The position numbers were made by a program, and so were the translations under genes. From Octopus vulgaris (Eukaryota): 64,000 nucleotides of DNA. The first letter of the stretch is position 1. Each line of letters begins with the position of its first letter. The stretch lies in assembly GCA_951406725.2 (NCBI GenBank), contig OX597826.1:1922001-1986000 (forward strand), written 5' to 3'. The notes under the pieces were generated by a model that did no database searches, was not told where the DNA came from, and worked only from the letters and a program-made list of their open reading frames with translations. Below, one piece after another: positions 1 to 64,000 of this stretch.

Positions 1-234
1 AAGAAATAAGAAATAAGGAAAATATTGTAAATGAAGTCGGTCCTTCACTTGTTAGATTTGCACGAGTCGGCTTTCCTTGCGCCAAATTTTAATGTCAACA
101 CCTCGGTAAGTCATCATTAATCTCACTCTGCATTGCAAAACAACCAGGGTATGGCCAGGGTTATCTTTCCCTCTTTTACATGAGTCCCTTGGTTTCTCTT
201 AACTTTTTCTAGATTCTCCTCTAACCTGTAGCGA

Positions 235-490
235 AGGCGCGTGGATTAGTCGTTAGGGCGATGCACTCACGATCGGAAGATCGGGGTTTCGTTTCCTGAA
301 CCAGGCCTTGCATCGTGTTCTTGAACAAAACACTTCGTTTGACGACGCTTCACTTCTCTCAGCTGTAAATCGATAACCCTGCAATGGACTGGTAACACGT
401 TTAGTGAAAAATGTTGTGATCTCGGCCAGGTATACACCATGGAAATTAGGTAATCGGCATATGGGTTCTAGGGCTCTGCACGGTAATGTC
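235..490 (+). mobile_element. Degenerate tRNA-derived CORE-type SINE (family C)
   Basis: GGCGCGTGGATTAGTCGTTAGGG (A-box-like), GGTTTCGTTTCC (B-box-like), then CORE-like GTGTTCTTGAACAAAACACTT; 3' boundary approximate. Confidence 0.6.
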
Positions 491-578
491 TAAGGGACTT
501 ACTTACTCTAATCTGCAACCACACGAACGACTATATCAGTAAGAAAGCAGAAACACAATAACCACACCAAAAACACCA

Positions 579-1010
579 GGCCCAGGAGTGGCTGTGTGGT
601 AAGAAGCTTGCTTACCAACAACATGGTTCCGGGTTCAGTCCCACTGCGTGGCACCTTAGGGAGGTGTCTTCTATTATAGCCTCGGGCCGACCAAAGCCTT
701 GTGAGTGGATTTGGTAGACGGAAACTGAAAGAAGCCCATCATATATATATATATATATATATATACACACGCACACACACACACACGCATATGTGTGTGT
801 GTGTGTATGTTTGTGTGTCTGTTTGTCCCCCACCATCGCTTGACAACCGATGCTGGTGTGTTTACGTTCCCGTAACTTAGCGGTTCGGCAAAAGACACTG
901 ATAGTATAAGTACTAGGCTTACAAAGAATAAGTGCTGGGGTCGATTTGTTCGACTGAAGGCGGTGCTCCAGCATGGCCGCAGTCAACTGACTGAAACAAA
1001 TAAAAGAACA
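579..1010 (+). mobile_element. tRNA-derived SINE family A, full length, with internal (TA)/(CA)/(TG) microsatellite
   Basis: TGGCTGTGTGGTAAG (A box), GGGTTCAGTCCC (B box), CORE-like GGCACCTTAGGGAGGTGTCTT, 3' end CAGCATGGCCGCAGTCAACTGACTGAAACAAATAAAAG; many copies in this window. Confidence 0.9.
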
Positions 1011-1627
1011 AAAACAATAAAAGAATATATAAGAAAAGCATCAACGTTAACAGTAACAGCAGCAATAACAACAACAACAACAACAATTACCACAACCACA
1101 GCAGTAGTGACATCAACAACAATTACATAATAGTGGTGAGCCAACCCGACTGCAGGCAACAGAGAAGGAACTAAAATGGACAGACAGCACACCTGTGGTT
1201 TTTGTTGAGAAGAGCTCGGGACAAGAGAATTAATAGCGAGGCTGACAGGACAGACAAATAGATGAACAGACAAGCAGAACGTGGGGAGATAGAGATAAAT
1301 GGCGTTTCTTCGTTTTAGAAAATAACTTACTACGAAAATAAAAAAATGAAAAATGAAAAAAAAAAAAACCCAATATAAAAAAAAATACGGAATATTTATT
1401 CGTAAATTTCCTGAAGAGAAATTTATGAAGGTGGAGGTTCATATTGTTGCTTATTTTTTCTAATAAGTTCTTTTGAAATAAGAAATGTCTTATTTCTGAC
1501 AATGGTGGCTTAATTAATATATTTTTTAAAAAAGAATGTAATTAGCAATGGTGTAGAAAAATGAAAACAGCTCTGCATGTGGAAGAGGGAGAGAGAAAGA
1601 GAGTCCGTGAGAAAGAAAGAGAGAGTG

Positions 1628-1672
<45 letters not shown>

Positions 1673-1958
1673 TAGATAGATGGATAGAGATAGAAATAGA
1701 GACAGATAAAGAGAGAAAGAGAGAGAGTGAGAGAGAAAATAAGACATGTAAACCGAAGCGATTATTGTGTGAGAGATGGCCAGAGTCAACGATGATCATG
1801 GTATAATAATTATTATTATAACTATTAGTAACAACAGCAAAAGTAGTTTTAGTTAAATCGTATAAGTTTTGCTAGTAAAAAAAAATGGTTTTATTTGGTT
1901 ACGCTATTTTGTCTTTGAAATATTCCCTTATCCACCGCCCTTCTGACAAATAACAAAA

Positions 1959-2130
<172 letters not shown>

Positions 2131-2334
2131 GCTAATATTTATTTATTTGTTTGTTCCTTTATTTTTTTGTCTTTCTGGTATAGATTCTTGAACCAAATCG
2201 CATCAACTCGCCAAATCTGAAGAGGCCATTGGAACTGAACGTGCAAATTTATTGACAAGACGGATAAAGAATTTCCTGACTATATTTCCAAAGACGTTTT
2301 TCATGTTTATTCATTTCGTTAGTGTAAGGGCGTT

Positions 2335-2414
<80 letters not shown>

Positions 2415-2484
2415 GTTATCGTCATCATTTTATAACCGTTTTTACTTCTAAATAAAAAATAAACACTCGTACACACACATATGC

Positions 2485-2534
<50 letters not shown>

Positions 2535-3148
2535 ACATGTATAAATATACATGTATACATATATAAATATATATATATGTAATCATAAATGTTAAAAAGA
2601 AAACTAGAAGGAATATATAAAAAAATATTTTAAATGAAAGTATTAAAGAAATATTATCCAAAGTAAAAATGGAATGTAATAAATATATTAGTATGTAGCA
2701 GAAAGATGTATATTAACTGCTGAATATGTATACATACGTGCGTGTATACATATATTTATACATACTTTTATGTATATATGTATATATATGAAATATCTAT
2801 GCAAATAATATTTTTATTTGAATATATATGTGCATATATAAACACAAATATATTCATATAGATATATTTATTCATATATATACACACACAAACACATCTT
2901 TTGCAGATTTCATTTTAGAAAATATACGTAATATTATACAGATGTATATATATATATATATATGTATTATTTACATATATATATGTCATTTATAGATATA
3001 TATGTATATATATATGTTATTTATATATATATTTAAAATATATATATATATATATATATTATTTACATATATATATATACTCGCACATACACGCACGTCT
3101 ATATATATATAGATATTTGAATAAATCTATCTATCTGTCTATCTATAT

Positions 3149-3199
<51 letters not shown>

Positions 3200-3275
3200 C
3201 ATACATGTATGCACATATCACCTTTTTATCTATGTCTATATATATTTTTATACGTTATCATTGTCATTATCATTG

Positions 3276-3349
<74 letters not shown>

Positions 3350-4389
3350 GTTATTATTATTATGTATTACAATAAAACGTAGTACTGTAATAGAAGATTT
3401 CTATATGATGGCGGAGCAAGTAGTACTTAAGCTTAAATCCTTGATCAACGTAGAAGCTTCACCTACTTGAAAATATCAATGTCAATACATACATTCATAC
3501 AAACATACATTCATACATACATTCATACAGACATACATGCATACATAAATCTACATGTATATATATATATGTGCGTGTGTGTGGTGTGTGTGTGTGTGGT
3601 GTGTGTGTGTGTGGTGTGTGTGTGTGTGTGTGTGTGTGTGGTGTATGTATTTAAATGTATTTAAAAAATAGTTGGAAATGACGAGAGAAACGCGTCAAGT
3701 ATCAGAGTTAATAAACAGTAAAAGAAAAACAAGAAAAATGAAATTAAAAAAACCCATTTTTCATAGAATTAGTTTGGATCATTGAAAATTTGCTGAAAAT
3801 AACAAGAGCAAAAAAAAAGAAAAAGAAAAGGATAAAAAGGAACCCGTAAAAGAAAAAAAATAAACAGATCAGAATAAGAAATAGAGAAAATGGTATCAAA
3901 AGCTAAACAACTTTTTCAGGTTTTGCTGAGAATTTTATGTTAAAGTAAGTCGGTCATACAAATATCCTTGCAGATATCAAAAATAACAAAGAAGCTTCTC
4001 TGTGGTCACTCAACCAGCTAGAAATAGCAGTGAAGTGAAGTCTCATTAAAGTCACATCATAACGTTGTTTTAAAATAAAATGGCATTTGGTGTTTTTAAG
4101 ACCGTTGGGTGTGATTGTACAGAGAACAAAGTCTATATGAAGTAGTACGCTGTATAGCAGACCTTCGTTTATTGGTTTCAGTCATTGGACTACGGCCATG
4201 CAAGTGCACTGTCGTGAAGGGTTTAGTCGAACAAACCAATCTAAGTGCTTCCTTTGTTTTGACAAAGACTTGTACTTACTCTATCATTGTTTTCGAACTG
4301 CTAATGTTAGGGTTGGGGCAAGCACAAAGATGCATGCAATTAAAAATACACACATACCTATATATATATGCATATACAGACATTCATAG

Positions 4390-4439
<50 letters not shown>

Positions 4440-4462
4440 ATGTATTTACATATGTATATACA

Positions 4463-4626
4463 GGCGCAGGCGTGGGTGTGTGGTAAGTAACTTGCTTACC
4501 AGCCACATGGTCCCGAGTTCAGTCCCACTGTGTGGCAACTTGGTCAAGTGTCTTCTACTATAGCCTCGGGCCGACCAAAGCCTTGTGATTGGGTTTGGTA
4601 GACAGAAACTGAAAGAAGCCCGTCGT
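4463..4626 (+). mobile_element. SINE family A 5' half, ending at its (TA)n tract
   Basis: Matches 579-740. Confidence 0.85.
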
Positions 4627-4640
4627 ATATATATATATAT

Positions 4641-4935
4641 AACTGTGCATTATAATCACATGATTTCGGCTTCAGGATCATTGCGACTCACCTTGGACAT
4701 ATTTTGTTCTGACCAACAACTTGTAAGTGAATCATGAAAATGGAAACATATACATATATGTATATATACATATATGTATATATACATATATACATATATA
4801 TATATATGTTTCCATTTTCCATATTCACTTACAAGCTCTTGGTCAGCTGTTCTCCCCGGGTCATAAGAGAAAAAATATGTCCAGGTGAGTCGCAATGATC
4901 CTGAAGCCGAAATCATGTGATTATAATGCACAGTT
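4641..4935. repeat. Fold-back inverted repeat around a TA-rich core
   Basis: AACTGTGCATTATAATCACATGATTTCGGCTTCAGGATCATTGCGACTCACC... at 4641 is the reverse complement of ...GGTGAGTCGCAATGATCCTGAAGCCGAAATCATGTGATTATAATGCACAGTT ending at 4935. Confidence 0.9.
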
Positions 4936-4992
4936 CTTAACAACACACCTCTGCTCACCTGCAAAAATGAACAAAAAACCCAAACAAACATA

Positions 4993-5154
4993 AGCGCAGG
5001 TTTGGCTATGTAGTAAGAAGTTTGCTTCCCAACTGCAAGGTACTGCGCTCAGTCCCACTGCGCGTGGCACCTTGGACAAGTGTCTTCTACTATAGCCTCG
5101 GGCCGACCAAAACCTGTGAGGGAATTTGTTTGGCGGAAACCGAAACAAGCTAGT

Positions 5155-5225
<71 letters not shown>

Positions 5226-5520
5226 GTATGTGTGTGTGGTGTGTGTGTGGTGTGTGTGTGTGTGTGTATCTATATGTGTGTGCATGCATGTGTCATTGTG
5301 TCTGTGTTTGTCCCCCCACTACCACCTGACAACCGATGTTGGTGTGTTTACGTCCCCGTAAGCTAGCGGTTCGGCAAAAGTAGATAAAATGGGTAGCAGG
5401 CTCGAAAAAATAAATAAACAAACAAACACTAGGGTCGATTCGTTCGACTTAAAATTCTTCAAAGCGGTGCCCCAGCATGGTCGCAATCGAATGGCTGAAA
5501 CAAGTAAAAGATAAAAGAGA
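4993..5520 (+). mobile_element. SINE family A, full length
   Basis: Same head, internal (CA)n and 3' end as 579-1010. Confidence 0.9.
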
Positions 5521-6224
5521 AAAACAAAAGAGAAAAAAAAACACTACAAAAATCCTTGGTCATTGCTTCAGAATTCTCTGGCGTCGAAGAAGAACCGGAC
5601 GGCTGCGGTTGGGAGACTTTTCTAACAACGTTAGTATGCGAAAGATCGCCAGAACGTTGTGAGAGTCTAGCGTTAGGTTTACGAGGTGGTATAAATAGCA
5701 ATAGTTACTTCATGTAAAACCGGAAGCAATAATGCTTATAGCTTTCTTTTATCAAGAATTACTCAACAACCGTCTCACACTGCATTACTACTTATTATGC
5801 ATTATACGCAATTTCTTGTTAAATATCGCGGCTTCGATTGCCATTAAGAAGTCACAAAACGATCGTTTAGCAAAGCTGGGATACTTGTGCAGAAGGCAGT
5901 CTTAGGACAGTGATAATTTTACGATGCACTTAGAAGAAGAACATGGAATCACCCTAATATAAATGTCTTGAAGAAACAAACGTATAATTAGTGCAGAATG
6001 AAATAAAATGAAATAAAAAAAAAAGAAAGTGACATTTAAATAGTTGAACAAAATGGCGGCTAGGAATAAAATAAAACGATTGCAATTAATATGAAATTAT
6101 ATATCTGTAAAAACATCTTCTCTGCAATTGCTTCCCTTAATTAAAAGTTACTGTCCTGCCTATCTACCTGGCTGGCTATCTATTTGTCTATGTCCGCTTG
6201 TTTGTCTCCCTTTGTCTCTCTCCT

Positions 6225-6289
<65 letters not shown>

Positions 6290-6317
6290 GTATGCATATA
6301 TATATATATGTATGCAT

Positions 6318-6351
<34 letters not shown>

Positions 6352-6439
6352 ATATACATATACATATATATATATACATATACATATATATACATATATA
6401 TATATACATATATATATATACATATACATATATATATAT

Positions 6440-6483
<44 letters not shown>

Positions 6484-7188
6484 ACAAACTTGACAAGGTT
6501 TTCCACGGTGAGGGTTTTTCTTCTTCTTCTAGTAGTAGTAGTAGTCGTGGTTGTGGTTGTGTTAGTAGTGGCGGTGATGATGGTGGTGGTAGTTGTAGTG
6601 GTAATGGTAATGTCTGTAACGGTCGCAGTTGCGGTAGTGATAATGATGGTGATGCTGTTGTTAGTGGTGGCTGTAATAACAGGGGACGTAGAAGTACTGA
6701 TGGTGGGGTGATATTTGTGGTGATGGTTGTGGTGGTAGTTGTGGTGGTAGTTGTGGTGGTTGTTGTGGTGGTGGTAGTGGTTCTGGCTATTATGGTAGTT
6801 GTGCTGGTGGTGGTAGTCGCGGTGTCGGAAGTGATGGTCATGGCAGAGGATATAGACGAAGTAATAACGGTGGTGGTGATGGTGGAGGTGGTGGTAACTC
6901 TTTTACTTCTCTTATGAAGTTAACACCTTTCAGGGAATCTCCCCAATCTGCCCCCAATACACACAATATGATTTCTTCGCTCTAAATCTGAAACGCTCTT
7001 CCCAGCAAATATAACAATATTCAACAGATCAACTCTTGTCAACAGATCGACTTTTTTTGAAGAAATCAGATGGGCTCGAACGAGGAATTTATGAACCGAA
7101 CTGCTCACTGGTGTCAAAAGAAGATTTAGTTTGTTTATTTCCATAATTTTTCTTCTAAATAGAACCAATAATTATAATGATAATAACG

Positions 7189-7261
<73 letters not shown>

Positions 7262-8097
7262 TAATAATAATAATAATAGAAATAATAATAATGATTTCTT
7301 TTATATAATGATAATAGTAATAATAATAATATTAATAATGATAATCATAATAGTGATAGTAATTATAGTAATAATAATAATGATAATAATAATAATAATA
7401 ATTATAATAATAATAATAATAATGATAATAATAACAATAATAATAATAATAAGCACGATATAAAAAATATACTACTGATAATAATAATGGTAATAATAAT
7501 AATAATACTGATAATAGCAGTAATAATAGTATGGGTATATCTTTCTAATAATGTAAATAATAATAATAAAATTAGTATTAATAATAATGATAATCATAAT
7601 AAAAACAGAAATTCTTCCTCCTTATCGATCAGAAATTTAAAAAGAAAAAAATACGAAGCAAAACGTGTATATAAATAACAACAACAACAACAACAACAAA
7701 AGCAACAAAACGGTATTGCTTTTGTTTGATATCTTTTTTGTACATAATTTTGTGTTTGTTTGTTTTTCACATTACTTGTTGTTGCTCTAGTTGTTGTTAT
7801 TGTTGTTGTTGTTTTTATATTCTGAAAGGAAGACATTAAAACTAACGGAAATTATCTGTGGGAAAAATGAAAGCAACTTGCTTTAAAAGCAAACAGAACC
7901 AGTTAGAAAATATTACGAAAATTTGATGAAAAGAAAATTAAAATTATAAATATAATCGCTAGAAAAAAAAATTAAAAACGGGGGAAAAAATCAAACACCC
8001 CACAAAAGAGAAAAAAAACAACAAAAAACCCGAGAAAACCCAACGATATAATTAAGATTCAGAATGTTATCTTAAGGTGGTTATTATTATTATTAAA

Positions 8098-8187
<90 letters not shown>

Positions 8188-8843
8188 CATCATCAGTATT
8201 ATTAAACATTATAATCATTATTATTGTTGTTATTCTTCTTATCGTTATTGCCATCATCATCATCATCATCATCATCGTCGTCGTCGTTATTATTATTATT
8301 ATTATTGCTGTTCTTGTGTTTATTATCAACATTATCGTTGGTATTATTAAACCTTATTATTATTATTATTATTATTTTTGTTAGTTGTTGTAGTTATTAT
8401 TATTATTATTATTACTAAGTAGTAGCGGTTTTATTGATGATGTTCTTGTTAGTATTATCGTTAATATTATTATAAATGATAATTATGATGACGATTAAGA
8501 ACTCGTATCGTTATTATTGTTACGATGATTACAACGACGATTATTATTTGTCGTTTATATATTTTTGGGATATTATTACTAAGGTTTGTTTTGTTGTTGC
8601 TATTACTATTGTTGCTTGTAGTAATATTCTTTTCTTTTTCGTTGTTTTAGCCAGAATCTGAACTTTTATCTCTTTGTATCCCCCTTTGAAGAACTGCCGT
8701 CTCTATAATTCAAAAAAACGTCTTTCCCTTGGGAAGCGAGTTCGAAATTAGGAATACCACCTTGTTTAAGACGAAATCAAATAGATGTATAATTTTGTCG
8801 CCCTTTAGTAGAAATATTATATTATTACCTCTGTGTGTGTGTA

Positions 8844-8877
<34 letters not shown>

Positions 8878-9351
8878 TATGTGTGTGTGTGTGTGTGTGT
8901 GTATGATTTTTCCATGATTAATCCCTGGACAATATTTGATACTAAACAGAGCGTTAGTATCTGAAGACATTAAAGGCTGGAATGTATCCTATCGCAGACA
9001 TTGTATTGCGCATCGTGCCTCCTTATCCCCAGAGAAATATTAAAATATTCATATATGGAGTTATCTGAATTTCCTCTTTTCAGGAAAATCTAGGAGCTGA
9101 GATCGAACCAGATTAATTGCATTTCAACGAAGGGACACAAAGGAAATTCGTTCACTTGTTTTTGTTGTTGGTTTTTAACCCCAGGTAAACTCTGGTCCAC
9201 AAGACCTATGATAAAAAGGTTTTTACAGAACTGTGACTAAGTATCGTTTCTTGTCTTACCGAACATAGTGTGTCTAGAACTGAAGTGCGTTATTTACATT
9301 ATTTACATTATTTACATTCGACGGATATTTATCCTCATCTTGTTTGTTGTT

Positions 9352-9397
9352 AACACAATGTTTCGGCTGATATACCCTCCAGCCTTCATCAGGTGTC
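9352..9397 (-). ncRNA. Type I hammerhead ribozyme motif (minimal, PLE-type)
   Basis: Minus strand reads GACAC-CTGATGA-A-GGCTG(gagggtatat)CAGCC-GAAA-CATT-GTGTT. Stems I and II pair. The sister arm reads GAAATGTTGTGTT, so the inferred consensus is GAAACGTT (palindromic ACGT stem III, GUU site). Confidence 0.75.
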
Positions 9398-9433
9398 TTG
9401 GGGAATTTTCGAACTTGGTATATTTTTCAATGT

Positions 9434-9520
<87 letters not shown>

Positions 9521-9542
9521 TATTATTATTATTATCGTTCAT

Positions 9543-9611
9543 GTCACTGCTTGGAATCGAACTCGGAATCTTGGGGTTAGTAGCCAGCGCTCTCAACCAC
9601 TACGCCATATG
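9543..9611 (-). other. tRNA-derived Pol III head (SINE-like, not a functional tRNA)
   Basis: TGGCGTAGTGGTTGAGAGCG (A box) and GAGTTCGATTCC (B box); acceptor and anticodon stems do not close properly. Confidence 0.75.
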
Positions 9612-9702
<91 letters not shown>

Positions 9703-9934
9703 TCAGCCGAAATGTTGTGTTAACAACAAACAAGATGAGTAGAAATACCCGTCAAATGTAAATAATGTAAATAATGTAAATAATGTAAATAACGTACATC
9801 ATTCCTCATCTCTTAAATATAGAACTGAAGTATTTCGTATTCAGTGGTTTTTGCTACATATTGATATACAGGCTCACACATACACATACAATTTGCAAAC
9901 ATACGAATGCATACAGTAATGTATATCTACATCT

Positions 9935-10520
9935 GTTATCTTTTACTCGTTGCAGTCATTGGACTACGGCCATATTGGGGCACTGCCTTGAAGGGTTTAG
10001 TCAAACAGATCTATCGGCCTCTTTTGCAGAAATGCTAAGTAACGGGGGACGGAAACAAAGCAACGCCAGTTGTTGAGTAGTAGTGGGGAATAGACTCGAC
10101 ATAAGCATAAAGATATACACACCCTTTGATGGGTTTTGTTTTGTTCAATCACCCTCCTTGCTAAGCAAGATTGGTGGGGGGTTACCAGGTTAGTGGCAGA
10201 TGACCCGACCATACGACAGGTTGTACTGGGTTACATGTTACCAGTAACGCTCGAGAGCGGCCTGACATACATATATACATACATACATACATACATACAT
10301 ACATGCATGCATGCATACATACATACATACATACATACATACATACATACATACATACATACATACATACGTGCATGCGTGCATACATACTTACTATGCA
10401 GATGAGTTTCTATCAGTTTCCGCCCATCAAATCCACCCCCAAGGCTTAGGTCCACGCATCGGGACTGAACCCAAGACCACATGATTGAGAAGCTAGTTTC
10501 TTAAGCAAACAGCCACGTCA
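9935..10520 (-). mobile_element. Degenerate SINE family A with an internal insertion at ~10122-10265
   Basis: Reverse complement of the family A 3' end (CAGTCATTGGACTACGGCCAT) and head (GGGACTGAACCC...ACAGCCAC). Confidence 0.75.
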
Positions 10521-10619
10521 CGTTTATGTTTGCATTCTGATTTAATTCTTTTTCGGAAAAGCAATTATTCAACAGAATTACTGCTACGTTGCCATGTATG
10601 AAAATCAGAAAGAATTATT

Positions 10620-10812
10620 AAGGTGGTGAACTAGCAGAATCATTAGCTTGCCGGACAAAATGTCTAGCGGCATTTCTCTGAGTCGTTACGTTCAGAGTTC
10701 AAATTTTGCCGAGGTAATCTTTCGCGATCTAGAAATTAAGTAGTAGTCGAGCAATGGGATCGATCCTCCTACTCTAAAATTTCAGGCCTTGTATCAAATT
10801 TAGAAAGAATTA
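10620..10812 (+). mobile_element. tRNA-derived SINE family B
   Basis: GGTGGTGAACTAGCAGAATCATTAGC...GAGTTCAAATTTTGCCGAGG; homologous to 18026-18260. Confidence 0.75.
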
Positions 10813-12057
10813 AATATGGTCTGTATGCATGCGTTCTGATTTAAATATTCTTCGGAAAAGCGAATTTCAATATTAATTTTCTGACGCTTATCTATGCATT
10901 TAAATGTACAAATTCCGGTGATCCTTTCACTTTTAGACACGAAAAACAAGGAAAGAAAAATGATAAAAGTTGACAGTAAAATACTTCCACAGTCAGACAG
11001 TTGTGACACCTTGATGTCATCACTGCTTTTCTTGGTTGTTATGTTATGATGTCATACGACCGAGGATAGCAGAATTGGTAAAACGTCAGGAAACAGACAT
11101 TGCTGTATTCAGTTCCGTCACAAGACGTTTTAAGTTCATATCCACCCAAAGTCAACTTTGCTTTAAATTTTATCCTTCAGGGACTTTGTACTTACGCGAG
11201 AAAAGCTTACTTAACAAAACCATCCAGCAGATTTTGACGGACATTTTACATCAGTTCAAGAAGTAATTTACTAAAGAGATTTAATGAAATGAAAATGGCA
11301 GTGTCTATATAGGAATATTAAGGGCTTTATAGTTGTAACAAGAAAAGCATGTTGAATTAAAATAAATATAGAAAGATTATATGATATACCTCATTCCATT
11401 AAGCTTAAACTTCACTGACGAAGAGAGAAAATAAAATTAATTCCCGGTAAGACGATTTTCTCACTTGCAATAGAAATGACCATCTAATAAATGAACCAAT
11501 TTATTAGTTTCTTATTTCTTTTAGCTAGACAAACTAAACCATTTGCAGTAACAATAGTCGACATTAGTTAGCTTACAAACCATTATTTCTTCGATAAATT
11601 CTGATAGCATTTAATCTTTCCGTCATACTAAGTTAACCTACGAAAATGGAACTAGTTAAGGAGATTTTCATAAGATTTATTCCTATGTTATAGGCCTGTT
11701 AAGTGTGATTTTACAGTCTGCACAAATACGGTAAATTTTCACTGTGAAGCTCTGTGTGAAAGCAACACTCCTACACATATATATTTATGCAGTACAAACA
11801 CACGAAGTGAGAATATAAATGATGGTCTATATATTTTTGAAATATACTTCTGCAGACGAGATCGAGAGTTGCATTATTGTGCCTCCTCACTGAAGAGGTG
11901 AAATCATGCCAAAACAATGCGTATGGTAGTGAGAAACTTTATTTCCGAGACAGTATATGCAATTACAGATTCAGGAAGTAAGAAAAATATTACAATATTT
12001 ATCTATATGCATATACTTATATGCCTGTGGTTAAGTATGAATGTATGTATACACACA

Positions 12058-12109
<52 letters not shown>

Positions 12110-12358
12110 TACATGCATATGTGTGCGTGCATGTGCGTGTGTATGTATATGTTTATGTATATATACACTATACATTCACACACACGCATATTCATTCATA
12201 CATGTAAAAACACACAAACGCACACATATAAAAGGATAGATATTTATGTATATATATATATACATAAATAAATAGAGAGATGGATAGACGTATACATATA
12301 TGCTTATATTATATATCTACTTAATACATAAATCTCTCTCTCTCTTTCTCTCTCTCTC

Positions 12359-12443
<85 letters not shown>

Positions 12444-12784
12444 CCGCACATAAAACTACATAATATATTAATGTACATTAATAAGTGTGCATGTGTACCT
12501 ACATATGTGCAGGTATGTTTGTGTATGTGTGCGTGCGTGCGTGCGCGTGCGTGTGTGTGTGTTTATTTAAATCCGATGAAATAGACATGCGCATTCATCA
12601 AAATACTTCCAGGAAATGAAGTGAATTACTTGATTACGTAAGCAGAAAAGAGGAAAAAAGAATTCCAGATATAATGTGATCACCAAATTTCTAGATTCCA
12701 TGTTTGCTGCATAGATGGAACTCGAAATTTCAGGTACTCAGCAAAGTACGAGTACCACATGATTTTATTGTTTATGGTTTGGTA

Positions 12785-13832
12785 AGGTGGCGACTTGGCC
12801 AAATCGTTTGCACGCCGGACAAAAATGCTTAGTAGCATTTCATCCGCCTTAATGTTCTGAGCCCAAATTCCACCGAGGTTGACTTTGTCTTCCTTTCATC
12901 TATCGGGGTCGACAAAATAAGGCACTAGTTGAGCACTGGGGCGCGATCTAAACTACTAGTCCTACACCATCAAAATTTCCTGGCCTTGTGCCAAATTAGA
13001 AAAGTAGTGAACGGACAGAATCATTGGTATGCTGGACGAAATGCCTAGAGGCATTTCTTCCGGTCCTTAACGTTCTGAATGCAAATTTTGTCACCGTTAT
13101 CCTTTCGTGATCTAGAAATTAAGTAGCAGTTGAGTAATGGCATCGATCTAACCCACAAGCCCCTTGAATCAAAATCAGAAAGAATTATTAAGGTGGGGAA
13201 CGGGCAGAATCATTAACATGCCGGACAAAATGTCTAACGGAATATCTTCCGAGTCTTTACGTTCTGCGTTGAAATTTTGCCGAGGTCATTCTTTCGTGGG
13301 CAAGTGTCTTCTACTATAGCCTTGGGCCGACCAAAGCCTTGTGAGTAGATTTGGTAGACGGAAACTGAAAGAAGCCCGTCGTACATATGTATATGTATAT
13401 ATATGTGCATGTGTTTGTGTGTCTGTCTTTGTCCCCCAACATCGCTTGACAACCGATGCTGGTGTGTTTACGTCCCCATAACTTAGCGGTTCGGCAAAAG
13501 AACCCGATAGAATTTTGCCGAGGTCATCCTTTCGTGATAGCAGGTGAGCAATGGGATCGATCTAATCCACAAGCTCCCTACTCCAAAATTTCAGGCCTTG
13601 TATCAAAATCAGAAAGAATTATTAAGGTGGGGAACGGGCAAGCATCATTAGCTTGCCGGACAAAATGTCTAGTGGCATTTCTTCCGAGCCTTTACGTTCT
13701 GAGTTCAAATTTTGCTGCGGTCATCCTTTCGTGATCTAGAAATTAAGCAGCAGTTGAGCAATGGGATCAATCCAACCCACAAGACCCCTAATCCAAAATT
13801 TCAGGCCTTGTATCAAATTCAGAAAGAATTAA
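12785..13832 (+). mobile_element. Head-to-tail cluster of about four SINE family B units, with a family A fragment inserted at 13298-13511
   Basis: Units joined by AAAATCAGAAAGAATTATTAAGGTGGGGAACGGGCA at ~13171 and ~13605; family A segment GGGCAAGTGTCTTCTACTATAGC...CGGCAAAAG. Confidence 0.8.
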
Positions 13833-14192
13833 ATATGGTCTGAATGCATGCATTCCTGTTTATAGCGACAACAACAATGTCTATCAAATGTTCTTTGATA
13901 AAACGATGCTCATTTTTGTGGCGTTATTAAAACAGTGGATAATTGCATGGTATTAATTCAAAAGACTTTCGTGTTTAAGCAGACATCATTTAAGTGTAAA
14001 AGAAAGAAAAAAAAACTCTTTTTATTCAAATATATTTTGAATTGTAAGTGATTAAGTAAACGGAAATAATTAACGTTTAATCATCAGTATATTACTATCT
14101 TTCAATTAAGATGTCGCCACTGTGTACATATGTCTCTCTCTCCCTCTCTCTCCCTGTCTCTCACTGTATACATACATACATACATATAAACA

Positions 14193-14223
<31 letters not shown>

Positions 14224-14399
14224 GTGTTACCATCGTGAAACTAGGATATACATATGTACACGCACACGCATTTAGATGAAGAGATAACTACATAGGTATA
14301 TGTGAAGGTAGATATTGCACATAGATATCCATACATAAATATGTGCCTATGTTCGTGAGTATAACGATATGTAGACATATGTGTATAAGTATGTATACT

Positions 14400-14928
14400 A
14401 TAATAGAAATATTAAAATTACTAAGTGTCTCTAAAACGAAGGTTATATGGATACAGTTTGTGTATCAAATAGCTAACTTAAGGCGATGGCCCCATGGGTC
14501 TAATAAGCGGACAGCTTTATTCTTATTTTTATAAGAATGCCATATTAGTATGGCGATAACTATTATTTTCCGGGAACGCTGCCGTGTTCTCTTTTAGAGA
14601 GACTTAGTAATTTTAATATTTCTATTATTGAAAACAAGTGGATGTATTCCACCGAAACTAGGTAAATAAAACCTTCGAACAGAGATTGTCAGAAGCGACA
14701 CCTATTGGTCTGACTACGCTACATTGAAAAGGGGCAATACCCCGAAACGCGTCTGTAGCTGTCGGTCAAGTAGTGTGGAGCGACTGACCTCCCTTGTTCG
14801 AAGGTTATATGGATATAGTTTGTGTATCAAATAGCTAACTTAAGGCGATGGCCTCATGGAGCTAATAAGCGGACAGCTTTATTCTTATTTTTATAAGAAT
14901 GCCATATTAGTATGGCAATAACTATTAT
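14400..14928 (+). mobile_element. Retrozyme/non-autonomous PLE-like element: 362-bp unit, partial tandem, 5' inverted segment
   Basis: 130-bp direct repeats at 14437-14566 and 14799-14928; 14400-14436 is the inverted copy of 14592-14628; HHR lies between the direct repeats. Confidence 0.8.
14718..14759 (+). ncRNA. Type I hammerhead ribozyme motif (core mutated in this copy)
   Basis: GCTACA-TTGAAAA-GGGG(caata)CCCC-GAA-ACGCGT-C-TGTAGC: perfect 6-bp stem I, 4-bp stem II, palindromic stem III and GUC site. The core differs from CTGANGA by two transitions. Confidence 0.8.
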
Positions 14929-14993
14929 GTATACTATGTATGCTCTATATGTATGTCTATATATATAAATGTAGACATATATATATGTCTATG

Positions 14994-15074
<81 letters not shown>

Positions 15075-15392
15075 GTATATGTATACACATACATATACAC
15101 ACACACACATATATATATATAAATAGAGAGCAGGAGAATGAGGGAGAGAGAGAGACGGAGAGTGAGAAACCGACGTATACATATATACAAGACGCACATA
15201 GATATGTATGTTCACACACATATATATATTTTAGTTACTTAACTACGCATTACATTAATGTACGTCAAGAAATATGTGTGTATGTATGTATGTATGTATG
15301 TATGTATGTATGTATGTATGTATGTATGTATGTATCTATCTATCTATCTATCTATCTATGGTGGATGTCTGTTTGCGTATGCGCGTCTGTGC

Positions 15393-15427
<35 letters not shown>

Positions 15428-16341
15428 CGTGTGTGTGTGTGTGTCTGTGGTATGTGTGTGCTTGTGTGTGTGTGTGTGTCTGTGGTATGTGTGTGCTTGT
15501 GTGTGTGTGTGTGTGTGTGTGTGTCTGTGGTATGTGTGTGCTTGTTTTTTTCAAATCCGATACAAAACTTGTAGTAATTCTGTACATCATTGCGTTACTT
15601 AGCCCGTCGGTAACGCTTTAATGTGATAAGAGAAAAAGAGGAAGAAAGAAAAGAGGAAGAGAGAAAAAGGTGGGAGAAAAAGAGGGAGAGAGAGAAAAAG
15701 TGGGAGGGAGAAAAAGAGAGAGAGAAGCGTCCATGACGTGAGGTAGAGGAAATGTAATTGTAACGCTTTCACGTGATTAGTTTTGGGGGGAAAGAGAGGG
15801 CAAAGAAAAAGGTGAGAGAGAAATGATGAGGCGAAGAGTGAGTGAGAAAGAGAGAGAGAGAGAAGCGTCTATGACGTAAGGTAGGGGGAACGTAATAATT
15901 TTAGCAGAGGAGTGATATTCTGATGGTGAGGTTAAAGAGAGGCAGGGAAGAGAGAAAGAGAGGAGGGAGAGGGAGAGAGGAGAGAGATGAGGGAAAGAGA
16001 GAGAGGGGGAGAAAGATGACGATGAGTAGTGGTGGTGGAAGTGGTGAGGATTGTCGTTGGATAGTGAAAGTATATTTTTCAAAATTGAACTAAGTCATTT
16101 ATATCATTTATTACTTGACGCATGCGCATAAGTGCAATTCCATAAAATATTCACGCTTATTTACGTAGCAGTTATATGCAATTTAACTAAAGATTGTGTC
16201 ATATGTGCGGGATTGTTTCTTTTGTTTGTTTATGGGGAAAATGAAAAAATACGAGTGAATATTTATTTTATGAGTTCTGTGTATTAAGTCTATAAAATTG
16301 TGCATAAAGTATGTAAAGTGTATAAATAAGGTGCATTAAGT

Positions 16342-16762
16342 GGCGCAGGAGTGGCTGTGTGGTAAGTAGCTTGCTTACCAACCACATGGATCCGGATTCA
16401 GTCCCACTGCGTGGTACCTTGGGCAAGTGTCTTCTACTATAAACTCGGGCCGACCAAAGCTTTGTGAGTGGATTTGGTAGACGGAAACTGAAAGAAGCTC
16501 ATCGTATATATGTATATGTATATATGTGTGTGTGTCTGTTTGTGTGTCTGTGTTTGTCCCGCCACCTTCGCTTGAAAACCGATGCTGGTGTGTTTGCGTC
16601 CCCGTTACTTAGCGGTTCGGCAAAAGAGACCGATAGAATAAGTACTGGGCTTATAAAGAATAAGTCCCAGGGTTGATTTGCTCGACTAAAGGCGGTGCTC
16701 CAGCATGGCCGCAGTCAAATGACTGAAACAAGTAAAAGAGTAAAAGAGAAAGTAAGAGTAAG
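16342..16762 (+). mobile_element. SINE family A, full length
   Basis: High similarity to 579-1010. Confidence 0.92.
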
Positions 16763-17094
16763 TAATCACCGTATTCCAGTTTCTTTCCCTTTTCAATCAG
16801 CAGCAGATGAGTGACCATCTTTCCATACAGACATAACACAGGCTATGCTTTCAGGCTTTTTGTATAAAGTTTTCAGGAACAACCCAATAGATTTGCAATT
16901 AATTCTGTGAAATATCCACGGGTCCTGCTAGTGTAAATGAATTCTCATGTGCATTAAAGGAAATCTAGAAAATTTTACGAATTGAACGATTATAAACATA
17001 AAATAAACAAACCCAAAAAATAGAAATTCGATTCCTCAATGACGTCATTCTGTTCGTAAAAATGTCGTCTGCTGCCTTTTTTTAAAAGACCTTT

Positions 17095-17269
17095 TGCCTT
17101 TTTCTTGTCTCAATGATTGTACGGCGGCCATGCTGGAGCACCACCTTTTTTTAAGTACAATACGTTTTCCTTTGTTTTCTTTTGCTGAGCTGGTGTGTTA
17201 CGGTGACGTAAACAAGCACAAACGTACACCCATTTACACACACACACACACCCTCTCTCACATACACAC

Positions 17270-17365
<96 letters not shown>

Positions 17366-17456
17366 GTCTGTATGTCTGTATGTCTGTCTGTTTGTCTGTC
17401 TACCTATCTGCTTGTCTGTCTGTCTCTCTCTCTCTGTGTCTGTCTATCTATCTATG

Positions 17457-17523
<67 letters not shown>

Positions 17524-17700
17524 ATATCTATCTATCTACACACGTTGGGCCTCCTAACAGCTTCCGTCTCCCAAATTCACAATTCACTCACAAGACATTG
17601 GTCGGAACGGAACTATAGTAGGTCAGCTTGCCCAAGGTACTGCACAGTGTATCTGAATTCGAAACCAAGTGGTTTTCAAAGCGAGCTTCTAAATCACATA
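17095..17700 (-). mobile_element. Degenerate SINE family A with expanded (CTAT)n
   Basis: GGCCATGCTGGAGCACCACC and CACTCACAAGACATTGGTCGG match the family A reverse complement. Confidence 0.7.
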
Positions 17701-18025
17701 TTTATACCTTCTAACATAACTTTATTTTTTTCCATCTTCTAATTGCATAGTCTATTGGGGAAAAAAATGCTTGTGTCATGTTCTTGAACGAGTTGTCATT
17801 TTCTGGTAGCGTTGATACAGCTAATCACTATCTCATTAAAAAATATAGTGGCTCATTAAAAATATTCATGTATAAACTTGTTACATAAAGGAAATGTCTT
17901 TTCGCTCTCTTCTAATATAGTTTGAATTATGATTCTGTAAATGGAACGAACAGAGGCGAAACTTCGTCGTTACTGACAACCCTTTACCTTTTGAAATAGC
18001 ACATGTAATATATATAATATATAAA

Positions 18026-18425
18026 GGCGGCGAGCTGGCAGAAACGTTGGTACGCCGGGCGAAATGCTCAGCGGTATTACGTCTGCCGCTACGTTCTAAG
18101 TTCAAATTCCGGCGAGGTCGACTTTGCCTTTCATCCTTTCGGGGTAGATTAAATAAGTACCAGTTACGCACTGGGGTCGATATAATCGACTTAATCCGTT
18201 TGTCTGTCCTTGTTTGTCCTCTCTGTGCTTAGCCCCTTGTTGGCAGTAAAGAAATAAGAAACGTTAGCACGCTGTGCGAAATGTTTAGCAGTATTTCGTC
18301 TGTCTTTAGGTTCTGAGTTCAAATTCCGCTGAGGTCGACATCGCCTTTCATCCTTTCAGGGTCGATAAATTAAGTACCAATTGCGTACAGGGGTCGATCT
18401 ACTGTGCCTAGAGTAGAAATGAATA
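18026..18425 (+). mobile_element. SINE family B, dimeric arrangement
   Basis: GGCGGCGAGCTGGCAGAAACG...AAGTTCAAATTCC...GTCGACTTTGCCTTTCATCCTTTCGGGG...AAGTACC; second unit starts ~18257. Confidence 0.88.
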
Positions 18426-18436
18426 TATATAATATA

Positions 18437-18640
18437 TTCTTTTGCTTGTTTCAGTCGTTTGACTGTCGTCCTGCTGGAACGTAGCCATCAAGGATTTTAA
18501 TCGAACAAATCGATCCCAAGATTTATCTTACGAGTATAAGCCCAGTACTTATTCCTTCGACTTCTTTTGCTGAACCGCTAAATTACGGGGACGTAAACAT
18601 GCCAACACTGGTTATCAAATGGTGATGGGTGATGTGTATG
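18437..18640 (-). mobile_element. SINE family A 3' half
   Basis: TTTCAGTCGTTTGACTG...GAACCGCTAAATTACGGGGACGTAAAC. Confidence 0.8.
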
Positions 18641-18658
18641 TATATGTATATGTATATG

Positions 18659-18707
<49 letters not shown>

Positions 18708-18727
18708 TATATAATCTCTCTCTCCCT

Positions 18728-18798
<71 letters not shown>

Positions 18799-19601
18799 CA
18801 CACGCATGTGCATATATGGGTACAGAACGCCACCAAATAACATGAAATACGTAAATACACGAGGGAAAAACGAGTGGAATACGTAAACAATGAGAAAAAT
18901 GGAAAACAGGACAAGTTGACACAAAGAAAGGACCCTTCATCAGTTGTCGGTTGTCTATCTACTTCTCATTTCAACTCCTCATTTTATATTGTCTGCGAAT
19001 AGGGTGGAGATTGAATTTTGTTGATTCAGTCAGTTTCCTTGTTCTCCTATTGAGGTGGTGCTTAACTGTATTAAGTTCTAATGGACCGTTTAGAAAGTTA
19101 TCACAAGTAGAATTGATGCTAAGTGTTATATTTAACTTAAACTGAACATATGTAATTAATTCTATATTAAACTCTTTTAATATCAGCCTTCAGCGTTAAG
19201 CATTGATTTTCAGCGAATTTTCCAGGCCCTAATTTTTGTATAAATCTACGAGCAGGGAATTTCAACTTCTAAATGTGACCACAATGAAAATAAATTACAA
19301 TATTCATAATGACAACGCCCCTAAAGCTCCCTATAGAAACGTCGAGAAGTGGGTAGCTTCCCTGTCTAAATCCATCTGAAGTGCAAGAAGCAAAGATGCT
19401 ATAACTGCATCATAATTTAAAATGTCGTCTGACAAATATAGTGAAAAATTTGAAATTATTTACGGATATTTATACAACAGGAGATTTTCTTCTTTCTGAA
19501 ATCAGTTCTAAATAATGAAACAGCCTGTGAAATCTATCAACAGTAATTCTATGATGTTATCTAACTGACGGCGGAGAAAGAAGTATAAATGTGTGTGTGT
19601 G

Positions 19602-19637
<36 letters not shown>

Positions 19638-19887
19638 TCTCTCTCTCTCTCTCTGCCTGCATATATTCATATATACATACATGCATACACATATATACAT
19701 ACATACATATACGTATGGCATATATAACGATGAGTATAACTTTGGTATCTATCAATCTCTTTCTCTTTCTCTCTCTCTCTCTCTCTGCATATATATATAT
19801 ATGCACACACACACTACATGTATATGATGGATTTTAACATGTGGGAACAATTGTATAAAGGATATGTGAAAGTTAATGTTATTGTAG

Positions 19888-19918
<31 letters not shown>

Positions 19919-20755
19919 AGGCAAAGTCAACATTGGTGGAATTTGAATTGAGAACGTAAAGCCGGAAGAAATGTCACAAGCATTTGGTCCGGCGTACTTC
20001 TACTAACAATAACATTGCAATTGTTGTTGCTGTTCTTCTTCTTGTCCTCCTCCTGTTGCTTCTTCTTCTTCTTCTTCTTCTTCTTCTTCTTCTTCTTCTT
20101 CTTCTTCTTCTTCTTCTTCTTCTTCTTCTTCTTGTTCTTCCTCTTCCTCTTCCTCTTCCTCCTCTTCTTCTTCACCCTCCTCCTCCTCCTCCATCCTCTA
20201 TCTTCATTCTTCTTCTTCTTCTTCTTCTTCTTCTTCTTCTTCTTCTTCTTCTTCTTCTTCTTCTCCTTCTTCGTCTTCTTGTGCTCCTCCTCCTCCTCCT
20301 TCTTCCCTCCCCCAGCCCCACCCCATTCAATAGTGTTATTTATTTATACGTTCATTCGCAAATCGCAAATTCGCATGGTTCTGCCAAACGACTCTTCTAC
20401 CAAACACAGCAGACTCGGAGGAGGTTAATTTCACACTTTTCTTTATTTTTACTTTCTAATCTGTTGTATCGCCATTAATCAAACACACACACACACACAC
20501 ACACATGCACACACATTCTCATACACATTCTCAGACATACGTACAACGCATGCGCACACACCTCCTTGGTGATTGATAATGGTTTGATCAATATTATTTT
20601 TGCTTCTTCATCGGATTTTTCTTTCAAGTATTAAAAAAAAAACAACAACAAAAACAAAACAAAGAAATCAACAATCCAACTATAAAGAATATATAACAAC
20701 AAAACAAATACAACATTAACATCTACAGCAACACCAACAACAGCAATAATTGCTG

Positions 20756-20809
<54 letters not shown>

Positions 20810-20934
20810 TTACTACTACTACTATCACCACCACCACTACTACTAGTACTACAACAACAACAACAACAACTACTACTACTACTACTATCAAACCACCACC
20901 ACCACTGCAATCACCACCATCACCAACACTACTG

Positions 20935-20986
<52 letters not shown>

Positions 20987-20993
20987 CACTAAC

Positions 20994-21285
20994 GATTTGG
21001 TGTCTGAAAACTGTCTAGGTCGTGCCTATAATAATTGGTGCGTTGGGAACAGAAAACGAAGATATGGAGAAATGGCTGAAGGAGACTGGAATCGAACGCC
21101 CGGTGGAACCCCTACAGAAAGTTTGTCTCTTAGGGACAGCAAGGATTGTCAGGAGTGTTCCAAGCACTTGAAAAACTGTTGAAAACTTGTGGATACCTAA
21201 GGTTACAAGTAGTAACCCGTTACCCACAGAAATCCCACCAGGAATAAGACGGAGCTCGAGTCAAACCAAAGAACAACAACAACAT
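20994..21285 (+). pseudogene. 3' fragment of R4/Dong-type RLE non-LTR retrotransposon
   Basis: Translates to VVPIIIGALGT...WLKETGI...LQKVCLLGTARIVRSV, the typical RLE C-terminus; followed by a 3' UTR and a short (AAC)n tail. Confidence 0.8.
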
Positions 21286-21289
21286 CGAT

Positions 21290-21574
21290 AACGAAAATCT
21301 AAGAGTCAGGTTCGAGAAATATGTCGAGAGAAATTGGAATTAAAATGAAGGCAGAGCAGGCCCCACTAAAAGAAAAAAAAGACTGCTCTATTAGGGGCAG
21401 CTAGGATTTTGAGATTGGTACTTGAGTGTTGAGTGTCTTCCACGATAAGTTAACATGCAGGCACCAAAGGTGATAATTTGCGGAAAGAGACCCTGTGAGA
21501 CCTCTGACATCAGGTTGCTGTCTGCTCTCAGAGAATCAACGAAAGCAAGGAAGACCGAGGGCTCTGAAAAGTAA

Positions 21575-21575
<1 letters not shown>
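21290..21575 (+). pseudogene. Second R4/Dong-type 3' fragment
   Basis: KTALLGAARILRLVLEC*, then 3' UTR running into (TAA)n. Confidence 0.7.
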
Positions 21576-21643
<68 letters not shown>

Positions 21644-21671
21644 GATGATGATAATAATAATAATAATAATG

Positions 21672-21712
<41 letters not shown>

Positions 21713-21722
21713 GATGATGATG

Positions 21723-21808
<86 letters not shown>

Positions 21809-21809
21809 T

Positions 21810-22310
21810 GGAAGTGTTATCATGTACATTGTTTTGTCTTGGTATAAAAGATGGGCTACAGCAAATATTCTGCTCAATACCACAGATTTGCTTGTCAGTT
21901 GTTTGACCATAACCAGTTGAGCATGTCCCTTAGTGGCTGACGATATGTGCATCTCTGATCACGAGCAGAAGTAGTGGGAGAGCATCATAGCCATGTGTTG
22001 AGAGGGATTCTTTGGGGTTTGAATAGTTCACCTCTGGAAACGTGGGTGGTTCTTTCAACATCCTTAAACAACCCTTATTCAGGGACCGTTTGAGCGGGAT
22101 GGGCTACTCAACCTGAAGAAAATTCTAACTGGGCCCCACCTGCAAGGTCATGTGCTGTTTATCTTGATATGAGATCACCATGTCGCGCACATATGGTTGT
22201 GATGCATGTGCCTGGTGTACCTTTATCAGACGGGTAGTCATGATGGGTATATTGGGCTTCGTATATTTTACCCCAGTGTCACTTTGATGGCATGAACTGC
22301 TCTCTCACTC
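21810..22310 (+). mobile_element. ~500-bp non-coding insert flanked on both sides by (TAA)n; probable 3' UTR of a TAA-targeting retroelement
   Basis: Complex sequence ending ...CTCTCTCACTC-AATAATAAT with TAA arrays on both sides; identity is inferred. Confidence 0.55.
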
Positions 22311-22348
<38 letters not shown>

Positions 22349-22349
22349 C

Positions 22350-22407
<58 letters not shown>

Positions 22408-22482
22408 GTAGCAACAAGAATAACAATAATAATAATAATAATGACAATAATAATAATAATAGTAGTAGTAGTAGTTTTTGTT

Positions 22483-22518
<36 letters not shown>

Positions 22519-23684
22519 AGAGATGAGGCTGTTATAACACTGTGTCATCTTGTATGTTGTTGAGCTTCGAATGGAAAAACCCTGGTGGCTGATAATAATA
22601 ATAAAAATGCGACGGTGGAGCGAATTTTAGAAGGTATTGTGCCGTAGTGGCGGTTTGTCTGTTTAGTTTAGTTGAATGTTTAACTGAATTTGCTTGAAGT
22701 ATTTTGGCCACTTTGAAGTAAACTTAAGCCCATGGCTTGTTACACGTCTGGCCGCCATCTTTACTCTTGCTTTTCTCATCAATGCGAGTAGTTCGCGGCT
22801 TTTTCCTTTGTCAGAGCCTGTCTTTCTCTTGCTTTGTTTCTCTCTCTTTCTCACTCACTCGACTGTTGCTCTATCTTTTACACATACGTACATGTATATG
22901 CATATATATGTATATGTATATATGAGTACATACATATATATATATGAATATATATACACCTATATATATATGCATACACACACACATGCACGCACACATA
23001 TACATACATACATATACATAAGTATATATATATGCATATGTATATATGTCTGTTTCTGACTCTACTTGTTTGTCTCAGTCTCTGTCTATTTATCCCTCTC
23101 TCTGTCTCTCCCTATATTTCGCATATCTTTTACTCACACTCTCACTCTCTCACTCCTCTCCTTAATTCTCTCTCTCTCTCTCTCACCCCCTTCAATCACT
23201 GCTTACGCTTTTTCTCAGAAGCGCCAGAACCAACAACACCTTTGGACGTATGACTGAGTTTATAGCAGCAGTTTTGTTAATATTACAACAATGTGAATAG
23301 GAAAAGAGAAAAAAAAAAATAGCAAAAAACCCAACCAAAAAAAAAAGAACAAAAATAAAACCAGAACAAAGCATAAAAGACAAAGCAAAAGAAATATACA
23401 AATGATTGTCTGTAATAGAAATGGTGCTAAGGACGTCCGTCTCTAATAATGGCTTCTTTTGATTTGGCAAAAGGTTAACGTCTTGTCGAGGTGGTGTTAA
23501 TAAAGTTGATTGAATTGACATCACTATGTAGTTGCTCTCTCACACATTTTATCGACCTCGGCTGGAAGACGAAGCCGACGTCGAAGACTGTAATAATAAT
23601 AACAATAATAATAATAATAATAATAATAACAATGATAATAACAATGATAATAATAATAATGATAATGATAATAATGATAAAAGT

Positions 23685-23980
23685 GTGATAAAAAAGGGAT
23701 GTCAGAAACATCCAGATAAGATCTCAGGAGAACCATGTCTCAGAGAAATCCAAAAGATTGTGCTGACAAGTACTGCCCACTTCCTTAGAAGAAACTCTAT
23801 CCATTTAAATGTCTGTGTTGTATTACATGAAGATATTTTATCACTACCTACCCCCTCCCCACGCTTTCAGCCATATTGTAACATCTCTTATCCTTCATTC
23901 GCCCCAGGACGCTGGGTGTGTCTCGGCAAGTGACTGTAATAAAGATGCAAATTAGAATTAACAACAACAACAATAATAAT
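23685..23980 (+). pseudogene. R4/Dong-type 3' fragment in a TAA-like array
   Basis: IKKGCQKHPDKISGEPCLREIQKIVLTSTAHFLRR (ORF 23532-23933), then UTR and (AAC/AAT)n tail. Confidence 0.75.
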
Positions 23981-24089
23981 ATATGGAGTGAATGTGTCAG
24001 AAAAATGTAGAGACTCACCAACTCGGAAAGAGATGGTGGCACACATTGTGATAGAGTGCCCCTCTCTGTCTTTTCTCCCCTTTTCTCTA

Positions 24090-24247
24090 TCATGTGACTT
24101 TGTAAATGAACCATCCTTGGCCAACATCCTTGAAAGTTCCATCTGAATCCATCTCGTGGTTCTTGAGATATCTTGTCTACGGACAAACAAACAAACAAAC
24201 ATGACCGAAAAACATTACCTCCGCCTTCGCTAAGGCGGAGGTAATAA
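24090..24247. mobile_element. Helentron/HINE-like non-autonomous element end
   Basis: AAAGTTCCATCTGAATCC...GAGATATC...(CAAA)n followed by terminal hairpin ATTACCTCCGCCTT-cgct-AAGGCGGAGGTAAT. Confidence 0.55.
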
Positions 24248-25212
24248 CGATTGCTGAGACGTGTGTTCGACGAGAAGTTAACAGTTTGCAGTTTAGATAT
24301 TCAACAACGTTTGATCACGTTCGACTTTTATGCTTTTTTTCTTGGAGATATAATGAGAGATTAGATTAGAGGTAAATTAATAATTAGAAATAAAAGGGTA
24401 GATAGTAAAGAGAAGATAAGAAATTGGATTATTTGCTTGTTGATCACGATATCGCTTCTAAAGACGTTTTAGTTGTTTCTGATCAAAGCTTTGTCTTCTA
24501 AATTGCTTAAGTTCACTCCAGCGATAGGTAAAGTGGTGTGTCTTCCAATAAACACAAGAAGACCACATTGCCGTTTCGACAATCCCTTAAATCACGTCTT
24601 ACCATGTTGAACAATTACGAACTTGTGGGACCCGTGAATATTTCACAGAGTTAATGGTAAAATTACTGGGTTATTTCTGAAAACTTTATCCAAAAAACCC
24701 CTGAAAGCGAAGCCTGTGTTGTGCCTGTATCAAAAGAAAATACAATCAAGGCGGTACCCCAGCATGACCGCAGGCCATTGACACAAGTAAAAGATAAACG
24801 ATGAAAGTTGCGCTCTAGTTCGTAAAACCCTCGTTCACTTTTCATGAAACTGATAGATGAGGGAGATGAAAATATATAAAAGCCTTAGTTTAAGACTATA
24901 ACATGAAAGAAGCGCTCTGGTTCGTTGCTAGAGCCTGGAATGATATAAAACCCATCAATGCCAGAACATGGCTGCCATGGCTATACGGCGTCGCCTGCCT
25001 AAATGATTTGAGAATTGACTGGACGAAAATATGGACAATGCTTTTACAGGATTTCATGCATCAAAAAGGAAAAAAAGTTCTTAATGTGTTGCTAGAATAT
25101 ATCATGTGTTAAAGGGAACCTCTTTTGGTTTAGAAAAACTGATAATTCGGAAAGGCTTTGGAACTAATGTTCCAGGAAAATCGACAGTGTACCTACCTAT
25201 AAATTAAAAATC

Positions 25213-25255
<43 letters not shown>

Positions 25256-25920
25256 AAAGACGTTCTGTCTAACGTGTTATTGAATAAGTCGTTAAGCGAC
25301 TCGTTGAAATCTTGGTCGCAAGGTGCGAAAAATGGAGTAAGATCACGCTATGTTTATCTCGTTAACACGTTTGCATAAAGGTAAAGAAAATATATAATGG
25401 TGTATATGATAATGGAGTTGGGGTGGGTGGATTTATATTGGATATATTTCATACAATTACTCTGACCATTACACTGAACGCTTTACGGCATTTATATTGC
25501 TAGTTAGAGACCAGACATTCTGTAAAAATGCGACAACAACCTCGCCAAATGTAAATATAATTGACTATTTAGCATATTATGCATATATGCACAGCCATTG
25601 CTTTCTCTGTCACTCTCGCCACCACTATTCTCACTTGGCATTCTGCACATATAATTATATTAACACATACTCACACATACACGCATGCGTACGGACACGC
25701 ATAAATACATACAATGCCAGTACATGAATATGTATTCTATAGACTTATTTAAGTAACTTTACACATATATACATTAATCTATTTAATTTTCGTTCTATAA
25801 GATTCGCTCACGCACGATGCACGCACACAAATGAATGTGTGTATTTGTGTACTCGCAAATGTATGTGTGTATATGTAAGCAATGAGAGTGTGTCTGTGTA
25901 TATTTACATATATTCATTTA

Positions 25921-26340
<420 letters not shown>

Positions 26341-26517
26341 AAACTTATGTCCGAATCAGCATTCGTAAAACGAGTCAGAAATACCACTAGCATATATTTC
26401 GTGTTCATGTGTGAAACATGAAGTCATGGAGTTGTGTATTATTGACGGCTTATTTGTAAACAGAAACTCTGTACAATATAATGAGGGTTCGTTCTTTTCG
26501 TTTGTACGCTAGGACTC

Positions 26518-26588
<71 letters not shown>

Positions 26589-26806
26589 CAGTGGTTTTCA
26601 ACCAGGGTTTCGCGGAACCTTAGGGTCCCGCCAGTACAGTCCAGGGGTTCCGCAAGAAGTTACAAAACTGCTAAAATCGGCAGCAATTTTAATTCTCCTG
26701 TGCAGGTATGTGTGCATAAGACTATTAAATTATTGCACAGGGGTTCCTCGAGCCAGTGGAATGTTTCCTTGGGGTTCCTCGCCAGCAAAAAGTTTGAAAA
26801 GCACTC
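26589..26806. mobile_element. hAT/Charlie-like MITE
   Basis: Termini CAGTGGTTTTCAACC and GTTTGAAAAGCACT; subterminal GGGTTCC/GGAACC motifs. Confidence 0.65.
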
Positions 26807-26815
26807 CAGCAAAAG

Positions 26816-27050
26816 TTTCAGTCATTTGATTGCGGCCATGCTGAAGCACAGCCTTTAGTCGAGCAAATCAACCCCAGCACTTATTCTTTGTAAGCCTAGT
26901 ACTTATTCTATCGGTCTCTTTTACTGAACCGCTGAGTTACAGGGACGTAAAAACACCAGCATCTGTTGCCAAGCGATATTGTGGTACAAACACAGACACA
27001 CAAACATATATACACACCCACATACATACAGGCATGCATACATACATACA

Positions 27051-27084
<34 letters not shown>

Positions 27085-27232
27085 CATACATATATATATA
27101 TATACAGCGGACTTCTTTTAGTTTCCGTCTACCAAATCCACTCATAAGTCTTTGGTGGGCCCGAGGCTGTAGTAGAAGGTACTTGCCCAAATTGCTACGC
27201 AGTGGGGCTGAACCTGGAACCATGTGGTTAGT
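26816..27232 (-). mobile_element. SINE family A
   Basis: Reverse-complement match. Confidence 0.88.
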
Positions 27233-27317
27233 AGCGTACCAATTTGAACATTGAGAGCGAACACCTCTTGCTTTGAGTCATCCTGACGAAAACTTCTTGT
27301 GTCTTTTATATGTTATC

Positions 27318-27718
<401 letters not shown>

Positions 27719-28626
27719 TATGTTATGTAATTATTTTCTTCTCACTACACTCAACCTTTTCATCAACAAACGATACATTGGATGATGTAGCCTGAAAATA
27801 AAGTGAGACGGTCACAACAGGAACGCTTTTCACCTTATGTTTCTTCAGAGTTGATCTGGGTCTACTTATAAACCACCACCACCACCACCACCACTACCAT
27901 CACCCATCACCCGTCACCATCACAACCATCAACGCTAACAATAATACGTTGCCATACATTTAGCAGAAATATCTCCGTTCATATACATTCTACGTGTACG
28001 CTTCATTGACAGACGATAGGAGCTTGCTATGCGATAATATTCAGTGTTCTTTTATTTATGACAGAAATTTCGATATTTAATAGCATGAACTAACCGACTT
28101 CGAAGCAACATTTATATTATGTAGTGCTATACACATTACAGTCACTCAGGAAGCTGCTGAAATCAATTCTATAAAGCTGTCACTCTACAGTAAGTAACTT
28201 CCCTTCATACCGATTCATCTGTGTCGATTTATTTTTCTGTAGTTAACTTCTGAACCGTGTGAAGACAATTTTACAATAAATGTACTACATTACTGCATAT
28301 GACATTAAAAGAAATTTTTATTCCACTCTAATAATTGTGCCGTTTGAAAGATGACATAATCTACAGATAAAACTAAATTGTACGATTTTTCTGATGTTGC
28401 ATGTACACATCAGCGAATGTTCAAACGTATTGACTTTTAGCGATGGTAGAATGATGTTTGTAAGGTATATATTTTTCCTAAAGGTATTAACGATTGAAAT
28501 GAAATAGCTGTAATGGAGAGTTGAGCCTAGTCACTGACTTAGTTTCTCAGCAGCTTAGCTTCTATTCAGCAGCAGTACTCGCCATAATCCAACGAACCTT
28601 CTGTAATACTAAAATAACTACATATA

Positions 28627-28857
28627 CAGGGTGTTCCTAAATTACCTTTACAACTTAAAATATAGAGAAAAAAAATGAAAAATAAGAATAAATCAGCAGA
28701 GGTTTTTGGAGAACATAGATAAAGAAATGAAATTTTAATTAAAAATATCAGACTACTTACACGTGGGCTCCATGGGTCGCAAAGGTGATTGATGGATCTT
28801 AGCTTTAATAGATATTATGAATTGTGGAAATTGTAAAGATAATTTATGAACACCCCG
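28627..28857. mobile_element. Tc1/mariner-type MITE with TA target-site duplication
   Basis: ta-CAGGGTGTTCCTAAATTACCTTTACAA ... TTGTAAAGATAATTTATGAACACCCCG-ta. Confidence 0.8.
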
Positions 28858-29559
28858 TATATAGTACTCTCCCTCCCACCCTCTCTCTCGCTCTCTGTTG
28901 TTAAATGCTAGTTAAAATCTGGACTCTGCTCTTGTCAAAGACTCAAAGACAGCAAACACACGTAGACACACGTCCATACACAAGCAGTAAAAGAGTGCTT
29001 TCAAATGTAGACTTATATATGGGTTTTGTCGCTGGCTTTGATGTTTTCAACTTTAGTACCAAAAAGCCGTCGCAAATCACTTATCCTTCTCTTATCTGAA
29101 TTTTATCTTTCGCCATTTATTTTTCATTTGCTTATAATCAATTTTCTGTTTGTCTATTAATCATATTATACTGGACACGCTAGGGACGTGAAGTCTATCA
29201 TTAATATATACATACATATATACATGTGTGTGTATGTGTGTGTATGCATGAATGTATATATATGTGTACACACACATATTAATATATATATATTCATATA
29301 TACATATATATGTACATATATATATATATATATATATGCATACACATGTATGTATATGTATGGGTTTGTATATATATATATGTATACATATTTGTATGTA
29401 TACATACACGTACACACATATAACAAGTACGTACATACATATACACTCATCTAGACACACGTACGGACGCAAACATATTCATTACTATGAAGCCATTAAT
29501 TCTCTCTTTCCTGTATTGTGAGTTTCAAAAACGTTTGCGTTCTTCGGGTACCCGAGCAA

Positions 29560-30510
29560 GACCTTTTCCCTCGAATGACGTATATCATACTGTTTGTCAA
29601 ATCAAACAAATTTTGGCACCACACCGTTGTTGCCGAAGGGAAGTTCATTACATCATCGCTACCACAGAGTATGAGAATTATACCATTATTACTCAATCGA
29701 AAGTGCACGCGACATCGTTGTCTAACAGAATGTAGAGGAAGGATTCGTTGCTCAAAGTAATACATCAAGCAATCGTTTCCACCATTTAGCGTAGAGCATA
29801 CCATTGTTGTACATCACACCATTTTGTCACAGGAAAACTCAAACTTGTCTTTGGAGCACACACCATGTTATTTTTGCTCAGGGAACATACACCAAACCAA
29901 CGTTTCTCCAATGAATGAGCAACGTAATTTTGCTGTCCAATCACTGCACACGAGGTCATCGATGCCTAAAGAATATACACAACACCACCGTTGCGCTAAA
30001 AGTGTACAGCATATCACCATTCCTGAAATCAGCATATCATCATTCCTGTAAGTCAGATCACCATTTCTTCTAAGAACGTATACGACACCACCATTACCGC
30101 AAAGAACCTACAACTCATTATCATTAGCTTAACAAACTTATTCAAGCTATTTTTTGCCCCAAAGAATGAACGTCACAACAACGTACATACACCACCGTTA
30201 TCTGAAACAATGGATGCGATAGCATCACAGTCTTGTAGAATGTACATCCCACAATCGTTACTACAAAGCGCGCACACCACTAAATCGTTTCTCCAAAGAA
30301 TGTACAGCATGCCGTTGTTTCGACAAAAAGCGTTCACTATACGCTCGTTAACGCAAAAAACATTTTCTCTACTTTTAATCATTACATCAAAGAATAGTCA
30401 CTACACCATCGTTATTCCCCAAAGTTTTCACACCAAAAATATTATCCCGAAAGAATGTACATCACAAAAATCATAAAACTCCTTCTCAAAAAGGTGTACA
30501 TCGCGCCGCT
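29560..30510. repeat. Highly degenerate ~30-bp minisatellite
   Basis: Recurring units resembling AAAGAATGTACAnCACACCGTTnTTCC. Confidence 0.6.
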
Positions 30511-30544
30511 GTTTTATATAAGAAAAATAAATGTACACCCCAGG

Positions 30545-30687
30545 GAATTAACTGGGTATTTATTTTATCGAAGGGTTGAAAGGTAAAGTCGACTTCAACG
30601 GAATTTGAAAGCAGATCGTAACGATAGACGAAATGCCGCTAAGTATTTGGTCCGAGGTGCAAACTCTTCTGCCAGCTTTCTGCCTTA
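30545..30687 (-). mobile_element. SINE family B
   Basis: GAAAGGTAAAGTCGACTTCAACGGAATTTGAA...TTCTGCCAGCT. Confidence 0.75.
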
Positions 30688-31286
30688 AAAAAATAACAGT
30701 ATTTTAACAACAATGAAAAAACGAAAAGGCATCGGATGGGCGATGTATACCCTACGTGCAGATGAATTTTTTTCGCCAATTATAGTGTGGCTTACAATGT
30801 GTTGCTTACCCATGCTTTTTATTTGGACTGAATTAAAATTTTTAAGTAATTGACTAAAAGATTAAAAGCCTAAATAAATAACAGCTAAAAGTAGACTTGA
30901 TAGATGTCTACACCAAACTTATATGAGTAAAATTTGCATTTATCTAAATAAATGATTATTCAAATAATAATCATGATTACGAAAAAAAAAAGGTGAACAA
31001 AAGGAAATACTTATAGAAAATATTGCATAAAATTTGAGAAGCATTTTGAACGTCTTTCAATGATAGCAGGTGAATCAAACGTACTGTAGTTCCTTGTAAG
31101 ATATAAACAATATGACTACTTGCTTATCGGGAAATTTGTAAGTTGTAAGTTTAAAAATTTTGTAAGTTAAATTTGTAAGTTAAAATTTTTAAAATTTATT
31201 TTCTTTAAGTATCACCATTATAGGTATTTACACTCCGGTGAAATCAAATCAGCTCATAGATGAACGAAACCGTCGAATCCATCACT

Positions 31287-31332
<46 letters not shown>

Positions 31333-31433
31333 TCGCATACCTGTGTATATATCTATGTATGTATGTGTGTACCAACACTTGTCTACGCGCATAGGCACAC
31401 CACGATCTATACACACGTAGATGAGGGTCGAAT

Positions 31434-31487
<54 letters not shown>

Positions 31488-31499
31488 GTACTGTGATGG

Positions 31500-31865
31500 T
31501 ACGAGCAACAAAAAAGTAGCACATCAGGTGAGAGATAAAAATAGTATTTAATCGACATAATCCATGTTTTTATGTGTTAGTAAGAAACTCTTGTGCTGAG
31601 AACATTCCAAAACGATGCATACCTTGCATGCACATAAATTCTTTCGCAAAAAATCTCCACAATCAAAGCATTTTGATTCACCCGTCCGACAGTTTTGAAG
31701 ATAATCAAACCAGATTTTCGTCATTTTGAGCCACTCATTCAATAAGTATTTCTACCAAATTTGGTGAAAATCCGTTCAGTTGTTTTCCAGTAATTTTGCA
31801 AACACACAGACAAAAGACAAGTGATTACAGTACCCCGCTTTCGCATACGTGCGCAGGGTAATAAA
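31500..31865. mobile_element. Helentron/HINE-like element remnant
   Basis: CCAAATTTGGTGAAAATCCGTTCAG...ACAGACA...TACCCCGC...GCGCAGGGTAATAA terminal stem. Confidence 0.45.
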
Positions 31866-31871
31866 TATACA

Positions 31872-31931
<60 letters not shown>

Positions 31932-32953
31932 CTATCTATCTATCTATCTATCTATCTATAGTCGTATTTATATATACGTACACATACGCGCACACACTTA
32001 CACGCTCGAATAAAAGTAAATTATATAAGCCTGAAAATCGCATGCGGAGAATCGTTAATGTTGAGTTTTATCCAATGATCTGGCTAAAAAGCATACGAGT
32101 GTCATTACAACTTAAACCAACGTCTTCAACTAAAGCTTTTACCGTCTCCATTTCTCCTTACCGAGAATGTCCTTCATATTTATCACCACCACCACCACCC
32201 TCACCATCACCACCACCACCACCACCACCACTTCAACCACAACCATTACCGTCACCACTACGACAATCGCCATCATTGAAATCTTCACCCCCCCACACTT
32301 GCGGACACCGCCAACACGAACACCGCCACCACCACCGCCCCCAGCGCCACTAACACCACCGCCATCACCACGCTGTCACCACCGCCGCCACCAAAATCGA
32401 CGCCGCCGCCGCTACGACGACGACGACGACGACCACTACCACAAACCACCACCACCACCGCCGCCGCCGCTACCGCCGCCGCCGCTACCGCCGCCGCCGC
32501 TACCGCCGCCGCCGCTACCACCACCACCACCACCACCACCACCACCAGTCAACATCGCCTCACATTTTTCTCGGTAATATCATTGTATAGGTTTTGCAGC
32601 CAATTTCTGTTCGCTTCATGCCTTGTGTCCTTATCTTCTTGTTTCGTTCCTCCTTTCAATATCCATTCCCTGTTTTGTCGTAACTCATTTCTTTATGCAC
32701 TTCTTCCGTGTTGGTTCATGTAAAGAAGTACGGAAATGTCATGGACAAATATCCTACACAGGAATATATGAATATATGTACTTGAGATCGATAGTTCAAT
32801 GTCGTATGGGGCTGGTGAACGGCGAGTAAGAGTTACTGCTACACACACACACACACACGGGAGCGCGCATGCACGCACATACATGTATATATGTGAGTGT
32901 GTGTGCATGTGTGTATACATACAAAAATAAATGCATGCATATCTGTCTATCTA

Positions 32954-33020
<67 letters not shown>

Positions 33021-33177
33021 TGTGTGTGTGCGTGTAATATATATATATATACATATATAATCACACACACACACGCATACACATTACACTCTCACATACA
33101 CATACACACATATCCACATTTACACATTTGCATATACATAGATGTAAAAAGACACAGTTATTTCACATTATGTATAC

Positions 33178-33225
<48 letters not shown>

Positions 33226-33782
33226 GTATATATTATCTGTTTTTCTATCTATCTATCTACAATGCGTTTCAATTTTTTATTCTTTACTTAAATATGTGCA
33301 TATGTGTGTATATGTCTGAGTGAGTGTTTGTGTGTGCGTATATAATATATATATATATGTGCGTGTATATATATGTATAATATATAATTTATATATATAT
33401 GATATATACACGCGTGCACACACACACATATTACACGTCTCTGTTTTACACAAGACCTAACCTTAAAACATTGAAAACGACGCAGCACAAAACCTTTCCG
33501 TGCATGTTTCATATTGTTCATAAGTTCATTTTTGAGATTTTTCCTATCTTCTTATTATCTCTGGAAACGCATGTCTCAATATACTATCATATGGCATTCT
33601 TGGATTGCTTCGGTTCTGGCCGTCTTCTAAGCGATTCCTTCACATCGATGATTTATATCCTTTCAATTCCTTCGACATAAGGTGTTAAGACCTGGCGACC
33701 AACGAGAGTGAATGAGAAAGCTGCTTAATGAAATGTGCGCATAGTCACACACATGCACCACCTACACATATACAAATACACG

Positions 33783-33834
<52 letters not shown>

Positions 33835-33841
33835 TTATATA

Positions 33842-33873
<32 letters not shown>

Positions 33874-33885
33874 CATATTTATATA

Positions 33886-33917
<32 letters not shown>

Positions 33918-34211
33918 CATATTTATATATATATATATATACATGCATACATATATATTCATATACATATATATATATTTATATATATATGTATTCATAT
34001 ATATATATATACATATATATATATTCATATATATATATACATATATATATTTATATATATATATATATTTATATATATGTATTCAATTTACATATATATA
34101 CATATTTACATATTTACATATTTACATATATATACATATTTACATATATATTCATATACATATTTACATATATATATATATTTATATAATATGTATTCAT
34201 ATATATATATA

Positions 34212-34247
<36 letters not shown>

Positions 34248-34387
34248 TATATATATTCATATACATATATATATGTATTCATATCTATATATGTATGTTT
34301 ATATATATCTATATCTATCTCTATATCTGTATCTATATGCGCATTATATACTTATCCAGATAAAAAGGAATGTTGAAAAAAATCATG

Positions 34388-34770
34388 GCTGCGAGGTGGC
34401 AGAGTGGTTACTGTGCCACGCAAAATGCTTAGCGGTGTTCCGTGCGTCTTTACGTTCTGAGTTCAAATTCCACCGGGGTCGACTTTGTCTTTCATCGGCT
34501 TTGTCTTTCAAATAAATACCAGTTAGACATGGAGGTCCGTATATTTGACAAGCCCTCTCTCCCTCCAAATTCCAGACTGTCTGTCTATAGTATAAAGGCT
34601 TATTTTATGATTGCAGCAAACTGGCAGAACCGTTACCGCACAGGGCAAAATGCTCAATGGCATTTCGTCCGTCTTTACATTCTGAGGTCAAATTCCTCCG
34701 GGGTCGACTTTGTCTTTTATCCTATCGGAGTTGATAAAATAAGTACCAGTTTAGTACTGGAGTCGATGTA
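34388..34770 (+). mobile_element. Two tandem SINE family B copies
   Basis: GAGTTCAAATTCCACCGGGGTCGACTTTGTCTTTCATC and a second similar unit from ~34615. Confidence 0.78.
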
Positions 34771-34858
34771 TATGAAGATATATTTAAAGTATTAATATAT
34801 ATAAGTGACTTTTTCAACTTCATTTATATATATAATTAAATATATAAGAAGAAAAGAA

Positions 34859-34953
<95 letters not shown>

Positions 34954-35228
34954 TTACATATATATGTATATACAGATATGTATATATGCTTTTTTATCTT
35001 TTAATCATTTTAGTCGTTAGATTCCGGTCATACTGGGGCACTATCGCGTAGAACCTTAGTCGAACGAATCGCCCCCAGTACCTATTTTCTAAAGCTTGAT
35101 GCTTATTCTATCGCACTGTTTTGCCGAACCGCTAAGTTACTGGCAGGTAAACACACCGACAGCAGATGTCAAGTGGTGTGTGTGTTTCTGTGTATATATA
35201 TATATATATATATGCGTGTATGTATGTG

Positions 35229-35282
<54 letters not shown>

Positions 35283-36293
35283 CATATATACATGCATGCA
35301 CTCTCATGCACACACCACTATTACCAAGAACAACACACCAGTTACAGTATTAGGAAGGCCAATGCAGCGAACGAAAAGAAAAAAAAAGTAACGAAAAGAA
35401 ATAAATGGTACATATAAAAGCCGTTCAGACATAAATAACTGCAGCAGTATGAAAAGTCGTACAGCTTCTCTACTTTGTTCTGGAATGCAAAAACCATCAA
35501 CAATAAATGGGGAGAACTCGGCAGGAATCTACTTTCGCTTTCGCCGTCACCGGAATTTGCAGACACGGCATGTAGAAAGAGACTGGACAGAGGGCGCTGG
35601 GTGTTTGTCTCATTGCACAACATCCGTTTCGTCACTGCTTGTTGCGCTGTGTAGTGTAGGGCTCTGCCTATCAGGGTCATGTGATGTCTGGAGCAATAGA
35701 TGTGTGGGCCAGGCCTTGGTTTGTTGGGCCGCCAAATTATGTGTCCTTTGTCTGTTCTATGAGGATTGCCGAGGGGGTGGGGGTCGGCAGGTCACGCGGT
35801 GAAGACAATAATAGCAACATGAACAATAACAGCTAATACTAGCGATGATACCAACCAACAACGGCAGTAGGAACATCAATATCGACGAGAGACTCGAAAC
35901 ACCGCCATGAGTAGTAATCGCCACCGCATCACCATGACGACCGCCGCCCCCACCACCACCACCACCATCACCACCGGCAGCGCCACAACCATCAACAGCA
36001 CTGCCATCTCTACCAGCAGCACCGCTATCGCCACCCCCCAGCACCAGCACCGCCACCACCAGTAGCAGCATCACCGCCATCACCGGCACCAGCATTGCCG
36101 CTACCGCCGCAACCACCACTAACACCAGCGGAAGCACCCCTCATTCCCATGACTGACGACATCACCACCGTCACCGCCATCACCAGTGCCGCCCCCATCA
36201 CCACTGCCGCCACCAGTACTTACCACCACCACCAACAACAACAACAACAGCACCATCATTACCACCACCACCACCATCAAATTCACCATCATC

Positions 36294-36335
<42 letters not shown>

Positions 36336-36713
36336 GTCAGCATCTCTTCCTGCACCACCACCTCCGCTATCACCCCACCCAGCACCACCTCACCGTAACC
36401 GATGTCTCCACCCCCGCCATTGTTATTATCAACCTCTTCATATCCATTATTACCTTAATATCATCAGCATCATCATCGCCATCACCGTCGTCGTCGTCGT
36501 CATCATCATCATCATCATCATCATCACCATCACCGTCATCGCTATTCACGTCATTCATAACCGATAGGACGCCACTTATATCGATTCTCACAGGAAGTGG
36601 AAAGAGGAAATGATGAAGAAAACAGAATAAAATAATATAAATAAAGTAAATAACCTAAAAAAATAATAGAGAAAAGGTAAAAAAGAATAAAGATATGAGA
36701 GACACTGAGAAAT

Positions 36714-36746
<33 letters not shown>

Positions 36747-38005
36747 GGGAGAGAGAGAGAGGGAGAGAGAGAAATAGAGATAGAGTGGGAGAGAGAGAGA
36801 AAGTGAGCTAAAGAGAAATAACGGGAAAAGAGAGAAAGAAAGTGAGAGAGTGCAAGCAAACGAACAAAAAAAGAAATAAAAGAGAAAACAAGAATGAATA
36901 AAAATAAATAAAAGTCAACAGAAACAATAATAAATATAAAAAATTACGCCCAAAATATAAAAGGAAAAACGTAAAGGTTGCCTGTCAAATGTTTAAAACG
37001 AAAGGCGTCATCATATTGGGCAGAACATACAGTTGTTCATTTGTAAGTATGGAAGAAAAGAAGGAGAAATAAGCGTTTAGGAGATGGCACTTTTAGCTGA
37101 AGGAAAGAAATTGTAGCAAGGAAGAATGCGATTAGTTGAAGAGTAGGAGGTTAAAGATAATATCTCAAATGAGTTTGTTCGATTTGAATAACGGTGGCCA
37201 GGCCGTGTCAAAGCTACCCAATAAAACAAGAGGATCCTGGTTGTTGCAGCGATTGAAAACGATCGATAAATCAATACGGCAAGGTGATAATGAGCAAGGT
37301 AGAGAATAATACTAAATAAAACCGAAAAAAAAGTATTAAAAACACCAAAAAAAAAGAAACAAAAACAAAACAAGAATCCTAAAATAAAACAGCGAATAAT
37401 AACGTGGAAAAAAAAAACGAGATCATTTTTTTTCTCGCTATTATATTATTTTTGTTCTTTCGGTCTTTCGTATTTTTTTTTTCTTTGTCGCTCCTACACA
37501 AAACCAGCGAGAAATAGAGAAATCTACCGTTTTTAAACGTTTTCGTGTTCCTAGTAGATCGTTATTGCAACTAAACGGTGACAGGAATTGATGGAAGAAC
37601 CATAGTTTGTATGTGTGTATACATCTATGTACGCATCCATGCATGCATGCATGTATGCATGTATGTATGTTTGTATGCATTCATGCATGTAGGTATGTAT
37701 GTATCTATGCATGTGTATCTATGTATTTATGTATGTATATATGTATGCATTTATGTATGTATGCATACATCTATATATGTATATATGCATGTATGTATGT
37801 ATGTATGTATGTATGTATGTATGTATGCATGTATGCATGTATGTATGTATGTATGTATGTATGTATGTATGTATGCATGCATGTATTCATATATATGTAT
37901 ATATGCATGTATGTATGTATGCATGTATGCATGTATGTATGTATGTATGTATGTATGTATGTATGTATGTATGTATGTATGCATTTATGTATGTATGCAT
38001 ACATC

Positions 38006-38039
<34 letters not shown>

Positions 38040-38204
38040 TGCATGTATGCATGTATGCATGTATGTATGTATGTATGTATGTATGTATGCATGCATGTAT
38101 TCATATATATGTATTTATGTATGTATGTATATATGCATCCATGTATGCATGTATGTGTATATGCATATGTGTATGTGTATATTTATGTATGTATGTTTGT
38201 ATGT

Positions 38205-40651
38205 ATCATTATTCAGTTTTATTTCAAGATTTCTTGCCAACAGAGAAAGAGTCGGTTTCTAACCAAGATCCAAGGCTCCTTCATTGGAATTTCAACATCA
38301 ACAACGGCATTTTTGTATGTATGTATGTATGTATGTATGTATGTTTGTATGTATGTATGTATGTATGTTTGTATGTATGTATGTATGTATGTTTGTATGT
38401 ATGTATGTATGTATGTATGTATGTATGTATGTATGTATGTATGTATGTATGTATGTATGTATGTATGTATGTATGTATGTATGTATGTATGTATGTATGT
38501 ATGTATGTATGTATGTATGTATGTATGTATGTATGTATGTATGTATGTATGTATGTATGTATGTATGTATGTATGTATGTATGTATGTATGTATGTATGT
38601 ATGTATGTATGTATGTATGTATGTATGTATGTATGTATGTATGTATGTATGTATGTATGTATGTATGTATGTATGTATGTATGTATGTATGTATGTATGT
38701 ATGTATGTATGTATGTATGTATGTATGTATGTATGTATGTATGTATGTATGTATGTATGTATGTATGTATGTATGTATGTATGTATGTATGTATGTATGT
38801 ATGTATGTATGTATGTATGTATGTATGTATGTATGTATGTATGTATGTATGTATGTATGTATGTATGTATGTATGTATGTATGTATGTATGTATGTATGT
38901 ATGTATGTATGTATGTATGTATGTATGTATGTATGTATGTATGTATGTATGTATGTATGTATGTATGTATGTATGTATGTATGTATGTATGTATGTATGT
39001 ATGTATGTATGTATGTATGTATGTATGTATGTATGTATGTATGTATGTATGTATGTATGTATGTATGTATGTATGTATGTATGTATGTATGTATGTATGT
39101 ATGTATGTATGTATGTATGTATGTATGTATGTATGTATGTATGTATGTATGTATGTATGTATGTATGTATGTATGTATGTATGTATGTATGTATGTATGT
39201 ATGTATGTATGTATGTATGTATGTATGTATGTATGTATGTATGTATGTATGTATGTATGTATGTATGTATGTATGTATGTATGTATGTATGTATGTATGT
39301 ATGTATGTATGTATGTATGTATGTATGTATGTATGTATGTATGTATGTATGTATGTATGTATGTATGTATGTATGTATGTATGTATGTATGTATGTATGT
39401 ATGTATGTATGTATGTATGTATGTATGTATGTATGTATGTATGTATGTATGTATGTATGTATGTATGTATGTATGTATGTATGTATGTATGTATGTATGT
39501 ATGTATGTATGTATGTATGTATGTATGTATGTATGTATGTATGTATGTATGTATGTATGTATGTATGTATGTATGTATGTATGTATGTATGTATGTATGT
39601 ATGTATGTATGTATGTATGTATGTATGTATGTATGTATGTATGTATGTATGTATGTATGTATGTATGTATGTATGTATGTATGTATGTATGTATGTATGT
39701 ATGTATGTATGTATGTATGTATGTATGTATGTATGTATGTATGTATGTATGTATGTATGTATGTATGTATGTATGTATGTATGTATGTATGTATGTATGT
39801 ATGTATGTATGTATGTATGTATGCATGCATGCATGTATGTATGTATGTATGTATGTATGTATGTATGTATGTATGTATGTATGCATGCATGTATGTATGT
39901 ATGTATGTATGTATGTATGTATGTATGTATGTATGTATGCATGCATGTATGTATGTATGTATGTATGTATGTATGTATGTATGTATGTATGTATGTATGT
40001 ATGTATGTATGTATGTATGTATGTATGTATGTATGTATGTATGTATGTATGTATGTATGTATGTATGTATGTATGTATGTATGTATGTATGTATGTATGT
40101 ATGTATGTATGTATGTATGTATGTATGTATGTATGTATGTATGTATGTATGTATGTATGTATGTATGTATGTATGTATGTATGTATGTATGTATGTATGT
40201 ATGTATGTATGTATGTATGTATGTATGTATGTATGTATGTATGTATGTATGTATGTATGTATGTATGTATGTATGTATGTATGTATGTATGTATGTATGT
40301 ATGTATGTATGTATGTATGTATGTATGTATGTATGTATGTATGTATGTATGTATGTATGTATGTATGTATGTATGTATGTATGTATGTATGTATGTATGT
40401 ATGTATGTATGTATGTATGTATGTATGTATGTATGTATGTATGTATGTATGTATGTATGTATGTATGTATGTATGTATGTATGTATGTATGTATGTATGT
40501 ATGTATGTATGTATGTATGTATGTATGTATGTATGTATGTATGTATGTATGTATGTATGTATGTATGTATGTATGTATGTATGTATGTATGTATGTATGT
40601 ATGTATGTATGTATGTATGTATGTATGTATGTATGTATGTATGTATGTATG

Positions 40652-40683
<32 letters not shown>

Positions 40684-41705
40684 TGTATGTATGTATGCAT
40701 GTATGTATGTATGTATGTATGTATGTATGTATGCATGTATGTATGTATGTATGTATGTATGTATGTATGTATGTATGTATGTATGTATGTATGTATGTAT
40801 GTATGTATGTATGTATGTATGTATGTATGTCTGTATGTATGTATGTATGTATGTATGTATGTATGTATGTATGTATGTATGTATGTATGTCTGTATGCAT
40901 GTATGTATGTATGTATGTATGTATGTATGTATGTATGTATGTATGTATGTATGCATGCATGCATGTATGTGCGCAGATTTGTATGTTTTGTTCTATGTAT
41001 GTATTCTCATGCATATAGTTGCATGTCTAGACATGCTCATATATATTTAAATGATAAACTTCTGGAAAGTTTTACAGATATTTACAGTTCCAGTGATAGA
41101 TTAGATCTGTAGTCTTCGAATTAGCTTTCTTTTTTCTGGTTTTGAGAAGCCTAATATCTCAAGATTGGTATTTAGGCAGTGTGTTACATATCCTAAGGTC
41201 CCAATAATTACGGGTATAAACCTGAACTTGTAATTTGGATAGAGTACCTACAGATTTCTCAATAGTCCAGCGTAGGTATTCTCTTTTTCACTGACCCCAA
41301 ATCATTATATCAGGTCTGTTGTGCTTACATTTTATTGAGGTCTTCACTGGGACATTCCACCAGTACTCCTTTTCATTATGAGTGGCTATGGCTTCTACCA
41401 TACTGTGAGTTCTTATTTCTTTGTTCTTGGGGTTATCCTTCTGATGGATTTCATTATTGAGTGTCCTAGCTACAACATCATGTCTCATCGGTAGATGATA
41501 CTGTGATGACATTTTCGGACAACTGCTTATGATGTGAATCATATTTTCGTTGTTAACTCAACAAAGTCTGCATTTGTTGTCACATTTTACTGCTTTTCCT
41601 GCATCTCTATTCCTTTTGTACATCAGGTATTTGGTTGATATTTGCTGTTCCTGGATCGCAAATGTATACGCTTCAAAGTGTGAGGTATGAATCTGGCTAT
41701 TTGGT
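38205..41705 (-). mobile_element. 5'-truncated RLE (R4-like) non-LTR retrotransposon embedded in (TACA)n, with a 2.65-kb (TACA)n expansion in its putative 3' UTR
   Basis: Minus strand 41705-41047: FAIQEQQISTKY...KCRLC*...HIISSCPK (CCHC), RHDVVA, NRPDIMIW, FIPVIIGTLG; stops and frameshifts present. 38313-38205 holds a stem-loop, AATAAA and a TACA tail; its linkage to the ORF is inferred. Confidence 0.78.
38314..40969. repeat. (TGTA)n tetranucleotide array, ~2.65 kb
   Basis: Directly visible; degenerate (TGTA/TGCA)n also at 37608-38205. Confidence 0.98.
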
Positions 41706-41735
41706 CCATATGCATCCATGTATGTATGTACGTTT

Positions 41736-41767
<32 letters not shown>

Positions 41768-41864
41768 TGTATGTATGTATGTATGTATGTATGTATGTAT
41801 GTATGTATGTATGTATGTATGTATGTGTGAATGTATGTGCGTTCGTATTGTTTTTGTCTTTATT

Positions 41865-42210
41865 TCTATTTGTTTCAATCATGATACTGCGGCCATGCTG
41901 GAGCACTGCATTGAAGAACTTTAGGTGAATGAATCGACACCAGAACTTATTAATAATTTTTTTAAAAGACTGGTACTTCTTTCTCCGAACAGCCATATCA
42001 TGGGGCTATAAACACACCAAATACGGTTGGTCAAGCAGTGGCGAGAGACTAACACACAGACACACACACACACATGCGACAGGCTTCTTTCAGTTTCCGT
42101 CAACAAATCCATTCACAGGGCTTTGGTCGGTGCGAGGCTATAGTAGGAGACACTTATTTTAGATGTCACAGAATGGTTAGGAAGCAGACTCCTTGACACT
42201 CACCCACGCC
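41865..42210 (-). mobile_element. Degenerate SINE family A
   Basis: CTGCGGCCATGCTGGAGCAC...CTTTCAGTTTCCGTC...GGCTTTGGTCGG. Confidence 0.8.
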
Positions 42211-42550
42211 AGCACATATGTATGTGGGTATTCATGTTTTTATACACGTATGTGTTTATACACACACAAACACACACGATTTCATAAAGATGTAAGATTT
42301 ATTTCACGAATTAACATCCATACATCTACAATCGTTTCGTAGCCTTTTTCTTATAAAAACAATATATTTTAGTGTATAATATATGACTAAATAGTATGAT
42401 TTTATATATACCTGCGAATTTATATATATTTCCCTCTCCTTAAATACATACACACACACACATAAATTTAAATAAGCAGAAAATGGAAAAAACCTTTGAT
42501 CAACAAACAAACAAATTGATCAACATCGGTTAATACAAAACATAACATAA

Positions 42551-42672
42551 CATTTCTTACGGCCGTTTCGACTGCCAATGTCAGTTGGTGCTTACAAAGA
42601 AATTTCGAAAATAATATTCGTCATCTTTATAGCACATTTGATCTAGTACATGGAGCTTCTTCAGAGTGAATA
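42551..42672 (-). ncRNA. Type I hammerhead motif with extended stem II (left arm)
   Basis: Minus strand: ATTCACT-CTGAAGA-AGCTCCATGT...ACATTGGCAGTC-GAA-ACGGCCGT-A-AGAAATG. Confidence 0.65.
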
Positions 42673-42896
42673 CAAATACATACAATAAAAGAAGAGGGAA
42701 GAGGAAAGAACAAGCCCTCAAGATGAGGCCAGAAGGCTCAATATATTAGAAACATACCATTTTGGAATTTGAAGCTTGAAGTCGATAGGTTTGACACTGC
42801 AAAATGGTATGATTCTAATGTATTGAGCCTTCTGGCCTCATTTCGAGGCCCTGTTCTTTCCTCTTTCCTCTTCCCTTCTTCTTTCCTATGTATTTG

Positions 42897-43018
42897 CATT
42901 CACTCTGAAGAAGCACCATGTACTAGATCGAATGTGCTACAAAGATGACGAATATTATTTTCGAAATTTCTTTGTAAGCACAGACTGACATTGGCAGCCG
43001 AAACGGCCGTAAGAAATG
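42897..43018 (+). ncRNA. Type I hammerhead motif with extended stem II (right arm)
   Basis: CATTCACT-CTGAAGA-AGCACCATGT..GTGCTACAAAGA..TCTTTGTAAGCAC..ACATTGGCAGCC-GAA-ACGGCCGT-A-AGAAATG; intact cores, palindromic stem III, GUA site. Confidence 0.68.
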
Positions 43019-43295
43019 TTGGTCAATTTGTTTGTTGATCAAAGTTTTCTCCATTTTCTTCTTATTTAAATTTGATTTCTGTTAAACTTTTGTTTATTCT
43101 GATATTACCATTACTCTATGAGCGTAGTGAGCTTGCATACCCATGCCCAGGGATAATAATAGGTAAATGTGACCGGTAGTAAGAACGGATATTTTTATCC
43201 CTTAGAGCGTTATTCCAACAGCTAAATCTGCTTACCTTATATATATATATATGTGTATGTATGTATGTATGTATGTATGTATGTATGTATGTATG

Positions 43296-43326
<31 letters not shown>

Positions 43327-43328
<2 letters not shown>

Positions 43329-43594
43329 TTTGTAGTGTCTGGGAAGAGACATTCTGGTTTAATGCCTTATTAATTAACACACTCACAGGTCCGATTTCCA
43401 CTTATTTACATTTTTATTTATCTTTATTCTAAAATTTTCGTTACTTCTTGGAACCTCTTGAAGAGTTTGCAAGAAACAACGAAATTTTGGAAAGAAAAAG
43501 AAAATAAATAAGTAAATTGGTGGTAATGGGACCGATGAGTGTGTTAATTAATGAGGTATTAAAACAGAATGACTCACACCAGATACAGCAAAAT
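43327..43594. repeat. Fold-back inverted repeat centred on a truncated HHR-like core
   Basis: TTAATTAACACACTCA / TGAGTGTGTTAATTAA arms; centre CTCTTGAAGAG. Confidence 0.8.
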
Positions 43595-43656
43595 ATACTT
43601 CAACACACGAATTCACATAAAGAATCTTTCAAACCAAATACGAAAATAGAGTATGT

Positions 43657-43706
<50 letters not shown>

Positions 43707-43796
43707 ATGTATATATATATATATACATATATATATGTATGGCTATCTATCTGTCTATCTACCTATCTATCTCTCTCTCTCTCTATCTATCTACCT

Positions 43797-43829
<33 letters not shown>

Positions 43830-43883
43830 ACTATCAATTTATTTATCTAGCTGTCTGTCTGTCTGTCTGCCTGTCTGCCTGCC

Positions 43884-43936
<53 letters not shown>

Positions 43937-44052
43937 ATCTATCTATACCAAAGAAGAATAAAACAGGTATCATATATTTGGTCCCTTAAATAATGCAAAT
44001 TTTCTCTCTCACATACACACATTTTGCCTCTCTCTCTTTCACTCTATGTCTC

Positions 44053-44097
<45 letters not shown>

Positions 44098-44368
44098 GTA
44101 TATTTATGCATATATATATATATAAATGCATGAATATGCACACACGCAAACACACACACACAAGCGTGTACATACACCCACCCACCCACACACACCGCAA
44201 ATTTTTCAGTTTTATATATCCACTATGGCCGATCTTCCCAATCTGTTGGCAAGATCAGCCGTAATTGACATATAATACTGTAGACTTTGATTAATATACC
44301 CAATCTATTGACAAGTATACGAGTGCATACTTCTTGATTTATGGATTCTTAGAGGAATATATACATAT

Positions 44369-44434
<66 letters not shown>

Positions 44435-44836
44435 TTATGTATATATATATATCTTTATATATATATATCTTTCGATGTCACTTGGTCGAAAATATAAAAG
44501 GTAGGTTTTCCTAGCATTTCTAGATTTATGGGAAATATTATGTTGATAAGGAAATGAACTTTACGATTCTAATCCAGAAGCGTACGTCCTTAATTAATCC
44601 GAAGACTGTGTGATTTCATTGTTTTTTTTCTTTTTTTTTTTGCCATATGTGAGATACAAATATTGTTGTCTGTGGAGACTTATTTTTGTAGTAAAACGAA
44701 ATAGTAGTCTTTTGGCTGCTATTTCTAATATTTTCGGTATGTGGTTTAAGCAACTTGTTGTAAAAAACCCTTATTATTATAATATATATATATACACATA
44801 ATATATATATGTTTGTGTTTATGTGTATATATGTAT

Positions 44837-44890
<54 letters not shown>

Positions 44891-44932
44891 TCAATAAATG
44901 GTGGGGTTGTGTTGACCGCACGTGGAGAAATG

Positions 44933-45295
<363 letters not shown>

Positions 45296-45872
45296 CATAT
45301 ATATATGTATGCATATGTGTGTATATGTGTATGAATGTATGCAATGTATCAGATATGTCAATACTATATGTGTTGCAGTGTGATGTCTTTATTTCAGCGG
45401 AATCGGAACAATAGTGAATGAAGGTGTAAAATTTGAGATGTCAATATGTAGTTATATATCAAAAATATATTTTAGGCACGTCATTGAGTTTCATACTATC
45501 TAATATGCCTGCATTTTTCGGAAATATCAGTTTTCTTGTTTAAATAATTATTTGAGATCTTGAATTTATTTGCAAGAAAAAGAATGTGAAGTTAACGTAT
45601 ATGATAACAATATTCAAAAGAAAAATCTTCATATAAGAAAGAGAATTTGAAACTGAACACCGTGGAAAAGTAGCATTATGCATATGCCGTATTATAATAA
45701 ATCTGTTCACTCCATGCGGCATATTGAGTATTCTCAATTTTTGTTCCTAAAACCAGGCACAATTTATTACAATACGCACATATGCTCACATATGTTTAAG
45801 AATTACTATCATTATGTTTACGCTTATTTCTGAATCTTTGCTAAAATATCTAAAGTAACTATCCGTCTGCAA

Positions 45873-45944
<72 letters not shown>

Positions 45945-45964
45945 GTCAGTCTAGCTATGGATAC

Positions 45965-46132
45965 AGGCGTGAACGTATGATAAAAAAGTTGGTTCACAAC
46001 CGAGTTCAGTCTCATTGCGTGACAGCGGGACTGAACCCAAGAATGTGTCTTCTGCCATAGCACTATAGTTTCAGGCCGACCAAAGTCTCGTTAATGGATT
46101 TGAAAGATGGAAACAGAAAGAATCCCGACGTG

Positions 46133-46176
<44 letters not shown>

Positions 46177-46601
46177 CATAAATACATACACACATATATT
46201 CACAGAGTTGAAACGCTGTTTGATTTTTGCTTCGCCGTTGACATTTTACCATCCCACTTCGATCGGTGTATTACCCCTTCCTTTCTCATTCATATGTTGT
46301 TACGGAGAAATACACAAGAGTATTATTATTGTAGATTATTTTAGCAGAAGGTACACGACGCTCTTTTTGCTACTTCTTCTCTCTCATTGCTATTACTTTC
46401 TCTCACTCCCTCTCGGTCATGACTATTACTCTCACTACTTCTCCTTCCCTGAATTACCATTTTCTCTCCTCTCCCTTCACCATTCACTCCTACTGCGTGA
46501 TTTTGGACACACACACACACACACACACATATACATACAAATATATAAAACACTTCGCTCATTATTATGTTAGATGTCACACTATATGGATTCAAGTAAT
46601 C

Positions 46602-46686
<85 letters not shown>

Positions 46687-46697
46687 TATATGTATAG

Positions 46698-46761
<64 letters not shown>

Positions 46762-47026
46762 GTATATATATCTATACATATATATATGTATATATACATA
46801 CATACGTACACACACACGCACACACACACACACACACATATATATATAATATAACCGGTATTAGTGTGTTTACATCTCCGTAAATTAGTGGTTTGGCAAA
46901 ATTGATCGATATAATAAGTGCCGGACTTAAACAATGTACTAGAGTCGTTTCGTTCGAGTAAAACTTTTCAAGGCGGTGTCCCAGTATGGCTGCAGTCTAA
47001 TGACTGAAACAAGTAAAAGGTAAGAG
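45965..47026 (+). mobile_element. Degenerate, interrupted SINE family A
   Basis: Head at 45965-46130 and 3' end at 46855-47026, separated by microsatellites and ~400 bp of other sequence. Confidence 0.65.
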
Positions 47027-49429
<2,403 letters not shown>

Positions 49430-51194
49430 TCATTTGTAGCGTACAGATTTAAGTCATCCATATATAAAAGGTGGCTGACCTTTTTGCCGTAACATTTGGA
49501 TGCGGATACAAATGTTACCGCAAAACGATCAGCCACCTTTTATATATGGATGGTCTAAAATTGTACGCTACAAATGACAAACAGCTGGAAACACTTCTAA
49601 AAACAGTTCATGGATTTACCAAAGAAATAGATATGAAATTTGGATGAGAAAAATGCGCCAAAGTATCCCTGAAAAGAGGAAAACTAGTTAAGAGTAACAA
49701 CATCACACTAGATAAAAACCAATGAAATAAGAGAATTAGACCAAAGCCAAACTTACAAATATTTAGGAATCCATGAACTAGATAAGACACAACACACACA
49801 AATGAAAGAGAAAATAAAGAAAGAATACTATAGACGAGTTAGATCAATACTAAAAACAGAGCTCAATACTAAAAGCAAGATAATAGGTATTAACACTTTA
49901 GCTGTCCCAGTTATAAGTTACAGGTAAATATCCTTAACTGGACACTAAATGAACTAACCAAAATAGATAGGAAAACAAGAAAAATAATGACAGGATCTAG
50001 GATGCATCACCCAAAATCTGACATAGAAAGGCTATATTATACAACGTATAGAAGGTGGTAGAGGCCTTATACAGCTGGAAAACTATTATAAAATAACCAC
50101 CATAGGACTGCAAAAATATCTACTTCAGAAGCGAGGAAAACTAATACAAATAGCGACTAAACATGAGCAAAATAAAAAACTGTTCTCAGTATTTAAGGAA
50201 GCTGACAAATACAAGCAAGAAATCATACCACCTAACAAATATGAAGAAGAAGAAGAATATGAAGAAACAACAAAAGCTATAAACCAAATGAAATCCAAAC
50301 TAAAACTAGAACAGCAACGGACCATGATAAAACGATGGCAAGAAAAGCCCCTTCATGGCAAATACTGGACTAAACTAAATGCAAAAGAAATAGACAAAGA
50401 AAAATCCCAGCAATGGTTGAGAAGCTCAGGACTCAAAGCAGAGACAGAGGGATTCTTAATTGCAGCACAAGACCAAAGCCTCCCCACCAGAAATTACCAA
50501 AAACATATAATGAAAAGAAATATAACAAGTGACTGCAGAATATGTGGAGATGGACAAGAAATAATAAATCGTATTATCTCTGGCTGTCCAGTCCTGGCTA
50601 AGAAGGAATATATTCACAGACACGACAGAGTTGGGACCTTCATAAACTGGAAGCTATGCCAACATTATGGAATAACAACAGAAAAAAGATGGTATAGGCA
50701 CACACCAGAAAAGGTCACAGAAAACGAGAAAGCAACCATACTCCGGGATATGCCAATACACACAGATAGAGAAATTAAGGCCAACAGACCAGATATAGTT
50801 GTCAGAGATCATGAAGAAAAAAAATGCTTTCTAATTGATGTATCAATACCAGCAGATGACAACGTGTCTCTAAAAGAAATGGAGAAATTTTCAAAATACA
50901 AAGACCTGGAAATAGAGGTAACTAGAATGTGGAATCGAAAAACGGAAACAATTCCTAATTCATAATAGGTGCATTAGGCATGATAAAAAATATTCAGACA
51001 AATACATAACAAAAACACCAGGACTTACAAACATATAACACCGAAAATTGCACTACTGGGCACTGCCCAGATCCTACGCAAAACACTCTCAATACAGTAA
51101 CCATCAGAGCATCACAACAAATCACAGCACATACCCAAGGCACACAGAGCTGCGCTCGGTAGTGAATTGAAAGCACACTATAAAAATAAAACTA

Positions 51195-51257
<63 letters not shown>
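49430..51257 (+). mobile_element. 5'-truncated Dong/R4-clade non-LTR retrotransposon (RT C-half, CCHC, RLE) in (TAA)n
   Basis: SHLLYMD(G/D)LKLYA, YKYLGI, EGGRGLIQLE, KPLHGKY, KAETEGFLIAAQDQSL, CRICG...C, RHDRV, NRPDIVV...IDVSIP...EKFSKY, IGALG; reading frame ends at 51100 with several stops and frameshifts; (TAA)n tail at 51198-51257. Confidence 0.93.
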
Positions 51258-51261
<4 letters not shown>

Positions 51262-51470
51262 TATATGTAATCTCAAATTTTAAAACAAACATAATTTTCT
51301 TAAACATTTTCTAGAACAACACTATGTACAAAACCAAATATATGGCACCCTAGGCATAACATCAACATGAAGTTCCAACTTGTTGTCTCTTGAGGTCTCT
51401 GGGTGAGACTTGGAGCCAACTTGTACAAATGTAAAGCAAAAGTCAAACATAGAATAATAAAATAATAATA
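51258..51470 (+). mobile_element. Probable 3' UTR of another TAA-targeting retroelement
   Basis: Complex sequence bounded by TAA repeats on both sides, between two RLE elements; identity is inferred. Confidence 0.5.
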
Positions 51471-51862
51471 GAGTTATTGAGAATGAGGATTTTGCAGTCC
51501 TGTAGGATGCAATGATTCAGTGTGATTTTGCGATTAAACATTGAAAACTTGAGGTTGTTGTAGTGAGTGGAAAAGAAAAAAAAATATGTCCGATAATTGA
51601 CTTAGCAGGTCCTGGTTACAACAAAATTGAAGAGAACGAAGAAGAAAAAGTGAACAACTATGATGGATTGAAGTGGAAAAAACGCAGTTTGTGGGCAATG
51701 AGGGAAGTGAATGTGATACCAATAGTAATTGGCACAGCTGGAAGTATCGGTCCCCAAGCACAAACCATGGCTCGAAAAGATTGGAACAAATGTAAAGATA
51801 GGACATCTACAAAAATCATGATGGCTTAGGACTGAGAGAGTATTTCGCAGTATCCTAGAAGC
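51471..51862 (+). pseudogene. Older R4/Dong-type RLE fragment
   Basis: VIENEDFAVL*D...IIDLAGPG...EEEKVNNY...LWAMREVNVIPIVIGTAG. Confidence 0.8.
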
Positions 51863-52078
51863 ATAATTCGTAAACAAGTGTCACCTTTGTTTGCCGGTTG
51901 TGGGCAATTCCTGCTGCGCGATTTCATCTGCCGCATGATTGGACAATATTTGCAGGCAGTAGAACTCGATCTGGCCTCGGTGTGGCGAGATTGTTCGAAT
52001 TATAAAACCGATTCACTCAGCAAGGTAAGTTTGATGATTTTTATCCAACTGTCCTCATTTGCATTTTTGACCATTTCC

Positions 52079-52148
52079 TTTAAGTTAAAGCCATTGCTTG
52101 TGTATCATACACGCAACCCCCGTCCCCTGAGAACATACCCAAGACATC
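52079..52148 (+). mobile_element. ~70-bp fragment of the Tigger transposase gene
   Basis: FKLKPLLVYHTRNPR; reverse complement of ~54967-55036. Confidence 0.8.
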
Positions 52149-53247
52149 GCACCCTGTTGCAAACCAAGGACTTATCAATGTTTGATTGAAGAATCTCTTG
52201 AATTTGGGGATCTAGTGCATTTAGTTGGAAATTTATCCACCAACTCTGTTTTCGGTTCCCTTTGTACTATCTTGGCAACCACACGTCACCACACAACGTG
52301 ATGGCACTCAACAACTAAAGTTTCCTCAGCATGTAGCCTACATGTGGTAAGCGTCATGTTCCTACCTAGCAAATTTTTGTTAAACATTTCTAAGAAAGAT
52401 GAAACATTTATTAGATGGAAACGAAAAAAATATATTGAGTTAACTTTTAAACATTTATAAGATCGAAATATATAAATAAAGAAAGGGAAAGTGAAATAAC
52501 TTAACTCAAGTCACTTATTCTAACTCGTATTTTTTTTCTTAAACATGTGTAAGAAATATGGAAATAAGCAAATTATTGAAATAGCTACTACTTTTATAAC
52601 AAATAAATAAGTAAACAAACAGCAGAATAACTTTTAAACATTTTATAAGAAAGATCGAAAGTTACAAAATGGAAAAGTGTGAAAAATGAAAGGGAAACGC
52701 AAAAAAATTGTTGAAATAACTTTTAAACATTCATAAGAAAGAGTGAAATAAATATACAGCGAAATAACTTTAAATCGTTTATAAGAAAGATTGAAAGTTA
52801 TAAAATAGTAAAATTGGAAAGTACTTTGATTTGCCGTAAATTATACATGAGCCTGATAGTGGTGGTGGCGGCGGTGGTGGTAGTAGTAGTAGTTGTGTAG
52901 AATATTGGTTACAATTTCTCCTTGCTGTACGTGAACAATATTTCCTTAAGTTCAAAGAATCTAACAAATCGTTTAATAATACAGAAAGCTGTTACATTCA
53001 TTTTAAACTTTGATGTATTCCTTAAAGTGCCGAAATTTTCGTCGCGTAGCTGCGTCCAGGATACTGACACTGTTTCACTGCTTTGTGTGTATTTAATAGT
53101 GTGTATTTACTAGAATGTAGTGAGCTCACTATCAATACATCTTCTCAGAACAAGTTACAAACAACTGCAAAACAACAATTGCTCTCACGACATATCGTAG
53201 AATCAAACGATAACGAAAGACAGCGTAAGTGACACCGGAGAGCAATA

Positions 53248-53372
53248 AGACCGATAGAATAAGTACCATACTTTAAGAAATTACTGAGGTCGATTTGTTC
53301 GACTAAAACCTTTCAAGATGATGCTCCAGCATGGCCGCAGTCCAGTGACTGAAACAAGGAAAAGGTGAAAGA
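53248..53372 (+). mobile_element. SINE family A 3' end
   Basis: AGACCGATAGAATAAGTAC...CAGCATGGCCGCAGTCCAGTGACTGAAACAAG. Confidence 0.85.
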
Positions 53373-53629
53373 TCTGTCACACGGCCGAAGGAATAACGTA
53401 AATTTTAACAAGTGTCCTGAACTTAAGTAAAGTATGTGGAACTCTGGTCTAACCTATGGGATTCGACATAGTTTCCGCTTAATTTTGAAATTTCAAAAGG
53501 CTTGGGTAGACCCGAGGCTGGGGTATAATGCATTTGCTGAAGACTCCACATAAAGGGATCAAACCCAAGATAAAGTAGAGGGTGACGAATTTGGGTGTAG
53601 AATTTCAAGAAAAAAAAAAGAATACAACA

Positions 53630-56205
53630 CAGGCATACCTCACCCTACGTCGTTAATTGGTTTCAGGAGACACGACTTAAGTCGAATTAACTTGTCTCTT
53701 AGGCTAGGCTAGGCCGAATTTTCTTGTCTCTAAGCTAAACCGATAATAACCATTCCCAGTTCTGCACTTTATTTATGAAAGCATTTTCAATAATTCATGA
53801 TTAATAAAAAGCTATTTTAAGCTTACAAACAATTTTTAATTTTTGATATTGTACAGTAAAAAAAAAAAAGTAATCTAAATTTACGAATACAATTTGGCGG
53901 TGTTTATCGTACGTCGCGGATGCTTTATTTATGAACGCGGTTTGCAATAAGAAACGGTAAAATAAAAGCCTTTTTTAAGCTTAAAAAACAAGTTCAGTAA
54001 TTATTATTATTTTGCAATAGTAAAAAACAAAAAAACAAAAAAAAAAAAAAACAAACAAAATTATTTTAAATGGACCAATTCGTACTTACAATTTGGTGGT
54101 CATATCGCGGATGTAGATGGCTGTGGATCGTCACCATTAATTGCTGACTGGCTGTTCTTTTTGTTCGATGCGCTGAAAAAAACCGGTTGAGAGTTTCTTG
54201 AATTGTCTTCTTCTTTTCCTCAAAGATTACATTAAAAGGAACAAAAGCTTCGTGACAAGCCCCCATAATCTTGGAAAAGCGTTGAGCATTTAGATCCATA
54301 TCCTCGAACATAGAAAGACCTTTTTTCCGATATATGCAAATGTTTGCTGTATTTTCTTAATAGTAAAGTGACGTGGCTCAGGTTCCACTTCCTCTTCTTT
54401 GTTTTGTTGCTCGTGAAGCTCTCTCAAATCCTCGTTCGTCAGGGGCTGCTTGTCTTTTTCAAATAAATCTGTGAAATCCTCCTCCTCCAAATCCAATTCC
54501 AGTTCTTTGCTCGAAGTCACCAACGTTTGTTGATGACAACATTATCAAACCCTTTTAAATCATTCACGAATTGCGAGCAAAGCTTCTTCCATACACCATT
54601 CATAGCCGTGCTCTGTTCCTCATTCCACACCGCTGCTATGTTCTGATCAAGATCAGTTGCGGCTATTGCTTGCCGCAGAGTACACTTCATATAGTAACGC
54701 TTGAAGATAGCAATTATTCCCCGATCCATTGGCTGCAGAAGAGACGTGGTGTTCGGAGGGAGGTATACGACGGTAACATTGGGGGTCTAATTTTATACGA
54801 TGATTTGCGGGTGACCAGGAGCATTAAGATAAGTAAAACATTTAAAGGAATCCCCTTCTCCTTACAGCACTTCTCTGCTGCTGGGATAAAATGATTGAAG
54901 AACCAATCTTCAAAAACAAGAACAGTAACTCATGCTTTTGAACTCTCCATCCATATAACAGGGAGAGATGCCTTGGGTATGTTCTACAGGGCACGGGGGT
55001 TGTGTGCATGATACACAAGCAATGGCTTTAACTTAAAATCTCCTGCACAATCACCTCCCAACATAATGGTTACACGGTTTTTGAGACCTTGTAGCCTGGA
55101 ATAGTTTTCTCCTCCTCGAAAATGAATGAACGGTCTGGCAATTTTTTTCCAATACAATCCAGTTTTGTCTACATTAAAAATCAGTTCGGGAAGAAACCCG
55201 TTTTCTTCTCTGATTTTCTTTAATGCATTAGGAAATTCCGCTGCTGCTTGTTCGTCAGCTGATGCACTTTCACCTTGCTTCTTAATGGAGTGATAACTTC
55301 TTCACTCCTTAAATCTCATGAACCATCCTTGACTTGCCTTGAACTCTACATCTTTCTCGCCTGGATATTTTTTCTTCAGGTCCTCAGAAAGACAACGCTT
55401 TTTCTTGAATGGTTTCTTGACTAATAGTAGCACGCTAACGATTCAACCTAACAATCGAAAGAGAAAGACTTCCCATTTCTTCAAAGATTTTGCCTCTTTT
55501 CTTATTGATGACAGTGTCCTTCATCCCTGGGGCTCCAGATTTGATATATGCTAGAATCTTGTCCTTATTATGTAAAAACGTCAATACAGTTGTGCGACTC
55601 ATCCTAAAAGATCGTGCAGTTGCTACCACTTTTTCACCTTTTTCATGGCGTTTTATCAGAGCCAGTTGAGTTTTCAGCGTCATAGCATGGCGCTTAGCGC
55701 TTTCACTATGAATTTTCTTCGGAGCCATGGGGACAAAAAATAAAGTCACAAATGAATGAGAATGAGAAAGTAGCCAATAAACTGACCTAAGCAAATCTGA
55801 ATTCAAAACAATCACGGGAATCACGTGTGATAATGACACCTAACGGTAGATATTGGAACTACAGTGCAATATGAGCTCCGAAAGACCGATAAATGAAACA
55901 ACACAGCTGATTTCATGATTTCGTTCACTAAGCTACACTACTTTATGGTGTGTGTCTTAACATTTACTGTACGTATTTTAATATGATTTTATATGCTTTT
56001 ATTCTTATTTATTGTACAGTAACCTGATTTTATGTGCCTTTAACTGTTCTCTAGTGATTTTACGATTCCAATATTTGTGGTGGACAGACGTAAAGTTGAG
56101 TTAAATGACTTAGCTTGATATTTATTTTTCTATATATTATTTTTGAAAACCGACGTATAATCGAAAACAACTTAAATCGAAACTATTTAAGTCGAGGTAT
56201 GCCTG
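53630..56205 (-). mobile_element. Full-length Tigger/pogo DNA transposon relic
   Basis: TIRs CAGGCATACCTC (53630) and GAGGTATGCCTG-ta (ending 56205); ~2.6 kb; transposase remnants inside. Confidence 0.93.
54130..55728 (-). pseudogene. Disrupted pogo/Tigger transposase (psq HTH, CENP-B HTH, DDE_1)
   Basis: MAPKK...IKRHEKGEKV, FKASQGWFMRFK, IFNVDKTGLYWKKLPDRSFI, FKLKPLLVYH, NAPGHP, LPPNTTSLLQPMDRGII; multiple frameshifts. Confidence 0.92.
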
Positions 56206-57318
56206 TACATATAAGACGTGAGACATATGTTGGATTCTTCGAGATAGGAAGCGGTTGTGAAAGAATTGAGGGACGGCCAGAGGCTTAGAGAACATATACA
56301 CGTGCGCGCGCGCGCACACACATTTACATATACTTACATGGCGGCTGTCAGCTCGTATGACCCAGAGAGAAATGTCTAAATAAATACCAAGGGTCTCTCA
56401 CTCTTAGATATTGGATGGCCATTGAGTCTGTAGAGTTCACCGGCCTTTTGACAGGTTTTGCTTTTCGCCCTGCACACACACACACATGCACACGCATACG
56501 CACACACGCATATGCACACACGGACAAGCACACACACACATACACACAAAACACAGTACGCACACATACACGAACACTCGCTGACATACGCACCCGCACA
56601 TACATACACATACACACATGCATACATACACACACATACATTCATACACACAGACATGCAGAGATGCAAACATACTTACATTCATACACACACACATTCG
56701 CACACACAATACACGCAGTCGCACACACGCATATATGCACATACATACATACATACATACATACATACATACATACATACATACATACATACATACACAT
56801 GTATACATACACAGAGACAGACAGACATACGTACAAACATACAGAGATACACACATACATTCATACATACACACACATTCACACGCACTATACACACTGA
56901 CTTTTATACGCATAGCTGCACACTTATGTACGCTAAGACACACTCCATTAAACTTACCCACAACCATAGCCATACACATGCTCACAACCATACACTGTCT
57001 TACGCATCAACACAACCACACACACACACAAACCCGCATACAATCACACACATACTGTAAGCCTTAACACTTACTTAAACACACACACACACACACACTG
57101 AGTGTATTAGAAAAGGGCAGGCAAGGATGATTATCGATTGAACCGGAAGAAAAAAACAAAACCCCAAAAACATGAAGATAAAGAAGTAGAGAAAGAAAGA
57201 AGGAGGGAAAGAAAGGAAGAAGGAAAGAAAGAGAGCCATAATGATTTACTGATTTGGCTGGAACGAACTGTTTAATGATTGTGACGGCAAGGTCAAGAAA
57301 ATTATTCATGGTGGATGA

Positions 57319-57369
<51 letters not shown>

Positions 57370-57407
57370 TGTGTGTGTATATATATATACATAGACACAT
57401 AAATATA

Positions 57408-57507
57408 NNNNNNNNNNNNNNNNNNNNNNNNNNNNNNNNNNNNNNNNNNNNNNNNNNNNNNNNNNNNNNNNNNNNNNNNNNNNNNNNNNNNNNNNNNNNN
57501 NNNNNNN
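57408..57507. other. Assembly gap (100 N)
   Basis: Run of N. Confidence 1.
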
Positions 57508-57987
57508 ATATTTGTCCCTTGATGAGCAAGGGAGGTTATGACTTCAACTGTATCTCAACAGGGGGCGTCTCTGTGCAGGAAATCGGAAAATCACTACTGT
57601 TTCTCTCTACACCACATTTTCCTGAGGCTACGAAAGTGTCGCTTCTTCATTGTCGCAAGTGTATGTATGATACTCAATTTGGCTGCATAAAATGTCCTCT
57701 ACCTGGGGTCCGGTTGGGTTTCAAACATCAGTCATCAACGAAGACCATGAGGGACTACGCAGCTTCTAAACAAGTGACTCAGTGACGTCGGGAGGAAAAG
57801 AGAAACACGAAGCTTCTATTTACACTATAGGGAAGCTTCCGATTTAACTAGGTGTATACTAGGTGTACATACATACATACATACACACACGCACACATGT
57901 ATGTATATTTATCTATAAATATATATATATATATATATTGAAATATTTATCTATAGCTATATCAATCTCTCTCTCTCTCTCTCTCTC

Positions 57988-58026
<39 letters not shown>

Positions 58027-58411
58027 GCTTGTCATACCCTATGTTCCTGCCCTAAGGCTTCACTTCCACATTTAATTTAATTCGTTCTTAGTTGAAAGAC
58101 ACCTGTCGTTAATGTCCTGTTTTTGCGAATACCTTTTTTGCGTACCATTTCTCCGTGTTTTTCTGTCCTTGTTTCCGTATACATTCGCTGATTTCTTCCA
58201 AGGAATCTAGTGCTCTTAGCTTAGATTTTCATTGGGGCTCACCAGATTGGAGCAGTCTCGAGTATAACTAGCCGAAACTGCAAAGATAATCTGGAACTCG
58301 ACTGAGGAAAGAAAACTCCGAATGACCCATCTTTGTTTTTTCTTGTCCCTTTTTGTGTCATCTGTCTGGATTTCTTGTCGCCCGTTGCTTTCCTGTCCCA
58401 TTTTTTGTATT

Positions 58412-58459
<48 letters not shown>

Positions 58460-58478
58460 TAGACAGATAGATAGATAG

Positions 58479-58583
<105 letters not shown>

Positions 58584-59411
58584 CAGGGTGTGCTGAATAA
58601 GCTGTTGAAATGAAAATAACACGGACATCTCATTTTAACAGATATATTTACCAAAATTGCATAAAAATATCTTGAAATACGAAAGAGTAAATTTATTCAA
58701 TAAAATCGCCATTGGCTTTAACCACGGCCTCCAGACGGCCTGGGTATCTCCTGCATGTCTTCTGGACTGTCTCCGTGTTTAAGTTGGTGAATGTTGCCAT
58801 AATCCTTGCTTTCACTTTATCTTTGGTGTTACAAGGAGTTTTGGTTAGTCCCTTACTCAACTGCGCTCCATATATAATAATCAAAGGGTTTGCAGTCTGG
58901 GGTGTTAGATGGCCAGATGTTAAGGGTGATGTAGTCGCAGAGATTGTCTGACAGCCATTACTGGGTTCTCCTGCTTGTGTGGCATGTTGCACGAAACCTG
59001 TTGCCAGACATAGAGTCTTTTAACAGCCACCCTATTTATCCAGGGCAGCACTGGTACCAGTTTTATGTCTGAGGCCGTGTCGGAAGATGAATGGAGGCAT
59101 AATATCGCCATCACTAGTGATCACTCCAAACACCATCATGTTGACTGGATGTTTGATTTTTATCACTCTCGGTACATGTCCTCAGATTGACACCCAGACA
59201 CTCTGAAACGTTTGTAGTGGAGCTTCTGGCGCGAAAATCAAGCAGTACAACACATCGTTTCCAAACGTGAATTGCGTCATGGTGCTGTTTTTCCCTCTGA
59301 CGGTGCCCAACTGACTCTACTCTACTGTGCAGCCGACAAAATCAAAAACAAACAATGCACATGTGCGAAATTAAAACTATAAAAGGGAGATAATTTACCC
59401 ATCGGACCCTG
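58584..59411 (-). mobile_element. Internally deleted Tc1/mariner-superfamily (maT/DD37D-like) transposon
   Basis: ta-CAGGGTG ... GACCCTG-ta ends; KHPVNMMVFGVITSDGDIMPPFIF, VWQQ, a WPPNSPDCNPLDY-like segment, RLEAVVKANGDFIE. Confidence 0.8.
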
Positions 59412-59417
59412 TATATA

Positions 59418-60356
59418 CGCGATGCATTCATTAAGTAACCGAACTGTGGGCATAAAAAAAATTTGTACATTTCACAAATTTTATTTAATCACCATCAAAA
59501 TACTGCTCTTGGGAGTTCTCACACTTCTCCCAGCCTCCCAGCAATTTTACCACTGTTGGTAACACCTCTGGAATGCCTTCTCAGGAATGTTATGGAGCTC
59601 CACCACCGCTTTTTAAATAATTTCTCTCTCGATTTAAATCGCTTCCCTTTCAGCGTGATTTTCAATTTTGGGAAGAGAGAGATTGCTCACTGTGTCGAGT
59701 GGGGCGAGTGGAGAGCCTGTCGAGCAAGCGGTGTGTTGGTTTTGATCAGGAAAGTTGGATTACAAGGCGCATTAAAAAGTGTCCGACTTAACTTTTACGC
59801 CTACACTCTCCGCATGCACAAATCTTCCGTGAAAATGGAACGCTTTGATCCTCAGCTTATTCCCACAGCGTGAGTAATTTCCTGAATTGTTACATGATGC
59901 TCTTCCATGACTAATCGCCGAACGTTCTCAATTGTCTCTTCCTTCCGGCTTGCGGATGGCCAGCCTGAGCGTGGCTCGTTCTCCATTTGAGTGCGGCCAT
60001 ATTTATAGCTGTTGTACCATCCCTTGATCTGAGTTTCACCCATGGTATCATCGCCAAAAACCTGCCGAATCTTCTGGATGGTTTGAGCTTGAGCATCACC
60101 AAAATTTTGGAAAATCTTGATACAATATCTCTGCACGATGCGTTTGGTCACCTTACATAAAAATATAAGTCAGAGGAGCGTGAATTATATGTCTGTACTC
60201 TAGGCACAACAGTCGAAAACTGACGCACCTACCGGCGCAAAAAGTTTTACCCATATGCAGGAAGGATAGCATCACCTTTCCCTCACAGGGTTTTGCCCAC
60301 GCAACATTAATTTTGGCGGGATAATATAAAATGGGACACCTCTTGAATACACCTCT
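59418..60356 (-). mobile_element. Internally deleted mariner transposon
   Basis: ORF 59852-60151 QRYCIK...VFGDD...W...GRTQMENEPRSG (mariner HTH); C-terminal LFPKLKITLKGKRF; degenerate TIRs. Confidence 0.85.
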
Positions 60357-60364
60357 TATATAAA

Positions 60365-60755
60365 TTCTTCCGTCAGGCTCCCACTGGCTTGCAGTTGTCG
60401 CCTCCTTAATTTTCTGAACTAGTGAATTGTAGTCCTCATTAAGCACTTCAGGTTGACCTTCCTGTTGATAGCTCCTTGTAACGGCGTCGCATCAAAGGCC
60501 TTAATGTGCTGATTCTTCATTGAGATGTGCTGAGCCTTTATCCTCTCTGATTTCGCTGATCTTCGCCCGTAGCAAGCAATGATTGCTGCCTATGTTGAAG
60601 AGTGCTATGACGGAAACGCCTTGCAGTAGAAGCCGTTAATGTAGTCAATATCATTTTTCTACTGAGCGTTTGGGGTTATTCAGGTCCATCTCTTCTCAGG
60701 ATCCCCCTAAATAGGGTGTTTCCAGTGTAAAATCTTCTTGTCTATAGCATGGTAA
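60365..60755 (-). pseudogene. APE endonuclease fragment of an RTE-like LINE
   Basis: KRWT*ITPN...KNDIDYI...VSV...GSNHCLLRAKI, matching the WTW.SPN / IDY / SDH motifs. Confidence 0.7.
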
Positions 60756-61146
60756 CCAACGTTCGTCTCTTTCGTTCCTCTATACATGAAACCATTGGTA
60801 GCCTTGTTAACCCACAAATAAAAAATATTTATCCATCAATGCAGTGTTGAGCACTCATTCTCACTGTTCGACATTAGTGTGTGTGTGTGTGAGTGTACGT
60901 GAGTGTGTGAGTGTACGTGAGTGTGTGTGTATGTGTATATATATATATGTATATATGGAGGCTGTGCTTTCCAAAATGGAGGCGAATACCTTTTTCCATA
61001 TGATCGGCTTGGGAAATTGTTAAGACACTAGGATATTTCCTACTTTTCTTAACCTGAAATCAATGGTAGCCTTAAATCACACATAAAGAAACAATATCCT
61101 CCAATGCAGTGTTGAGTACGCCTTTACATCGTTCGACATCTACGTA

Positions 61147-61281
<135 letters not shown>

Positions 61282-61283
61282 TC

Positions 61284-61353
<70 letters not shown>

Positions 61354-61405
61354 AATATGTGTGTGTGTAGGTGTGTGTTGTTATGTATATTTATGCTTGT
61401 ATGTA

Positions 61406-61479
<74 letters not shown>

Positions 61480-61671
61480 TGTGTGTGTGTGTGTCTCTGT
61501 ATATATATATGTAGATGTTTATTTGTATATATACATTTGTATCTGAACAGACACGATTATGTATGTATACGTAATACACACACACACATTCACACGCACA
61601 TATATATGTGCATTATGCATCATATTTATACACTGGTATATAAATGTAACTATATCTATGTATATACATAC

Positions 61672-61706
<35 letters not shown>

Positions 61707-62285
61707 TATATCTAAATCTATCTATCTACCTCTCTATTTATATTTCTTTCTTTCCTTCTTTCCTATCTTTCCTTTTTCTCTTTCTTTCTATATTACGGGT
61801 ATGTTCATTTTTCAAGCTATCACTTGATAGACTATTCATACAAGTTAACTTCATTTTTATTCATATCTGCCAAATATCAACAAAATTATAAAAACGTAAA
61901 ATAAATAAATTCATCTCCCGCATCTTTTCTCTTGAAAACTTAACCATTTTTTGAAGGCTTTTTTTTTTTTTTGCTCTATAGCATATTGCTTTGTTTTTAG
62001 AAGAACAAGAAATCCTTTAAAAATGTCGATACAACATTTCTTGATGCGGAATGATTTTTCTCATGCGAAATTTCACGATGGAAAAACAGTCTGAAGAAAA
62101 TGTTAACTACAGTTTGAATTATGAAACTTCTGGAAAAGGCACGGAACAGACCGATTGAACTTATGTATTCAGAATTTATATGTGTGTTTAACAGATAATG
62201 TATCATTGATGCTTGGCAATGAAATTTCGAAACAGTTTATATACACACAGACACGCACATACACATATGTATACACACACACATA

Positions 62286-62328
<43 letters not shown>

Positions 62329-62782
62329 GTATGTATGTATATGTATATGCATATATATATGTATATATTTACTGTTTTGGAATGGTGTAAGGGAAACGGA
62401 AACTCTGAGATTTTCAATATATTTTAAGGAAAAATCCATGAGGATTTTTTGCTGTATCATAGAAAATATCGATTCGGAATATGAATCGTGAAGCGAATAA
62501 ATCTGTTTTACCTATGCTTTGCTTACTCTTACGTACAACTTGTCACATAAATATTATTGCCTTATTTTGACAAAAAAATTGTTGCCTAAAAGGGAAAAAA
62601 TCAAATCACGCACGCACGCACGCACATGCACACACACGCGCATACATTCACACACATACACGAGTGTGTATGCATGTGTGTCTGTATATATATATATATG
62701 TGTATATATATATGTTTGTATGTATGTCCGTTTATATATGTATATATATATATATGCATAAACACGCACAAATGTGTGTGCA

Positions 62783-62814
<32 letters not shown>

Positions 62815-63519
62815 CTTACATACACACACGTACACACACAGTCACACACACATACACATATACTTATATATAGATACATACACACACACTCATACGCACA
62901 CACACACACACTCACACACACACGTACACACACACGTACGCATGCGCTCAACACATGAACAAATGAGAAACGAAGTCAGCGCGAAAAATGATAGCACGAC
63001 ATTTTATTAGAGAAAAAAATGTATTTGTTGATTACGCGAATGAATGAATCCTCAAATTTTCAAATTCCACATCAGTCGAATAGGTTTTCCATCTTGCTTT
63101 TCGTTTAGCCCAGGGTCTGCGCGGAACTGGTAGATCCTTGATCAAAATCATTCCTATTGTGATCGTCCCTTCGTTTTTATTTACACTGTTATTTCTTAAA
63201 GGTACTTCCTGTTTAAAATGGAAGAATGGGGAGCTGAAAGGAGATTTGGTTGCTGTTTTTGGCAGGTCGATCGACACGAAAAGGTTCGATCCCTTGTTAG
63301 TATAATACTCTAAAGAAGAGAATATTAGATCTGAGTGAAATATGAACTAATTTAATATTTTGAGGTCCATATTGAGTGCTTCTTTTTCATTGTGTTGTTG
63401 TTGTTTGACTTATTGTTGATATTTTTGGGAAAGTTAATCTTGGTCATCTCGTCCATTTTTGCTTCATTCACGTTTTGGTATGAATATTAATCTTTTATTC
63501 TCTTATTTGTTTAATTTAT

Positions 63520-64000
63520 TTGACTGAGGCCATGCTGGAGCACCGCTTTAGTCGAAGAAATCGACCCCAAGACTTATTCTTTGTAAGCCTAGTACCTATT
63601 CTGTCGTTCTGTTTTACCGAACCGCTAAGTTACGGGGACGTAATCACACCAAAATCAGTTGTCAAGCGATTGTAGTGGGAACAAACACACAAACGCAGAC
63701 AACATATGCTATAATCATAAACGGCACATTTTAGCCATTTCTCCGCAGACTGAAGATTGAAAAAAAACAGAATGAATTTTTGGGTTCCCATTAGAGGCGT
63801 CCACATCCTTCTGACAGTCTCTAAAGAAGCAAGCAGCCAAACTGCTTATGTACTCACAAATGCAGCAGATACTCTATGAAGGAGTCTCTAATTTGCATAC
63901 CGGAAGTGTTTAACAATATATAAATATATAAATACCAGCAGCCTGTCATAGGACGGGCTTCTTTCAGTTTCCGTCTACCAAATCCACTCACAGGTCTCGG
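63520..64000 (-). mobile_element. SINE family A with an internal insertion, running off the window end
   Basis: GGCCATGCTGGAGCACCGC...GACGGGCTTCTTTCAGTTTCCGTCTACC. Confidence 0.85.

Follow-up and report, generated by a model that had tools for sequence, protein, structure and literature searches.

A tRNA-headed, hammerhead-bearing repeat of the octopus genome as the terminal repeat of an autonomous Penelope/Poseidon retrotransposon

We asked what kind of element occupies positions 9275..9831 of a 64,000-nucleotide stretch of Octopus vulgaris DNA (the window), where a tRNA-like head, a TAA/TTA microsatellite and a hammerhead ribozyme motif follow one another on the minus strand. A preliminary description, made from the letters alone, had proposed a separate SINE that parasitises Penelope-like elements (PLEs). 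We found instead that head, spacer, hammerhead and tail together make up the terminal repeat (pLTR) of an autonomous PLE itself. In structure and origin, the stretch in the window is almost certainly a broken, 5'-truncated, tail-out pair of pLTRs of an autonomous Penelope/Poseidon retrotransposon, with the following features:

9275..9286, plus strand: left target-site duplication (TSD), 12 bp, matching 9820-9831.
9287..9611, minus strand: arm 1, a 5'-truncated Penelope/Poseidon pLTR from the tRNA head to the short (no-tail) 3' site.
9540..9611, minus strand: tRNA-derived head, closest to tRNA-Arg among the 6 isotypes sampled, its cloverleaf lost.
9607-9597, minus strand: A box, inside the tRNA-derived head.
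9564-9553, minus strand: B box, inside the tRNA-derived head.
9433..9539, minus strand: spacer, a TAA/TTA microsatellite; across the family it is mostly (AAT)n.
9398..9432, minus strand: segment carrying the ORF start codon in the family; in the window copy the start codon is gone through a 14-nt deletion.
9352..9397, minus strand: minimal type I hammerhead motif, overlapping the N-terminus of the ORF; predicted cut between 9357 and 9356.
9397-9393/9356-9352, minus strand: hammerhead stem I, 5 bp.
9392-9386, minus strand: hammerhead CTGATGA core.
9364-9357, minus strand: hammerhead GAAACATT.
9287..9351, minus strand: N-terminal coding sequence of the ORF, including a 9-nt repeat in frame; the inner 3' end, likely the inner reverse transcriptase (RT) start site, falls in this region.
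9609..9827, plus strand: arm 2, an inverted pLTR piece, joined to arm 1 by the ATG microhomology 9609-9611.
9790..9827, plus strand: PLE 'tail', an optional extension of 30-40 nt present on one arm only; in longer copies it runs on into the ORF.
9820..9831, plus strand: right TSD, whose first 8 nt (9820-9827) are also the element's own 3' end.

Most of what had been described in these letters was borne out. The A and B boxes lie on the minus strand as claimed, the type I hammerhead with its CTGATGA and GAAA cores is present at 9397-9352, and the minus strand carries no T4 run from 9611 to 9287, in agreement with the proposed lack of a TTTT terminator. The inverted, truncated arm placed at 9700-9795 exists, being complementary at 93% over 84 nt, but its true extent is 9609-9827: it consists of the end of the head, an (AAC)n(AAT)n spacer, an internal deletion, the 3' half of the hammerhead from 9700 and the long tail to 9827. 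The repeat noted at both flanks is a 12-nt direct repeat, but its right copy is in part the element's own end (see the list above). The TGTAAATAA repeat, read as the end of a SINE, is instead in-frame coding sequence (VNN). The window hammerhead has an extra A before stem II and the ACGT of its stem III has decayed to ACAT; neither arm of the window retains the palindromic ACGT. The interpretation of the arms as products of CpG decay was right, because the family majority reads GAAACGTT (C in 38/46 and G in 34/42 arms, which were unselected for the ribozyme). Since arm 1 has neither the ATG nor the ACGT palindrome, the window copy is dead. In the spacer of arm 1 (9433-9539), five TAA units give way to TTA units, a departure from the usual (AAT)n that may reflect a micro-inversion. 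Another very abundant short repeat, unrelated to the PLE, lies at 9932-10077 of the window and in about 20 other places.

Rfam and ARAGORN matched neither a tRNA nor a hammerhead in the window, in an ORF-linked copy or in a metagenomic relative (L332, see below); head and hammerhead were assigned by motifs, by folding and by comparison with the tRNA genes of the host. The sample comprised 30 host tRNA loci of 6 isotypes, Ser and Leu not among them, and the best local match of the head in it was tRNA-Arg(TCT), with z=9.8, and the joint A+B motif has a chance probability of 0.4%. By this comparison the head is tRNA-derived. The window hammerhead shares the architecture of the minimal ribozymes of PLEs, which have a short helix I, a long helix II and an unpaired base before helix II (PMC4209133, in the text available), and its core is conserved in the family majority.

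In the 2.8-Gb host genome, an exact 22-mer of the hammerhead occurs 7,569 times and one of the head 4,844 times (reversed controls, 0 each), whereas a 22-mer located some 60 nt before the head motif has only 889 exact matches. Head and hammerhead co-occur in fixed order, as the preliminary description had anticipated: besides the window's own, 24 of 29 head-seeded loci have a hammerhead segment on the same strand within 600 bp of the head. The other five have different sequence after the AAT spacer, LINE-like in at least two. The AAT spacer was repeatedly struck by LINE 3' ends (L032, L034, L044, L271 and L292), which from their motifs we take to be Dong/R4-like; these insertions inflate the apparent length of the element. 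A repeat survey (PMC13282606) lists both Penelope and Dong-R4 families, and its available text does not describe a tRNA-headed PLE family.

The autonomous partner was reached through a GIY-YIG-like fragment adjoining one head-seeded match. Its unit is ordered as head, AAT spacer, ATG, hammerhead, tail, an ORF of about 830 aa encoding RT and GIY-YIG endonuclease, stop, about 35 nt, and the head again. The proposal to look for the same terminus in autonomous PLEs thus proved fruitful: in 27 of 29 loci found with endonuclease DNA as the seed, six of them near-identical copies from an array, the ORF stop gives way to the head through a single fixed junction. The same holds for 20 of 21 protein-seeded loci in which the ORF end is present. 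The pLTR includes the ORF start and the minimal type I hammerhead. From the ATG directly past the spacer, a reading frame crosses the hammerhead and then the 9-nt repeat, and the tail continues in frame into the ORF (L138). The N-terminal translation of the family can be aligned to the N-terminus of an 847-aa homologue known from a different source. L280 and L295 have head, hammerhead, tail and ORF in that order, and L279 and L282 are partial tandems; in all four the head also lies upstream of the ORF start.

The RT upstream in the ORF matches Pfam RVT_1 (E=8e-10), and L303 retains an open stretch of 569 aa. The endonuclease was recognised by tblastn with a PLE that is positive for Pfam GIY-YIG (E=0.001), plus its motif; the Pfam GIY-YIG profile itself had no match in the family and reached only E=0.23 in the homologue P0005, and a PDB sequence search gave weak RT matches only. 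The linker from RT to endonuclease has no extra Zn-finger, and the endonuclease is not N-terminal. A Zn-finger between the two domains marks Neptune and Nematis, and an N-terminal endonuclease marks Naiad and Chlamys (PMC8557442, available text). By the linker criterion of that work the family is Penelope/Poseidon, as judged from its sequence, because no extra Zn-finger precedes the endonuclease. No GT-AG skip was seen among the listed RNA-read joints, with low read depth over the ORF. Searching with P0005 for sister families returned the same family in all 30 loci retrieved, and a first metagenome scan and a viral scan found no relative. The P0007 cluster holds homologues at 52-69% identity from other sources, and one cluster with barnacle members hints at possible horizontal transfer. 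Contig C31 carries near-identical PLE fragments with common flanks over several megabases (L094, L096, L104, L111, L119 and L120), that is, a large segmental or tandem array.

Other PLE-like repeats turned up beside the family. A genome search with Pfam GIY-YIG, rejected as a route to the element, retrieved mainly a different PLE family, which lacks the tail in question and is termed Neptune-like here on account of an extra CxxC motif. This Neptune-like family (L067, L072 and L086) is young, with many intact 781-aa frames and 3' tandem repeats rich in ATTGG/TGACGTC; a scan within its loci found no hammerhead. Another GIY-YIG PLE family has a hammerhead-like motif about 600 nt past the stop (L064:2377) or 230 nt past it (L088, minus strand, about 2000 nt from the end). 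A second hammerhead-like short family (CTGAAGA...GAAAC; L029:1850-2000 and L087:30-250) is inverted palindromic, unrelated to the octopus pLTR and probably the end of another PLE.

The insertion footprint was analysed on contig 1 from the first 100 exact matches to the hammerhead; these fall into 88 loci, in which a few segmental duplicates are left. Two outward-pointing arms were present in 44 of the 88 loci. Among 45 tail-out pairs, 42 combined one long tail with one short end, three had two short ends and none had two long ones. Direct repeats of 9 nt or longer (one mismatch allowed) were present at the ends of 40 of 52 pairs and of 6 of 52 control windows; TSDs of the family measure 9-15 bp. 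An inverted 5'-truncated copy, a tail at one end and a TSD are the footprint known for PLEs (PMC3846280, PMC8557442, in the portions available), and the attribution of the window insertion to Penelope-type machinery holds, as it too is a tail-out pair with one long tail and a TSD. In reference coordinates, the 3' ends of the family fall at about 140-163 and 180-195, the predicted hammerhead cut at about 94; the hammerhead likely does not define the ends of the element.

The tail-out pairs also fit the results on PAc, for which the available text reports that both strands are cut and extended, that two RT start sites set the tail and that the template is uncleaved RNA (PMC11167929). By analogy with this biochemistry, the enzyme would nick both target strands and prime reverse transcription at two adjacent positions of uncleaved RNA; microhomology would then join the resulting cDNAs (PMC11167929). 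The longer arm may be either the long-tail or the short-end one, and pairs split about evenly. Because either arm can extend further 5', the data favour two priming events over simple fold-back, and simple fold-back from the long-tail arm was rejected. The arms of one pair share 12 of about 170 non-CpG changes (random pairing gave 4.3, with a maximum of 11); with so few in common, neither arm is a recent copy of the other.

A promoter motif derived from a tRNA opens the pLTR, and the element is therefore possibly read by RNA polymerase III. Pol III normally yields short non-coding RNAs only. We lean slightly towards the reading that the head is an internal Pol III promoter of the PLE, with Pol III starting there; that the full-length coding RNA would be Pol III-made as well we regard as doubtful. 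Transcription would start about 10 nt upstream of the A box and would so regenerate the promoter in each copy. RNAs from a 3' or solo pLTR would be short, would include the RT start sites and would act as a built-in SINE, which would explain the excess of copies beginning at the head; such a SINE-like short Pol III RNA from the pLTR is possible. That excess is clear in the sample: 38 of 100 arms anchored by the hammerhead 22-mer reach the head start, and 24 of these 38 end at -13..0. The rate of arm ends per 10 nt is 0.71 at the head start, 0.05 inside the head and 0.01 in the ORF, and two ORF-bearing copies begin at 0 and -3 (L280 and L295). The 2,911-nt majority sequence of the family (coverage of at least 25; unit of about 2.9 kb) has no T4 run on the sense strand, where shuffling predicts 5.3 and permutation of synonymous codons 2.9 (P=0.026). 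A second PLE family of equal T content has 6-8 T4 runs per 2.4 kb. The T4 deficit is modest. G4 is also absent from the majority sequence (shuffle 3.4; codon permutation 1.0), and LINE-like ORF pieces from the same loci, classed by eye, have 8 T4 runs in 8.3 kb versus 14.3 expected.

A second lineage bears on the same point. L332 (JGI1357J11328_10009043), from another organism (metagenome), is an intact Poseidon-type relative with about 40% identity. Its positions 2517-5307 form an exact tandem unit of 2,791 bp (or a collapsed circle), in which a minimal hammerhead overlaps the ORF. Only L332 has an A+B motif of its own between the stop and the hammerhead (chance 1%); none of 11 further PLE 3' regions, two being shorter than 70 nt, had one. 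Eleven of the 12 metagenome relatives were examined (a 71-residue match was left out), and in the matched region L332 has no T4 run, against 5-19 for the ten others. Over its full length the L332 unit contains 2 T4 runs, both inside the ORF, and it avoids C and G runs too. Its head is unlike the octopus head (z=0.2) yet like tRNAs (z up to 4.6), which suggests that a tRNA promoter was captured a second time in this lineage. At 2761-2776 L332 has a histone-stem-loop-like hairpin with a T4 loop, near the contig end in the second copy (Rfam Histone3 E=0.12, below threshold). The most far-reaching reading, in which this group of autonomous PLEs captured tRNA-derived promoters more than once, Pol III makes the coding RNA, terminators were purged from the 2.5-kb ORF and the pLTR doubles as a SINE that makes most copies, we hold to be rather unlikely as a whole.

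RNA reads came from three unstranded runs of one study on a related organism and cannot show start, cleavage or strand; no pile-up of read starts or ends was seen in them, including at the hammerhead cut site. Depth in that organism was about 2-20 over the ORF start versus 1,000-2,200 on the hammerhead-tail segment. The reads are mostly passengers of host transcripts, 77-89% continuing into unlike sequence, and loose read ends join the head to the ORF 3' UTR in the related organism too. Uncapped Pol III RNA is usually poorly translated.

Three other accounts of the repeat deserve weighing. Chance nesting of unrelated repeats in a TAA microsatellite might be imagined, as the spacer does attract later LINE insertions; but order and junctions are fixed both in the 24 of 29 head-seeded loci and in the ORF-linked copies, and this excludes such nesting, the probability of which we put at next to nothing. 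The same regularity contradicts the adverse case that head and hammerhead arm occur independently across the genome. An independent tRNA-headed SINE family that had acquired a PLE 3' end and was mobilised in trans, the heads next to ORFs being SINE insertions into the PLE, would account for the roughly 5:1 preponderance of head-bearing over ORF-linked arms. It might also account for a skew at hammerhead position N7, which is T in 19/24 short versus 13/32 scored ORF-linked arms (P=0.006, in one of 19 columns and between differently seeded sets). Against it, nearly all copies have the ORF end followed by the head at one fixed junction, and the head precedes the ORF start as well (L280, L295, L279 and L282). 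Moreover, short and ORF-linked arms are of the same age (6.4% versus 6.9%), with no fixed variant separating them. We consider this account very improbable and for the most part already contradicted. Loop-inverted hairpins were tried as a sign of second-generation short copies and set aside, being too few and open to production by single substitutions.

The remaining account accepts the same PLE origin and takes the head for a passenger. An old, TAA-tailed SINE of tRNA-Arg type would have been caught in the 3' UTR, and the element would be transcribed by Pol II through tandem read-through or host promoters. The pile-up of 5' ends would then come from cDNA fold-back or annealing at the palindrome directly before the head. 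A hairpin at -22..+12 does overlap the pile-up, and copies ending at -10 nearly all have mirrored bases upstream, as fold-back would give. Rotifer pLTRs for which the available text reports no tRNA head also begin with palindromes, and 5' palindromes of pLTRs and inverted junctions are known in PLEs (PMC3846280). The head with (AAT)n resembles a simple SINE, diagnostic variants are lacking, and the T4 deficit is at P ~0.03 only and partly common to LINEs. However, many of the ends between -1 and -7 abut unrelated flank or an arm lacking the mirror sequence, and simple fold-back needs the long-tail arm always to be the longer, whereas pairs split about evenly. The second lineage also has a different tRNA-like A/B motif in the same position, and no abundant free-standing SINE with this head was found among the head-seeded loci. 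Taken together, this account is quite possible, though below an even chance.

With the repeat read as the pLTR of a coding PLE, its place among known systems can be stated. In the portions of the sources available, the family shares with the Penelope/Poseidon EN+ PLEs Anolis PAc (PMC11167929) and Adineta Pen2a/Pen3a (PMC3846280), and with the scheme of PMC8557442, a single ORF for RT and C-terminal GIY-YIG. It also shares with them a pLTR containing the ORF start and overlapping a minimal hammerhead, a palindrome at the pLTR 5' end, the inverted 5'-truncated copy, a 30-40 nt tail at one end, a TSD of about 10 bp, partial tandems and solo pLTRs. Unlike PAc and Pen2a/Pen3a as there described, the octopus pLTR starts with a tRNA-derived A/B-box head and (AAT)n. 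The internal promoters mentioned in the available text are TATA/Inr-like or LINE-like (PMC3846280; PMC2377424), and a term search of the available text of PMC3846280 found no tRNA. The TRIMp3 elements Helenus, Ajax and Cassandra (PMC10886601) likewise have a small-RNA-derived Pol III promoter in the terminal repeat, with the boxes kept and the RNA fold lost; unlike these non-coding LTR elements, the octopus host element is an autonomous, protein-coding PLE.

The combination of a tRNA promoter with a hammerhead is by itself already published, because schistosome Sm-alpha and Sj-alpha (PMC6765202, PMC2770079, PMC8490949, in the text available) have both a tRNA-related Pol III promoter and a type I hammerhead. 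Sm-alpha and Sj-alpha are SINE-like, non-coding and often tandem, and their ribozyme processes multimers, whereas in the octopus element the ribozyme, a minimal one of the PLE kind, is embedded in coding sequence and likely does not set the ends. Short, pLTR-related, PLE-dependent repeats are also known as non-LTR retrozymes (bioRxiv 10.64898/2026.07.22.740005; PMC7229834) and as non-autonomous Chlamys PLEs such as MRC1 (PMC8557442), as far as the available portions go. Retrozymes form head-to-tail tandems with a ribozyme per unit, have unit ends set by self-cleavage and give circular RNA; the octopus copies are dispersed tail-out pairs inseparable from the coding element, and such pairs dominate the 88 loci, with 3' ends away from the cut site. 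Nor is the repeat a non-coding family apart from its autonomous partner and linked to it by the 3' tail alone, as a SINE would be, for the head belongs to the PLE and the tail is coding. In the literature searched we found no tRNA-headed pLTR of a coding PLE; Repbase, Dfam, the PMC13282606 library, subscription journals and supplements lay outside that search, and the family may be catalogued already in Repbase, Dfam or similar.

The locus itself is an ordinary dead PLE insertion; the pLTR of the family, as far as its sequence tells, carries an unusual, probably functional tRNA-type promoter. If the head were only a passenger, the locus would be an ordinary PLE scar with a curious 3' UTR. At least 7,569 short arms that an annotator would name SINEs in the octopus genome are PLE ends. 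SINEs and autonomous elements are usually split by Pol III and Pol II (PMC10886601, available text), a divide that is blurred when a protein-coding retrotransposon has an internal promoter of tRNA type. If true, the family would offer a natural example of a long Pol III-made mRNA, and it makes promoter regeneration in PLEs testable. A pLTR able to transcribe itself would give PLE-dependent SINEs and retrozyme-like repeats a direct way of arising.
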